Source of the DNA: an uncultured delta proteobacterium
GTDB lineage: Bacteria; Myxococcota_A; Polyangia; Polyangiales; Polyangiaceae
Direction of reading: 5' to 3'
Length of the DNA: 64,000 bases
Assembly (NCBI GenBank): GCA_963841435.1
Contig: CAWJCS010000003.1
Location: forward strand, 1,344,001 to 1,408,000
Shown: positions 1 through 64,000 of the stretch, piece after piece
How the letters are laid out: each line of letters begins with the position of its first letter
How positions within the stretch are numbered: position 1 is the first letter of the stretch
Notes under the pieces: generated by a model
Databases searched by the model: none
What the model was told of the DNA's origin: nothing
What the model saw: only the letters and a program-made list of their open reading frames with translations
Position numbers and translations under genes: made by a program

Positions 1-960
1 CGGCGCCTCCGCCACCTGCACTCCCCAATATCAGCCCTCCTCCGTCGTCTGCCGGTCAGCCGCAGGCGCCTGTGACGTCGCCGAGTCCTGCACCGGGTCT
101 TCCGCGAGCTGCCCCAACGACACGCTCGTCGCGAGTGGCACCGTCTGCCGGCCCGCTGCGAGCGCTTGTGACGTCGCCGAGGCGTGTGACGGCGCGAGCC
201 CAGCCTGCGACGCCGATGCCGCCGCTCCCGTGGGCACGCCCTGCGGCGGCACGCCGAGCGGTGTCTGCGACGCCCAGGACACCTGCTCGGGAACCGTCGG
301 CGCCTCCGCCACGTGCACCGCCAACTACCAGCCGGCCTCCGTCGTCTGCCGACCTGCGGCTGGCGCTTGTGACGTCGCCGAGGCGTGCACCGGGGCTGCC
401 ACGAGCTGCCCCAACGACACGCTCGTCGCGAGTGGCACCGTCTGCCGGCCCGCTGCGAGCGCTTGCGACGTCGCCGAGGCGTGTGACGGCGCGAGCCCAG
501 CCTGCGACGCCGATGCCGCCGCTCCCGTGGGCACGCCCTGCGGCGGCGCGCCGAGCGGTGTCTGCGACGCCCAGGACACCTGCTCGGGAACCGTCGGCGC
601 CTCCGCCACCTGCACCGCCAACTATCAGCCGGCCTCCGTCGTCTGCCGACCTGCGGCTGGCGCTTGTGACGTCGCCGAGGCGTGCACCGGGGCGTCCAGG
701 AGCTGCCCCAACGACACGCTCGTCGCGAGTGGCACCGTCTGCCGGCCCGCCGCGAGCGCCTGTGACGTCGCCGAGGCCTGTGACGGCGCGAGCCCGGCCT
801 GCGACGCCGATGCCGCCGCTCCCGTGGGGACGCCTTGCGGCGGCGCGCCGAGCGGTGTTTGCGACGCCCAGGACACCTGCTCGGGAACCGTCGGCGCCTC
901 CGCCACGTGCACCGCCAACTACCAGCCGGCCTCCGTCGTCTGCCGGCCCGCGGCAGGCGA
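1..960 (+). repeat. Near-identical 297-bp (99-aa) tandem intragenic repeat, 3 full copies plus a partial one
   Basis: cggcgcctccgccac(c/g)tgcac recurs at 1, 298, 595 and 892. Confidence 0.95.
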
Positions 961-2404
961 CTGTGACATCGCCGAAGCGTGCAGCGGCGCTTCGGCGAGC
1001 TGTCCGAGCGACGCGCTACGGCCCTCGGCCACGGTCTGCCGGCCCGCCGCGGGCAGCTGCGACGTACCCGAGGCGTGCACCGGTACGGCCCCCGCATGCC
1101 CCCAAGACGCGCTCGTGTCGGCGGGCACCGTGTGCCGCGACGCCGTGAGCGAGTGCGACGCGGCGGAGACCTGCACGGGAGCGAGCCCGAGCTGCGCGGC
1201 CGACGCCGCCAAGCCCGTGGGGACGGCATGCGGAGCAGCGCCGAGCGGCGCGTGCGACGCGCAAGACACCTGCTCCGGAACGGTCGGCGCGTCTGCGGCT
1301 TGCTCGGCGATGTTCCAACCGTCCGGGACCGTGTGTCGTTCCGCTGCGGGCGATTGCGACGTCGCCGAGGTGTGCACGGGCGCGGCCGCGGCCTGTCCGA
1401 GCGACGCGCTTTCGGCGTCGGGGGCAACGTGCTCGGACGGCGACGCGTGCACGAGCGGCGACGCCTGTGACGGGACGGGGGCGTGCACGCCGGGCGCGGC
1501 GCTCGACTGCGACGACCAAAACCCGTGCACGGCGGACGGCTGCGATCCCACGCTGGGATGCGTCGCGACACCCGTGCCCGACGGCACGGCATGCAGCGAC
1601 GACAACGCCTGCACGGCCGGCGACGCCTGCACGAGTGGCAGCTGTGGCGCCGGACCCGCGCTCGACTGCGACGACCAAAACCCGTGTACGATCGACCAGT
1701 GCGACACCGGCTCGGGGTGCGTGCACGTGCTCGCGTCCGCCGGGGCCGCCTGCGAGGACGGCGACGTTTGTACGAGCGGCGACGCCTGCGACGGGACCGG
1801 CACCTGCACGCGCGGGAGCCCGCTCGACTGCGACGACGGCAACGAGTGCACGGCGGACGTTTGCCGCCAGCGGCGTGGCTGCGTGCACGACGCGCTCGAT
1901 GGGCGCCCCTGCAGAGCGGGCGCAGGGCGCTGCGTCGGCGACACGTGCGAGCTCGGTCCCGATGGCAGCGCCGGCGAGAGCGGTGCACCGGGCGAGGGCG
2001 GCTCCTCCGGCTCGGCGGGATCGACCGCCGGTCGCGGTGGCGCGACGACGGGCGGCGTGTCGAGCGGGGGCACGAAGACGGGCGGGAGTGCCGCGACGGG
2101 CGCCGCAGGATCGAATGGTGAGGCCGGCGAGGGCCTCGGCGGCGAGGGCGGCGAGGGCGGCGAGAGCACCGGTACCGGGGCGAAGGCACCCGAGCCGCCC
2201 TTCATCACGCATCACCGAGGATGCGGTTGTCGCGCTAGCCCGAGCCCCGGGGGCCAGAGCGCGTGGTGGCTCGGCATGATGCTGGCGTCGATGCTCGTCC
2301 GACGACGCGGACGAGTGGAACGGCGCGCCTCGACCTCATTTCGGCGCGGGACTGGGGTCGCCTCAACCCATCCCCCGCCGCCGGGTCGCAAAGCTCGACG
2401 CTAG
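2..2404 (+). CDS. Cys-rich repeat surface protein, 5'-truncated: disintegrin-like repeats, Dictyostelium CTDC-like repeats, Gly/Ser linker, MYXO-CTERM-like sorting tail
   Basis: Frame is open from base 2. Repeats VCRPAAGACDVAEACTG..CP.D and CDDQNPCTxDxCD. C-terminus is GCGC + hydrophobic segment + RRR. Confidence 0.85.
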   Translation, partial: GASATCTPQYQPSSVVCRSAAGACDVAESCTGSSASCPNDTLVASGTVCRPAASACDVAEACDGASPACDADAAAPVGTPCGGTPSGVCDAQDTCSGTVGASATCTANYQPASVVCRPAAGACDVAEACTGAATSCPNDTLVASGTVCRPAASACDVAEACDGASPACDADAAAPVGTPCGGAPSGVCDAQDTCSGTVGASATCTANYQPASVVCRPAAGACDVAEACTGASRSCPNDTLVASGTVCRPAASACDVAEACDGASPACDADAAAPVGTPCGGAPSGVCDAQDTCSGTVGASATCTANYQPASVVCRPAAGDCDIAEACSGASASCPSDALRPSATVCRPAAGSCDVPEACTGTAPACPQDALVSAGTVCRDAVSECDAAETCTGASPSCAADAAKPVGTACGAAPSGACDAQDTCSGTVGASAACSAMFQPSGTVCRSAAGDCDVAEVCTGAAAACPSDALSASGATCSDGDACTSGDACDGTGACTPGAALDCDDQNPCTADGCDPTLGCVATPVPDGTACSDDNACTAGDACTSGSCGAGPALDCDDQNPCTIDQCDTGSGCVHVLASAGAACEDGDVCTSGDACDGTGTCTRGSPLDCDDGNECTADVCRQRRGCVHDALDGRPCRAGAGRCVGDTCELGPDGSAGESGAPGEGGSSGSAGSTAGRGGATTGGVSSGGTKTGGSAATGAAGSNGEAGEGLGGEGGEGGESTGTGAKAPEPPFITHHRGCGCRASPSPGGQSAWWLGMMLASMLVRRRGRVERRASTSFRRGTGVASTHPPPPGRKARR

Positions 2405-3219
2405 AGCTTGGACACGTTGAACGTGAAGCTGCGGTCGTTCGGACCGGTGAGCGTCACGGCGATGGTGTCGGCGTCAACGCGCGAGAAGTCGAGGGAGAGG
2501 TGCTTGTCTTCCGGAGTCGTGAGCGTGTAGCTGCCGGCCTGGGGCACCGGATCGGCCCAGCGCATCTCGACGCCGTTGACGCCGAGGTTCCAGTCGCCGC
2601 GAGCTCCGCTCCACGAGCGCGTGCCCACGATGCGGATGCCCTCCGCGATGCCGCCGTCCAGCGCCATCTGCGTGCGATCGCCGTCGCCCACGCCCGTGCG
2701 CCCCGACGCGAGGTGCGTCCACTCCGCATGGTGCACGACGTGCCGCTCCTTGGCGGCAAAATCCCAGGTCACGTCGGCGTCGCCGTCGAGCATGATCACG
2801 CCATTCGAGAAGGCGCTCCACTCGTGGTGGACGAGCACCTGGTCGTCGGCGTTCTTCTCGACGCTCACGGTCGTCGTGCCCGTGAACTCGTGTCCACGGT
2901 AGCTGCAGTTACCGGGGTTCACACCGTATTCCACCGTCAGCGTGGCACCCGACAGCGTGACCTCGGCGCACGGCAGCTGGCTCTCGACGAAGCTCCGGAT
3001 TTCACCCGCGGCCTGCTCGAGCGCGGCTCCGAGCGTGAAATTGGTCGAAATCTCGATACTTGCCGATGCGAGTGCATCCGCCTCCGTGGCGTCGCTCGAC
3101 TCCTCGAGGGCGGCTTGAGCCTCCGCGCGGGTGAACGGCTCTTCGCTCTTTTCGCGCGGGCAACCGGCGAGCACGAAGGAGAAGGGCAGGGCAAGCAGGG
3201 CGATGTGATTGAAACGCAT
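2401..3219 (-). CDS. Hypothetical beta-rich lipoprotein
   Basis: MRFNHIALLALPFSFVLAGC lipobox; GGAGG RBS at 3231-3235. Confidence 0.75.
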   Translation of the reverse strand: MRFNHIALLALPFSFVLAGCPREKSEEPFTRAEAQAALEESSDATEADALASASIEISTNFTLGAALEQAAGEIRSFVESQLPCAEVTLSGATLTVEYGVNPGNCSYRGHEFTGTTTVSVEKNADDQVLVHHEWSAFSNGVIMLDGDADVTWDFAAKERHVVHHAEWTHLASGRTGVGDGDRTQMALDGGIAEGIRIVGTRSWSGARGDWNLGVNGVEMRWADPVPQAGSYTLTTPEDKHLSLDFSRVDADTIAVTLTGPNDRSFTFNVSKL

Positions 3220-3248
3220 GGTCGTTGGGTCCTCCAGACAGGATGACC

Positions 3249-3265
3249 AAGCAGGGGGCGTGCCA
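3249..3265 (-). promoter_or_regulatory. Putative sigma54 (-24/-12) promoter
   Basis: Minus strand reads TGGCACGCCCCCTGCTT (GG-N10-GC), 30 nt upstream of the lipoprotein ATG. Confidence 0.55.
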
Positions 3266-3301
3266 GCGCCCGTGCGCACCTCCACCTACCGCCGTCATGG
3301 G

Positions 3302-3631
3302 TCAGCCGCCGGCCGCCCCACGTCGCCCGGCTCGGATCTGAGCGACCGCCCACGGTCCGAGCACGTTCCTCAGCTGTTGCTCTCGCCCGGGGTCGAGCCC
3401 GCGCGAGACGAGGCGTGGTCGCCCGCCCTCGACCACGATGCGTACCTCGGCGCGCTCGATGGCGTCGTCGCTGAGCAAGTCCTCGAAATCGTCGAAGAGA
3501 CGGTCCGGGAGGCGCCCCTTCGCGAGGCGGGGCTTGCCCTCGACCACGTCGACCCGCGCGAGAAGCGGCGGACCACGCAGCACCCAGAGCACGAGCGACA
3601 GCGTCAGGACGGCGAGCACGAGCGGCCACAT
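3302..3631 (-). CDS. Small membrane-anchored protein, DUF3634-like
   Basis: N-terminal [20 protein letters not shown], then [13 protein letters not shown] and QQLRNVLG. Confidence 0.6.
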
Positions 3632-3704
3632 CGAGCGCCTGATACGACCTCGGCGGGCGACGCGCCAACGCCCCGAGCCGCTGCGGCAGCGCCGGGCTGC
3701 GCGC

Positions 3705-5812
<2,108 letters not shown>

Positions 5813-6067
5813 TATCCAAAAGTAAACCACATCGAGCCGGTGACGTCCGCTCCACTCCCGTTTGTGCCCGCGTTTCGGGCTCCGCCTCCCGCTCGATGCG
5901 ACGCTCGGCGCGGAGCGGCCCAGCGCGGCGTCGGCGGCGTTTCAGTCGAGCGGCCGACCTGAACGCCTGGAGAGGTGCATGAAGACGTTGAAACATTTGA
6001 AAGAACGGCTGTGGGCGTTGGGGCAGACGAGCACCCCGAGCTAGGATGCCGCCTCGCCGTACCCTCC

Positions 6068-8320
<2,253 letters not shown>

Positions 8321-8323
8321 GCC

Positions 8324-8896
8324 CTACGGATCCAGCGGGAAGAGCTCGGTCACCTGCGCGTCGGATGCGACGATCTCGTCGCCCGCGAGCCACGACACGT
8401 AGGTGCCACCGCACGCGCCGTCGAGCAGGACGTCGACGCTGACACCGGCGCCCGGCTCGGTCTGCAGCGTGAAGGCGTCGATGTCGTCGCCCGTGGTCGT
8501 GAGGAGCTGCACGGCGTTCGGATCCGGATCGCCGACGAAGCGCGCCAGAGAGTCGCTCGGCTCGAGACCTTCGGGCGCCACGTCCGAAAGCTCCGCGTCG
8601 ATCGTGCTCACGATGAGGTCCCACTCGCAGGGAAGCCCGCTGTAGAAGGTGTCGCAGCTCACGGCGAAGCGCCAGAAACCGCCACCCGCGTACTCCACCG
8701 TCGCGCCAGCGCCGAGCCCCGGGTCGAGGTCCAGAAAGCCGCTGCGATCGATGTCGGTCTGCAAGATGCCTGGGGCGCAACCGTCGTCGTAGTAGCCGTC
8801 GTCGTAGCCCGAGTGGTGGCCGCCGGAGTCGTGATCGCCGTAGCAGCCGGTGGCGAGCGCCGCGACCAGCAGCGCGGCTCCGGCGCGGCTCGTCAT
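8324..8896 (-). CDS. Hypothetical lipoprotein
   Basis: LATGC lipobox; start overlaps the stop of the upstream gene. Confidence 0.65.
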   Translation of the reverse strand: MTSRAGAALLVAALATGCYGDHDSGGHHSGYDDGYYDDGCAPGILQTDIDRSGFLDLDPGLGAGATVEYAGGGFWRFAVSCDTFYSGLPCEWDLIVSTIDAELSDVAPEGLEPSDSLARFVGDPDPNAVQLLTTTGDDIDAFTLQTEPGAGVSVDVLLDGACGGTYVSWLAGDEIVASDAQVTELFPLDP

Positions 8897-10056
8897 CGCC
8901 GCACCCGCGTGTGCGGGACCCCGGGGGCGCGCGTCGGAGCGAGGCGTGGCTCGGTGCGCTTGATGTCAAAGCTCGACGGACGTGGCGCGCGACGCGTGGG
9001 CGAGGGGGCGGGTGTGCGCTCGACGGGGGCGAGGCGCGGCGCCGGCAAGCGTTGGCGCGGCGCCGGCGACGGAAGCGGCGCCGGCGTGGAGCGCTCGGGG
9101 GCGAAGCCTGGAGCGCGCCGCGAAGCGGGCGCCGGAGCCCGGAGTGGCGCCGCGGGGGCAACGGGGGAACGCGCGGCGACGCTCGGCGCCGAGACCCGCT
9201 TTCGCGGCACGGCGCGGTCCGGGACGTTGGCAGCGCGCGTCGTTGGGCTCTGCGGCACCGCGCGGACGCGATCGGGCGGGTGAGGCGACGCAGGATGGTA
9301 CGGCCGCGTGTGCGATGCCGCGTAGCCCACGTGATAGTGATCGCGAACCACGTAGTGGTGCACGTGGCCGTAGAACACGTACTGGGTGGGGCAGAAGACC
9401 CAGGGGTAGTACCACCCGTAGCCGTAGACCAAGGCCACGCCGCCGAACCACACCCATGCGGGCGGCAGGGGCGCCCACCCGATGTAGCCGTACGAGCCCG
9501 TGCGCCAAGCCACCCAGGCCGGCGCATACCGCAGACCGGGAATCCAGACCCAGCCCCGCGCGTCGGTCCAGACCCAGCGCCCGTAGTGGAACACGACGCC
9601 ACCGAACGGATAATCGCTGACCCAGATCCAGTTCTGGCCTTCGTCGAGCGCCCAGTGGCCACTGCTGACGTAGGGCGCGAAGTCCCGGCCGACGACATGC
9701 CCGTAGGGCACCCACACGCGTCCGTAGACCCCGTCGTCGACCCAGGTGCCGTAGGGGGCAAGCTCGGTGTTCCACGCGGTGAGCGCGCGCGGATCCTGAT
9801 CTTCGGTGCTGGCGGCGGGCGCCTGCTCTTCCCCACGCGCCAGAAGGGGGCTCGGCGCGAGCGGCGGGCGCGGGTCGGGCGCCGGGCTCGCGGCAGCGGG
9901 CGCCGCCTTCGGTGAGGTCCCTGACGCCGTGGGCGCGGGGGCGTCGAACCAGCCGTCGTCCTCCTGGGCGACGGCGCGGGGCGAGATTGCCGAGACGGCG
10001 ACCACGGCGAGCGCGAGCCGCGCGAAGGGGACGAGCGTCTTCACGAGACCGATCAT
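8893..10056 (-). CDS. Secreted Trp/Tyr-rich protein (DUF6600-like) with Pro-rich tail
   Basis: Signal peptide; LAPYGTWV, GHW..WIWVSDYPFG..FHYGRW, WVWIPG..APAWVAWR. Confidence 0.75.
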   Translation of the reverse strand: MIGLVKTLVPFARLALAVVAVSAISPRAVAQEDDGWFDAPAPTASGTSPKAAPAAASPAPDPRPPLAPSPLLARGEEQAPAASTEDQDPRALTAWNTELAPYGTWVDDGVYGRVWVPYGHVVGRDFAPYVSSGHWALDEGQNWIWVSDYPFGGVVFHYGRWVWTDARGWVWIPGLRYAPAWVAWRTGSYGYIGWAPLPPAWVWFGGVALVYGYGWYYPWVFCPTQYVFYGHVHHYVVRDHYHVGYAASHTRPYHPASPHPPDRVRAVPQSPTTRAANVPDRAVPRKRVSAPSVAARSPVAPAAPLRAPAPASRRAPGFAPERSTPAPLPSPAPRQRLPAPRLAPVERTPAPSPTRRAPRPSSFDIKRTEPRLAPTRAPGVPHTRVRR

Positions 10057-10262
10057 GGTCCCGCGACCGGCCTCGAGCAACCGACTCCACCGCGACACGG
10101 CGACGATTTCATCGGTCGGGGCGGCGCGAGAGTTGCGCGATGACGCTCGCACGGCGTGCGACTTCGAGCACATGGCGACGATAGTACGCCCGCGCTCCAT
10201 GCACCCTTCCCGCCGGACGCCCGTCCTCGGCGAGCCCGGCGAGCGCCCACCCATGCTGCGGC

Positions 10263-11075
10263 ATGGCAGACTCGCCGCCGTTGGCCTGCATGTTACGCCC
10301 GATGCTGATTGCCGCAGCGCTTTCCGCGGCATGCGCGCCGAACGCGGCGAACGCGCCCTCGGCGCCGCCGAGCCGCGCGGACGCGGGAAAAGCGGGCACG
10401 GCCCCCATCCCGGAGCGGGAGGCGGAAGCGCCCGACGCCCGAGCGGGAGCGCTCGCGGTGCCGGGGTTCGGCGACGCCGTGCTCGTCGCGCCCGCGACGA
10501 GCGACCCGCTGCCGTTGTTCTGCGCAGCGCACGGCGCCGGCGACGGCCCGGAGTATCAATGCGAGTACTGGTCGGCCGCGCTCGCGGGGCGCTACGTCGT
10601 CGTGTGCCCGCGCGGGCGTTCGCTCGGCAAGAACCAGGGGGGCTACTACTTCGAAAATCACTTCACCCTCGAACGCGAGGTGCTCGCCGTCGTGGACGCC
10701 GTGCGCGCGGCGCTCGGGGCGCGGCTGTCGGCGAGCGACGGCGTCTACGCGGGCTACTCGCAGGGCGCCACCATGGGTGCGCTGATGCTCGTGGATCACG
10801 GCAGCCTCTTTCCGCACCTCCTGCTCGTCGAGGGTGGCTCCGGAGAGTTCTCGCTTTCGCGCGGGCGGCGTTTTCGCCAAACCGGGGGCAAGAGCGTGGC
10901 GATCGTCTGTGGGACGTCACCTTGCGCGGCACGCGCGCGGCGCACGGTGACCGTGCTCGAGCGTGCCGGCCTGCGCGCACGGGCCGAGCACGTGGAGGGC
11001 GGAGGCCACACCTACGACGGCGAGGTCGGGGAGCGCGCCATCGACGTGCTCTTTCACTGGCTCGTCGGGAGCTGA
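10263..11075 (+). CDS. Alpha/beta-hydrolase fold lipoprotein
   Basis: HGAG oxyanion motif, GYSQG nucleophile elbow, GGGHTY His; LSAAC lipobox. Confidence 0.7.
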   Translation: MADSPPLACMLRPMLIAAALSAACAPNAANAPSAPPSRADAGKAGTAPIPEREAEAPDARAGALAVPGFGDAVLVAPATSDPLPLFCAAHGAGDGPEYQCEYWSAALAGRYVVVCPRGRSLGKNQGGYYFENHFTLEREVLAVVDAVRAALGARLSASDGVYAGYSQGATMGALMLVDHGSLFPHLLLVEGGSGEFSLSRGRRFRQTGGKSVAIVCGTSPCAARARRTVTVLERAGLRARAEHVEGGGHTYDGEVGERAIDVLFHWLVGS

Positions 11076-11093
11076 AGCTCCGGGCGCGAGCCG

Positions 11094-13049
11094 TCAGCGA
11101 TGCGCGTCGAGCTGCTCGCGCACGATCCTGAGCAGCATGTCCGGTTCGTACGGCTTCGACAGGAAGGCGACGCCCGAGCCCGGCTCGCCCATGCCGCCCA
11201 GCGCGTCCGTGTAGCCGCTGCAAAGCACGACGGCCACCGAAGGCGCGATCGCGCGGATCTCGGCGATGGCCTCGGCGCCGCTCTTGTTGGGCATCACGGC
11301 ATCGGCGAGCACGAGTCGGATGGCCGTCGGGCTTTCGCGAAAACGCTCGACCGCCTGCTCACCGTCGTCGGCAGTGACGACCTCGTAGCCTGCACGTTGC
11401 AAGATGCGCACGACGACGGCCCTGACGCGTGCCTCGTCTTCGGCGACCAGGATCGTTTCGCGGCCGCCGACCACGGGCGACTCCACCTTCGTCCCCACGT
11501 CGGCTGCGTCACGCTCCGCGACCGGAAGGTACACCTTGAAGGTCGTGCCCTTGCCGACCTCGCTGTAGACGTGCACGAAGCCGCCGTGCCGCTGCACCGT
11601 GCCGTACACGCTCGCGAGGCCGAGTCCCGTGCCGTGGGGCTTGGTGGTGTAAAACGGCTCGAACACGTGGTCGAGCGCCTCCGGCGGGATACCCACGCCC
11701 GTGTCGGTGAGACTCACGAGCACGTACCGCCCTGGGCGAGCCCAGGGGTGCGTCTCCCGGAACCGTCCGTTGATGACGACGCTCTCGGTCTCGATCGCCA
11801 GCTTGCCGCCGTTGGGCATGGCGTCGCGGGCGTTGACGCACAGGTTCACGACCACCTGCTCGAGCTGCCCGCGATCGGCGAGCACGCGCGGCAGCCGGTG
11901 AGCGGGGATCAGGTCGATCTCGACGCTCTCGGGCAGCAATCGGCGCAGCAGCCGGAGCGTGTCCGAGAGCACGGCGTTCATGTCGAGCGCGGCCTGATTG
12001 AGCGGCTGGCGCGTGCTGAACGCCAACAGCTGGCGAGTGAGCTCGGCGGCGCGATTCGCTGCGGCTGTCGCCTCCAAGAGCAGCTGATTGCGTTCGCCGG
12101 GCTCTTCGCTGCGACCCGCAAGCGTCATGTTGCCGATGATGGCGACGAGCAGGTTGTTGAAGTCGTGCGCCACGCCCCCGGCGAGCTGCCCGATGGCCTC
12201 GAGCTTCTGCGAGCGCTGGTGCTGAGTCTCCGTGCGCTTGCCGTGGGTGATGTCGAGCACTCCGCCGATGAGCCGAGTCGTCTTGCCGCTCGCGTCGCGG
12301 AGCGCACGCCCCTTGGCGATGATCCAGCGCACCGACCCATCGGGCACGACGATTCGGCAGGAAAAGTCCTGGTAGGTGCCCGTCTCGACCCCCGCGGCCA
12401 TGCTCGCCCGCATGCGCTCGCGGTCGTCGGGATGCATGCGGTCGATGAAGTCCTCGAAGGCAATGCGCTGCTCGTCCTCGGGCCACACGAAGATGCGCCT
12501 GGCCGCGGCGTCCCACGTGACCTGGTCGCTCGCGACGTCCCACGACCACTGTCCCATGCCCGATGCCTCGAGCGCCCAGCGCAGCTGTTCGTCGCGGAGC
12601 GCGAGCGCTGCTTGAGCTTCCTTTTGAGGCGAGACGTCGGTTCCGATGCAGAGCAACCAACTGAACGCGCCGTCACGTTGGATGGGGACGATGCGCGTGT
12701 CCCAAAAGTGACCGGTCCGGCTCCGAACCTCGACGCGCTGCGGGTGCTTCGACTTCACGGCATCCGAGAGGGCACTGCGCCAGGCCGGCCGATACTCGGG
12801 CGGTAGAAAGTCCGCCGAGTCACGACCGATGATCGCCTTCGCATCGGCCCCCGGGACCGTGCGACTCACGTACAGGAGCTTCCCCTCGAGATCGAGAATC
12901 GAGATCACGTCGGGCGAGTGGGCGAGAATGCCCGCGAGCCACTCGGCACGGTCGACATCCACGCTCGTCGCGCCGGCGCCCTCGGTGGCGAGGGCGTTCC
13001 TGAGCTCGGAGAGATCGTCGAGCAGCCGCTCAACCAGCCTCTTGTCCAT
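11094..13049 (-). CDS. PAS-PAS hybrid sensor histidine kinase (HisKA-HATPase-REC)
   Basis: [25 protein letters not shown]-terminal REC (VAEDE, KPY). Confidence 0.92.
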   Translation of the reverse strand: MDKRLVERLLDDLSELRNALATEGAGATSVDVDRAEWLAGILAHSPDVISILDLEGKLLYVSRTVPGADAKAIIGRDSADFLPPEYRPAWRSALSDAVKSKHPQRVEVRSRTGHFWDTRIVPIQRDGAFSWLLCIGTDVSPQKEAQAALALRDEQLRWALEASGMGQWSWDVASDQVTWDAAARRIFVWPEDEQRIAFEDFIDRMHPDDRERMRASMAAGVETGTYQDFSCRIVVPDGSVRWIIAKGRALRDASGKTTRLIGGVLDITHGKRTETQHQRSQKLEAIGQLAGGVAHDFNNLLVAIIGNMTLAGRSEEPGERNQLLLEATAAANRAAELTRQLLAFSTRQPLNQAALDMNAVLSDTLRLLRRLLPESVEIDLIPAHRLPRVLADRGQLEQVVVNLCVNARDAMPNGGKLAIETESVVINGRFRETHPWARPGRYVLVSLTDTGVGIPPEALDHVFEPFYTTKPHGTGLGLASVYGTVQRHGGFVHVYSEVGKGTTFKVYLPVAERDAADVGTKVESPVVGGRETILVAEDEARVRAVVVRILQRAGYEVVTADDGEQAVERFRESPTAIRLVLADAVMPNKSGAEAIAEIRAIAPSVAVVLCSGYTDALGGMGEPGSGVAFLSKPYEPDMLLRIVREQLDAHR

Positions 13050-13186
13050 CCAACCTCGAGCCCTCCACCCTGTCATGTCTCCTCACCGAACGGAATCCAA
13101 ACCGCGCCGCGGCTCTGCTATCGGTGAGGGGTGCGCGCACCCCGGCCGAAACCCCGTGAATCCCCGGCTGCCCTCGCTGCCAGATC

Positions 13187-14866
13187 TCAGGGGCGGCGCT
13201 CGGCCGTGCCCGCCGGACGGCTCGGGCGGGCGTAGAGCCACACGATGGGGACGCCGTCGAAGAGCCGCATCTCGACGGGCGACACGGTGCCGTAGTCGAC
13301 CCACACCTGGTACTCGACCCGCTGCATGTGTTGCTCGTGATGGTAGAGCGCGAGGGACGACGCGCTGATCGACAGCGTGGCCCTGAGATCGCTCCGGACG
13401 CGACCGTCCTCGCGCAAGAGCTCCCAGCTTGCGAGCGCGGTGTCGTGGAGGTAGACGGCGGCATTCGGTGGCGCGCGTTCGTTCAACGCATCCGTCAAAA
13501 CGCCCGTCGTGTAGCCCCAAAAACCTCGGTTCTGGCCGAGGCTCGCGGCGCCCGGGACGCCGCCGACGAGCGGCGTGTAAAAGCTCAAGCCGTACGGGTG
13601 CGCATGGAGCGACATGAGCACCGGTCCGATGAGGCAGCTTCCGAGCAAGGCCCCCGCCACGGCGGGCTCGTGGCGGACGGAGAAAGGGTGGCACGCGGCG
13701 ACTCTTCGTCGCACGAGCGATAATCCGCGCCCGGCAAACAGGCAGAGGAACGGGTACGCGGTGATCCAATGCTTCGTGCCGCCGAAGATCGGCGTGTCGC
13801 TCGAAAGCCAGGGTGCATAGCTCACGAGCAGGCCGACGAGCCAAAAGGCGTCGAGCGACGTGCGGTCGGTCTTGGAGCGAGCGAGCGCGGCGCGCCCGCC
13901 GTCGTAAAGGCCGATCGCGAACAGGCAGAGTGTGACGGCCGGGACCGTGCCGAGCGTCATGAGCCACGCGTAGAGGCGAGGCATGGGCGGCTTGTAGTAG
14001 GTCTGCCCCAGAAACTCCATGTTGTAATAGTCGTGCTCGAGGTGGAATCGCACCCACTCGGCGAGACGCTGGAAGGTGTCGAACCAGATCCAGGGCCAGA
14101 CCAAGTAGAAGACCACGGGGCCGAGCAGCAGCACCGACAGGAGCGCGGGCGGGACGAGCGGGCCCTCGCGCGGCAAGCCACGACGGTGGCGCAGCACGCG
14201 CACGAGAGCGAGGTGCAAGACGATCGCGAACGGGAACAGCCAGGCGTTGTGCTTGGTATCGAGGAAGAGGCCGTAGAGGACCCCCGCCGCAATCACGAAG
14301 CCGCGGCTCCGCTCGACCAGGCCACGATAGTACGCGTAGCCCGTCACCAGCCACATGGCCGCGGCGGCAACGTCGAGACAGGCAAGGTGCGCGTGAAAGA
14401 AAACGTGCGGCAAAAACGCGAAGGCCGCTGCCGAGAAGAAGCCGGCAAGGCGGCCCATGGCCTGACGACCCCAGAGGTAGATGACGGCGACGGCCAGGCC
14501 GCCCATGGCCATCGCGGGGAAGCGATAGGCGGTGCCGCTCTCGGCGAACAGGTGATGCCGCTCGTACAAGAAGCGGTGCGACAACGCGAAGAGCGTCTTC
14601 ATCAGACCGGGGTGCTCGTGCACGGGGCCGAAGTGGCGGTCGATGAAGCCCTGACGAAAGGCGTCCCAGCCAACCGAGTCGAGCACGTCGAACCACCCCT
14701 CGACGGCGCGCGCCGCGACGGCGTAAAAGCCCTCGTCGCGCGCGTAACCGAGTTGCCGCGTGCCCGCGAGCAGGATGGCGACGTAGACGAGCCCGAGGCC
14801 GGCCGCGAACGCGAGGTCGTTCCGATCGGGCGCCGTCTCCGACTCGTCGTGGTCAGCCTCGCTCAT
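13187..14866 (-). CDS. GT-C (ArnT/PMT_2-like) membrane glycosyltransferase
   Basis: GYARDEGFY, EHPGL, many TM helices. Confidence 0.75.
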   Translation of the reverse strand: MSEADHDESETAPDRNDLAFAAGLGLVYVAILLAGTRQLGYARDEGFYAVAARAVEGWFDVLDSVGWDAFRQGFIDRHFGPVHEHPGLMKTLFALSHRFLYERHHLFAESGTAYRFPAMAMGGLAVAVIYLWGRQAMGRLAGFFSAAAFAFLPHVFFHAHLACLDVAAAAMWLVTGYAYYRGLVERSRGFVIAAGVLYGLFLDTKHNAWLFPFAIVLHLALVRVLRHRRGLPREGPLVPPALLSVLLLGPVVFYLVWPWIWFDTFQRLAEWVRFHLEHDYYNMEFLGQTYYKPPMPRLYAWLMTLGTVPAVTLCLFAIGLYDGGRAALARSKTDRTSLDAFWLVGLLVSYAPWLSSDTPIFGGTKHWITAYPFLCLFAGRGLSLVRRRVAACHPFSVRHEPAVAGALLGSCLIGPVLMSLHAHPYGLSFYTPLVGGVPGAASLGQNRGFWGYTTGVLTDALNERAPPNAAVYLHDTALASWELLREDGRVRSDLRATLSISASSLALYHHEQHMQRVEYQVWVDYGTVSPVEMRLFDGVPIVWLYARPSRPAGTAERRP

Positions 14867-15795
14867 GGCACGCTCTCCAACACGAAGCAGAAGTCGCGCG
14901 CCGCCGCGTGCTCGGCGCGCACCTCGAGCACGAGGTCCGCCGTCGTCCCGGCGTGACGCCCCGTGCCGAGCGAAAAGCCGCGCCACCCCCACTCGTCCTC
15001 GTGCCGATAGCTCGAGAGGCGCTCACCGGCGACCCAGGCGGTGAGCTCTACGGGCTCGCGCCCACCGTCGCGAAAGAGGAAGTAGGAAAGACCCGCGAAG
15101 CCCACCAGCGAGCGGCCCAGCGGCACGCCCGAGAGCCTCAGCCGCAGGCTGCCTCGCGGGGGGGGCTGGGCCCACACGCAGCGGCGCGGCCGATACTGCT
15201 GGTCGTCGATCACGGTGATGCCGACGAAGTCCGACTCGCGCGGTCCACAGCGGAAGCGCGCGCGCGGGAACGCCACCTCGCCGTGCAGACCGCCCGTGAC
15301 GGCACGCGCCGCGCCCGTGAACTCGCACGGGCGCTCGGCGCCGTCGGTCACGACCGTCACCTCGAGCTCGGCGGGCGTCAGGTGGTCGAGCAGTCGGTAG
15401 GTCGAGCGGCGTGGGCTCGGGTTCTCGAGCGTGCGCAGCGTGAACGGGCCGCTCTCGCGCTCACCGACGACGCGGAAGCCGCTCGCCTCCGCGCTTCGCC
15501 CGCCGAGCAGCGAAAGCTCGAGAGCGCGCGGATAGTCTTCGATGTCGGAGCGCGCGAGCTCCGCGAGCGGGAACGCCGCGTCGCCGAGCACGTGCCTCGC
15601 GATCGGCTCCGCCCACTCGGGAGCGACCACGAGCGGCTCACCCGCACGCTTCATGCCGGCAACGACGGGGGCGAGCGCCCGCCACTGGTCCAGCGTCGGC
15701 GCGCGGTGAGCGACGGCAAGCTCGGCGCCGAGCTCGACGAGCCCGAGGGCGGGGACCAGGAGCCAGAGGAAGCGGGCCTGCAACGCGCCGCGCAA
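14863..15795 (-). CDS. Hypothetical membrane-anchored protein
   Basis: N-terminal TM; stop overlaps the GT-C start. Confidence 0.55.
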   Translation of the reverse strand: MRGALQARFLWLLVPALGLVELGAELAVAHRAPTLDQWRALAPVVAGMKRAGEPLVVAPEWAEPIARHVLGDAAFPLAELARSDIEDYPRALELSLLGGRSAEASGFRVVGERESGPFTLRTLENPSPRRSTYRLLDHLTPAELEVTVVTDGAERPCEFTGAARAVTGGLHGEVAFPRARFRCGPRESDFVGITVIDDQQYRPRRCVWAQPPPRGSLRLRLSGVPLGRSLVGFAGLSYFLFRDGGREPVELTAWVAGERLSSYRHEDEWGWRGFSLGTGRHAGTTADLVLEVRAEHAAARDFCFVLESVP

Positions 15796-15856
15796 TCTGC
15801 CATCATCGCCCTTGCCCCGGAAGCGCCCTCGCTCGACACCGGGGCGCGCACGCTCG

Positions 15857-16441
15857 ATGACCCACTCCGAAAGCTACCTGACCGAAGCGGTGCGCGTGCT
15901 CAAGGAGCTCGACGCCGGAGCCATCGAGGAGCTCGCCGACGAGCTTTTCGCATTGCGGGAGCGCGGGGGGCGCCTGTTCGTGCTGGGCGTGGGCGGAGGT
16001 GCGGCCCACGCCTCGCACGCCGTGAACGATTTTCGGAAGCTCTGCGGCATCGAGGCCTACGCGCCGACGGACAACGTCGCGGAGCTGACGGCTCGCGTGA
16101 ACGACGAAGGCTGGGAGAGCACGTTCTCCGGCTGGCTCGAGGTGAGCCACCTGGGACCTTCGGACATGCTGTTCATTTTTTCGGTCGGCGGCGGCAACCG
16201 TGAAGCAGGGGTGAGCGCGAACCTCGTCGCCGCCCTCGAGCTTGCACGGAGCGTGGGGGCGCGCATCGGAGGCATCGTCGGGCGGGACGGCGGCCACACC
16301 AAGAAGCTCGCCCACGCTGCGGTGCTCGTCCCCGTCGCGCGACCCGAGGCCGTCACGCCGCACACGGAAGGCACGCAGGCCGTGGTGTGGCACCTGCTCG
16401 TCAGCCACCCCAAGCTGCAAATCCGCCCGACGAAGTGGTAG
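15857..16441 (+). CDS. gmhA: SIS-domain phosphoheptose isomerase (GmhA-like)
   Basis: GVGGGAAHASH, TARVNDEGW, FSVGGG, VGRDGG, TPHTEG. Confidence 0.8.
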   Translation: MTHSESYLTEAVRVLKELDAGAIEELADELFALRERGGRLFVLGVGGGAAHASHAVNDFRKLCGIEAYAPTDNVAELTARVNDEGWESTFSGWLEVSHLGPSDMLFIFSVGGGNREAGVSANLVAALELARSVGARIGGIVGRDGGHTKKLAHAAVLVPVARPEAVTPHTEGTQAVVWHLLVSHPKLQIRPTKW

Positions 16442-17109
16442 AGACTGCTCTGGTGCTCTTTCTGGATAGCTCCGAGCCCGCCGAGATGCGGGATTTGTTC
16501 GCGTGGGGCGTGCTCGGAGGCGTCACGACGAATCCGCTGATGCTCTCCCGGGAGGCGCCGGCCGTGGAGCTCGAGACGCGCATTCGCGCCGTCTGCGAGG
16601 CCTCACACGGCCCCGTGTCGGTGGAGCTGCTCGCCGAGTCGGAGGCGGAGATGCTCGAGGAGGGGCTTCGCTATCACGCGTGGGTCCCCGATCGCATCTG
16701 CGTCAAGGTCCCGCTCACGGGCGAGGTCGCCCTGCGCGTGGTCCATGCGCTGTCCGAGCGCGGCGTCACGACGAACGCCACCTGCTTGATGAGCTTTCAG
16801 CAGGCCTACCTGGCGGCGCTCGCGGGGGCCACGTTCGTCAGTCTCTTCAGCGGTCGAATTCGTGATCTCGGTCAGGACGCGCGACCCGTGATCGCGGCAA
16901 CCCGCTCGACGTTCGACCAGGAGAAGCTCGCGGCGCGCATCATCGTCGGCTCGATACGTCAGGCGATCGACGTGACGGACGCGCTCGAGGCCGGCGCGCA
17001 CATCGTCACCGTGCCACCCGCGATCCTCCGCCGCATGCTCGTCCACCCGCAGACCGAGCGCACCGCGCGCGAGTTCTCGGACGCCTGGAAGAACCGCGGC
17101 AACGGGTGA
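16435..17109 (+). CDS. tal: Transaldolase / fructose-6-phosphate aldolase family (start may be GTG 16453)
   Basis: LFLDS, GVTTNP, CVKVP Schiff-base Lys, GSIR, GAHIVTVPP. Confidence 0.9.
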   Translation: MVETALVLFLDSSEPAEMRDLFAWGVLGGVTTNPLMLSREAPAVELETRIRAVCEASHGPVSVELLAESEAEMLEEGLRYHAWVPDRICVKVPLTGEVALRVVHALSERGVTTNATCLMSFQQAYLAALAGATFVSLFSGRIRDLGQDARPVIAATRSTFDQEKLAARIIVGSIRQAIDVTDALEAGAHIVTVPPAILRRMLVHPQTERTAREFSDAWKNRGNG

Positions 17110-19367
17110 GCCACGTGGCAGGCGACGCGCGCCCCGCGAGCTCGCGCATGGCGCGCCTTGCCCGCTTTCGCCTCGACGACCGCGTGGGCCTCCCGCGCGC
17201 CGAGCCTTGGCTCGAGCGTCTCGGCGAGGCGTGCATGCTCGCTGCAACGCTCTGGCTCTTCGGCGTCGGGGTCTGGGAGATTGGTGCGCCGTTTTCCGCC
17301 GGCCACTACGCCGCCGCCACGGCCGTGCTCACGGGCGCCGAGAACATGCTGCGTTTCGGCGTCATCGCACCCGTGAACCACGTCATCTCGGCTCCGCCGT
17401 CGCCGTCGGACTACTACTGTCACCACCCGTTCGGCATCTTCTGGACGGCCGTGCCCTTCGCCGCGCTCTTCGGGCACCACGCGTGGGTCTGCCGCTTGCC
17501 GGCGGTGCTCATGACGGGCGCGATGCCGTGGCTCGTTTACCGCGGCACGCGCGCGGCCCTCGGGCCCGTCGCCGGTGGGGTCGCAGCGCTCGGCTACTCG
17601 GTTTTGCCCATCACGCTCGCCTACGCCCAGTTCTTCGCACTCGAGGTGCCCGTGATGTTCGGCATGGCGCTCGCCACGTGGGCGCTCGTGCGCTTCTTCC
17701 AGGCGGGCAGCCAACGCTACGCCGTGCTCGCGCTCTTCGGGCTCGGCTACGCCTCCGCAGCCGATTGGCCCGGCATGCTGTTTGCGGGGCTCGTGCTCGC
17801 CGCGCTCTTCCTGCGCGGCTTCGCGCTCAGGCGCTTTTACCCGACCCTGCCCTTCGAACGCTTCGCCGTGCTCTGGTCGAGCGCCGTCGGCGTCCTCGGG
17901 CTCGTCGTCGCGTTCCACTTGGCAGCGCTCGTGAAGCTCGACCAGCTCGGCGAGCTACTGCGTCAGGGCGAGTTTCGCTCATTGGGGGCGAGCCGCCCAC
18001 TGTCGGAAACGCTGGCAGCGCGGCATTACTGGATCGCGCTCGCCTTCACGCCGCTCGCCGTGGCCATGGGCAAGCTCGCGCTGCCGGTGCTGATTGCACG
18101 AGCCGTGCTCGTGCGGCGCGAGCTCGAGCTCGTCGTGCTCGCCATCTTCGCGACGGCGGCGGCACAGTACGTGGTGTTCAAGCAGGGCGCCGACATCCAC
18201 TTCTTCTGGCCGCAGTACTTCGCACTCTACTTCGCCTACGCCTTCGGCGCGCTGACGGCGACGCTGGAAGCCGCCGGTTGACGTTTCGCGCCGCGCTTCG
18301 GGTCCTCGCCCGGGCGGTCATCGGCTGCGGCACTCGCCGTCGGGCTCGCGACGCTCTTCTGGGTCTTGCCCGACGGCGTGCGCGCGCTCGTCTACGCCCG
18401 CAAGACGGGCGGCCGCTTCAACGAGAAGGGCGCGCTCATCTATCCCGACGTTGACAAGGAGGCCGCGTTCGAGGCCCTCGCCGGCGAGCTGCCGGAAGAC
18501 GCGCTCGTCGGCGTTGACCCCGGGATGCGGCCGATGTACTGGATGGACTGGGCGCTCGGGCGTCCCGTCGGTATCGCGCCGCTGCCGCGTCTCGGGCGAC
18601 CTCTTCGCCACACCCACTTCGTGCTCGACACGCGTTTCGCGAGCGCCCTTGCGGCCACGGCGCTCGTCCGCGAGTTTGCCGTGCAAGCCTACGGACCGTT
18701 CTTGGTCGCAGACCTCAGGGCCGCGAGGACGCCGCTTGCCGCCAACGCACTCAGGCCCCGCTCGCCCACGCTCCTCGAGCGCCTGTTCGTCACGGCGACG
18801 CAGTCACGCTACGAGGTCACGCGCGACCCCTACCTCCGATGGGAGCTCGCCTTACACTTCGGCGACCGTGCCACGAAGCCCCCCGCCGTGCCCCCCGGCA
18901 GCGGCGACGATCTGCGCATCGCCCACAACCTCGCGGTCGCCCGGGGTGACACGGCCCTCGCCGCCGAGCTCGAGAAGCGACTCTTCGCCGACGCGGACCG
19001 CCGCATCGCGCGCCAATTCACGCACGGAGTCGAGCTCCTGGGCCGCCGCTTCGAGCCCGGCGCCGACCGCCTCACGCTTTACTTCCGGACGACCGCCGAG
19101 CTCGGCGCCGACTTTCCCTTCGGCATCGTCTCGGAAGTGCTCGACGCGCCGCGCTGGTCCACGACGCCGCGTGACCCGCTGCTCCGGGACACGGGCCTGC
19201 CCTGCCCGATCCCCACGTCGCTCTGGCGCCCCGGCTTCATCTACGCCGCCACGACGGAGATCCTGCGGCGTCCGGGGCGCGAGCGCTACCTCGGTGCTTT
19301 TCGCGGGCCCGGCGCGCCCGAGCCCGAGGGCGGACCGCCCGAAGTCGAGCTCCTCGCGCTAGAGTAG
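17106..19367 (+). CDS. GT-C type membrane glycosyltransferase with C-terminal extracytoplasmic domain; one in-frame TGA at 18279-18281
   Basis: YCHHPFG, multi-TM. ORFs 17106-18281 and 18366-19367 share a frame and are separated only by one TGA. Confidence 0.65.
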
Positions 19368-19371
19368 CCCC

Positions 19372-20341
19372 GTGAGCGCGCCCGCACGCTTCCTCGTCGT
19401 CGGCGGCGCGGGCTTCATCGGAAGCCACCTCGTCGACCGCCTTTTAGAGCGCGGCACGGTCACGCTGTTCGACAACCTCTCCGTGGGGCGCCGCGAGCTC
19501 GTCCGAGGACCGCTGGCGAGCGGCCGCGCGCAAATCGTCGAGGCCGACGCCCTGGATCTCGACGCGCTCACTCGCGCCACCGAAGGGCACGACGCGGTCT
19601 TTCACCTTTCCGCGAACCCCGAGGCACGCCACGGCCTCGAGAACACGCGTCTCGACCTCGAGCAGGGTACGATCGTCACGCACCACGTGCTCGAGGCCAT
19701 GCGCCGCACGGGTGTGCGGCGGCTCGTGCTGGCGTCGTCCGGCACCGTGTACGGCGACACCCCCGAGCCGTGCGCGGAGGACGACCTCGGGCACCTGCCG
19801 ATTCTCGCTCTACGGTGCCGCGAAGCTCGCCGCCGAGGCGCTCGCGAGCGCACACGTCGAGTGCTTCGGGCTCTCCGCCTGGATCTTCCGCTTCGGCAAC
19901 GTGGTCGGCCCCCGTGGCACACACGGAGCGGCGCTCGATTTTCTGCGCAAGCTGGAGAAAAATCCGCGCGAGCTCGAGGTACTCGGTGACGGCGCCCAAG
20001 CGAAGCCGTACGTGTACGTGAGCGACTGCGTTGACGGCATGCTGTTCGGCTTCGACCACGCGCCAGGGCCGCTCGCCGTCTACAACATCGCTCCACCCGA
20101 CACGACGAGCGTCCGGCGCATCGCGGAGCTCTGCGTCGCCGCCTCGCCTTACCCCGAAGCGACCATCCGGTACACGGGCGGCACGCGCGGCTGGGCCGGC
20201 GACATCCCTCGCTCGCGGCTCGACCCGGGTCGCCTCGCCACGCTCGGTTTCCGGGTCACGCATTCGAGCGACGAAGCCGTGCGCCGCGCCGTCACGGCGC
20301 TCGCCGGCGAGGTATTCGGAGAGCGCGCGGGGGCTCGGTGA
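19372..20341 (+). CDS. NAD-dependent nucleotide-sugar epimerase/dehydratase; +1 frameshift near 19803
   Basis: GGAGFIGS, ASSGTVYG, YGAAK, RFGNVVG. Confidence 0.88.
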
Positions 20342-21045
20342 TGCAGGCCGTGATCCTGGCCGGAGGCCTGGCCACGCGTCTGGGCGAGCGGGCACGCGAT
20401 CAACCCAAATCGCTGCTCGTCGTGGGTGGTCGCCCATTCCTCGCGTGGCAGCTCGAGGCGCTCGCGCGCGCCGGCATCGCTGACGTGGTGCTCTGTATCG
20501 CGCACCTCGGCGAGAGCATCCGCGCCTTCGCAGGCGACGGCAGCGCCTTCGGTCTCCGCGTCCGCTACGCCGAGGACGGACCGACGCCGCTCGGCACGGG
20601 AGGCGCGCTTCGCGCCGCCCTCGACGTGCTCGAGCCCGAGCTCGTCGTCACGTACGGCGACAGCTACCTGCCCTTCGACTATTCGGCGCTGCTCGTCGAT
20701 CTTCGTGCTCACCCCGAAGCGAGCGGCACGATGTCGGTCTACGAGAACCGCGGGCGATGGGACTCGAGCAACGTCGCCGTCGAGCGGGATCTCGTGGTGC
20801 GGTACGAGAAGGGGGCGCGCGACCCGGCGCTCCGTTACATCGACTACGGCGCGACGGCCCTGAGAAGGAGCGTGATCGGAGGGCTTGCCGCCGGTGAGCC
20901 GCTCGGTCTCGAGCAGCTGCTCGGCACGCTCGTCGCGAGCCTCACGCTCAGAGCCTACGTCGCTGACACGCGCTTTTACGAGATCGGCTCCGAGGCGGGG
21001 CTCGCCGAGCTCGACCGTCACCTTCGCGTTCGAAAGGGCGGCTGA
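20341..21045 (+). CDS. Sugar-phosphate nucleotidyltransferase (HddC-like)
   Basis: ILAGGLATRL, PKSLL, PLGTGGAL, YGDSY. Confidence 0.85.
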   Translation: MQAVILAGGLATRLGERARDQPKSLLVVGGRPFLAWQLEALARAGIADVVLCIAHLGESIRAFAGDGSAFGLRVRYAEDGPTPLGTGGALRAALDVLEPELVVTYGDSYLPFDYSALLVDLRAHPEASGTMSVYENRGRWDSSNVAVERDLVVRYEKGARDPALRYIDYGATALRRSVIGGLAAGEPLGLEQLLGTLVASLTLRAYVADTRFYEIGSEAGLAELDRHLRVRKGG

Positions 21046-21111
21046 ACGGCCTGTATTCGGCATGCGCTCCCAACACTTACGTGAGAGCACCCGGCCGAAC
21101 AATGTCCGCCC

Positions 21112-22008
21112 ATGACGCGGGCGCCTCTTGACCGCAGGGGGCAGCGAGCCGAAAAAGCTCGGGTGGAGTCTCTCGCCGTCGTGACCGCGCCGATCGACCC
21201 GAAGCGGTCCGCCGACGCAAAGCCATTCGTGAAATGGGTCGGCGGCAAGCGCCAGCTGCTCGCCGCAATCGGCGAGCGCGTGCGCTTCGGCACGAAGGGC
21301 ACGTACCACGAGCCGTTCGTCGGCGGCGGCGCGGTGTTCTTTCACTTGCAGCCGCGTCGTGCCGTGCTCACCGATTCGAACGAGCGCCTGATCCGCACGT
21401 ATCGCGGCATCAAGAACGACGTCGAAGGCGTCATTCGTCGCCTGCGCTCCTACCCGCACGACAAGAGCTTCTATCTCGAAATGCGCGCTCGCGACATCGA
21501 TGGGGCGAGCGACGTCGATGTGGCCGCCTGGTTCATCTACCTGAATCGCACGGGCTACAACGGCCTCTACCGCGTCAACAGCCGGAACGGCTTCAACGTC
21601 CCCTTCGGCGACTACAAGAACCCCACGATCTGCGATCGGGACACCCTGCGCGCCTGCGCCGCGGCCCTGCGCGGCGCGAAGCTCATGGTGAGCGATTTCG
21701 AAACCGTGGCCAATCGTGCAAAAGCCGGCGATTTCGTGTATTTCGACCCGCCGTACATCCCCCTCACCGCCACGTCGCGCTTCACGGACTACACGAGCGA
21801 GGGTTTTTCGGACGCCGAGCAGGTTCGCCTGCGTGACCTCGCCCTCGCGCTCCGCAAGCGTCGCGTTCACGTGCTGCTCTCGAACTCCTCCGCTCCTCGT
21901 GTGTACGACCTCTACGCGGATTTCAACTGCGTCGAGGTCGACGCGCGGCGCTCGGTCAACTGCAAACCGGACGGCCGGGGGCGCATTTCCGAGCTCCTGA
22001 TCTTCTGA
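21112..22008 (+). CDS. dam: DNA adenine methyltransferase, Dam/D12 class (start may be GTG 21163 or 21181)
   Basis: KWVGGKRQL, EPFVGGGAV, YLNRTGYNGLYRVN, DPPY, LSNS. Confidence 0.93.
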   Translation: MTRAPLDRRGQRAEKARVESLAVVTAPIDPKRSADAKPFVKWVGGKRQLLAAIGERVRFGTKGTYHEPFVGGGAVFFHLQPRRAVLTDSNERLIRTYRGIKNDVEGVIRRLRSYPHDKSFYLEMRARDIDGASDVDVAAWFIYLNRTGYNGLYRVNSRNGFNVPFGDYKNPTICDRDTLRACAAALRGAKLMVSDFETVANRAKAGDFVYFDPPYIPLTATSRFTDYTSEGFSDAEQVRLRDLALALRKRRVHVLLSNSSAPRVYDLYADFNCVEVDARRSVNCKPDGRGRISELLIF

Positions 22009-22406
22009 TGGCAGGCCGCTCCTCGGCCGCTTCCGGCGGCGAGAATCTCGAGCTCGAGGTCATGGCCCTCGCCGAGCGGCTCGGGCTGGAAGCCCGGCGT
22101 CAGGTGAAGGTCGGGCGCCGGCTCTGGGGAGCCGAGCGGCGCATCGACGTGGTCGTGACGGAGCCCGTGAGCCGCCGCCGGCTCGGCCTCGAATGCAAGT
22201 TCCAGGCTGTCGCAGGGTCGGCCGAGGAGAAAATTCCAACCACCATCCAGGACATTCAAGCCTGGCCCATCCCGGGCATCGTCGTGTTCTCCGGCGACGG
22301 TTTCAGCCCGTACATGCGCTCCTTTCTGATCGCATCCGGCCGCGCCGTCGAGCTCGTCGACCTCGAGAGCTGGCTCAGGCTGTTTTTCGGCCTGCCGATC
22401 GACTGA
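22008..22406 (+). CDS. Small PD-(D/E)XK-type nuclease
   Basis: G.NLE helix, RIDVVV, LECKFQ..GSAEEK; TGATG coupling to dam. Confidence 0.7.
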   Translation: MAGRSSAASGGENLELEVMALAERLGLEARRQVKVGRRLWGAERRIDVVVTEPVSRRRLGLECKFQAVAGSAEEKIPTTIQDIQAWPIPGIVVFSGDGFSPYMRSFLIASGRAVELVDLESWLRLFFGLPID

Positions 22407-22506
22407 GCCGGCGCAAAACCGCCACACCCGCCGTCCACGGAGCGTCGCGCTTTCGGTACGACGGCGCGTGCCGCGTGGCGATTGTCCAGGTCGTTCGACT
22501 CCTGCG

Positions 22507-23538
22507 TCACTCTCGCGACGCGCTGCCACCACCCGAGGGAATCACGTCGAAATGGACGAGGCCGTCAACGTGCAGGCTCGTGTAGTCGAGCTCGAAGGAG
22601 CGCGGCTCGCCGACGGGCGGGTGATAGAGCCTGTCCGAGCGGGCCCTCGCGTAGTCGAACGCAACGACCCCATCGACTCTGAGCTTCGCTCGCAGGATCG
22701 CCAAGCCAAGCTGCACGCGAAAGCCCAGCGTCGTCGCGTGTTGCTCTTCGAACTTGAGGTAGTGAAGCGCCGGGCCGCCACCCACGAAGAGCTCCCGCGT
22801 GCGCGCGGCGTCCACCGGGAGCTCGAGGTTGACCGTCCCGACCTCGCTCACACGGATGAACTGAAAAAGGCGCGTCGATCCCGACGAATCGGCGACGGCA
22901 GCAACCTTGGGTCCCCAGCCGAGCTCCGACGAGGCCTGAATCCTAAAAAAACGCGTGGGCGAGAAGTTGACCGACACCTCGGGCAGGTAGAAGATGACGA
23001 GCTTCTCGGCCTGCTCTTGCAGGAATACGAAGTCGCCGCGTGAGGTGACCCAGTCGGTCATGTATCGATTCGGGTCCGTCGGCGAAAAGAACAGGCCGAA
23101 CCCGGCGCCGAACCCGAGCATGAACATCGCGGGGCGAACGGGCGGCGGGAGCGCAGGCGGCGCGGGCACCGGACCCGGTGGCACGCTCGCCGGCACGACC
23201 GATGCCGAGGGCGGTGGCGCGACCGGCTGGGCGCTGGACGCCGGCGTGACGGGAAGCGCGCCAGGCGCGGGCGGCGCGGCACCGTCGGCGGTAGCGGCAT
23301 CACCCCCAACCGAGGGTGCCCCGGATGACGCCGTCGCCGTCCCGCCGGGAGCCGGCGGCGCCACGCTCGGTGCCGACGGCTCGGCGCTACCGGCGGGCTC
23401 ATCGAAAGGAAAGCTCGCCGTGGGCGGTGCGGTCCCCGGGGTAGGTGAAGGTGCGGCAGGTTGTGCGCCCGCGCGCGGCGTCGCGATCACAACGAGCGCA
23501 CACCACCCGAAGAGCGAGCTTGCGCGACCGAACAGCAC
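22507..23538 (-). CDS. Secreted protein with Pro/Ala-rich linker and probable beta-barrel domain (start uncertain)
   Basis: Signal peptide, low-complexity linker, alternating beta-strand pattern. Confidence 0.55.
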   Translation of the reverse strand: MLFGRASSLFGWCALVVIATPRAGAQPAAPSPTPGTAPPTASFPFDEPAGSAEPSAPSVAPPAPGGTATASSGAPSVGGDAATADGAAPPAPGALPVTPASSAQPVAPPPSASVVPASVPPGPVPAPPALPPPVRPAMFMLGFGAGFGLFFSPTDPNRYMTDWVTSRGDFVFLQEQAEKLVIFYLPEVSVNFSPTRFFRIQASSELGWGPKVAAVADSSGSTRLFQFIRVSEVGTVNLELPVDAARTRELFVGGGPALHYLKFEEQHATTLGFRVQLGLAILRAKLRVDGVVAFDYARARSDRLYHPPVGEPRSFELDYTSLHVDGLVHFDVIPSGGGSASRE

Positions 23539-23641
23539 GGTTCGGGACGAGGCTATGGGTCGCCCGCTCCGCCCGCAAGCGTGAACGCCGGCCGCGCGGC
23601 AACGACGTTGAACGAAGCGCACGATCGGTCAAACTAGAGCT

Positions 23642-24394
23642 ATGGATGGCGATCTCCGCGCGTCGGAGCCGCCTGACGGCGGCGCGTCGTTCCGAAAGCA
23701 GATGCTGGCCCGGATTCCGGGCTGGTATTCCCCGCTCGGACACCTCACCGCCACCGTGGGCATCGGCGTCGTCACGCTCGCCGTCGCGATGGCCCGCCTC
23801 GGCTCGCCCGCGCTCCGCGACCTGGCCGTGATTCCGGCAACGGTCGTCTTCGCGAACCTCGTGGAGTGGCTCGCCCATCGCTTCCTCATGCACGAGCGTC
23901 ACCGCCCGTTCACGGTCCTCTTCGACCGCCACACGCCCGAGCACCACCGCGTTTATCGCTACGAGAGCATGGAGATCGAAAGCCTGCGCGAGCTCAGGCT
24001 CGTGTTGATTCCGGCCGCTGGCGTGCTCGGCATCGTGCTCCTCGCGGCGCCGGTCGCGCTGCTGCTCGGCACCATGCTCTCTGCCGACGCCGGCTGGCTG
24101 TTCCTCGCGACCTCGGCCCTCTACGTGGTCGGCTACGAGCTGTCGCACCTCGCCTACCACCTGCCGGAGACCTCGCCCGTGTACCGGCTACCGTTTCTAC
24201 GGGCGCTGCGCGAGCACCACGCGCGCCACCATCTGCCCGGGCTCATGCAGAAGGCGAACTTCAACGTCACCATCCCGCTCGCGGACGTGCTGTTCCGCAC
24301 CCGCGCCCGGCGAGCCACCGTCGAGCAGGCGCTCGCCCGACAGTGGGCAAACGAGGCCCGCAAGCGCCACGCGGCGGCGACCCGGGCGGCCTAG
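23642..24394 (+). CDS. Fatty-acid hydroxylase / sterol desaturase family protein
   Basis: His boxes HRFLMH, HTPEHH, HLAYH, HHARHH; NFNV. Confidence 0.85.
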   Translation: MDGDLRASEPPDGGASFRKQMLARIPGWYSPLGHLTATVGIGVVTLAVAMARLGSPALRDLAVIPATVVFANLVEWLAHRFLMHERHRPFTVLFDRHTPEHHRVYRYESMEIESLRELRLVLIPAAGVLGIVLLAAPVALLLGTMLSADAGWLFLATSALYVVGYELSHLAYHLPETSPVYRLPFLRALREHHARHHLPGLMQKANFNVTIPLADVLFRTRARRATVEQALARQWANEARKRHAAATRAA

Positions 24395-24450
24395 CTGCTC
24401 CGCCAGTCTTTTTGGCAGGAGCAGCTCTCGAAGACCGAGCTAGCTGCGGC

Positions 24451-25554
24451 TCACTGAGCGAGCTCGATGGCCTGCTTGTCCCAGAAGGCCCCGGCAGCGG
24501 GCGCACCGTTGCAGGCGCCGTCCGACTCGCCCGGGCGCTTGAGCCAGAGGTAGGCGTCGATGTGCTCCGGATCGTCCGTCTCGAGCGTCGGAGGAACGCC
24601 GAGCTTGCGGCCGGGCGGATTGCACCACTCGACGCCGTAAGGGCCGGCTCCGTTGCGGCTCGTGTCGATGACGTAGTGGGCGCCGCCGAGAAGCTCGCTG
24701 AGCTTCTTGCCGAACGGCAAAAGCTCGTCCATGCCGCGATAGTTCGACGTGTTGAGCGCGAAGCCGTTCGCATCCTCGACACCCGCCATCTTCAAGAGAC
24801 GGGCGTGCTCCTCCACGGGGTGCCAGCGCGAGTGCCCGCCGTCGAGGTAGACGATGGTCTTCGGATTCTGGCGTAGGACCTTGATGGCGTCGTGGAGCAG
24901 GAAGACGCGCTCTTCCTGCTGAGCCTTCGTGAGGCAGTTTTCCTTCTCGAGCAGGCCGAGGGCGTCGGGCTCGAGCACGATGACGGCGGCACGATCGCCG
25001 ATGCCCGCAGCAATCTTGCGGATCCAGCGCTGGTAGGCTTCCTTCGACTTCAAGCCGCCCGCGGAGTGCTGGCCGCAGTCGCGACCGGGCACGTTGTACG
25101 CGATGAAGATCGGCACTTCGTCGTTCTGGGATGCCTGATCGACGGTCCACTTCACCTTGCGGTAGACATTGCTGTTCCACTCGCCGAGCCAGAGAGCCTG
25201 CGGGTATTTCGCGATCTTCTCGCGGAAGAGCTTGGCAATGTCCGGCTGCGTCTTTTCGAGGGCGTTGGCACGCAGGGCGGCGTTGGTCTCGGGATCGACC
25301 CAGAGCTTCATGCCCTTGAGCGGGTTGCCGACGGACTTCGGCGGTGTCGGCGCTTCGACGATCGGAGCGTCGTCGGGCGGGCCGTAGTCGTTGGTCGGCG
25401 CGAGCGCCGTGCTGGCTGGTGCCGTCGTGGGGGGCGCCCCCGTCTCGGATTGCGACGCACAGCCCGAGAGCGCGAGGACGGCGAACAACGGCGCGAGCGC
25501 GCTCGTCAGGACGCGCCGCGGGGTGAGGGCTTGGGGGCGATTCGAGATAACCAT
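24451..25554 (-). CDS. Glycoside hydrolase family 6 (cellulase) lipoprotein
   Basis: LSGC lipobox; YNVPGRDC, LEPDAL, YLDGGH, DTSRNG, WCNPPG, KRPGESDG. Confidence 0.92.
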   Translation of the reverse strand: MVISNRPQALTPRRVLTSALAPLFAVLALSGCASQSETGAPPTTAPASTALAPTNDYGPPDDAPIVEAPTPPKSVGNPLKGMKLWVDPETNAALRANALEKTQPDIAKLFREKIAKYPQALWLGEWNSNVYRKVKWTVDQASQNDEVPIFIAYNVPGRDCGQHSAGGLKSKEAYQRWIRKIAAGIGDRAAVIVLEPDALGLLEKENCLTKAQQEERVFLLHDAIKVLRQNPKTIVYLDGGHSRWHPVEEHARLLKMAGVEDANGFALNTSNYRGMDELLPFGKKLSELLGGAHYVIDTSRNGAGPYGVEWCNPPGRKLGVPPTLETDDPEHIDAYLWLKRPGESDGACNGAPAAGAFWDKQAIELAQ

Positions 25555-25832
25555 TGGGGGGTCCTTTATGCCGGGTTTTTCACGCTTGCAAGCGGGTCTG
25601 CAACCGGTTCCAGGCCGGTGGACCCGGAATAGCAAAAGAAAGGCGAAAACGCAGGCTGCGCTCCGGCCCTTGGGAGCCCGTGCCGGTGATACCATTCGAG
25701 CTCCATGCTGGATGCCATGGCCGGGGAGCGCCCCGACGATCGCCGATTCGTGCCTGCCGGCCCCGCCCGCCGCGTGGGCCGCGCCCCAGCCCCTCTTGCG
25801 ACCCCCTCCGCAGTCCCCCCCACGGCCCCCTC

Positions 25833-26828
25833 ATGATCGTCTCCCGGGCACCCCTGCGCTTCTCGCTCGGCGGCGGCGGCAGCGACCTGCCCGCCTACTA
25901 TTCACGCTTCGGGGGATTCGTCGTGAGCGCGGCGATCGACCGCTACGTCTACGTCGCGGCCAACGAGCGCTTCTACGACGACATCCGACTCGCGTACTCC
26001 CAGACCGAGATCGTGCCGGACGTAGCGTCGATTCACCACCCGATCTTCCGCGAGGCGTTGCGCCTCATGGGCATCGACCACGGCATCGAGCTCGTCAGCG
26101 TCGCCGACCTGCCCTCCAACAGCGGGCTCGGCTCCTCGTCGAGCTTCACCGTGGCGCTGCTCAACGCGCTCCACGCCTACCGGCGAGACTTCGTCTCGTC
26201 CACGCGCCTCGCCGAGGAGGCGTGCGAGATCGAAATGGTGCGGCTCGGCGAGCCGATCGGCAAACAGGACCAGTACATGGCGGCGTTCGGCAACGTGACG
26301 GCGCTCGACATCGACCACGACGGGCACGTGACGGCCCAGCCCGTACCGGTGCGGGACGAGGTGCTCGACGACCTGCAAAATGCACTGCTGATCTTCTACT
26401 CGGGTGTCGAGCGCCCCGCGAAAGTGGTGCTCGGCGAGCAGGGACGGCGGCTCGAAACCGGTGACGCTGCCACGCTCGAAGGCATGCATCGCATCGCGGC
26501 CCTGGGGCGGGAGGTCTACGACCTTTTGGTGCGAGGCGACGTCGACCGGTACGGGGACATCCTGCACGAGCACTGGGAGCAAAAGCGAAAGCTCGCGAGC
26601 TCGATGACGGATCCGCGTCTAGACGAGACTTACGAGGTGGCCCGCCGCGCTGGCGCCGTCGGGGGCAAGCTCATGGGCGCCGGCGGCGGCGGCTTCTTCA
26701 TGTTCTACGTCCGCCCTCAGGAGCGGCGACGGGTGTTCGAGGCGCTCGCGGCGCGCGGCCTGAAGCCGCTGCGATTCCACTTCGATCGCGCCGGCGCGCG
26801 CATCGTCACCAACGTCCAGCGCGGCTGA
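25833..26828 (+). CDS. hddA: GHMP kinase, D-glycero-D-manno-heptose-7-phosphate kinase-like
   Basis: APLRFSLGGGGSD, PSNSGLGSSS, GKQDQY, GKLMGAGGGG. Confidence 0.85.
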   Translation: MIVSRAPLRFSLGGGGSDLPAYYSRFGGFVVSAAIDRYVYVAANERFYDDIRLAYSQTEIVPDVASIHHPIFREALRLMGIDHGIELVSVADLPSNSGLGSSSSFTVALLNALHAYRRDFVSSTRLAEEACEIEMVRLGEPIGKQDQYMAAFGNVTALDIDHDGHVTAQPVPVRDEVLDDLQNALLIFYSGVERPAKVVLGEQGRRLETGDAATLEGMHRIAALGREVYDLLVRGDVDRYGDILHEHWEQKRKLASSMTDPRLDETYEVARRAGAVGGKLMGAGGGGFFMFYVRPQERRRVFEALAARGLKPLRFHFDRAGARIVTNVQRG

Positions 26829-27105
26829 AGCCGTCGCAGGCCTGCCCGGTGACGCGACGACCCTCGGGCTTCGTCGAAAAGACACCGGCGGAAGACCGCC
26901 CGGCTGCAGCCACCGGGCCGCAACGGCAGAAACGAGCGCTCGCGAGCCCGGCGCCCGTGCCGCGCACACTGGAACCGACAGCACCGTTGGTGGCACGTCG
27001 ACCGTGGCCCGGAGCACTTTTGTGATCGCGTCACAATTGACACGCCTAGCGCGAGGAGCGAGAGTCAGCTCTCAGTGGTGCGGTGCCTGCACCAGGAGCC
27101 TTCCC

Positions 27106-27399
27106 ATGAAAGCGAGTCAGTTCGGGTGTGTTGTTGGCCTCGTCGTGTTGCTGCTGCCCATGACGGCCCAGGCTTACGTCGGGCCGGGCGCGGGGCTCAC
27201 CGCCATCGGCGCCCTGCTCGCGCTGATCGGCGGCTTCTTTCTCGCGATTCTCGGCTTCATTTGGTACCCGATTCGTCGTCTGCTTCGGGCCATGAAGCGC
27301 ACGCCTCCGGCTGAGAAGGGTGCTCCCGCAGCTGCGACGGCAGCGGCCGCCACGGCAGCGCCCGCCACGGCGAAAAGTCCCAGCACGCCCCCGGCCTGA
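27106..27399 (+). CDS. Small membrane protein with AQA|YVGPGAG motif
   Basis: Signal-like segment, YVGPGAG, TM helix, WYPIRR; AGGAG RBS. Confidence 0.7.
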   Translation: MKASQFGCVVGLVVLLLPMTAQAYVGPGAGLTAIGALLALIGGFFLAILGFIWYPIRRLLRAMKRTPPAEKGAPAAATAAAATAAPATAKSPSTPPA

Positions 27400-27419
27400 G
27401 CGGCTCCAACCTGGCGCCC

Positions 27420-27797
27420 GTGCTCTACGTCGCTGCAGCCATCGCTGTCGCCACCTTCCTCGCCGCGTTCCAGTGGCTCAAGCTGGTTCCCACGGCGGTG
27501 GCGGCCGCCGACGTCGCCAAGCAAGCGCTCGCCTCTGCCCGCGATCCTCGTCTGAGTGACGACGAAAAGGAGGCCTTGGCGCGGAAGAGCTCCGTGCGGC
27601 TGCTCGGTAGCTTCGTCTCCATCAGCGCGCGCGGGGCGCTCGCTTTCGCGGCTTCGGTCGTACCGTTGTTCGCGATCCAGGCGCTCCTCCATGTCCCCGT
27701 CGGTGACGTCGTGAGCTTGCTTTCGAGCTGGCCCGCGATCATCGTCGCCTTCGTGCTCACCACAGCCGTGATCCTACTCATGCGCAAGCGAACATGA
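27420..27797 (+). CDS. Hypothetical membrane protein
   Basis: Three hydrophobic segments, SDDEKE; ATGA overlap with the next gene. Confidence 0.65.
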   Translation: MLYVAAAIAVATFLAAFQWLKLVPTAVAAADVAKQALASARDPRLSDDEKEALARKSSVRLLGSFVSISARGALAFAASVVPLFAIQALLHVPVGDVVSLLSSWPAIIVAFVLTTAVILLMRKRT

Positions 27798-28876
27798 CCT
27801 TCGAGCGCAACTACTCGAGTCTCGACCGCTGGGTGCACTGGCTCGCCTTTTCTGGCCGCGCCGTGCAGCAAACCGCCGAAGACATGGAGGGCATGCTCTT
27901 CGCCAAGCACTTTCGAGACATCGAGGTGCGGCGACCGGTATTCGTTACCTCGCTCCCGCGCGCGGGCACGACGCTCTTGCTCGACGTCATCAATCAAAGC
28001 CCCGCCTTCGCAACGCACAGCTACCGGGACATGCCATTCGTCTTCGCTCCCATCTTGTGGCAGGCGCTCTCGGGGGGCTTCCAGAAGCGCGCGGAGCTCG
28101 CCGAGCGCGCTCACGGCGACGGCATGAAGGTCGGTTACGACAGCCCCGAAGCGTTCGAAGAGGTGCTGTGGAAGGGCGCGTGGCCCCAGAAGTTCGTCAA
28201 CGGCGGCATCGAGCTCTGGAGCGACGACGAAAGCGCCCCCGCGTTCGAAACGTCATTCGCCAATCACATGCGGAAGATCATCGCGTTGCGCGCGCCGGCC
28301 GGCGCGGAGAAGAGCGTGCGCTACGTCTCGAAGAACAACGCCAACGTCGCGCGACTCGGCTACCTACGGCGCCTGTTCGCCGACGCCGACATCCTGATCC
28401 CCTTCCGCGATCCATTCGCTCAGGCGGGCTCGCTCTTGAACCAGCACACTCGCTTCCTCGAGGTGCACCAGAACGAGTCCTTCTCCCGGCGCTACATGGA
28501 AGACATCGGCCACCTGGAGTTCGGAGCGCTGCATCGGCCGATCCTTTTTCCCAAGATGGCGGAGGTGATCGAACGCTACAAGCCCGAGCAGCGCGACTAC
28601 TGGGTTGCGTACTGGGTCGCCGCGTTCGAGCACGTGCTTTCGCACGACGCCGGGGCGAAGCTCGTTTCTTACGAGCGCGCCTGCGTCGATCGCCAAAAGA
28701 CGCTCGCCGCTCTCGCCGCGGCGCTCGGCATCCCCGAGGAAAGCTTCGCCGCCGTTCCCGCCGACCTGTTTCACGCACCGAGGGCGCCGACCGAGCCGCC
28801 CACGACGGCCGATCCGGCTCTCGCCGCGCGCGCTCACGAGCTCCACGAGGCCTGCCTCGCGCGCAGCATCGTGTGA
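27794..28876 (+). CDS. Sulfotransferase family protein
   Basis: PAPS loop VTSLPRAGTTLL, SKNN, FRDP..QAGS, SYE. Confidence 0.88.
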   Translation: MTFERNYSSLDRWVHWLAFSGRAVQQTAEDMEGMLFAKHFRDIEVRRPVFVTSLPRAGTTLLLDVINQSPAFATHSYRDMPFVFAPILWQALSGGFQKRAELAERAHGDGMKVGYDSPEAFEEVLWKGAWPQKFVNGGIELWSDDESAPAFETSFANHMRKIIALRAPAGAEKSVRYVSKNNANVARLGYLRRLFADADILIPFRDPFAQAGSLLNQHTRFLEVHQNESFSRRYMEDIGHLEFGALHRPILFPKMAEVIERYKPEQRDYWVAYWVAAFEHVLSHDAGAKLVSYERACVDRQKTLAALAAALGIPEESFAAVPADLFHAPRAPTEPPTTADPALAARAHELHEACLARSIV

Positions 28877-28911
28877 GCGGGCGACGCGCGCTCGTTCCGA
28901 GGGGCGTCGCG

Positions 28912-30663
28912 TCAGGCGCGCCGGCGCGCTCGCTCGACGCGCGCGACGAGTCGTGACCACGGCGCGAAGATCCCCGAAAGCGTGAGCAGCGCGAGGGGGA
29001 CCGACCACGTCAGCGTGCGGGGCGCGTAACGAAACGTCAGCGTGCGGCCGCCGGGCGGCAGTCGCGCGGCGACGAGCCCCGCGTGGTCGAGCGCGGGCGA
29101 GCCGTCGGCGCGCCACCCCGGATCGTAGTTCATGTCGTAGACGACGAGCGCGCCCGCGGGGGCCCCCTCGACGGCGAGCGTGACGCTATTCGGCGTCCAG
29201 CGCGTCACCTCGACTCGACCAGGGCCTTCGTCAACGTACGCGAGACCGCGATAGCGCGACGAATCGATCGGCACGGCGGCACCGTGGAACGCGGGGTCGA
29301 CGCCATAACAGCTGATGACGCCCGTGTTGGCGAACATGGCGAGCAGCACCGGCTCGGCCCAATCGCGAACCACGTAGGAGACGGGTGAGTGCCGGCGATG
29401 CACGAACGGCACCGCCACCTCGATGTTCTGGGGTGCTCGCATCCAGAATGCTTGCTCGAACGGCGTGCGTGAGAAACGCGCCATGTCCCAGCCGAACAGC
29501 GCCACCGGCAGGAGCAGGGCGAGGTCGAGCAGCGGCCGCACCGCGAGCCGACGTTCGAGTGCCTTTTGCACGCCGAGCACGAAGCCGAGCCCCAGGAAGA
29601 GCAACATCGGATAGTGGAAACGCGAGGGGACGTGCTGCGACGCGAACAGCGGCAGCCGGTGCAGGAGCGTCCAGGGGGCGAGCGGGTGAAAGGCGCCGAA
29701 CCCGAGCAGCAGCGCCACGGCGCCGAGCAGCGCGTACGAACGGCCCCGAGCTTCACGCGTCCAGGTCAGCCCCACGACGAGCGCCACCACCCCCACGGGG
29801 CCCACGTAGATGCCCCACTCGTGCCAGTTGTAGGCGGGCACGGGGACAGGGCGGGTCCCGAAACGCTGGTCCTCGAGCGTGAGCATCGAGAACAGGTCTC
29901 GCGGCCCGATGACCTCCGTCAACTCGATGAGCCGCGGCAGAGTGCGCAGTTGATCGAGTGCCGCGAACAGCTTGGGTGCCGACAGGCCGATGGCCGTCGT
30001 GCCCGCGACGGCGAGTGCCCAGAGCGGCCGAGCCCGACGCTCGAGCCCGGCGCGAAACAGCGCCAAGAGCGAGAGGAAGAGCGCCGTATGCGGTAGCGGG
30101 TAGACGCCTCCCCAGTAACACTCGAGCGCGAGGCAAATCCCGGCGCCGGCCGCCCAGCGCAGCGACCGCCCGCCGAGCGCACGCTCGAAGCAAAAGAACG
30201 CCCACGGCAGGAGCGAGTACTGGAGATGCCAGGTGTGCCCGACGGCCGCCTGCAACGCCCAGCGTCCGTTCAAGACGAACAGCGCTGCGACGAACGCACG
30301 CAGTGCCACGCTGCTCGTGAAGCAGCCGGCCAGCAGGTAGCTGCCCGAAAGAGCCAGGAGCCCCTGCGCGACCACTTCGAGCCGGAGCGCCGCGCGCAGA
30401 TCGAAGAGCAGGTAGAGGGGCAAGAAGGGCGACACGAAGTTCGTCGCACCTTCGGAGTACCCGAAGGCCTGCACGCCGCCGCACAGATACGGATGCCACC
30501 AGGGTCCTTCGCCGTTTCTCAGGCTGAGCACGGTGATGTAGCGGTAGGCGGTCGCGACGTCCCAGTCGTGGAAGCCGTAGGTCGAAAAATCCGCGAGCAT
30601 CGGCGCGAGCACCCACGCGAGCAACGCAGCGAGCAGCGCCGCGGCCAGCGCGTGCGTGACCAT
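28912..30663 (-). CDS. YfhO-like GT-C membrane protein
   Basis: HDWD, PWWHPYLCGG, multi-TM, C-terminal NYDPGWRADG. Confidence 0.65.
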   Translation of the reverse strand: MVTHALAAALLAALLAWVLAPMLADFSTYGFHDWDVATAYRYITVLSLRNGEGPWWHPYLCGGVQAFGYSEGATNFVSPFLPLYLLFDLRAALRLEVVAQGLLALSGSYLLAGCFTSSVALRAFVAALFVLNGRWALQAAVGHTWHLQYSLLPWAFFCFERALGGRSLRWAAGAGICLALECYWGGVYPLPHTALFLSLLALFRAGLERRARPLWALAVAGTTAIGLSAPKLFAALDQLRTLPRLIELTEVIGPRDLFSMLTLEDQRFGTRPVPVPAYNWHEWGIYVGPVGVVALVVGLTWTREARGRSYALLGAVALLLGFGAFHPLAPWTLLHRLPLFASQHVPSRFHYPMLLFLGLGFVLGVQKALERRLAVRPLLDLALLLPVALFGWDMARFSRTPFEQAFWMRAPQNIEVAVPFVHRRHSPVSYVVRDWAEPVLLAMFANTGVISCYGVDPAFHGAAVPIDSSRYRGLAYVDEGPGRVEVTRWTPNSVTLAVEGAPAGALVVYDMNYDPGWRADGSPALDHAGLVAARLPPGGRTLTFRYAPRTLTWSVPLALLTLSGIFAPWSRLVARVERARRRA

Positions 30664-30773
30664 CGACCGAGCGCGCGCCTGCCCCAGCCGAAAAAGGTGC
30701 CCTCCTGCCATGCGGGCGAAGCGCGCGAGCGGGGAGGGGTTCATCGGCGGGGGAGTGTAGACTAAGGTTTGCC

Positions 30774-31547
30774 GTGGTTTCCGACACGAGGCACTTCTAC
30801 GACGCCGTCTGGACGGACATCGCCAAGCTGGACGACCAGAGCCCCGCGTCGTTTCACCGGCGGCGACTGATTCGCAAGCTCACGCTGCGTTTCGCGCGGG
30901 ATCCCGCGACGGTCCTCGACGCGGGCTGCGGCCCCGGGCAGCTGCTCGCGGAGCTCGCCGTGCACCTGCCGCACGCGGCGCTCGCGGGCGGCGACGTGTC
31001 GCCGGCGTCGCTCGACCTCGCGCGCCAGCGCTGCTCGACGGCGGACCTGTTCGAGCTCGACCTCGAGGGCGCGGATTTCGAGACGCGCCAGGCTGCGCGG
31101 CTCGGCAGCTTCAATCTCGTCGTGTGCTCGGAGGTGCTCGAGCACATCGCCGACGACGCCCGCGCGGTCGCGCGCCTGCGCGAGCTCGTCACCGAAGGTG
31201 GTGTGCTCGTCGTCACCGTGCCTTCGGGCAAGATGTCGCGCTTCGACGAAGCCATCGGCCATCAACGCCACTACCGGCTCGCCGAGCTCCGCGCGCTACT
31301 CGCGGCCAACGGCTTCGAGCCGCTCTTCGCGATGGCGTGGGGGTTTCCGTTCCAGAACCTCTATCGCAGCGCCGTTCGCGTGGCGTCGCGCTTCGCGTTC
31401 GCGCCCGGCTCGAAGAGCGGGGCGCCCAAAAAGCCGCTCGGCCTCGCCTACCTCGCCTTCGGACAGCTCCTGCGCCCGCTGTTCTTCCTCAACCTGCCCG
31501 TTTGGGGCGAGCAGCTGTTCGCCGTCGCGCGGCGGCGGGAGAGCTGA
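30774..31547 (+). CDS. Class I SAM-dependent methyltransferase
   Basis: VLDAGCGPG, CSEVLEHI, VTVP, GHQRHY. Confidence 0.88.
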   Translation: MVSDTRHFYDAVWTDIAKLDDQSPASFHRRRLIRKLTLRFARDPATVLDAGCGPGQLLAELAVHLPHAALAGGDVSPASLDLARQRCSTADLFELDLEGADFETRQAARLGSFNLVVCSEVLEHIADDARAVARLRELVTEGGVLVVTVPSGKMSRFDEAIGHQRHYRLAELRALLAANGFEPLFAMAWGFPFQNLYRSAVRVASRFAFAPGSKSGAPKKPLGLAYLAFGQLLRPLFFLNLPVWGEQLFAVARRRES

Positions 31548-31593
31548 CCGCGAACGTGCGTCGCCACCGGGCCCCCTCGGCCGAGCCGACGCC

Positions 31594-33045
31594 TCAGGTC
31601 GCGTCGCTCGAGCGCCGGTAGCCGAAGAAACCGCGCCGCTTGATGAGCTCGGCGATTTCGCTCGGCACCGCTTGCTCCCACCCCGTATCGCCGCGCGCGA
31701 TGCCCGCCAGCACCTCGCGCGAAAAGATCGGCAGGCACGCCCTGTCGAAACCTTCGAGCCCGACGATGGCGCCGCGGTCGACCAGGTGCCCGTAGAGCTT
31801 GGCGAGCTCCGTCGGGACGGGCAGGTTGTGAACGGTCGTGAGCTCGCCGGTGGCGCGGTCGAGCAACGGGTAGACGTAGAGGCGCGTCTCGTTCTTGAAG
31901 AGCCGGCCGAACGACTCGAGGATGCCGCCGTCGAGATCGGTGTAGTACTTTTCGTCGAACAGCGTCACGACGCTGCCGGCGCCGAGCGCGATCCCCACGG
32001 GGCGCTGCGTGTGGCGCCGAATGTACGCCGCGAGCCGGTGATACTCGGGGAAGTCCGAGATGAGCACCGTGCGGCCAGCCGCACCGAGCAGATCGGCGCG
32101 GGCGAGGAAATCGCGATAGTCGATGCTGCCAGCCTCGAGCAGGTTGCGCATCGTGATCTCCATCAGCTCGATCACGTCATCAGCCGCGCCGTCGCCCCCG
32201 TTTGCGTCGAGCGAGCCCACGAACACCTCGTGCGCGCAGCGCAGCATGTCGAGGTTCACGTGCGTCACGGGACGGAAGCTGCCCCGCTCCACGAGCACGG
32301 AGCGCTTGTAGAGCACCTCGGAGGGCTGGAGCACCTCGCCCTGCGGGCCAAACATGGCTGCGCCCGACAGGCCGAGCTCGACGAGCTTCAGGCTCATCAC
32401 GCGGTTGTCGACGTGCCTGAACTCGATGCCCGAGAACTCGATCATGTCGATCTCGATGCGATCCGTGCTCAGGTTGTCGAGCAGCGATTCGAGCAGGCGA
32501 TCGGGATCGTGATGCAAGAAGAACGCGCCGTAGAGCAGGTTGACGCCGACGATACCGAGCGCTTCCTGCTGCAACGCGGCCTCGCCGTCGAGCATGCGCA
32601 CGTGCACGATGATCTGGCTGTCTTGATCGCGCGGGTGTGCCTGGAAGCGCACCCCCATCCAGCCGTGGCACTCGTTCTGCCCACGGAAGCTCTTCGTGGA
32701 CACCGTGTCGGCGAAGGCGAAGAACGCGGTGGTGTCACCGCGGCCCTCCCGCAAACGCTCGACGTTCAGCGTGTGCTCGTAGCTCAGCATGTCCTCGAGA
32801 CGCTGGCGGCAGACGTAGCGTTTGGCGCGACCGTAGATCGCGTCGCTCACGGCCATGTCGTACGCGGAGATGCTCTTGGCGATCGTCCCTGAAGCGCCGC
32901 CCACGCGGAAGAACCAGCGCACGACTTCCTGGCCTGCGCCGATCTCGGCGAAGGTGCCGTAGCGCTTCGAGTCGAGGTTGGTGGCGAGCGCTTTCTGATG
33001 CGTATCGAGGGTATCGTCGCCGCGAGCCGAAGACTGCGTCACCAT
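31594..33045 (-). CDS. Conserved uncharacterised cytoplasmic protein with nucleotidylyltransferase-like motif
   Basis: YGTFAEIGAGQEV, AKSISAYDM, RGSFRPVTHVN; no signal peptide. Confidence 0.7.
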   Translation of the reverse strand: MVTQSSARGDDTLDTHQKALATNLDSKRYGTFAEIGAGQEVVRWFFRVGGASGTIAKSISAYDMAVSDAIYGRAKRYVCRQRLEDMLSYEHTLNVERLREGRGDTTAFFAFADTVSTKSFRGQNECHGWMGVRFQAHPRDQDSQIIVHVRMLDGEAALQQEALGIVGVNLLYGAFFLHHDPDRLLESLLDNLSTDRIEIDMIEFSGIEFRHVDNRVMSLKLVELGLSGAAMFGPQGEVLQPSEVLYKRSVLVERGSFRPVTHVNLDMLRCAHEVFVGSLDANGGDGAADDVIELMEITMRNLLEAGSIDYRDFLARADLLGAAGRTVLISDFPEYHRLAAYIRRHTQRPVGIALGAGSVVTLFDEKYYTDLDGGILESFGRLFKNETRLYVYPLLDRATGELTTVHNLPVPTELAKLYGHLVDRGAIVGLEGFDRACLPIFSREVLAGIARGDTGWEQAVPSEIAELIKRRGFFGYRRSSDAT

Positions 33046-33265
33046 GTCGTCACCAGCGGCCGGTGGGACGGGACCTTGAGGGGACACCCGAGGGGCGTCG
33101 AGAGCGAGACAGCTTCAGCCATGGCGATCTTTGCGCGGAAACAGGAGGTTCTGCGCGCCGTCCGGAGGCTAGCGCGAATCCCAGCAAACGTGGTCCCCGA
33201 AGGTCGGTTGAGGTAGAGTTGCGGTTCGCACACGGGCCGATATCGAGAGCCTCGCTGCGCACGCC

Positions 33266-33952
33266 ATGCCCACGGACCGTCGTCACACCGACCGCGAGTA
33301 CGAGAGCGAGCTCGAAACCTTGCGGGAGCAAATCCTGTTCATGGGGGCTCGCGTCGAGGAGATGATGACGTTCGCGCTACGCGCGTATTCGAACCGAAAC
33401 GCGCAGCTCGCACAGAGCACGATCGCCACGGATCGGCACGTCAACGCGGCCGAGAAACGCATCGACGAGCTCTGCCTCAGGATCTTGGCCCTCCGGCAGC
33501 CCGTGGCGTCCGACCTTCGTTTCATCACGACGACGCTCAAGCTGGTGACCGACCTCGAGCGCATCGCCGACCTCTGCGTCAACGTCTGCGAGCGCGTGGT
33601 GGAGATCGAAGACGCCCCGAACACGCTCTCCGACGCCGCCATCACCCGCATCGGCGCTCTCGCGCAGAGCATGGTGCACGACGCGCTCGACGCCTTCGTG
33701 GGCGGCGACGCGGTCAAGGCCGAGCAGGTGATGGAGCGCGACGAAACGGTGGATCGCCTGCACGCCGAGCTCGTCCCGGAGCTCGCGGCGCTCATGGCGC
33801 GCGACTCGACCGCCGTCGCCCGTTCGATTCGGCTCGTGTCCATCGGCAAGTACCTCGAACGCATCGCCGATCACGCGACCAACATCGCGGAGATGGTCGT
33901 GTTCATGGTGCGCGGGCAGGACATTCGCCACATGGCGTTGCCGAGCGAGTGA
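33266..33952 (+). CDS. phoU: Phosphate signalling protein PhoU
   Basis: LRQPVASDLR, DLERIADL, YLERIADHATNIAE. Confidence 0.95.
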   Translation: MPTDRRHTDREYESELETLREQILFMGARVEEMMTFALRAYSNRNAQLAQSTIATDRHVNAAEKRIDELCLRILALRQPVASDLRFITTTLKLVTDLERIADLCVNVCERVVEIEDAPNTLSDAAITRIGALAQSMVHDALDAFVGGDAVKAEQVMERDETVDRLHAELVPELAALMARDSTAVARSIRLVSIGKYLERIADHATNIAEMVVFMVRGQDIRHMALPSE

Positions 33953-33964
33953 GCCCGGCCCTCG

Positions 33965-34693
33965 TCAGCGGCCGAGACCGCGCAGCGTGTCCACGATGAA
34001 GGCCAGAAGCTCTCGCCCGGCGCGTCCGAGCTCCACCCAGTCACCGACGTCCTCGCGCGGCACGACGGGGCGCGAAAGCGCGGCCTCGACGCGGCGCTCG
34101 CGCTCTCTCCGGTCGAGCTCCACAGCCTCGCGCAGGCGCGCACGCTCGAGACCGCCCGCCTGAACGAAGGCGAGCACGCGAGGCAGCTCCCCGGCATCGA
34201 ACCAGACCCCGTGGCGCGCGCAGACATCGACGACGATACCGCTCGTTTCCCCGAAGTTCTTGCGATTCATCATCGCTGTGCACGAGGGACAGGGCAAATA
34301 GCGCACGGGCCTGTCGAGAGGATTCTCGCGCCGCAAGACGCGCGGCACGCCCCGGTACACCTCGCGTCGCTCGAGCAGCTCCGCGAGCAGCGCGTGCTCG
34401 ACGAATTGTCCGCCGCAGCCCGTGCACTCCGAGAGCCGACCCGCCACACCCGCGAAGCCCGAGAACGGTCGCTGACAGTCGGGGCAAACGAGGTCGCTCG
34501 CGCGCGCGAGCGGCTCGAGACCCAGCTCGTGGCCGCAGCCGCTACAGTGCAGGGCCTCGGCGGCGTTCAGGGCGTAGCAACTGCTGCAGCGCACCGTGAA
34601 GAGCGGCGACGCGCAGTAGCCGCAGCTCGAGGCGCCGGCCTCGACGGGCCCGCCGCAGACCGGGCAACGTCGTACCTCGGCTTCGGCCATCAA
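33965..34693 (-). CDS. Multi zinc-ribbon protein (zf-TFIIB-like)
   Basis: Eight CxxC/CxxH pairs; VDVC..HGVWFDAGEL. Confidence 0.8.
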   Translation of the reverse strand: MMAEAEVRRCPVCGGPVEAGASSCGYCASPLFTVRCSSCYALNAAEALHCSGCGHELGLEPLARASDLVCPDCQRPFSGFAGVAGRLSECTGCGGQFVEHALLAELLERREVYRGVPRVLRRENPLDRPVRYLPCPSCTAMMNRKNFGETSGIVVDVCARHGVWFDAGELPRVLAFVQAGGLERARLREAVELDRRERERRVEAALSRPVVPREDVGDWVELGRAGRELLAFIVDTLRGLGR

Positions 34694-35496
34694 GAGAGTT
34701 TAGCGGACGGGTTCGCGCGCGAAAGGCACACGATCTGAAAGCCCAAAAGTCCGGGCCACAGAGCGCAGAGCCGCGTCTCCGCGGGCTCGACGTAGCGCTG
34801 GTACGCCCGGAAGGCCGGCGAGTCGCCGAGCGCCAGGTGCTCCCCGGCGTCAACGCGCGCCTCGAGCGGCAGGCGCAAGAGCGGCGCCGCGGCCTGCACG
34901 AGCGACGGGCTCGAACCCTCGGCGACGATCTCACGTCCGGCGTGCTGCAAGAGCTCCAAGAGCGAGCGCCGCGTGAAGAAGCGGAGGTGGGTCCGATCGT
35001 AAAGCCCCGACCAGGCGTAGGAAAACGACCCCGCCAGCGTACGCAGTCTATTGTACCACACCGCGTAGTTCGGCACCGAAACGAGCCAGGCCGCGGCGCG
35101 TGTCCCCGGGTGCTCGGCCAGACGGCGCAGCAGGCGCAGCGGATCGGCAACGTGCTCGATCACGCAGGAGAGCACGACCAAGTCGAAGCGGCGGTCCTCG
35201 GCGAGCTCGAGCCACGCTTCGAGCGTTCCCTCGAATACGTCGTCGCACGCGCTCCGCGCGAGAGCGGCAGCGCGCGCGTCAGGCTCGATGCCGACCAGCG
35301 TGGCTTCGGGAGCGAGACGACGGATCTCGCGCGCGTTCGCCCCGGCGCCCGAGCCCACGTCGAGCACCACGGGGTGGGGCTTTTCGGTCAAGACGTGGCG
35401 GCGGAAGAGCTCGAGGAGCGCGGCATTCGGCCGTTCGGCGTAGGCGTAGCCGCGAGCCTTCAGATCCAGGGGGTAGCGACGCTCGCTCCGAGGCAT
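34690..35496 (-). CDS. Class I SAM-dependent methyltransferase (glycan-associated type)
   Basis: VLDVGSGAG, VIEHVADP, SVPN, GLYDRTHLRFFT. Confidence 0.88.
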   Translation of the reverse strand: MPRSERRYPLDLKARGYAYAERPNAALLELFRRHVLTEKPHPVVLDVGSGAGANAREIRRLAPEATLVGIEPDARAAALARSACDDVFEGTLEAWLELAEDRRFDLVVLSCVIEHVADPLRLLRRLAEHPGTRAAAWLVSVPNYAVWYNRLRTLAGSFSYAWSGLYDRTHLRFFTRRSLLELLQHAGREIVAEGSSPSLVQAAAPLLRLPLEARVDAGEHLALGDSPAFRAYQRYVEPAETRLCALWPGLLGFQIVCLSRANPSAKLS

Positions 35497-35546
35497 GCCG
35501 ACGGTTGCTACCTTACATGAAGGGGCAGTAGCTTGCGCCCCGAGTC

Positions 35547-36722
35547 GTGCACCCCGGCCCCCGAACAGAACCGACCGCGGCGTTCGCCCGAGCCGCCGGT
35601 CGTCCGAGGACGGTGCTCGACGTTTTCTCGGGCGACGGCGCGCGCGGCGCCTGGTTGCGGGAGCGCGGGGCACGCGTGACCGGCATCGGGGCCGAGGCGC
35701 CGCTCGCGACAGTCGCAAGGTCGAGCCACGACGAGGTGCTGACGCTCGATCCGGAAGGGGCGGGCGCGGAAACGGCGCTCGGTGAGCGACGCTTCGAGCT
35801 CGTCGTGCTCGGCGAGTCACTCGGTCGCTCGTCGGATCCCGCGGCTTTCACTGCACGCTACGCGCGCTACGTCGAGCCGGAGGGACGCTTGCTCCTGGCA
35901 GGAGAGTCGCGGCCGGGTGTCCGCGAGGCGCTCGAGCGAGCGGGCCTCGTGCCGATCACGCCGGGCGGACTCGTTGCGGCGCGCCGTCCACCCGCGAAGG
36001 GTCCCCTCTCGCTGACCGTCGGCATGCTCACGATGGACGAGGAGCCGAGCGTGGCCAAGATGATCGCCGCCATCCGCGAGCACGCTCCGGACGCGGGCAT
36101 TCTCGTAGTCGATAGCTCCCGCCACGATCGGACGCCCGAGATCGCCACGGCGCTCGGCGCCACGGTGCTTCGGCAGCTGCCGCCGCGCGGCCACGGGCCG
36201 GCCATGGAGCTCTTGATGCGAGAGGCGTCGCTCCGGAGCGACGCCCTCATCTACCTCGACTGCGACTTCACCTATCCACCCGCCGTGATCCCCAAGATCC
36301 GCGCCATCCTCGAAGCCGGGGTCGATGTCGTGAATGCGGCGCGCGTGCGCGAGCGACCGGCCGCAATGCCGTTGCCAAACTACGTGGCGAACAAGGCGTT
36401 CGTCGCCTGTGCTCGCGCTGTGCACGGCGTGCCCGTGGGCGATTTGCACAGCGGCATGCGCGGCTACCGCTCGGCCTGCATCCGTTCGTTCGCGTTCGAC
36501 GGCGAGGGTGATGCGCTCCCGATCGACACGCTGCTCTGGCCGGCGCGCGCCGGCTACCGCGTGGTCGAGATCCCGATCGACTACCAGGAGCGAGTCGGGC
36601 AATCGAAGCTCAGAAAGCTGGCTGGGACGGCGTGGACGTTCGTGCGCCTGGCCCGCATGCTCGGCGTCGGCGAGCGACGCGCCGACACCTACGAAGTCTG
36701 GTCGAGCGACAGCCGGCCCTGA
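35547..36722 (+). CDS. GT2 glycosyltransferase (polyprenyl-phosphate sugar synthase-like) with degenerate N-terminal methyltransferase-like domain
   Basis: VVDSS..D.T, YLDCDFTY, DLHSGMR, EIPIDYQERVGQSKL. Confidence 0.8.
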   Translation: MHPGPRTEPTAAFARAAGRPRTVLDVFSGDGARGAWLRERGARVTGIGAEAPLATVARSSHDEVLTLDPEGAGAETALGERRFELVVLGESLGRSSDPAAFTARYARYVEPEGRLLLAGESRPGVREALERAGLVPITPGGLVAARRPPAKGPLSLTVGMLTMDEEPSVAKMIAAIREHAPDAGILVVDSSRHDRTPEIATALGATVLRQLPPRGHGPAMELLMREASLRSDALIYLDCDFTYPPAVIPKIRAILEAGVDVVNAARVRERPAAMPLPNYVANKAFVACARAVHGVPVGDLHSGMRGYRSACIRSFAFDGEGDALPIDTLLWPARAGYRVVEIPIDYQERVGQSKLRKLAGTAWTFVRLARMLGVGERRADTYEVWSSDSRP

Positions 36723-36733
36723 CGGCACGCACG

Positions 36734-38383
36734 CTACTTCGACGCTCTGGCGTCGCTCCGCGGCACGTAGATGTCGAAGTCCTCGATCGTGGTGACAAGC
36801 TCGTATTTTCCGAAGACGAGCGCGGAAAGCGCCGGAAAGCCGAGGAGCTCTCGCGCCGAATCGAGCGAATTGCCCGTCACCGCGGGAAAAACGTCGGCGT
36901 GCTGCACGGCGATCGCCGCGGGGGGCGACGCGCGCAGATCGTGCATCAGGTCCTGGCGAGCGCGCTCGCGCTCCCACGACGTGCGCTGCGGCACGTCGTA
37001 GATGAAGCGCGTAGCCGGCCGGCGATCGGCGAGCCAGTAGATGATGGGCTCGAAGCCCCACACGAACACCGGGGCGTTCCCCTTCGTCCTTCCGCGCAGG
37101 TCGCGCGCCACGGCGCGATCGGCCGTGAGGCTCACGTCCGCCACCGTTCCCAGCTCCTCCTCGAGCTCGTCACGATTGCGATGAGACGAAAACAGGTAGC
37201 GCATGCGGAGCGCCGAGCGGTCCCAAAAATCCTGCGGGAGATCGGTCACGGCCTGGCGCATCGCCACGCACACGGCGATGAACGCCACGAACGCGAACAC
37301 GCCGCCGGCACCGCCGGCAAGGCAGCGACGCCAGAGCTTGTAGAGGCCGAGCCCCGCGAGCAGAGCCACGAGCGGCAGGGTGCTCCCGTAGTGGTAGGAA
37401 AAGAACTTTCCCTGCATCGCGATGCCCGTCACGTGCACGGCGATCACGCCGAGCACGAGGAACATGCCTTCGCGCTCCCGCAGGTTCATGGGCGTCGTGG
37501 TGATGGCTGCGATCACGCCGGCGGCGCCCAGCGCGGAGAACTTGAAGAAGACCTCGAGGAGCGCGTAGTAGAACATCCCGGCCGCGTGCTGGCCCTCCCA
37601 GCCGAGCGCCGTGTAGCCGGGCGTGAAGTCGCGCATCGTCCAAACGAGCGCGGCGAATCCGCCGCGCGCCGCGAACCAGGCCGCCGTGGCGAGAATCGGC
37701 ACCAAAAAGCCCGCGGAAATCGCGAGGACGGGTCGCAGGGCGGCACGCGACGAGTCACCTCGCTGCTGCTCCCGCGTCGCGAGGTAGGCCGCACAGACGA
37801 GCGCGGCGCCGCCGAGCGGTGGCTTGAGCAGCGCCGCACAGCCGAGCACGGCGCCCACGGCCGCGAACCGCCACGTCTTGCGAGCGCGCTTGCCCTCCAC
37901 GCCCGTGAGCACGAGCGCCACCATCGTCAGCATGCCGCCGAAAGTTTCGGGTTGCCCCGTGTGCCAGAACTCCATCTGGGCGTGCATGAGCGCCGCCAGG
38001 GCGCCGCCGAGGTAGCCGGCGGTGCGGCTGCCGAAAAACGTGTCGCTGAGCCGGGCCGAGCACGCGACGACGACGACGAGCCCGATCACCTCGACGAGGC
38101 GCGGCGCCAGCATCGTCTTGCCGAAGACGCCCTGCGCGAACGCGTACACGAGGTAGATGCCGGGGGGCTTGAAGTCCCAGAGATCGCGGTACGGCACGTC
38201 CCCCTTGAGCATGCCGTCGCCGATCAGCGCGTAGATGCCCTGGTCGCGACCGAACGGAAACAGCAGGATCTGAAGCGCCGACAGCGCGACGACGGTGACG
38301 GCCGCCACGCGCAGCCACCCATCCGGATCCCGGACGTGCACCTCGGGCACGACGTCCGCGACGGGCGGCAGGGACTCGGGCAT
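36734..38383 (-). CDS. GT-C (PMT_2/ArnT-like) membrane glycosyltransferase
   Basis: GRDQGIY, PYRDLWDFKPPGIY, multi-TM. Confidence 0.8.
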   Translation of the reverse strand: MPESLPPVADVVPEVHVRDPDGWLRVAAVTVVALSALQILLFPFGRDQGIYALIGDGMLKGDVPYRDLWDFKPPGIYLVYAFAQGVFGKTMLAPRLVEVIGLVVVVACSARLSDTFFGSRTAGYLGGALAALMHAQMEFWHTGQPETFGGMLTMVALVLTGVEGKRARKTWRFAAVGAVLGCAALLKPPLGGAALVCAAYLATREQQRGDSSRAALRPVLAISAGFLVPILATAAWFAARGGFAALVWTMRDFTPGYTALGWEGQHAAGMFYYALLEVFFKFSALGAAGVIAAITTTPMNLREREGMFLVLGVIAVHVTGIAMQGKFFSYHYGSTLPLVALLAGLGLYKLWRRCLAGGAGGVFAFVAFIAVCVAMRQAVTDLPQDFWDRSALRMRYLFSSHRNRDELEEELGTVADVSLTADRAVARDLRGRTKGNAPVFVWGFEPIIYWLADRRPATRFIYDVPQRTSWERERARQDLMHDLRASPPAAIAVQHADVFPAVTGNSLDSARELLGFPALSALVFGKYELVTTIEDFDIYVPRSDARASK

Positions 38384-38430
38384 GGCGGCAAGCTACAACA
38401 ATTTGACTCCGTCGCCCGCCCCGCCGAACG

Positions 38431-39192
38431 TCACCTTCGAGGTTGCTCGGCCCGTGACCATGCAGGAACGAGCCTTCGGGAAAGACCCGAAAGGACGAGG
38501 ACCACGAGCACGCCCGAGAGCACCACGAGCGCGTGCCGCGCGTAGACCGGGCCCGAGGCCACGCCGCGCAGCACGGGGACGACGAGCGTCGCGCCGACGT
38601 ACAGAGCGAGCGGCCAGCCGATCGCGGCACGGACCGGCGCACCGCGCCTCAGACACCGGTCGGCGAAGGCGTAGAGCAAGAGCAGGCCCGCGAGGTAGAC
38701 GCAAACCCCGAGAGCGCGGTGAAGCTCGTGCGGCGAAAGGCCGAGAACCGCTGCGAGCCGTTGCCCGAATGCGAGCCAGCTGGCGATGCGCATCGCATTG
38801 ACGAAAAGCGTCGCGCCGTAGGAAAGAGCGCCCGACGCGACCAGCCACAGCGCGGCCGTCGAGACGCGACGATGTCGGCGACTGAAACCGACGACGAGCG
38901 AGACGAAGGCGACGACGAGGAAGTTCACGCCGGCGCAGACGGGCGCGATGACGAGGCCTGCTTCCCGGGAGAGGTAGCCCGCACCGAGCTCGCGCTCGAA
39001 GGCGTGCCCGGTCACCCGTTCGACGAGCCACGCCGTCGGCGCGAGCAAGAAACCGAGCTCGTCGGCGCCGGCGCGCGAGCACGCGCCTTTCACCAGCGCG
39101 GCGCTGGCGAGCGCGAGCGCGGCGAGAACGAGATCCAGCGCGCGCAGCGGGCGCACGCCCGGGAGCGCAGGCCAGGCGAGACGCCCCGTCAT
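38431..39192 (-). CDS. xrtK: Exosortase K-like protein-sorting enzyme
   Basis: LLAPTAWLV, IAPVCAGVNF (Cys), NAMRI (Arg), LHRALG (His). Confidence 0.8.
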   Translation of the reverse strand: MTGRLAWPALPGVRPLRALDLVLAALALASAALVKGACSRAGADELGFLLAPTAWLVERVTGHAFERELGAGYLSREAGLVIAPVCAGVNFLVVAFVSLVVGFSRRHRRVSTAALWLVASGALSYGATLFVNAMRIASWLAFGQRLAAVLGLSPHELHRALGVCVYLAGLLLLYAFADRCLRRGAPVRAAIGWPLALYVGATLVVPVLRGVASGPVYARHALVVLSGVLVVLVLSGLSRRLVPAWSRAEQPRR

Positions 39193-41210
39193 CGCGTCAC
39201 CAGCGCGGCGCGGCGGCGCCCGCGAAGCGCCAAGAACGCTGCTCCGAGGAGGCCCGAGGCGAGCAGCAGGAAAAGCAGCCCCGGCTCGTCCGCCGAGCTC
39301 AGCGGCTCGCCGATCGCGCTGTTCGACACAGCGCGCGGCAGGGCCAGCGGCTGCTTCACGTCGTCGGCCGGGGCGCCGGGGTTTCGCACCGTGGTCGTCA
39401 CGGCGACGAACGACGTGTAAGCGGTGAGCAAATCATAACGAAGGCCGAGCTCGACGATCTTTTTCTTGGCCGCCTCGGGCGGCTCGCCGAACGCGAAATC
39501 CGAGAGCTCGGCGATGCGCGTGCGCGCCCAGAGCGGCCGGAGCGCGCGGTGCTCCGCGCGCGGCACGACCCGCGACACGTCGAAGCGCTGCCGGTAGGCC
39601 CCGCGCCCGCCGACACCCGACACTTCGATGGTACCGCGGGGGGTGCCCCGGTACTTGCCGAAGGCGATCACGGGCCGCGCCGCGAGCACGTCCGGCACGG
39701 CGCGCGGCATCACGTCGTACACGTCGAAATCGCCGTAGTCGATGCGCACGTTCGTGAGCACCGGAGCACGGACGTAGTCGCGGAAACGGTGCGCCGCCTG
39801 CGCTGCGTCGGCCTCGTTGGTGACGACGAACGGCTCCCCGAAGCCCGCGCGCGCGACGCCTTCGATGAGGTAGCGATTCACCGAATCGCCGATGCCGAAC
39901 GCGAAGGCATTGGCCTCTCCGAGGTGCTGGCGCACGAAGTCCATCGCCTGTCGGTCGGCGTCAACGAAGCCGTCGGTGACGACGATGAAACTGCGCGAGA
40001 CCCCGACCTCGGGCGACAGCGAGAGCGCCTGCTCGAGTGCCGGCAGGAGCTCGGTGCCGCCACCGCCGTGCTGCTCGTCGATGGCGCGCACGGCACGAGC
40101 GACGTTCTCGGGCGTCGCAGGAAGAGAGCGCGGCGAGAGCAGCTCGGATGCCCCCGCGAAGAGCAGTACGTCGAAGCGATCGCTCGGGCGCAGCCCGCCG
40201 ACGAGATCACGCAGCAGGGACTTGGCCGTTTCGAGCGGGAAGCCCGCCATGCTGCCCGAAACGTCGACGATGAAGACGTACTCGCGGGGCGGCAGATCGG
40301 CGTCCGTCACGCGCGCAGGCGGTTCGACCTCGAGCAGGAAAAACTTCTCGCTGCCCGCGTCGAACAGCGTGAGCCCCGACTGGATGGCGTCCCCGGCGAG
40401 CCGGTAGTCGAGCACGAAGTCGCGGTCGCCGCCGTGCACCTCGCTCGCATCCAGCGAAAAGCGCAAAAGACCCGGATTGTCGAAGCTCTGCTCGAGCCGG
40501 TGCGAGGGGCTCGTCACGTCAGCGAGGGGGATGCCCGAGGCCAGTGTGCCGGTGATTTGGAGGGTCGACGTGGGTGGCACGCCGGCGCGAAGGTACGGCG
40601 TCGCGACGAACTGGTCCGAGGGTGCGGCGGTCTTTTCGGGCTGGTTCGAATAGCGCGGCCCGACGACCGTCGGAAAGACGAGCTCGTAGCGGCCGTCCGT
40701 GGGGACGATGAGCTCGGTGTATCGGAGCGTCACGTCGATGTGGTCGCCGGGCATCACGTTGGCGACGCTCATCGTGAACACGTTCGGGCGCTCCTGTTCG
40801 AGCAGCGTCGCGCTCTTGCCGTCACGCTTGGCCGCCTCGAACGTCCGCTTGGCCTGGTCGCGCTCCTTGATCTTGGCCAAGATGAGCTGACTACCGATGC
40901 GCATCGTGAGCCCGTCGACGGCGGCGCGCGTCGATGCAGGAAAGACGTAGGTCGCGTTGATCGGACGCGAGCCGCGGTTTTCGTAGCGCTGCGTCACCGT
41001 CACGGCGGCGATGACGTCCGTGACGGCGATATCGACTTTGGTCGAGGCAAGCGGGAGCTGGTCAACGTTCGGATCGGCGTGCTCGACCCGAAAATACGGA
41101 GCCAGCGTCTTATCGGCCGAGTCCACCGACGCCAGGGCGCGGGGCGCGACGACGAGCAGCAAAAAGAGGGTCGAGACCGGGAGGACGAATGAGCGAAGCG
41201 ATGATTTCAC
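39189..41210 (-). CDS. VIT + vWA domain protein with C-terminal ADEP-TM-RRR sorting signal
   Basis: LLEQERPNVF, DVSGSM MIDAS, GGGTEL, VTDG, LLTAYTSFVAV; tail SADEPGLLFLLL...RGRRR. Confidence 0.9.
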   Translation of the reverse strand: MKSSLRSFVLPVSTLFLLLVVAPRALASVDSADKTLAPYFRVEHADPNVDQLPLASTKVDIAVTDVIAAVTVTQRYENRGSRPINATYVFPASTRAAVDGLTMRIGSQLILAKIKERDQAKRTFEAAKRDGKSATLLEQERPNVFTMSVANVMPGDHIDVTLRYTELIVPTDGRYELVFPTVVGPRYSNQPEKTAAPSDQFVATPYLRAGVPPTSTLQITGTLASGIPLADVTSPSHRLEQSFDNPGLLRFSLDASEVHGGDRDFVLDYRLAGDAIQSGLTLFDAGSEKFFLLEVEPPARVTDADLPPREYVFIVDVSGSMAGFPLETAKSLLRDLVGGLRPSDRFDVLLFAGASELLSPRSLPATPENVARAVRAIDEQHGGGGTELLPALEQALSLSPEVGVSRSFIVVTDGFVDADRQAMDFVRQHLGEANAFAFGIGDSVNRYLIEGVARAGFGEPFVVTNEADAAQAAHRFRDYVRAPVLTNVRIDYGDFDVYDVMPRAVPDVLAARPVIAFGKYRGTPRGTIEVSGVGGRGAYRQRFDVSRVVPRAEHRALRPLWARTRIAELSDFAFGEPPEAAKKKIVELGLRYDLLTAYTSFVAVTTTVRNPGAPADDVKQPLALPRAVSNSAIGEPLSSADEPGLLFLLLASGLLGAAFLALRGRRRAALVTR

Positions 41211-41431
41211 GGGGCGGAGTCCTTTCGGGACACCGCTTCTGCAAGCGCCGTGCAGAGCCGGCACCGTCGCCGTTCAACGCCTGAAATGGCGGCGTTGCAG
41301 GGCGAATCTGCACGGACGCCCCCGAGGCGGCTGCGGTGCGACGTGTCGCCACCGACACGCCGCGCGGTGCGCGCACCACGGGTCGGGCGTGACCGCCCTC
41401 GTCTCGGCGTGGCCGGGGTACAATCGTCTCG

Positions 41432-42391
41432 GTGAGCACGCGGTACGAGGAGCCGAGCCCGACCGACCTCGATGCCGCGAGCGCGGCCGGGCTCGAGCAG
41501 CTCGTCGAGCTCCTCGGGGGCGGGCGCGTGCTCGTGCTCACGGGAGCGGGCGTGAGCACGGCGTCGGGCATCCCCGACTACCGCGACGCCGAGGGTGCCT
41601 GGAAGCACCGGCAGCCCATGCAGATCCGCGAGTTTTTTGGCTCAGAGGCCGCGCGCCGGCGCTACTTTGCGCGAAGCCTGGTCGGCTTCGCTCGGCTCGG
41701 GGACGCGCGTCCCAACGCGGCCCACCGCGCGCTCGCCGCCCTCGAGGGCGCCGGGCTCGTGACGGCGCTCGTGACGCAGAACGTCGACGGCCTGCACCAG
41801 GCCGCCGGCAGTCGGAACGTCGTCGACCTGCACGGTCGCATCGATCGCGTCATTTGCGTCGGATGCCGCCGTGTGACGCCACGCGCCGAGCTGCAACGCC
41901 AGCTCGCGGAGCAGAACCCGAGCTTCGTTGCCCGCGCCGCGACGACGACACCGGACGGCGACGCCGAGCTCGGCGACGTGGACTACGGCGCGTTTCGCCT
42001 GATCGACTGCGCTGCGTGCGCCGGCGTTCTCAAGCCCGACGTCGTGTTCTTCGGCGAGGGCGTGCCTGCCGAGCGCGTCCAGAGCGCCATGACCGCGCTG
42101 GAGGAAGCGCGAGCGCTCGTGGTGGTTGGCTCGTCGCTGATGGTGTTCTCGGGCTATCGCTTCGCGCGCGCGGCGGCGCGGCGTTCGATTCCGCTCGTGC
42201 TCGTCAACCAGGGGCGCACGCGTGCCGACGAGCTTGCCACGCTGAAGATCACGGCCGAGGCCGGCGCGGTGCTCACGGCAGCCGTCCGCGCCCTCGCGAA
42301 CGCGCAGACGGGCGCGTCGTTACGCTCTGACGGAGAGGCGGCGCGCCCGGCGCTCGCGCCCCGTTCCGCTCGAACGCGCCAAGCAACCTAG
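41432..42391 (+). CDS. Sir2-family NAD-dependent deacylase (class II, SIRT4-like)
   Basis: [43 protein letters not shown]. Confidence 0.93.
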
Positions 42392-43530
42392 CGAGGGATG
42401 GCGACCGTGCCCGTTTCGGGCCCGTCGGCCCCGAGCCGAAGATTGTTCGGCGAGTCCGCACCCAGCGGTTCCGGATGCTCGCTTTTTACGATCGCGAGCT
42501 CGGTCCAGACGGAAAGCAGGCCGTCGACGATCTCGGGGTCGAAGGAATTGCCTCGCTCCTTCTGGAAGAACTCGAGCAGCCGCTCACGGGGCCAGGCATC
42601 CTTGTAGCATCGAGCACGCCCGAGAGCGTCGTACACGTCCACGACGCCCACCACACGCGCCTCCCACAGGCACTCGCTTCCGACCAGGCCATCCGGATAG
42701 CCACTGCCGTTCCAGCGTTCGTGATGGCCGCGCGCCACGTCGGCCGCCAGGTCCAAGAACGGGTGGCTCGAGCCGCCGAGCAATTCGCCTCCAATTTCGG
42801 CATGCCGCTTCATGATGGCGAACTCCTCGTCCGTCAGCTTGCCGGGTTTCGTGAGGATCGCGTCGGGAATCGCGATCTTGCCGATGTCGTGCAGCATGGC
42901 GACGCGACCCAGCCGGGAGGCCTCGGCTTCCGACCTGCCGAGCGCAAGCGCGACGCAGCGCGTCGACTCGGCCATGCGGCGCACGTGAGCGCCTGTTTCG
43001 ATGTGGCGCAAATCCCAAGCATGGCTCAGCTGGTTTGCGAGATTGAAAGGCAATCGCTCGAGCAGCGCGCTCACCCCTTCGGGCGATGCAGTCGGATCGA
43101 GGTCGATGGCTGGCCGTCCGGCACGCGTGCTCGCATGCCGGGCGCGAGTGAGCGCCAGCGTTATTTCGGCTTCCAGCGTGAGCGGGTCCGCTGGCTTGTG
43201 AAGGTACGCCGTGGCGCCCCTCGAAAGGGCGCTTCGCATGTCCGCGGTGGCATCACTCGCCGTGAGCACCACGACACTGATGGCCGCACCGGACGCTCGA
43301 ATCGCACCGAGAACATCCAGCCCGTCTCCGTCGGGCAAGCTCAGGTCGAGCAGAACGACCTCCGGTGCGCGATCCGAGATCGCGCGAAGCGCTTCGGTGC
43401 TCGTGGCCGCCTCGACGACGGTGTGGCCGGCCCTCGTCAGAATGCGTCGCAGAGAGCGACGGAGCTCCGGTTCGTCGTCGACGACCAGGATCGTACCCGT
43501 CTCCGGGGATAGTCCGTGATGTCCTCTCAT
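42388..43530 (-). CDS. REC-HD-GYP cyclic-di-GMP phosphodiesterase
   Basis: N-terminal REC, ETGAHV.R, LHDIGK, HHERWNGSGYP. Confidence 0.9.
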   Translation of the reverse strand: MRGHHGLSPETGTILVVDDEPELRRSLRRILTRAGHTVVEAATSTEALRAISDRAPEVVLLDLSLPDGDGLDVLGAIRASGAAISVVVLTASDATADMRSALSRGATAYLHKPADPLTLEAEITLALTRARHASTRAGRPAIDLDPTASPEGVSALLERLPFNLANQLSHAWDLRHIETGAHVRRMAESTRCVALALGRSEAEASRLGRVAMLHDIGKIAIPDAILTKPGKLTDEEFAIMKRHAEIGGELLGGSSHPFLDLAADVARGHHERWNGSGYPDGLVGSECLWEARVVGVVDVYDALGRARCYKDAWPRERLLEFFQKERGNSFDPEIVDGLLSVWTELAIVKSEHPEPLGADSPNNLRLGADGPETGTVAIPR

Positions 43531-43840
43531 TCGAAACAGTCGCGCTCCCTCCGGTCGAGATGCCCGTCTTCGACGCGGCCGAAGACCCTCCAGGATAGCC
43601 CTCACCGCTCAGCATGGGTATCTTCTCCCAGGAGGCCCGCGTGAAGAACGCGCCGAAGGCTGGCTGGGGCGCCCGCACCGCCGGCTAAGCGTCTAAATCA
43701 ATTGAAGTATTCAGCCGGTCGTCTCCCTGCTTCAGTCGTCGGCGGTCGCGACCACGGCGGCACTCGCGAGCGCCGCACTCGGGTCCTTCGCGCAAGGCCG
43801 CGCCAAGGCCCGCGGAGCCGTCACGAGCGCAGACGCCCGC

Positions 43841-45026
43841 CTACCAGCCAAATGACGGGAAAGGCTTACCGGGCTTGGCGAGGAGATAGCCCTGCAACAG
43901 GTCGACGCCGGCATGGACGAGAGCCTCGCGTTCTTCGATGGTCTCGATGCCCTCGGCCACGACCGACATGCCGAGATCTTTGCAAAGGGTCGTCATCGAC
44001 CGCACCAACTTCTCCTTCACGGGGTTCTTGTCAACGCCGCGAATCAGAGACATGTCGAGCTTCACGAACTCTGGCTCCAGCGTTGCGAAGCTCGTGAGGC
44101 CGGCATAGCCGGCACCGAGATCATCGATGGCAATGCGAAACCCCAGACCCCTGAGCTCCGCGATCACCGCGCGGAACGTCCTTCACCTCGTCCAGCGCGA
44201 CGCGCTCCGTGACTTCCAAGACCACACGCTTGGCGACGAGGGAAAGTGGAGCGTCCGGCGAGCGGAGCGTTGGGTCTAGGAGATCGTGGGCATGGAGGTT
44301 GACGAAGAAGACGCAGGATGGCGCCGCGTCCGTCATGCTGCAGCACGCGAGCGCGCGCACACTCTGCCCGAGCTCGTGCAGGCGCCCCAGGCGTTCCGCC
44401 GCGTCCAGAACGGCCGCCGGGTGAGGCAACGACGCCTCTTCGCTCCGCAGCAACGCTTCATAGCCGAACAAGGAGCGGCTTCCTGCGCTCACGATGGGTT
44501 GATAGGCGAGCCACAGCGTGTCCAGAGCGCTTCGAAAGCTGGCCTCGAGTGCCGCGCGGTCGGCGTTCCCGAGGCCGCCATGATCCAGGAGCTCCAACGC
44601 CTGGCGCTTGAGCTTCGCGACCTGGTTCAGGCGCACGGCCTTCGCGACGGCGCGCTCGAGCTCGGTCATGTCTACTGGCTTGCTCAAATACAGATGGGCA
44701 CCGTGCGCGATCGCCTGCATGGCTGTCTTCACGTCGGGGACCCCCGTGACCAAGATCACGGGCACGTCGAGGTCTCGCTCGCGAATGATCTGTAAGAGCC
44801 GGATGCCGCTCATGCGCGGCATGTCGATGTCGCTGACGACGGTATCGAACGTGGTCTCCGCCAGCAGGGCCGACGCAGTGGGCCCGTCTTTCGCCGTCTG
44901 CACTTCGTAGCCCTCGGCGGTCAGAATGCGCGCGGTGATGCGAAGCAAGGCGTCTTCGTCGTCAACCAGGAGGATCCTGCCGCGCGAGTGGCGCGGCTCC
45001 ACGCCCATGCTCGGCACGGCGTTCAT
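43841..45026 (-). CDS. REC-EAL phosphodiesterase; +1 frameshift near 44175
   Basis: REC, YQPIV, GYEALLR, LEVTE, then DDLGAGY, KLD, AEGIET, QGY in the next frame. Confidence 0.88.
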
Positions 45027-47371
45027 TCCGGGTTCTCCTGCCGCGCCGGGGGCAACGTCGGCGCCCGGAGGTGGCCCTGGCTCGACACACCCTCGAACGA
45101 CGGCGGCGGGCCGCTCCCGTACGGGCGCTCGTCGAGAACCTCTCGCAGCTTTCGGAGCAGCGCGTTCGGCGTGATCGGCTTTTGAAGAAACGCGACATCG
45201 GAATCCAAGACACCGTGGCGGACGATGGAGTCGTCGGTGTAGCCCGACATGTAGATGATCCGCATCGCCGGCCGGAGGGAGCCGACACGCTCCGCCAAGA
45301 CCCTGCCGCTCATGCGCGGCATGACCACGTCCGTCAGAAGCAAATGAATCGTCGCCGTATGCTGCTCACAGATGAGCAGCGCGTCGCCCCCGTTCTGCGC
45401 CACGAGGACACGATAGCCGGCTCGCTCGAGGATGGTGCGAGTGACGAGCCGCACCGACTCGTCGTCCTCGACGAGCAGGACCGTCTCGGACGCGCGCCTC
45501 GGAACCGCTGCGACGGCCGCCTCGCTCCGGACGACGCCGTCAGTCCGCCGGAGGTACACTTTGATTGTCGTGCCCGCGCCGGGTTCACTATAAACCCAGA
45601 TGCTGCCGCCGGTCTGCTGGACGATGCCAAAGACGGTGGAAAGCCCGAGTCCGGTACCGCGTCCGAGCTCCTTGGTCGTGAAAAACGGGTCGAACATGCG
45701 CGCGACGGTCGCCGGTTCCATACCGACGCCCGTGTCGGTCACCGCGAGCATCACGTACGAGCCGGGCTCGACCCCGGTGTGCTGGGACGTATAGGAAAGA
45801 TCGAGCTCGACGTTGGCCGTCTCGATGGTGAGCTTACCCCCCGTCGGCATCGCGTCGCGCGCATTGACCACCAGATTCATCAGGACTTGCTCGATTTGTC
45901 CGGGATCGGCCCGGACTTTACCCAGGTCTTGGCTAGCAACGACGTTCAACTCCACGTCCTCCCCGACTAGGCGCCGCAGCATCCTCGCAATGCCGGACAT
46001 CACGGCGTTCAGGTCCAGGATCTTGGGGTCGAGCACCTGCTGCCGGCTAAAGGCGAGAAGCTGACGGGTCAGTTCTGCGGCCCGCGTGCCGGCCCTCGCG
46101 ATCTCTTCGAGGTCCGCTCGCGTCGGATCCCCGGGTTTCAACGTGCTGATGAGCATCTTGCTGTAGCTGAGGATCACGGAAAGCAGATTGTTGAAATCGT
46201 GCGCCACGCCACCCGCGAGGCTACCGATAGCCTCCATTTTTTGGGCCTGTCGGAGCTGCGCCTCGAGTCGGTTCCGCTCGGTCGCATCGACCGCGATCTT
46301 CAAGGCGCACGGTCTGCCATCGAACACGAAGTTCTGGACGGTGATATCGACATCGATCACCGTTCCATCTCTTTTCTTGTACTGGGAAGCGCCCGACTGA
46401 ATGGCCGCGGAAGGAGTGGCGCTGAAGCCCGCAGGGAAGCCCGGCACGTCCTCGTTCGGACGCATGTCCGAAATGGTCATCCCCGAGAACTCCGCGCGCG
46501 AATAGCCGAAGCACGCAACAGCGGCGTCATTCACGGCGAGATACCGAAGCGTCTCGTTGTCGTACAAGAACTTCGGCAGCGGCGACTGCTCGAACAGCGT
46601 CCGATACTGGGTCGCCAGCGCCAAGAGCGCCTCCTCCGCCTGTTTTCTCGCGGAGATGTCGGTGACGTAGCTGATCCACTCGGTCGTGCCCTGCAGGTAT
46701 GCAAAGCCCACCAGTGTGGCGATGTAGCGCCCGTCCTTGTGGACGAAGTCTCGCTCTCGGAGCGGAAGAAATCCGGTCGTTCGGAGCTGCTGGCGGTCAT
46801 CGATGTCGGAAACGAGACGATCGAGCGGCGTGATCGCCTCCCAGTTGAGCTTGCCGGCCAGCATGTCCTCGTGCGTGTAGCCCAACATTTTCAAGAAGGC
46901 GGCGTTCGCTTCTTTGAAGTTGCCGTCGAAGTCCGAAATAGTGACTCCCGCGACACCCGAGTCGAACAACCGCCGGAAGCGGAGCTCGCGGTTTCTGAGC
47001 GTGGCCTGCTGCTCTACGAGGCGCTCGGCAATCAGGACGCGAGTCTCGAGAGCCGCGGGGCCGAGCGAGGTTGCATAGAGGTCGGTCGCTCCTGCCTCGA
47101 GAAGCTCAGGCAGTCGGTCATCGCGGCTCGTGATGACCAGAATCACCGCGTCAGCACCCTCCGGCGAGGCGCGCACGCGCCGACAAAACTCGGTGGCGGG
47201 CATGTCATCGAGCGGATCGTTCACCACGATCAACGGCGGCGCTTCGCTGGCGACCATGACGAGCGCGGTCCCGCCGTTTTCGGCCACGAGCTGGTTGTGA
47301 CCCCGCGCTCCCAGCACGCTGCCTACGGTGCTCCCCCAGCCAGAGTCGGTTCCGACCAAGAGGGCCTTCAT
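45023..47371 (-). CDS. REC-like-PAS-PAS-HisKA-HATPase-REC hybrid kinase
   Basis: [26 protein letters not shown]. Confidence 0.92.
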
Positions 47372-49026
47372 CGCGAGCTTTCCGCGCTGCCGTGGCCTGG
47401 CTTCGGCCGGGAGCCACCGAGAGCGTCAGAGCCTCGTTCTTCGCGGCCCGTCGCCGTGGGGTTTGGCCCGAGCACTTCACGAACCTTGAGCGCGAGGGCG
47501 TGGGGCGTGATGGGTTTTTGAAGGAACGTGATCGTCGAGTCGAGAATCCCGTGCCGCACCACCGCGTCGTCGGTGTAGCCGGACATGTAGAGCACCTTCA
47601 TCGCGGGGCGGACGCTCAGCAAACGCTCGGCCAGCTGTCGGCCGCTCATGCGGGGCATCACCACGTCGGTCAAGAGCAGGTGAATCGTCTCTGGATGCTG
47701 CTCACACAAGAGGAACGCATCGCCTCCGCTGTGGGCTTCGAGCACGTCGTAGCCGTACCTGCGCAAGATCGTCCGCGCGAGGACGCGCACGCGCTCCTCG
47801 TCTTCGACCAGCAGGATGGTTTCGGACCCGTGCAGGTTGAGCAATCCGGGAGGGGGCGCCGAAGCGGCAATCGGAACGGTGTGCTCCGCGATCGGGAAAT
47901 CGACGCGAAATGTCGTGCCGCGGTCAACCTCGCTGTCGACCCAGATGGTCGCGCCGCTTTGCCGAACGATCCCGAACACGGTCGCGAGCCCTAGCCCGGT
48001 CCCTTGTCGGCCCTCCTTGGTCGTGAAGAAGGGTTCGAACATGCGGGACTGAGTGGCCTCATCCATGCCGACACCCGTATCGCTGACGGCGAGCATGACA
48101 TGGACTCCAGCCGTCACGCCGGCATGTTCCAGCGCGTATGCTTCGTCCAATACGACTTCCGCGGTCTCGATCGTGAGCTTGCCGCCGCGCGGCATGGCAT
48201 CCCGGGCGTTGACCGCCAGGTTCACGATGACTCGCTCCAGCTGGCCCGGGTCGGCGAGAATCTTACCCAGCGCCGGCGCCGGGCGTGACGCAAAGTCCAC
48301 GTCCTCTCCGATCACCCGGCGCAGCATCGTTTCCATGCCCGTGCAGATGGCATTCAGATCAACGACGCGGGGCAGCAGGACCTGCTGGCGGCTGAATGCG
48401 AGCAGCTGACGTGTCAGGTCGGCCGCGCGCAGACCGGCTCCGTTGATCTCCTCCAGATCGGCCCGCATCGGATCGCCCGGCCGGAGGTCCGCAGCGAGCA
48501 TTTCGCTGTAGCTCAGGATGACGGACAACAGATTGTTGAAGTCGTGAGCGACGCCGCCGGCCAGGCTTCCGACTGCTTCCATCTTCTGAGCTTGCCGGAG
48601 TTGCTCCTCGCTCCGGTTCAGGGCCTGCTGCGCTTGCCTGCGTTCAATCGAATGCCGTATGACGCGTTCCATGAGCTGCGGTGTGATCTGGTCTTTGACC
48701 AGGTAGTCGGCGGCACCCGCCTTCATCGCTTCGATGTCCACCAAGCGGTCGCCCTGCCCGGTCAGCAGAATCATGGGCCCCCCGAAGCCCCCCGCCACCG
48801 CGGCCTCGATGAGATTTAGCCCAGTGTGAGCACCCAAACGGTAGTCCACCAAGCACGCGCTGTACGGTGCGCGGAGCTCCTCCAACCCTTCCTCGTAGCT
48901 TCGCACCCATTTCACGTCGAAGGCCACGCGGCCGTCCATCTCGAGGAGTTTCCGGGTGAGGAGATAGTCTTCCTCGTCGTCCTCCACGATCAACACGCGA
49001 ACCGCGGGCCTTTCTACGGCTAGCAT
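47368..49026 (-). CDS. REC-HisKA-HATPase-REC hybrid kinase
   Basis: [23 protein letters not shown]-terminal REC. Confidence 0.92.
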   Translation of the reverse strand: MLAVERPAVRVLIVEDDEEDYLLTRKLLEMDGRVAFDVKWVRSYEEGLEELRAPYSACLVDYRLGAHTGLNLIEAAVAGGFGGPMILLTGQGDRLVDIEAMKAGAADYLVKDQITPQLMERVIRHSIERRQAQQALNRSEEQLRQAQKMEAVGSLAGGVAHDFNNLLSVILSYSEMLAADLRPGDPMRADLEEINGAGLRAADLTRQLLAFSRQQVLLPRVVDLNAICTGMETMLRRVIGEDVDFASRPAPALGKILADPGQLERVIVNLAVNARDAMPRGGKLTIETAEVVLDEAYALEHAGVTAGVHVMLAVSDTGVGMDEATQSRMFEPFFTTKEGRQGTGLGLATVFGIVRQSGATIWVDSEVDRGTTFRVDFPIAEHTVPIAASAPPPGLLNLHGSETILLVEDEERVRVLARTILRRYGYDVLEAHSGGDAFLLCEQHPETIHLLLTDVVMPRMSGRQLAERLLSVRPAMKVLYMSGYTDDAVVRHGILDSTITFLQKPITPHALALKVREVLGPNPTATGREERGSDALGGSRPKPGHGSAESSR

Positions 49027-49481
49027 CCGCTTGCAGCCTCCGGAAGCGTGACGATCTTGAACCAGTACTCCCCCAGCGCGAGGGCCACCTGGACCAGTCC
49101 TGCTTGAGTCACCGGCTTGCTGATGTAGGAGTTGCTGCCAAGGTCGTAGGTCCGAAAGATGTCCTCCTCGGCCTTGGATGTCGTCATGACGACGACGGGG
49201 ATGCGACGCAGCGCCCGGTCCGCTTTGATCTCCATCAATGCCTCGCGCCCGTCCCTTCGCGGCATGTTGAGATCGAGCAGGATGAGCCCTGGTGTCGGCG
49301 ACAGCGCTGGGGGCGCGTATTTCCCAGTGTGGCGCAAGAACTCCAGCAGCTCCTCACCGTCACCGACGGTGTAGATCTGGAGCGGGAACGGCACCTTGTT
49401 GAAGGCGTTGCGGGTCATTTCCTGGTCGTCGGGATCGTCGTCGGCCAAAAGGACGATGACCGCAGGCGCGTCCGTCCTCAC
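49020..49481 (-). CDS. Single-domain response regulator (Rcp1-like)
   Basis: LADDDPDD, LLDLNMP, TTSKAEEDI..Y, NSYISKPV; GTG overlaps the upstream stop. Confidence 0.9.
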   Translation of the reverse strand: MRTDAPAVIVLLADDDPDDQEMTRNAFNKVPFPLQIYTVGDGEELLEFLRHTGKYAPPALSPTPGLILLDLNMPRRDGREALMEIKADRALRRIPVVVMTTSKAEEDIFRTYDLGSNSYISKPVTQAGLVQVALALGEYWFKIVTLPEAASGC

Positions 49482-51115
49482 GACGGCACCATGTTCTTCT
49501 GCATCAGAGGCAAAGTGACGATGAAGGTCGCGCCCTGCCCCGGACGACTCCGCGCGGTGATCGTCCCGGCGTGTCGCTCTACGATCCTGCGGCAAATCGC
49601 CAACCCGATCCCCGTCCCCTCGTAATCGCCTCGCCCGTGGAGCCGTTGGAAGATCTTGAACACCCGGTCGAGGTACTTCTCGTCGAAGCCGATGCCGTTG
49701 TCGGCAACGGACAAGCGGCACGCTGCTTCGGGCACGCTCACGCCTCGGGCGTCCACGGCGTCGATGATCTCGCCGCTCACTTGCACGACCGCCGGCTCGT
49801 CCTTCTTGTGGAACTTGAGCCCATTGCCGATCAGATTCTGGAGCAGCTGACGCATTTGGAACGAATCGCTTGCAACGACGGGTAGCTCACCCACCTGGAC
49901 GCGCCCGCCGGTCTCGGCGAGACGCACCTCCAAGTCCGAGATGACACCCATGAGTACCTCGTTGAGGTCGACCGCCGTGAACGGCCTTGCTTGGGACGAG
50001 ACCCGCGAAAACTCGAGCAGGTCGGAGACCAGGATCGTCATGCGGGAGGCGGCGTTCTGGATGCGATCGAGGTAGTTGCGCCCTTCGACGCTGAGGACTG
50101 CCGACTGCTCGTCTCTCAGGCAGCCCACGAACGCGTGCACCTTCCGCAATGGCTCCTGTAGATCGTGTGAAGCCACGGTCGCGAAGTCCTCGAGCTCGCG
50201 GTTGCTCTGCAGCAGGCTCACGCTCGACGCTCGAAGCTGATCTTCCGTTCGCTTGCGCTCGTCGATGTCGGTGCACGTTCCAAGCCACCTCGTGATGGCG
50301 CCCACCTCGTTTCGGACGGCCAGCGCGCGTGTCAGGTACCAGCGGTAGCTGCCGTCGGCATGCTTGAGACGGTACTCAATCTCGTACGCGCGCCCGGTGG
50401 CGATGGCCAAGCGCCAGCGTTCCACGGCGTGCTGCTGGTCATCGGGGTGCACGACATCCGCCCAGCTGGCATCCCCCAGTACCCCTTCGGGCCTGCCGGT
50501 GAAGTCGTACCAGCGCCGATTGTAGTAGTCGAAATGACCATCAGGGCGCGCCCCCCAGACGACCTGGGGCATGGCGTCGGCGAGCTCTCGGAATCGGCGC
50601 TCGCCTTCACGGAGCGAGTGCTCGGTCAACTTGCGCTGGGTGATGTCACTGTGGATGCCGGCCCATTCCCGAATCGTCCCGTTGTCCGCGAACACGGGCA
50701 CGGCCCGGACGGAGAAGTAGCGGTACTCGCCGTCATGGCGACGAAGCCGATGCTCGTACTCGCAGGGGCCGCGCGCGATGACCGCTCGCTCCCAGATGAC
50801 CTGATCGCTCGAGCGGTCGTCGACATGCACGGCATCCAGCCAACCGGCGCCCGCGTATTGTTCGGCCGTCTGTCCCGTGTAGGCAGCCCAGCTCGGCTGC
50901 TCGCCAACCATCTGACCCTTCGGGTCGCGCGTCCAAATGATCTGGGCGAGCGCCAAGACGAGCGATTGGTACCGATCGAGGTTGGCGCGCAGGAGGGTCG
51001 CGGCATTACCGCTCTGCTCGATCGCCTCCCGCTCCAGGGTGGCGATGCGCAACTTGCCCCGGGCCAGCTCTGCCTCCTGGCTTTCGGTGAGTCGCGCGTT
51101 CGGTCTATCAGACAT
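49478..51115 (-). CDS. PAS-PAS sensor histidine kinase (SHDLQEPL type)
   Basis: Two PAS/PAC domains, ASHDLQEPLRK, FQRLH, GTGIGLA. Confidence 0.92.
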   Translation of the reverse strand: MSDRPNARLTESQEAELARGKLRIATLEREAIEQSGNAATLLRANLDRYQSLVLALAQIIWTRDPKGQMVGEQPSWAAYTGQTAEQYAGAGWLDAVHVDDRSSDQVIWERAVIARGPCEYEHRLRRHDGEYRYFSVRAVPVFADNGTIREWAGIHSDITQRKLTEHSLREGERRFRELADAMPQVVWGARPDGHFDYYNRRWYDFTGRPEGVLGDASWADVVHPDDQQHAVERWRLAIATGRAYEIEYRLKHADGSYRWYLTRALAVRNEVGAITRWLGTCTDIDERKRTEDQLRASSVSLLQSNRELEDFATVASHDLQEPLRKVHAFVGCLRDEQSAVLSVEGRNYLDRIQNAASRMTILVSDLLEFSRVSSQARPFTAVDLNEVLMGVISDLEVRLAETGGRVQVGELPVVASDSFQMRQLLQNLIGNGLKFHKKDEPAVVQVSGEIIDAVDARGVSVPEAACRLSVADNGIGFDEKYLDRVFKIFQRLHGRGDYEGTGIGLAICRRIVERHAGTITARSRPGQGATFIVTLPLMQKNMVPS

Positions 51116-51284
51116 TGTCGCCATTTTCCCCGCGACCGTGGCGCTGCCTGAGCCAAGCTCGCTCCCTTCGTCCGAAGACGAGCCCAAGCCCACATTGACG
51201 CACACGTCTGCTCGCCGGCGTCCGACGTCGGAAAGGCCCAGTATGTTCGAATTTGCCAGGTTACTCCAAACGGTTACCCCTCAC

Positions 51285-51325
51285 CAATCGACAGATCGCA
51301 TGACATCTATCGATCTCGTCGATTG
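51285..51325. promoter_or_regulatory. Putative tandem LysR binding boxes
   Basis: ATC-N9-CAT-N7-ATC-N9-GAT (51287-51323) inside the imperfect inverted repeat caatcgacagatcg / cgatctcgtcgattg. Confidence 0.55.
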
Positions 51326-51355
51326 AATGGTGATACCTTCCCCGAGAGGGTCACC

Positions 51356-52282
51356 GTGAAATTGTCTGGGGTGGACGCGAACCTGCTACCAGCGCTCGAC
51401 GCGCTCTTGCAGGAAAGGAACGTGACTCGCGCGGCGCTGCGGCTCGGAGTCGGGCAGCCGGCGGTGAGCCATTCGCTGGCCCGCCTCAGAAATCACTTCC
51501 ATGACGAGTTGCTCGTGCTCAGGGGGCGCACCTATTTTCTGACGGAGAAGGGCGAGAAGCTGGCGGAGGTGGTGAAAAACGCAACGCGCGCGATGGCTGC
51601 GGTTTTCGAGGAACCGCCCGGCTTCGAGGCGTCGACGTCGTCGTCGCGCTTCGTGGTGGCTTGTTCCGACTTGCTCGGCTTCATCATCCTCCCGGAGCTG
51701 CTGCGGACGCTGCAAAGCGAGGCAGAGCACCTCGAGGTCGAGCTCAGAGCCCCGAGCACCGGGTCGAAAGAATCGCTTCTCGAGCGGGGAGTCGATCTGG
51801 CGCTCGGCATTTTCGAAGGCGTCCCTCCCAGCATGAACCAGGAGGCCATCTACGAAGATGCAGCAGCTTGTGTCGTGCGCGAGGACCACGGCGGGATCGG
51901 CGACCACCTCACGCTCGAAGCGTACGGCGACCTTCCCCACCTGGAGATAGGCCCCACCTTCGACTCGATACCCGAGCTCCACGTCGAACGGGCGCTGGCG
52001 GCCCTCGGAAAGCGCCGGCGCGTGACGTTGCGCACCCCGTACTTTTTGCTGGCACCACGCATCCTCGAGCGAACGGACCACGTCGCCACCCTCCCGGCGA
52101 GCGCCGCGGAGCTGTTCGCCAAGATGGCTCGCCTTCGCGTCTTGTCGCCTCCGGTTGACCTCCCGACCTACAAATTTTCGCAGATTTGGTGGAACAACCG
52201 GAACGAGGACCGCGGACACGCGTGGCTTCGCGAACACGTCGCCAGCATCTACCGCCGCGCGCGTCGGAGCGACCGAACATGA
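51356..52282 (+). CDS. LysR-family transcriptional regulator (NodD-like)
   Basis: DANLL.ALDALL.ERNVTRAA.RL...QPAVSHSLARLR; C-terminal H.WLRE. Confidence 0.93.
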   Translation: MKLSGVDANLLPALDALLQERNVTRAALRLGVGQPAVSHSLARLRNHFHDELLVLRGRTYFLTEKGEKLAEVVKNATRAMAAVFEEPPGFEASTSSSRFVVACSDLLGFIILPELLRTLQSEAEHLEVELRAPSTGSKESLLERGVDLALGIFEGVPPSMNQEAIYEDAAACVVREDHGGIGDHLTLEAYGDLPHLEIGPTFDSIPELHVERALAALGKRRRVTLRTPYFLLAPRILERTDHVATLPASAAELFAKMARLRVLSPPVDLPTYKFSQIWWNNRNEDRGHAWLREHVASIYRRARRSDRT

Positions 52283-52527
52283 ACGACCAACAAAAGAGGC
52301 GGCTCGTGGAACAACTCGTCCTACTGGCGCTCGATCGCAACACCGGAGCTTGGAGCGCACGCCTGTACGTCGCAACGGCGCTGTGGCTCGAGTCGGAGCT
52401 CGGCTCCCAAGGTCGGGACTCGCTCACGAGCGCTGCAGAGCGTGTCAAGAAGCGGGAGCGAGGCACGGAGCCTGCCAACTTTCGCGGCCTCCTGGAGTCC
52501 TGGCTGGCGCCCGCAAGATACGGGTGA
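52279..52527 (+). CDS. Small hypothetical protein
   Basis: ATGA overlap with the LysR stop; 82 aa, helical. Confidence 0.45.
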   Translation: MNDQQKRRLVEQLVLLALDRNTGAWSARLYVATALWLESELGSQGRDSLTSAAERVKKRERGTEPANFRGLLESWLAPARYG

Positions 52528-52585
52528 CACAGGATTCGCCACCGACGATCTGTAACCAGTGTGTCCGGTTAGGACCGGTTGTGGA

Positions 52586-52606
52586 TGGCGCGCCCCGTAG
52601 GATTCG
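52586..52606 (-). repeat. Duplicated 3' end of tRNA-Arg (att-like scar) ending in CCA
   Basis: gcgcgccccgtaggattcg is identical at 52588-52606 and 52738-52756. Confidence 0.85.
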
Positions 52607-52738
52607 CCACCGTCGGCCCACTGCGTCACCACGTCGCACGCCGAGCTGCGGACAGCGCCCGGCTCCGCACGTAGGTCGAATCCGCTCGCGCAGTTGCTGG
52701 ATTGTCGCCCGACCTTGATTGTAGGTTTGTGGTTCCAG

Positions 52739-52812
52739 CGCGCCCCGTAGGATTCGAACCTACGACCCCCGGATTCGAAGTCCGGTGCTCTATCCAGCTG
52801 AGCTAGGGGCGC
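52739..52812 (-). tRNA. tRNA-Arg (TCG)
   Basis: GCGCCCC/GGGGCGC acceptor, CCGGA-CT-TCG-AA-TCCGG anticodon arm, GGTTCGAATCC T-arm; CCA not encoded. Confidence 0.96.
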
Positions 52813-52874
52813 GAAGGCCGAGGAGATAGCACGATCAGGCCCGAAGTTGGGGCCCGACCCGCGCCGAGCCGACG

Positions 52875-54113
52875 CTACGCGCCGTCGTAGCGCCGGAGCA
52901 CCAGCGACGCGTTGGCACCCCCGAACCCGAACGAGTTCTTGAGGCCCACCGCCACCCGCTGTTCCCGCGCGCTCGACACCACCTCGATGTCGCAAGCGGG
53001 GTCCCGCGCGTCGTAGTTGATGGTGGGCGGAATCACCGAACGGGCGATGCTGAGCGCAAGGATCGCGGTCTCGATGCCGCCCGCGGCGCCGAGCGTGTGG
53101 CCGATCATCGACTTGGGCGCGGTGACGGCGATTCCCTTCGCTCCGGCACCGAACACACGTTGCAGGGCGCGCGCTTCGGCCTCGTCGCCGATCGGCGTGG
53201 AGGTCGCATGGGCGTTGACGTGCACGACGTCCCCCGTGGCGGCGCGGGCGGAAGCGAGCGCGCTCTGCATGGCGAGGCGCATCCCCTCGCCTTCGGGGTG
53301 CGGCGCCGTCAGGTGGTGGGCGTCGCCGCTCGCGCCGTAACCGGCGAGCTCTGCGTAAATGGTCGCGCCGCGCGCGCGAGCCCGCTCGAGCTCTTCGACG
53401 ATGAGCACGCCGGCGCCCTCGGCAATCACGAAGCCGTCGCGTCCGAGTGCAAACGGCCGGCTCGCGGCGTGCGGCGTGTCGTTGCGCGTGGAAAGCGCCC
53501 GCATGGCACAGAATCCGGACACGCAGAGCTCCGTGAGCGTCGCTTCCACACCGCCCGTGATGACCGTGTGACACACGCCGCGGCGCACGAGCTCGAGACT
53601 TTCCCCGAGCGCGTGCGCGCCCGAGGCGCACGCCGTGGTGAAGGTCGCGTTCGGACCCCGCGCGCCGTAACGAATGCCCAACATGCCGGGCGCCGTGTTG
53701 CCGAGCATCATCGGCACCATGAACGGGCTCATGCGATCCGGCCCCTTCTCGAGCAAGAGGGCGTGATGGTGCTCGAGGCTCGCAAGGCCCCCGAGCGCGA
53801 CGCCGAGCAGCACGCCCACGTGCGGGGCCTCGCTTTCGTCGAGCTCGAGGCCCGCGTCGGCCACCGCCTCGTCCGCGGCGACGACGGCCAGCTGCGAGTA
53901 GCGATCCGTGCGGCGAAGCGTCGGCTTGTCGAGGTGCGCGCTCGCGTCGAACGCGGGAACCTCACCGCCGAAGCGCGTTTTGAGTCGCGACGCGTCGAAG
54001 TGCTCGAACGATCGGATACCACTCCGCCCCTCGAGCATTTGCCCGAAGCTCTTCTCGCGGCCGACACCGAGCGGCGTGACCAGACCAATGCCCGTGATGA
54101 CCGCGCGTCTCAT
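52875..54113 (-). CDS. fabF: Beta-ketoacyl-ACP synthase II
   Basis: TACASG (Cys), NAHATST, KSMIGH, NSFGFGG. Confidence 0.93.
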   Translation of the reverse strand: MRRAVITGIGLVTPLGVGREKSFGQMLEGRSGIRSFEHFDASRLKTRFGGEVPAFDASAHLDKPTLRRTDRYSQLAVVAADEAVADAGLELDESEAPHVGVLLGVALGGLASLEHHHALLLEKGPDRMSPFMVPMMLGNTAPGMLGIRYGARGPNATFTTACASGAHALGESLELVRRGVCHTVITGGVEATLTELCVSGFCAMRALSTRNDTPHAASRPFALGRDGFVIAEGAGVLIVEELERARARGATIYAELAGYGASGDAHHLTAPHPEGEGMRLAMQSALASARAATGDVVHVNAHATSTPIGDEAEARALQRVFGAGAKGIAVTAPKSMIGHTLGAAGGIETAILALSIARSVIPPTINYDARDPACDIEVVSSAREQRVAVGLKNSFGFGGANASLVLRRYDGA

Positions 54114-54787
54114 CGTCTCGCCTTCGCCTTTCCTCGTGACTTTTTGGCCGTCGCCGTGTGCGAACGCCGGACGCGACGCCCGGAGGCGACGCGCGGGGCC
54201 TTCTGATCGTCGAGGCCGACGAGCTTCCGGGCCTGCGTGTGGCACGCCCGAAGGATCTTCTTGGCGCGCGCCCGGTCGGGCACGGCGCGCGAGAGCAGCA
54301 CTCCACCGACGGCGAGCGCAACGGCAGCGATGACCTCGTCCTCGCCGAGCGCTACCTCGCCGCGCGTCCGCTCGGCGACGAGCGCGAGCATGCCCTCGAA
54401 CCGCCGTGCGAACTGCCGCCGCGTGGCCGGCGTGGCGCGCGCGATCTCGGCGGCCAGGCTGGGCATGATGCAGCCGTGCGCCGCGTCCTCGCGATGAGCG
54501 GGGTCGAGGTAACGCTGGAACAGGCCCTCGAGCCATGCCCGCCCCCGCCGATCGGCGAACGGCGCTGAGAGGCGCGCCCACGACGCCGCACCACTCTCTT
54601 CGACGACCTCGCGCACGAGGGACGCCTTCGACGGGAAGTGGGCGTAGAAGCCACCTGCCGTGAAGCCGGCACGCGCCATCACTGCATCGACACCCGTCGC
54701 CGCGATGCCGCGCCCGCGGAATAGCTGACCCGCCGCAGTAACGATGCGCGCGCGGGTCTTGCGCTTGCGATCGGGAGGATAGCGCAT
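54110..54787 (-). CDS. TetR-family regulator
   Basis: AGFTAGGFYAHFPSK HTH; ATGA overlap with fabF. Confidence 0.93.
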   Translation of the reverse strand: MRYPPDRKRKTRARIVTAAGQLFRGRGIAATGVDAVMARAGFTAGGFYAHFPSKASLVREVVEESGAASWARLSAPFADRRGRAWLEGLFQRYLDPAHREDAAHGCIMPSLAAEIARATPATRRQFARRFEGMLALVAERTRGEVALGEDEVIAAVALAVGGVLLSRAVPDRARAKKILRACHTQARKLVGLDDQKAPRVASGRRVRRSHTATAKKSRGKAKARR

Positions 54788-54794
54788 GGCGGTT

Positions 54795-54897
54795 GTATAT
54801 GACGATCGTACTACCATGGCAAGTCGCGCTTCCAGCGAAAACGGAGCAGCGTAGGTCGATTGGCTTTGGACGCGCAGTTTTGTATTACGATCGTACT
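54795..54897. promoter_or_regulatory. Two palindromic putative TetR operators
   Basis: ATGACGATCGTACT (54799-54812) and ATTACGATCGTACT (54884-54897), both centred on ACGATCGT. Confidence 0.7.
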
Positions 54898-54991
54898 TTT
54901 ATCGACGGGCGGACGACTCGACTCGAATCGAGCTAGCACTCCGCCCCGCGCTGCGACGCCCCGGGCGACGCGGCGACGCTGGCCGCGGCGG

Positions 54992-56293
54992 TCACTCCAG
55001 ATAGAAGACGCTCACGTCGTCGGCGGCGGACCCGCCCTGACGATCCGCTCCGCCTGGAAGGTAGATGCGGTCGTCGATCACGGCCGCACCGAAGCCGTGG
55101 CGCGGAATGTCCATCGTGCCGACCTTCACCCAGGTGTCGGTCCCAGGGATGTAGCCGTCGATGTCCGGGAAGACGCCATCCGCTCGGTCGGCGTTGCCCT
55201 CGCCGCCGAAGAGGAACACCTCACCGCCGAGCACGCCGCCCGCCATGCCGCCACGCGGCGTCGGGATGGGTTTGATCTGCTTGTAGCCGGGTTCTCTGGG
55301 GTCGAACTCGAGCGACGACGGCTCGAAGTTGAGGATGCTGTCGATGCGACCGCCGAGGATGTAGATTTTGCCGTTCACGGTGGCGGCGACGCAGTGCTCG
55401 CGGGCGACGGGCATGTCCGGCAGCGGGTCCCACGCATCCATCGCGGGATCGTAGGCGGCAGCAAAGGCGACACTCACGGCGCCTGCCCCGCCGCCAAAGA
55501 CGTAGATGCGGTCTTCGAAGACCGCCGCGCAGCCGGCGCCGCGGGCGGTGCCCGTCGGGAGCGGCGCGACGGGCGTCCAGGCGTCGGCGTCGGGATCGTA
55601 CACCTGCGAATCGGTGGTCGCGTCGCGCATGCTCGTGGCCGTGTAGTGGCCGAGCACGTAGAGCTTGTCGCCGACGACGCCGACGTTCGGGTGATTGAGG
55701 GGGGTCGGATAGTCCGCAACGCTCCGCCACGTCATCGCTTTCGGGTCGTACGCCATGACGCTCGCGGTGATGTTCGGTGCGTACCCGCCGATGACGTACG
55801 CCTCGCCGCGCAATGCTGCGACCCCGTGCTCCTGGCGCACCGCCATCAACGACGGCAGCGCCTCCTCCACCGGATCGCCCGTGGGGATCGGAGTGCCCGC
55901 GCTACCACCGCTACCCGAGCTGCCGCTGCTGCCGGCGCTGGGCGCGCCCGCCTCACCGGAGCTCGTGCCGCCTGCACCATCGCCCGAGGAACCGCCCAAT
56001 GCGGCATTGCCTGCGGCACCGGACGCGCCCGACCCGGCCGAAGCACCCGCCGCACCGCCTGCCGAGCCGCTCGTTCCCACGTTCGGCATGCCGCCCGTGC
56101 CCGCAGCCGCGCCACCCGCGCCACCGCTTCCAGCGTCGCTGCCCGCCGCGCCACTTTGCGCGACGCTGCCGCCAGCACCGGCCCCTCCGCCGGCACCCGA
56201 CGCACCGCCGTTGCCCTTGAACGGCGACTCCTCGCCACTGCATGCGGCGAGCAGCACCATCGCGCACCAGCCGAGCGAAACGCGCGCCGCCAT
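54992..56293 (-). CDS. Kelch-repeat lipoprotein with Gly/Ser linker
   Basis: LAAC lipobox; repeated YVxGG...YDP...W. Confidence 0.88.
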   Translation of the reverse strand: MAARVSLGWCAMVLLAACSGEESPFKGNGGASGAGGGAGAGGSVAQSGAAGSDAGSGGAGGAAAGTGGMPNVGTSGSAGGAAGASAGSGASGAAGNAALGGSSGDGAGGTSSGEAGAPSAGSSGSSGSGGSAGTPIPTGDPVEEALPSLMAVRQEHGVAALRGEAYVIGGYAPNITASVMAYDPKAMTWRSVADYPTPLNHPNVGVVGDKLYVLGHYTATSMRDATTDSQVYDPDADAWTPVAPLPTGTARGAGCAAVFEDRIYVFGGGAGAVSVAFAAAYDPAMDAWDPLPDMPVAREHCVAATVNGKIYILGGRIDSILNFEPSSLEFDPREPGYKQIKPIPTPRGGMAGGVLGGEVFLFGGEGNADRADGVFPDIDGYIPGTDTWVKVGTMDIPRHGFGAAVIDDRIYLPGGADRQGGSAADDVSVFYLE

Positions 56294-56447
56294 CTCGAAC
56301 AATCCGTAGCCCCTTGCAGCATGAGCGGCAACCGATGACGTCCCGAGCGTCTCTCGACGAGACACATCCGGACGGTGTCGTCTTCCAGAGTGAGACAACG
56401 TCTACCGTACGAGTGGTTTTCCTGCACCGTTTGCATCCCTTTTCACG

Positions 56448-56463
56448 AGGCACACTGCTTGCT
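56448..56463 (+). promoter_or_regulatory. Putative sigma54 promoter
   Basis: AGGCACACTGCTTGCT (GG-N10-GC). Confidence 0.55.
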
Positions 56464-56474
56464 GAGCAACGGGC

Positions 56475-57035
56475 GTGACCAAGACGACAGAACGCACGCA
56501 AGTGGAACAACTCAGGGCGGAGGCAAGAGTCCATGCCGCCGGAGGCCGGTTGGCCGTGGCGCTGGAGCTTTACTGCCGCGCCACAGAGCTCGCGCCGAGC
56601 GATCCCTGGATCGCTCACGGCGCGGCCGAGTTCGCCCGCCGACTCAAGCGCGACGACCTCGCCCTCGCGTACCTTCGTCGCGCGGCGGCAGCGTTCGTGG
56701 CCATGGGGCAAACGCGCTACGCGCTGCCCGCGCTCAGAAGTTGCTGGCTGCTCTCGCGTGCTCGGCTTCCCGAGGGCGAGCCCGCGTTCCAGGAGATCAC
56801 CGAAGAGCTCGCCGCGGTGCAGCGGGATCTGGAATTCCACACCGACGCCAGCACGACCGAAGCGCTCGCGGCCGACGCACGTCGCTCGCACGGACTCGGC
56901 GCGCGATCGGAACCGCCTCGCGCACCACTCGAAAGTCTGGTGCGCTCCCTCGCTGCCCCGGCACCCTCTCCTTCGATGACGCACCCGGAGAAGCCGAGCT
57001 TCATCGCCCGCGTGCGCCGCGCCCTCTGCGCCTGA
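56475..57035 (+). CDS. Hypothetical TPR-like helical protein
   Basis: ALELYCRATELAPSDP TPR-like pattern. Confidence 0.55.
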   Translation: MTKTTERTQVEQLRAEARVHAAGGRLAVALELYCRATELAPSDPWIAHGAAEFARRLKRDDLALAYLRRAAAAFVAMGQTRYALPALRSCWLLSRARLPEGEPAFQEITEELAAVQRDLEFHTDASTTEALAADARRSHGLGARSEPPRAPLESLVRSLAAPAPSPSMTHPEKPSFIARVRRALCA

Positions 57036-57137
57036 CGGGTTGACGGCAAGGCGACCATCACGCACTTTCACCCACGGATCGCAGTTCCGGGGGCCGCGTC
57101 CTTGAACGCACGCGCGAGTTCGGGCATCAAAGTGGGG

Positions 57138-57938
57138 ATGCTGAGGGCTCTCGGTGCATCGCTGGTCGTGGCGGGGCTGGCTGCAATCGCCACGGCGGCG
57201 TGCGGCTCCGCCGAAAGCGCCAGGGTCGACACGGGCATGAGCTGCCCGGCCATCGTCAACGACGGGGGCGACACCATTCCGCCACCGCCGGACGGCGTCT
57301 CGCTGTGCCCGGCCGGGACCTGCAACTACCAGAGCCAGAGCGGCTGCGGCGCGGACACCGCGTGCCAGCCGACACAGGTTGCCGGCGAAGCGAACGTCGA
57401 GCCTGGCTGCGTGCCGGCGGGAAGCGGCCACTCGGGCGAGCCGTGTGACGTGGACAACCCCTGCGACAAGGGATTCTTCTGCGCGAACGGGTACTGCCGA
57501 AAGCTTTGCTGCGGGCGCGACTGGTCGGCGTGCGACGAAGGCGAGAGCTGCTTTCGGAACCTCTTGCTGCGCATCGGCAACAACGTCGTGGATAGCGGCG
57601 CCTGGCTCTGCTTTCCCGTCAACGAATGCGACGTGCTCACCTCTGCCACGTGCGAGACTCAGGGATTCGACTGCAAGATGGTCAACCCGCGCGGCAAGGA
57701 AGCCTGCATCCCGCCCAGCCCGGAAAAGCTCGGCGAGCCCTGCTCGGGCGACGGCGCCTGCGCGCGCGGCCTCACCTGTGTCGGGGATCCGGGGGCGGCA
57801 CACTGCCGGCGGCTGTGCCGCGCCGAAGAATGTGGAGAGCCCGCCTGCCCGCCGGAGGAGGGGCTTTGCGTGCACTTCAACCGCGACCCGCCTCTGGTCG
57901 GCGAGTGCACCCCGGGCTTCACCCCCGCTGAGCCTTGA
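57138..57938 (+). CDS. Cys-rich lipoprotein
   Basis: TAAC lipobox; GEPC...C..G..C..CRKLC repeats. Confidence 0.8.
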   Translation: MLRALGASLVVAGLAAIATAACGSAESARVDTGMSCPAIVNDGGDTIPPPPDGVSLCPAGTCNYQSQSGCGADTACQPTQVAGEANVEPGCVPAGSGHSGEPCDVDNPCDKGFFCANGYCRKLCCGRDWSACDEGESCFRNLLLRIGNNVVDSGAWLCFPVNECDVLTSATCETQGFDCKMVNPRGKEACIPPSPEKLGEPCSGDGACARGLTCVGDPGAAHCRRLCRAEECGEPACPPEEGLCVHFNRDPPLVGECTPGFTPAEP

Positions 57939-58002
57939 AACAACCGCCCGCCTTTGGTAAGAGCGCCATCCCAAGTGGTCGGCACCCCCGGCCGCCCGGC
58001 CC

Positions 58003-58075
58003 GGGTCATTAGCTCAATTGGTAGAGCAGCGGACTCTTAATCCGTTGGCTTCTGGTTCGAGTCCAGAATGGCCCA
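58003..58075 (+). tRNA. tRNA-Lys (CTT)
   Basis: GGGTCAT/ATGGCCC acceptor, GCGGA-CT-CTT-AA-TCCGT arm, GGTTCGAGTCC T-arm. Confidence 0.96.
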
Positions 58076-58096
58076 CTAGTAATCGTTGAACAATCC

Positions 58097-58151
58097 GTCG
58101 TCGCTTGGTGCAGGCTTGGTGCGGCTGCACCAAAAACTGCACCAAGACGAC
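58097..58151. repeat. Four 10-bp CTTGGTGCrG-type repeats (two direct, two inverted); possible integrase arm sites
   Basis: Copies at 58104 and 58115 (forward), 58125 and 58137 (reverse). Confidence 0.7.
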
Positions 58152-58278
58152 CTGGGCGCCGCGAGCAAGTCCATGACATGGGGGGCCAGATCGTCCGGGC
58201 TTCGGGCGCGAACGGACGACCCGGGAGCCGCAGGGACTCGGCCGGAGCGAGTGCTGCGGAAGCCCGATGCGTTGACCT

Positions 58279-59027
58279 TCAGGCATCGCTCGATCCCGAG
58301 GCCGGCCCAGCCGCTCCGTTCGTCGCCTTCCCCGCTGATGCCACGGCGCCGGTACGCTTCGGGTCTTCAGCCAGCTCGGGGATCGCGTCGCAAAGGGGAA
58401 CCCAGTCGCCGAGGCTCTGCTCTTGGTGGCCCCGAGCCCAGCGCTTGTAGCGGTTGATCATCTGGCTCGACATGTGGCCCGTGCGGTCGGCGACCCACGA
58501 CTCGGTCTTGTTGTTAGCGAGGGCCACGGTCACGAACGAAGCACGAAGATCGTGGGCTCGGAGGTGCAGCCGATGCTCGTCGCTCTGGTAGAGCTGCGCA
58601 CGCTGGACACCGGCAAGCTTGAGGAAGCTGCGCAGCCGCTCGGCAAGTAGGTACGGGTCGAGCAGAGAGCCGTCAGCCAGGGCGAACACGTGGGCGCTCG
58701 GACTCTTGGAGCGCATGTAGCGGTCTCGGTACCTAGCCAACGCTTTGAGGGTGCCGGGCTGGAGCGGCCAGTCCTTCGGACGACCCGTCTTGGTCTCGTC
58801 CACGTGACCCCAGCCGTGATCGAAGTCCACCTCACGAAGTTGCAGATCCCGAACCTCCCCAACTCGGGGACCTTCTCGGGCGAGGAAGCCGTAGAACAGA
58901 CGCTCGACAAGCGGCACGTCCCGGCAGGCCATCAGCTTCAGATCCTCGTCCGGGTACACGTAGGCTTTCGCCTTCTCGGCGCCCGGCTTTGGCAGGAAGC
59001 CAAGCGGCAGCGGATGCGCGGCAAGAA
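58279..59027 (-). pseudogene. Tyrosine integrase, C-terminal catalytic part (IS-interrupted)
   Basis: REGPRVGE (Arg), TKT, HDLR, TGH..SQMINRY. Confidence 0.9.
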
Positions 59028-59249
59028 TGTCGGCGAGCGCCGGAAAGCGCGGAAATCTGAGCGAGGCCGCCTGACGGCGTAGTTGGCCCCGGCCGCGCGA
59101 GCGGCGGAGGATCTCGGCCCGCCCCAAATAGGAAGGGCCCGGAGACTTCACCTCTCCGAGCCCGGGTCGCCGCGAGTGGACGCGTTCGACGCGATGGTTG
59201 TCGCACGAGTCCGCGAGGGTGGCCGAGTTCTCGGCGGCCGCGCTCGCGA

Positions 59250-59912
59250 GTGGACGATTTCCGGCAGATCCAGTGCTTGGTCGATGACTGCCGGCGGCTG
59301 TTCCACCTGTGCCGGGGTTGCGATCGCGGACACGTCTACTGCCCGGACGGACGGCACGACGCCAAGCGCGCGAGCACGCGCCGGGACTCGAAGCGGCGGC
59401 ACTGGCGGAGCCGTGGAGGACGGCGGACTACAGCGGCACGGCTGCGACGCTTCCGAGCTCGTCGGCGAAAAATAGAAACGGACAGGGGTCGCCGAGAAGT
59501 TGGCCTGTCCCCGATCGTGGTCGTCGCCGAGCGCTCCGCCGTCGCGGTGACGGTCGAGTCGCCCGGCAAGGAAACGACCGATGGAATCGATTTGGATGGG
59601 AATTGCGCCGGGTTCGGCGACGACCCGGGTCTTGGCGATGGCGGGCCCCGGCGAGACGCTGCTCAAAGGCATGCTGCGGGGGACCCCGTCGCATGCGCGG
59701 GCGCTGCCGACGCTGCTCGAGGCGGTGGCGCTCTGGCAGGGAGCCCCGGTCCGCGCTGTGCTTTGTGCGGACGCGAGGGCCGCTTCGTCCGACTCGCCCC
59801 TCTCGCACGTTGCGTGGGACGAGGGCGGCGCGCTCTACAACGTCACCTTCGTTCCCGGGCTCGACCGCCCCCGGCGGCGCAGCGGCGTTCGTGGGGTCGG
59901 AGACTTCCGTGA
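59250..59912 (+). CDS. IS accessory ORF1: Cys-rich putative zinc finger plus Arg-rich helix
   Basis: C..C....C..CDRG..YC, Arg-rich run, distal CALCGR. Confidence 0.6.
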   Translation: MDDFRQIQCLVDDCRRLFHLCRGCDRGHVYCPDGRHDAKRASTRRDSKRRHWRSRGGRRTTAARLRRFRARRRKIETDRGRREVGLSPIVVVAERSAVAVTVESPGKETTDGIDLDGNCAGFGDDPGLGDGGPRRDAAQRHAAGDPVACAGAADAARGGGALAGSPGPRCALCGREGRFVRLAPLARCVGRGRRALQRHLRSRARPPPAAQRRSWGRRLP

Positions 59913-59949
59913 TCTCGAGCGGCTGCTGGTCTGGGAGGTGGCGCGATGA
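59581..59949 (+). CDS. IS accessory ORF2, uncharacterised 122-aa protein
   Basis: AAGGA RBS; ATGA coupling to istA; globular composition. Confidence 0.7.
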
Positions 59950-61457
59950 TCTCCGAGGAGCTCCGTTCGCGCATCCGGCGGCTGTTCTTCGCCGAGCACT
60001 GGACGATCGGCACCATCGCCACCGAGCTCGGCTTGCACCGGGACACGGTTGCGCTGGCCGTGGAAACGTCTCGCTTCGCGACGGCGCGGTTCCAGAGCCG
60101 CGCGATGATCCTCGACCCGTATCGCGACTTCGTGCGGGCGACGCTCGAGCAGTACCCGCGGCTCCGCTCGACGCGGCTGTTCGAGATGATTCGCGCTCGC
60201 GGCTACGAGGGCAGCGTTTTCCCGCTCCGCCGCTACGTGCGTCACATCCGCCCGGCGCCGGCGCACGAGGCGTTTTTCCGCCTGAGCACGCTGCCCGGTG
60301 AGGAGGCCCAGGTCAACTGGGGGTCGTTCGGAAAGCTCCGCGTCGGTAACGCTGAGAGGCCGCTCTCGTGCTTCGTGCTCGTGCTTTCGTGGTCTCGGGC
60401 GACCTTCGCGCGCTTCACGCTCGACCAGACCCTCGAGAGCTTTCTGCGCTGCCACGTGGCGGCGTTCCAGCGCCTCGGAGGTGTACCGAGGACCATCCTC
60501 TACGACAACCTAAAAAGCGTCGTCCTCGAGCGGGAGGGCGACCTCATCCGCTTCCACAACCGCATCCTCGAGCTCGCCGGTCACTGCCACTTCGCCCCCA
60601 AGCCCGTCGCCGTCGCGCGGGGCAACGAAAAAGGCCGTGTCGAAAGACGGATCAGGGACCTCAGAGAATCCTTCTTTGCCGCACGCTCCTTCAGCTCGCT
60701 CGCCGATCTCAACCGGCAGCTCGAAAGTTGGCTCGAGCACGTCGCTCACCAGCGCGGCGTTCCCGGCGAGCTCGAGAAGCGCGTCTCAGAGGCGCTCGAC
60801 GAGGAGCGCCCCCGACTCTTGCCGCTGCCCGAGCATCCGTTCCAAACCGACGCGATTCGCGCCATTTCTTCTGGGAAAACCCCGTATCTCCGCTTCGACA
60901 AGAATGACTATTCGATCCCTCACACCCTGATCAGAAAGCCGCTGACGCTCGTTGCCTCCGAGACCACCGTCCGTGTGCTCGACGGCAACGCCGAGGTTGC
61001 TCGTCACCGCCGCTCTTGGGGAGCTCGCCAGCAAGTCGAGGACGAGACCCATCTCGCGGCTCTCGCCGCCGCCAAGCACAAGGCACGCGAGCACCGAGGC
61101 AGAAATCGGCTCTTCGTCGCTTGCTCTGCCGCTCAGCCGTTCCTCGCCGAGGTTGCTCTCCACGGCGGGCACCTCGGCGGCACGACCAGCCGCTTGCTCC
61201 GCTTGCTCGATCAGTACGGCGCCGCCGAGCTCAACGCCGCCCTCGCCGACGCGCACCAGCGCGGCGCCTTCGCCGCTCAGTCCGTCGCCCACGTCCTCGA
61301 TCAGCGCCGTCGCGCCCGCGGCGCTCCGGTCCCGCTCGAAGTCACGCTCCCGAGCGACCCGCGCATCCAGAGCCTCGTCGTCACACCCCACGCCCTCGAC
61401 CGCTACGACCGGCTCTCCCAATCTTCCGATCCGGCAGAAAAACAGGTGAAGCCGTGA
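59946..61457 (+). CDS. istA: IS21 transposase IstA
   Basis: N-terminal HTH, EAQVNWG, LYDNLK, KGRVER, NDYSIP. Confidence 0.95.
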
Positions 61458-62245
61458 CCGAGCGCGATCTCCGGGCCCTGCTCCGCGCTCTCGGTCTCAC
61501 CGCCACCGCCGACGCGCTCGACGACCTCATCGCCCTCGCCACCAAGAAGCGCTTCGGCCCACTCGAGCTCTTCCAGCACGTCGCGGGCCTCGAGGAAAAA
61601 GAGCGCGCTCGGCGCGGACTCGAGCGCCGCATCCGGCGCAGCCGCCTGGAGCGTTTCAAACCCATGGCCGACTTCGACTGGAACTGGCCCTCGAAAATCG
61701 ATCGCCCCCTCGTCGAGTCCGTCCTCCGCCTCGACTTCCTCGAAGAGCCCAGAAACGTCGTGCTCGTCGCGCCACAGGGCCTGGGGAAAACCATGATCGC
61801 CCAAAATGTCGCCCACAACGCCGCGCTCGGTGGTCACGGCGTCCTCTTCATCTCCGCCGCTCAGCTCCTGCTCGACCTCGGCGCTCAGGAGTCCGCCCGC
61901 GCCCTCGAGCGCAGGCTCAAGCACTACGCCAAAATCGGCCTCCTCGTGCTCGACGAGATCGGCTTCCTCGCCTTCGACAACCGCAACGCCGACCTCCTGT
62001 TCCAGGTCATCAGCCGCCGCTACGAGAAGAAAAGCACCGTCCTCACCACCAATCTCGCCTTCAGCGGCTGGCCCACCATCTTCCCCAACGCCACCTGCGC
62101 CACCGCGCTCATCGACCGCGTCGTCCACCACGCCGACGTGATCGCCATCGAAGGCGAGAGCTATCGCGCTCGCGACGCCGAGGCTCAGGCCAAGGAACGT
62201 CGCTCGCGTAGAAAGGAGAAACCCGAGCCTGAGCCCGCTGCCTGA
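61454..62245 (+). CDS. istB: IS21 helper ATPase IstB
   Basis: [38 protein letters not shown] overlaps the istA stop. Confidence 0.95.
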
Positions 62246-62267
62246 CCAATCAGCTCCGCTCCGGAGG

Positions 62268-62302
62268 ACAGCCCGAGCGCGACTGCGTCGCGCCCGGGCT
62301 GT
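62268..62302 (+). terminator. GC-rich hairpin after istB
   Basis: ACAGCCCGAGCGCGAC-TGC-GTCGCGCCCGGGCTGT; 16-bp stem with one mismatch, weak U tract. Confidence 0.5.
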
Positions 62303-62335
62303 TCAGATTTCGACGGAAACCGGGGCTCGGCAACA

Positions 62336-62879
62336 CAAGAAGATGAAGCGGGTGAACCGCAAGTCGCAGCACGTACCGAATGACCTGGCCAACCTGGCGC
62401 GCGGTTGCGTCGCTCAGCTCGGCTCGTGGCGGCAGCGCCGCCATCACGCTTTCCGCAAGCTCCAGGCCCTTCGGAGCAACGAATTCCTCGATCGGCACCT
62501 GCCCGATGTGATCGTACACGTAGATCCTCAACCGCGCCGCATCGTCCGAGGCCGACTTCTTCGACCTCACGTAGCGGGGGTAGAGTTGGGCAAGCTTGCC
62601 ACTGGTCCACAGCTCCCCGAGTTCCTTGAACGTCATGCCGGGCCAGATGGTGCCGTTGCTCGGGCGACCGGGAACCCTTGAAGCGCGTGCCGCATCCGCG
62701 CGGGCCTTGACGAACGTCTTGCAGTAGCGCCTGGCGACGTCATCTTCCTGAACAGTCTTGGGCACCCGGTGCATCTTCCACAGCCCGACCTTCACGCGGT
62801 ACTTCAGCACCCACTGCGCGTGCTGGTCGGAATACCAGGCGAACCAGTACTCCCCTTGGATCCGACGTCGCTCAGCCAC
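62336..62879 (-). pseudogene. Tyrosine integrase, N-terminal part (start GTG 62879 or ATG 62927)
   Basis: TFKELGELWTSG..., joins in frame to the catalytic part once the IS is removed (LAVHPLHLL|AAHPLP). Confidence 0.85.
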
Positions 62880-63375
62880 CGCGACGGTCCGCTTTCTGGG
62901 CGTTGCCCAAAGCGAGGAGGTTGACATCGTCGAGATCCTCGGCGTCTTGCCTGAGCAACCACTCGTCAGCGTCGGGAACAACGATCCGGAGGAGCTTCCC
63001 GTACCCCCGCGTTGGAAGGCCGGCCCCGATCAGCTTGTCGAGCGTGCGGACGCTGTAGCCGACCCGATCAGCGTACTCGCCCTTCCGCATGAGCAGGGGA
63101 GCACGGTCGGCTGGCAGACCGCCGCCCCCGATGGCGTCACGCACCTGAGCGACCAGGTTCGGGTTCTCGGCTGCGAGCCTGAGGACCGCCTGAGCCAGCT
63201 CGACCAAGAGGCCGTCAGCGAACCCGCGTGGAGCAGTCGGTGGGGGCGGCAGGCGCGCTGGGCGTAGCGGGAGGACCTCGGCGGCAGGAGGTGGCACCCT
63301 CTTGGTACGCCTGGCATGAGCTGCACGTGAACCCGCTACGGACGCTTGCCCGTTCGGCTTTTCGGACCTCGACAC
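62872..63375 (-). CDS. Excisionase-like winged HTH protein
   Basis: MRKGEYADRVGYSVRTLDKLI..GLP.....LRI; directly upstream of the integrase. Confidence 0.6.
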   Translation of the reverse strand: MSRSEKPNGQASVAGSRAAHARRTKRVPPPAAEVLPLRPARLPPPPTAPRGFADGLLVELAQAVLRLAAENPNLVAQVRDAIGGGGLPADRAPLLMRKGEYADRVGYSVRTLDKLIGAGLPTRGYGKLLRIVVPDADEWLLRQDAEDLDDVNLLALGNAQKADRRGG

Positions 63376-63627
63376 GATGGACCTCTGGCGTTCGGCCTAG
63401 GAAGTCCGGGAGCGAGGTTGGGTCGGCGCAATGACGACACCGCGTCGGTCACGGTTGGTGAGCCGAGGGCTTGGCTCGGCCCCCTCCGCATTGATATCTG
63501 CGAGGCCCCTGCGAGATCAACATCAATGATTTCCTTGTAAACCCGCAGGCTGGACCCGTTCCGATTTCGCAACGGTTCACCCCTTCCTTGGCCGCCGCGT
63601 TCCTCTTCCATGAGGATCAGCCCCGCA

Positions 63628-64000
63628 ATGCCGCGCGGAAACTGGGTGGTCACCCCGAACAAGTTCCTGGACGCTCAGCAGGTCGCTGCCCTGCGCGGGA
63701 CCATGGACACGCAGCGGCCCAAGGGCGACCGCTACGACGTAAGGAACGCTGCGATCATCGAGACGCTGCTCGGTACCGGTCTCCGAGTCAGCGAGCTGTG
63801 TGCGCTGGTGGTCGGGGATCTCTACCTCGATCGTGGAGCCGCCCAGGTGCTCGTGCGCCGTGGCAAGGGTGGCAAGACCCGTCTCGTGGCCATCAGCGTC
63901 GGCCTCGCGGAGTACCTCTCGAAGTTCATCAAGGGGAAAGCCGAGATGGGCGAACCAGTCGAGCCGAACAGCCCGCTCTTTGTGAGCGAGCGCGGGTGCA
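63628..64000 (+). CDS. Second tyrosine recombinase, 3'-truncated; absent from the supplied ORF track
   Basis: Manual translation: MPRGNWVVTPNKFLD...RNAAIIETLLGTGLRVSELCAL...RRGKGGKTR...PLFVSER. Confidence 0.88.
   Translation, partial: MPRGNWVVTPNKFLDAQQVAALRGTMDTQRPKGDRYDVRNAAIIETLLGTGLRVSELCALVVGDLYLDRGAAQVLVRRGKGGKTRLVAISVGLAEYLSKFIKGKAEMGEPVEPNSPLFVSERGC

Follow-up and report, generated by a model that had tools for sequence, protein, structure and literature searches.

An IS21-family element in which a conserved leader and two extra genes, nested out of frame, precede istA-istB

Introduction

IS21 serves as a structural model for transposases that are controlled by an AAA+ ATPase. In its canonical organization the element carries istA and istB only, and it duplicates 4-8 bp of target DNA. 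In IS1 and in IS3/IS911, a small basic nucleic-acid-binding protein (InsA or OrfA) is encoded at the 5' end, where it overlaps or is coupled to the transposase frame, and the transposase itself is made by a -1 frameshift fusion. TniQ/TnsD proteins work with AAA+ regulators in Tn7-like elements, and the DEDD transposase of the IS110 family works with a bridge RNA.

Here we describe an IS21-family element in which a conserved leader and two further genes precede istA. The literature that we searched, including the parts of PMC12486865 reached by a term search, does not describe extra ORFs in IS21 elements; ISfinder lay outside the scope of that search.

Results

A complete four-gene IS21 element

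The window, by which we mean the whole 64,000-nucleotide stretch of DNA that was analyzed, contains a complete IS21-family element of 3,308 bp at 59028-62335. Its ends are TG..CA inverted repeats: the left repeat (59028-59060, plus strand) begins with TGT, is 33 nt long and is 73% complementary to the right repeat (62303-62335, plus strand), which ends with ACA. The left repeat block also opens the IS21-type loci in our alignment A4. Identical copies of the hexamer CAAGAA flank the element at 59022-59027 and 62336-62341, and this 6-bp duplication, together with the repeats, bears out the precise ends drawn in an earlier note on this DNA. The insertion has split a tyrosine integrase gene on the minus strand into two halves, with the catalytic domain at 58282-59025 (PF00589, E 2.2e-15) and the central domain at 62337-62981; with the element and one repeat copy removed, we read an integrase frame that closes across the junction. 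We thus have a single, intact copy of an IS21-family insertion sequence whose istA-istB pair is preceded by a 5' cassette.

Four genes lie within these ends in the order ORF1, ORF2, istA and istB, preceded by a leader of 222 nt. The earlier note had placed a leader of about 220 nt and two extra ORFs ahead of istA, and both ORFs prove to be conserved. The istA gene (59946-61457, plus strand) encodes an IS21-family DDE transposase of 503 amino acids, recognized on NCBIfam and Pfam cut-offs by NF033546 (255.6 bits, cut-off 160) and Mu-transpos_C_2 (PF22483, 77.1 bits against a cut-off of 27); its DDE core matches rve (PF00665) at E 6.9e-07, yet the 29.9 bits of that match fall below the family's own cut-off of 32.6. 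The istB gene (61454-62245, plus strand) encodes the AAA+ helper ATPase of 263 amino acids (PF01695, 201.6 bits; NF038214, 220.2 bits with a cut-off of 200). The ATG of istA overlaps the stop codon of ORF2 (ATGA), in agreement with the translational coupling previously claimed for this pair, and the GTG of istB overlaps the stop codon of istA (GTGA at 61454-61457).

The element therefore shares with the IS21 family its DDE transposase, an AAA+ helper ATPase encoded downstream in overlap with istA, its TG..CA ends and its short target duplication. It differs in having four genes in place of the canonical two, a variant organization that adds two conserved ORFs between the ends, and in its conserved 222-nt leader followed by two extra proteins, of which one is encoded out of frame within the gene of the other. 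One genome holds eight copies of a relative at 99.6% identity, with duplications of 5-6 bp, which we count as support for activity with ordinary IS21 behavior. No target sequence shared by the nine insertion sites (the eight copies of that genome and the window copy) was visible by eye, and the suggestion that the extra ORFs select targets finds no support there.

The cassette recurs across IS21 lineages

In a set of 60 related genome loci, ORF2 has ORF1 immediately before it in 54 and is followed by an IstA match in 46, which links the homologues to istAB; on these counts the order ORF1-ORF2-IstA is not a chance arrangement. The cassette of leader, ORF1 and ORF2 occurs in several IS21 lineages, distant ones with IstA identities of 26-36% among them, and variants exist that have no ORF2 or have a ParB-like gene. 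ORF2 is absent from whole clades. Its homologues comprise 531 proteins at E <= 0.01, and it was found in 40 of 201 genomes of the same order. Relatives of ORF1 form 3,622 representative clusters at 50% identity in an exhaustive profile search (E <= 0.001), and a sample of 401 genomes from the phylum had ORF1 in 53 of them. The phylum sample yielded 29 ORF1 loci: 21 have an IstA match downstream and none has a tyrosine-recombinase match, while three lack room downstream and five match neither probe.

At three loci (L003, L010 and L102), ORF1 stands ahead of a tyrosine-recombinase pair instead of istAB; ORF2 is present in two of the three, and there is no AAA+ partner. An ATGA overlap couples ORF2 to the next gene before istA and before tyrosine recombinases alike. 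The earlier note missed both of these settings, ORF1 without ORF2 and ORF1 ahead of tyrosine recombinases. Its view of the element as an under-described subclass agrees with the databases: Pfam, NCBIfam, PHROGs and PADLOC hold no family for ORF1 or ORF2 and returned just weak rows far from significance or cut-off, and the RefSeq record of a copy on a Sandaracinus plasmid carries no annotation for ORF1. A plasmid search with the window ORF1 gave no match, and one with a short-type ORF1 gave a single decayed copy filed under two accessions.

ORF1 is a long cysteine-rich protein

ORF1 (59250-59912, plus strand) starts with GTG and encodes 220 amino acids, comprising a Cys cluster, an Arg-rich helical hairpin, a low-confidence linker and a C-terminal CxxC knuckle. 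The residues invariant across 28 sequences are C9, C14, C21, C24, Y30, C31, C170 and C173. Seven invariant cysteines are thus divided between an N-terminal group of five and the CxxC near the C-terminus, with an additional C/H position near residue 35, and the CxxC is invariant in 28/28 of these sequences and in 14/14 of a diverse set. The structural model has pLDDT values of 82-97 for residues 1-80 and 89 for residues 171-180, separated by the low-confidence linker. The Cys cluster and Arg-rich helix of the earlier reading hold up, as invariant N-terminal cysteines and an Arg-rich helical hairpin; the short ORF of that reading does not, because ORF1 runs for 220 codons to 59912. It is twice as long as had been recognized and overlaps ORF2 out of frame.

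Fold searches, proposed earlier for both proteins, gave a result for ORF2 (below) and none for ORF1, for which Foldseek found nothing at E <= 0.001. VIA aligned only the helical hairpin at residues 31-85, with an uninformative Z of about 5. Sequence profiles of PDB entries gave only insignificant rows for ORF1 and for ORF2, and a weak profile match of ORF1 to the PHD finger of BAZ2A (E 0.056) is not significant. The spacing of the cysteines, C-x4-C-x6-C-x2-C-x6-C-x3-(C/H) ... C-x2-C, resembles that of cross-brace zinc fingers of the PHD and MYND kind, where two zinc ions are held by eight interleaved Cys/His ligands. In contrast to those fingers, ORF1 has its candidate last ligand pair about 135 residues away, past a disordered linker, and finds no structural match. 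From the Cys spacing and the pLDDT profile, we propose that the distant CxxC probably folds back on the N-terminal Cys cluster and completes a second cross-brace-type zinc site. We infer that ORF1 is a zinc-binding, nucleic-acid-binding protein.

Two conserved frames overlap in the same DNA

The last 110 or so codons of ORF1 overlap ORF2 out of frame, with ORF2 lying in the 3' half of ORF1. In each of the 23 loci retained by the intactness filter, the ORF1 frame continues without a stop for about 260-350 nt of ORF2. Such a frame could in principle be a chance product of high-G+C DNA, in which case only the first 110 or so codons of ORF1 would yield a functional protein. Alternative frames are often open at 70% G+C, and nulls built by synonymous recoding gave P from 0.016 to 0.57 per locus for the open ORF1 frame, that is, the shuffled loci stay open in 2-57% of trials. 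The product of the overlap is rich in R, A, G and P and is mostly modelled at low pLDDT, as a chance frame might be.

The knuckle argues against chance. The codons of its cysteines (C170, TGT; C173, TGC; 59757-59768, plus strand) fall within ORF2 codons 59-63, and at both sites the third position of the ORF2 codon is T in 17 of 17 loci, against a background T frequency of 0.108 at third positions, with the ORF2 residue varying at one of the sites. Fixation of T at third positions was seen in 0 of 501 IstA and 0 of 255 IstB columns (0/756). The knuckle cysteines of ORF1 need T at those positions and so force rare T-ending codons on ORF2: a nucleotide held at two synonymous sites creates both cysteines of a motif that is invariant in each of the ORF1 sets above. 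The overlap is also maintained in a relative of 52% G+C (L063), and the same knuckle ends ORF1 in relatives whose elements have no ORF2.

ORF2 in turn has the composition of a coding frame, with a G+C content of 0.8-0.93 at third positions and a ratio of differences between third and first-second positions of 1.55. Identity at synonymous sites rises modestly, to 0.55 in ORF2 compared with 0.47-0.52 in istA/istB, so the overlap constrains mainly the knuckle and not all 110 codons alike. As judged by these comparisons, both frames of the overlap are under purifying selection. A frameshift fusion of ORF1 and ORF2 was considered and set aside, as ORF2 starts at a conserved ATG of its own behind a Shine-Dalgarno-like stretch that is likewise conserved, and the ORF1 frame is nowhere interrupted.

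ORF2 is predicted to adopt an RNase H-like fold

ORF2 (59581-59949, plus strand) encodes 122 amino acids from its own ATG, and the Shine-Dalgarno-like stretch upstream is rich in GGA. Its AlphaFold2 model reached a pLDDT of 75.9 and a pTM of 0.71; confidence was confined to two of five models (75.9 and 74.9), with the others at 44-48. The predicted topology is beta1-beta2-beta3-alpha1-beta4-alpha2-beta5-alpha3. With VIA, the model scored Z 8-9.2 against RuvC-type domains, the poxvirus and RuvX/YqgF resolvases and ASKHA kinases. The RuvC-type matches included a Cas12i RuvC domain (Z 9.2), the canarypox resolvase (Z 8.9, 112 residues aligned) and RuvX and YqgF (Z 8.0 each), so that ORF2 resembles RuvC, RuvX, the poxvirus resolvases and the RuvC domains of Cas12 and Cas9 in predicted topology and in a structural alignment over nearly all of its 122 residues. 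ORF2 is thus predicted to have an RNase H-like fold of the RuvC/YqgF type, as the earlier note had proposed from its strand pattern. ASKHA kinases score equally well, and we therefore assign ORF2 to the superfold only.

Unlike the RuvC/YqgF resolvases, ORF2 has no sequence-family match, and its residue at the canonical first Asp varies. This residue 9 is Ala in the window, the substitution that had been pointed out before, and A, D, H, R, T, K or E in relatives; a conserved acidic catalytic set starting with Asp at the end of beta1 is not present. Two acidic positions, E47 and D111, do not vary and a third, D64, is common, which would allow a non-canonical catalytic site.

A specific relationship to IS110, which had also been suggested, did not emerge from profile comparison. 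The N-terminal DEDD domain of IS110 transposases (PF01548) belongs to the same fold class, with Foldseek matching ORF2 to IS621 at E of about 2-3e-3 and VIA matching it to ISCro4 at Z 6.9, and both systems have a non-coding leader upstream. Atlas language-model features place ORF2 nearest to DEDD_Tnp_IS110 clusters (19 of 30 matches, score 0.90), which we treat as a lead only. Against this, hhalign gave a probability of 0.08% between ORF2 alignment A2 and a seven-sequence IS110 DEDD alignment, no Pfam family matched ORF2 at E <= 1, and ORF2 has neither the C-terminal serine-containing Tnp domain nor a conserved DEDD tetrad. A complex prediction for ORF1 with ORF2, run without controls, scored 0.00 and bears on neither side.

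The leader is conserved and contains a covarying hairpin

The leader (59028-59249, plus strand) lies 5' of ORF1, and about 170 nt of it are conserved. Alignments A4, A5 and A6 define blocks between 59077 and 59249 on the plus strand, in the order GCGTAGTTGGCC, a hairpin, GTCGCCGCGAGTGGACGCGTTCGAC, GTTGTCGCACGAG and GGCCGA.TTC. The hairpin (59135-59163) follows an A-rich run on the plus strand and reads as a terminator-like site on the minus strand (59163-59135). In the alignment 83.8% of its cells are paired and eight of ten pairs have changed on both sides; 0 of 500 shuffles reached this pairing, and slid controls were 27-63% paired. Neither the conservation of the leader nor this covariation had been noticed before. 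Support for structure is limited to this one hairpin, as the whole leader folds no more stably than its shuffles (z -1.13). Rfam gave no match on 58900-62450 at E <= 1, a simple scan found no promoter-like site in the leader, and neither the right end nor the rest of the window repeats the leader motifs above chance.

The leader blocks are common to IS21-type loci and to the tyrosine-recombinase loci L003 and L010, which do not share the IS21 terminal repeat. We count this as support for the leader as a candidate cis element that travels with the cassette genes.

Discussion

The best explanation we can offer for the whole locus, which we hold tentatively and at somewhat less than even confidence, is that the 5' cassette is a nucleic-acid-binding regulatory or accessory module chained by translation to the recombinase. 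The most likely target of ORF1 would be the element's own conserved leader, in the form of either DNA or 5' untranslated RNA. Through this target, ORF1 would set the output of the ORF1/ORF2-istA-istB translation chain, and it would then be an element-encoded regulator with a logic comparable to that of the small DNA-binding proteins encoded upstream in IS1 and IS3. The present arrangement differs from InsA and OrfA in that ORF2 has its own start and both frames are apparently read separately, and in that ORF1 is predicted to be a Cys-rich zinc module, not a helix-turn-helix protein. ORF2 may serve as an adaptor with a RuvC fold but no catalytic activity, binding either nucleic acid or a protein partner.

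Alternatively, ORF1 and ORF2 may be transposition co-factors that choose or prepare the target, with ORF1 acting through IstB in the manner of TniQ/TnsD. The presence of a zinc-finger protein beside an AAA+ helper would fit such a role, as would the almost exclusive linkage of ORF1 to IS21-type transposases in the phylum sample. However, ORF1 also stands ahead of tyrosine-recombinase pairs that have no AAA+ partner, and the insertion sites combine ordinary duplications with the lack of a common target sequence by eye. A Pfam scan of ORF1 at E <= 1 returned zero families and hence no match to TniQ, the domain that characterizes those target selectors. We consider this role unlikely.

The portability of the cassette across unrelated recombinase types and across distant IS21 lineages could also mean that it is a selfish passenger, an anti-defense, addiction or host-manipulation module that is unrelated to the chemistry of transposition and helps whichever element carries it, and a protein pair that matches no known family is compatible with this. 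Passenger genes rarely hold a fixed, overlapping 5' position, whereas the cassette is always 5', in the orientation of the recombinase, and joined to the recombinase gene by a start/stop overlap. PADLOC gave no match either, and we regard a passenger as more unlikely still.

It is possible to imagine, too, that the leader RNA assembles with ORF1 and ORF2 into a ribonucleoprotein by which recombination is guided or licensed, comparable to the IS110 bridge RNA or the omega RNA of TnpB/IscB. The predicted RuvC-type fold of ORF2 and its language-model neighbors, the covarying hairpin in a conserved leader, and an Arg-rich, zinc-finger-like ORF1 would all suit such a particle, as would the TnpB-like occurrence of an accessory module with more than one type of recombinase. 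Yet the first catalytic Asp of ORF2 is not conserved, profile comparison showed no relationship to IS110, ORF2 is dispensable in whole clades and the insertion sites share no sequence, all of which make a guided particle quite improbable. We give similarly little credence to its most far-reaching form, a portable module of leader RNA, ORF1 and ORF2 that would license or direct whichever recombinase lies downstream, with ORF2 born or reshaped by overprinting on the ORF1 frame. Finally, the reading of long ORF1 as a chance open frame is already very unlikely in view of the fixed third-position T at the knuckle.

Whether or not the cassette proves to be the translation-chained regulatory module that we favor, these loci represent a large natural branch of IS21 in which a conserved leader is joined by one or two additional conserved proteins, undescribed in the literature and curated libraries searched. 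The ORF1/ORF2 pair offers a clean bacterial example of a long out-of-frame overlap, of about 110 codons, with a direct selective signature, and annotation pipelines miss it, as the unannotated ORF1 of the RefSeq plasmid illustrates. If the cassette does regulate or direct recombination by enzymes of both the DDE and the tyrosine type, it would constitute a new, reusable control module of mobile DNA.

Insertion site of the element

The four-gene IS21-family element (window 59028-62335) has imperfect inverted repeats of 33 nt at its ends (73% complementary, TGT.../...ACA), with the direct repeat CAAGAA on both sides as the target duplication. Its istA (59946-61457) scores above the curated cut-off for an IS21 transposase and its istB (61454-62245) above that for the IstB helper, and the element is present as one copy in its 7.78-Mb genome. 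Two halves of one tyrosine integrase flank it on the minus strand (58279-59027 and 62336-62981), carrying the catalytic domain (Phage_integrase, within 58282-59025) and the central domain (62337-62981). The integrase frame, read by eye, closes across the junction once the element is taken out together with one copy of the repeat. Together with the tRNA-Lys(CTT) gene that adjoins the interrupted integrase (58003-58076), these halves imply that the insertion sequence went into the integrase gene of an integrative element and seems to have knocked that gene out. An ORF that follows (62872-63375, minus strand) is helix-turn-helix-like, with no Pfam match.

ORF1 and ORF2 as genes linked to istAB

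Judged from sequence, the two ORFs ahead of istA are real genes. Third-position G+C favours the ORF1 frame in two stretches, 59215-59340 and 59485-59575, and the ORF2 frame over 59575-59845. ORF2 (59581-59949, 122 aa) has 531 database relatives (E <= 0.01), nearly all of those listed being 121-127 aa long, on contigs typically of 1-4 kb. With 20 close sequences aligned, 45 of the 122 positions show no variation; with 26 diverse ones, 11 show none. When each species was represented by one genome, a scan recovered 60 ORF2 loci, mostly in Polyangiaceae and other Myxococcota, with some contigs binned as Gemmatimonadaceae, Burkholderiales, Opitutaceae, Nocardioides and Gaiellaceae.

The linkage to istAB, and the coupling of ORF2 to istA that the earlier note had claimed, are borne out across these loci. 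In 54 of the 60, ORF2 is immediately preceded by an ORF1 homologue (of the other six, one has no room and five are partial ORF2 matches without ORF1), and in 46 an IstA match lies downstream; 33 of these IstA alignments begin on the final base of the ORF2 match, the ATGA overlap. A GAGGAG-like stretch is conserved 6-9 nt 5' of the ORF2 ATG. GTG is the ORF1 start codon at nearly every locus (59250 in the window); in contrast to the strong Shine-Dalgarno stretch of ORF2, no recognisable one lies upstream of this start in the window or the related loci, which suggests that ORF1 is translated weakly or by an unusual route.

An out-of-frame overlap doubles the length of ORF1

ORF1 is twice its apparent length: its frame is open from the GTG at 59250 to 59912, out of frame with ORF2. 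In 23 filtered relatives (all four ORFs present, ORF2 of 115-128 codons, ORF1 of at least 190 codons) it extends 299-353 nt into ORF2. The filter left out six of 29 four-ORF loci with a frameshifted or truncated ORF1 or ORF2 (L006, L007, L020, L037, L038 and L047), several of them from long-read assemblies. Synonymous recoding of ORF2 with each locus's own codon usage gave an equal open length in 1.6-57% of trials per locus.

The decisive signal for the long ORF1 lies at the level of single codons. Codons aligned from 17 loci end in T at ORF2 columns 60 and 63 in 17/17 sequences, against a background third-position T frequency of 0.108, and these bases place two cysteines in the ORF1 frame of every sequence. 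The ORF2 residue at column 63 is itself variable (Cys 11, Ser 2, Ala 2, two others). Columns with third-position T in at least 90% of sequences number 0/501 in IstA and 0/255 in IstB. The two cysteines, C170 and C173, form a CxxC knuckle and are invariant among 28 ORF1 sequences, as are M1, C9, C14, C21, C24, Y30 and C31.

Three independent checks agree on the long ORF1. In a related locus of 52% G+C (L063), a 192-aa ORF1 ending ...PPRCLVCGERGRFF... still shares 233 nt with a 109-aa ORF2-like frame, and the stop of the latter overlaps istA. A clade without ORF2 has an ORF1 of about 148 aa that abuts istA and ends in a CxxCGRRGRW knuckle as in the long ORF1. Finally, an alignment of 14 sequences drawn from all these types leaves C9, C14, C21, Y30, C31, C170 and C173 invariant. 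Synonymous-site identity is only mildly raised over the whole of ORF2 (0.55; 0.60 in its middle; 0.47 and 0.52 in istA and istB), so the constraint is centred on the knuckle and not spread across the whole overlap.

Predicted structures of ORF1 and ORF2

The ORF1 model, built from the 28-sequence alignment, has a mean pLDDT of 66.7. Residues 1-80 are confident, with helices at 37-53 and 55-83 after two strands; most of 94-164 falls below 50, and the CxxC-bearing block 171-180 reaches 89. Structure searches matched no solved fold to ORF1, and profile searches against PDB sequences returned nothing beyond the BAZ2A PHD finger over residues 4-35 (E 0.056) and zinc-type uS14 over the knuckle (E 0.67). 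The cysteine spacing suggests a two-zinc, cross-brace-like module in which the distant C-terminal knuckle may supply the last ligand pair.

ORF2 is predicted to adopt an RNase H-like/RuvC superfold, the kind of fold the earlier note had read from its strand pattern. Two of five models from a 26-sequence alignment were confident (mean pLDDT 75.9, with pTM 0.71, and 74.9; the remaining three 44-48), with the topology b1-b2-b3-a1-b4-a2-b5-a3. Comparison with 48,161 chains by VIA-align placed the model nearest the Cas12i1 RuvC domain (Z 9.2, 121 aligned), canarypox resolvase (8.9), D-allose kinase (8.7), Cas9 RuvC (8.2), and RuvX and YqgF (8.0), with ISCro4 at 6.9; best Z values of 7-8 are common even for models with no clear match, and we therefore assign ORF2 to the superfold and claim no family. 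Foldseek returned uS11, ASKHA kinases, RNase H and IS621 (E 4e-4 to 3e-3, TM 0.42-0.52). The canonical first-Asp position is Ala in the window, as had been noticed, and A, D, H, R, T, K or E in relatives; E47 and D111 are invariant. The suggested IS110 likeness fared less well: by language-model features the nearest named family was DEDD_Tnp_IS110 (19/30 matches, score 0.90, 154 shared features), yet a profile comparison by hhalign between the ORF2 alignment and seven IS110 DEDD domains from related genomes gave a probability of 0.08%.

The cassette in other elements

Several lineages carry the cassette in altered form. Three-gene variants (L064-L074, L076, L077, L114, L118, L125, L126, L129 and L131) lack ORF2, and their ORF1, of about 148 aa and bearing both zinc motifs, overlaps istA at its end. 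In a quick, midpoint-rooted IstA tree (SH-aLRT support only), three-gene elements form a clade (support 100) nested within four-gene lineages, which suggests that this clade may have lost ORF2. In a five-gene IS21 variant (L039, L040, L115, L120 and L122), a ParB-like gene lies between ORF1/ORF2 and a distant istA; in L039 (5369-6499) and L040 it encodes a 376-aa protein with a weak HTH_ParB match (E 0.0026) and separates ORF2 from an IstA of 26% identity.

At two loci, L003 (1407-4556) and L010 (227-3370), the leader blocks, ORF1 and ORF2 precede two tyrosine recombinases (Phage_integrase with SAM-like domains) in place of istAB, with the same ATGA overlap with ORF2. The DNA to the left of their leader blocks is unlike the IS21 terminal repeat; a TAACCGGCCAA motif there is common to both. 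At L102 (3-2806), a short ORF1 without ORF2 stands directly ahead of a similar pair, the recombinases at all three loci being about 350 and 460 aa.

Among 29 ORF1 loci from 401 genomes of the phylum, ORF1 was followed by ORF2 and IstA matches in ten, by an ORF2 match only in one, by IstA at +685 to +749 nt without detectable ORF2 in two, by IstA at +440 to +500 nt (the three-gene type) in six, and by a ParB-like gene and then IstA in three. Neither probe matched in two, three had no room downstream, two had no BLAST-level ORF1 match, and a tyrosine recombinase followed in none. From these counts, ORF1 belongs chiefly to IS21 lineages, as an accessory gene, and stands ahead of tyrosine recombinases only in occasional cases.

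Abundance and recent activity

Of 201 genomes of the order, 40 carry an ORF2 match (32 of 152 in the high-quality subset), and of the 401 of the phylum, 53 carry an ORF1 match. At E <= 0.001 an ORF1 profile search recovered 3,622 representative clusters (2,213 of them at E <= 1e-10); many are of 190-230 aa with end-to-end alignments. In one related genome (G185, L079-L087), eight 3,212-bp copies at 99.6% identity, found alongside one rearranged copy, indicate that its four-gene element was active recently. The earlier note had entertained target selection; no shared target sequence was seen by eye in the flanks of these copies, whose duplications are 5 or 6 bp. A decayed copy (L088) on Sandaracinus amylolyticus plasmid pSa001 (NZ_CP070226.1, 31280-32340) has istA truncated after about 40 codons; its ORF2 is annotated as a hypothetical protein, and its ORF1 is unannotated though clearly readable with the Cys cluster and knuckle.

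A conserved leader and a possible regulatory role

The 222-nt leader between the left end and ORF1 contains blocks conserved at the nucleotide level. A hairpin at 59135-59163 covaries across 40 sequences (83.8% of cells paired, both-side changes in 8 of 10 pairs); 0/500 shuffles match it, and slid controls are 27-63% paired. Read on the minus strand, it has the form of an intrinsic terminator, with a T-rich run after it; in the printed sequence of three-gene elements, read by eye, an equivalent hairpin has a T-run after it on the plus strand. The leader matched no Rfam family, and the whole leader folded no better than shuffles. The octamer AGTTGGCC of one conserved block (59080-59087) recurs at 59498-59505 inside ORF1, in conserved GRREVG codons; near these, one ORF1 codon column (GGT) has third-position T in at least 90% of loci.

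Beyond the anatomy, dual coding, conservation, predicted folds and coupling that our data show, we propose that ORF1 may be a zinc-dependent nucleic-acid binder whose target would be the co-travelling leader, and ORF2 a non-catalytic RuvC-fold adaptor. Alternatively, the cassette might provide a target or AAA+ co-factor, be a selfish passenger, or represent an RNA-guided module. If ORF1 does bind the leader as proposed, its action there would control the chain of translation leading up to the recombinase.
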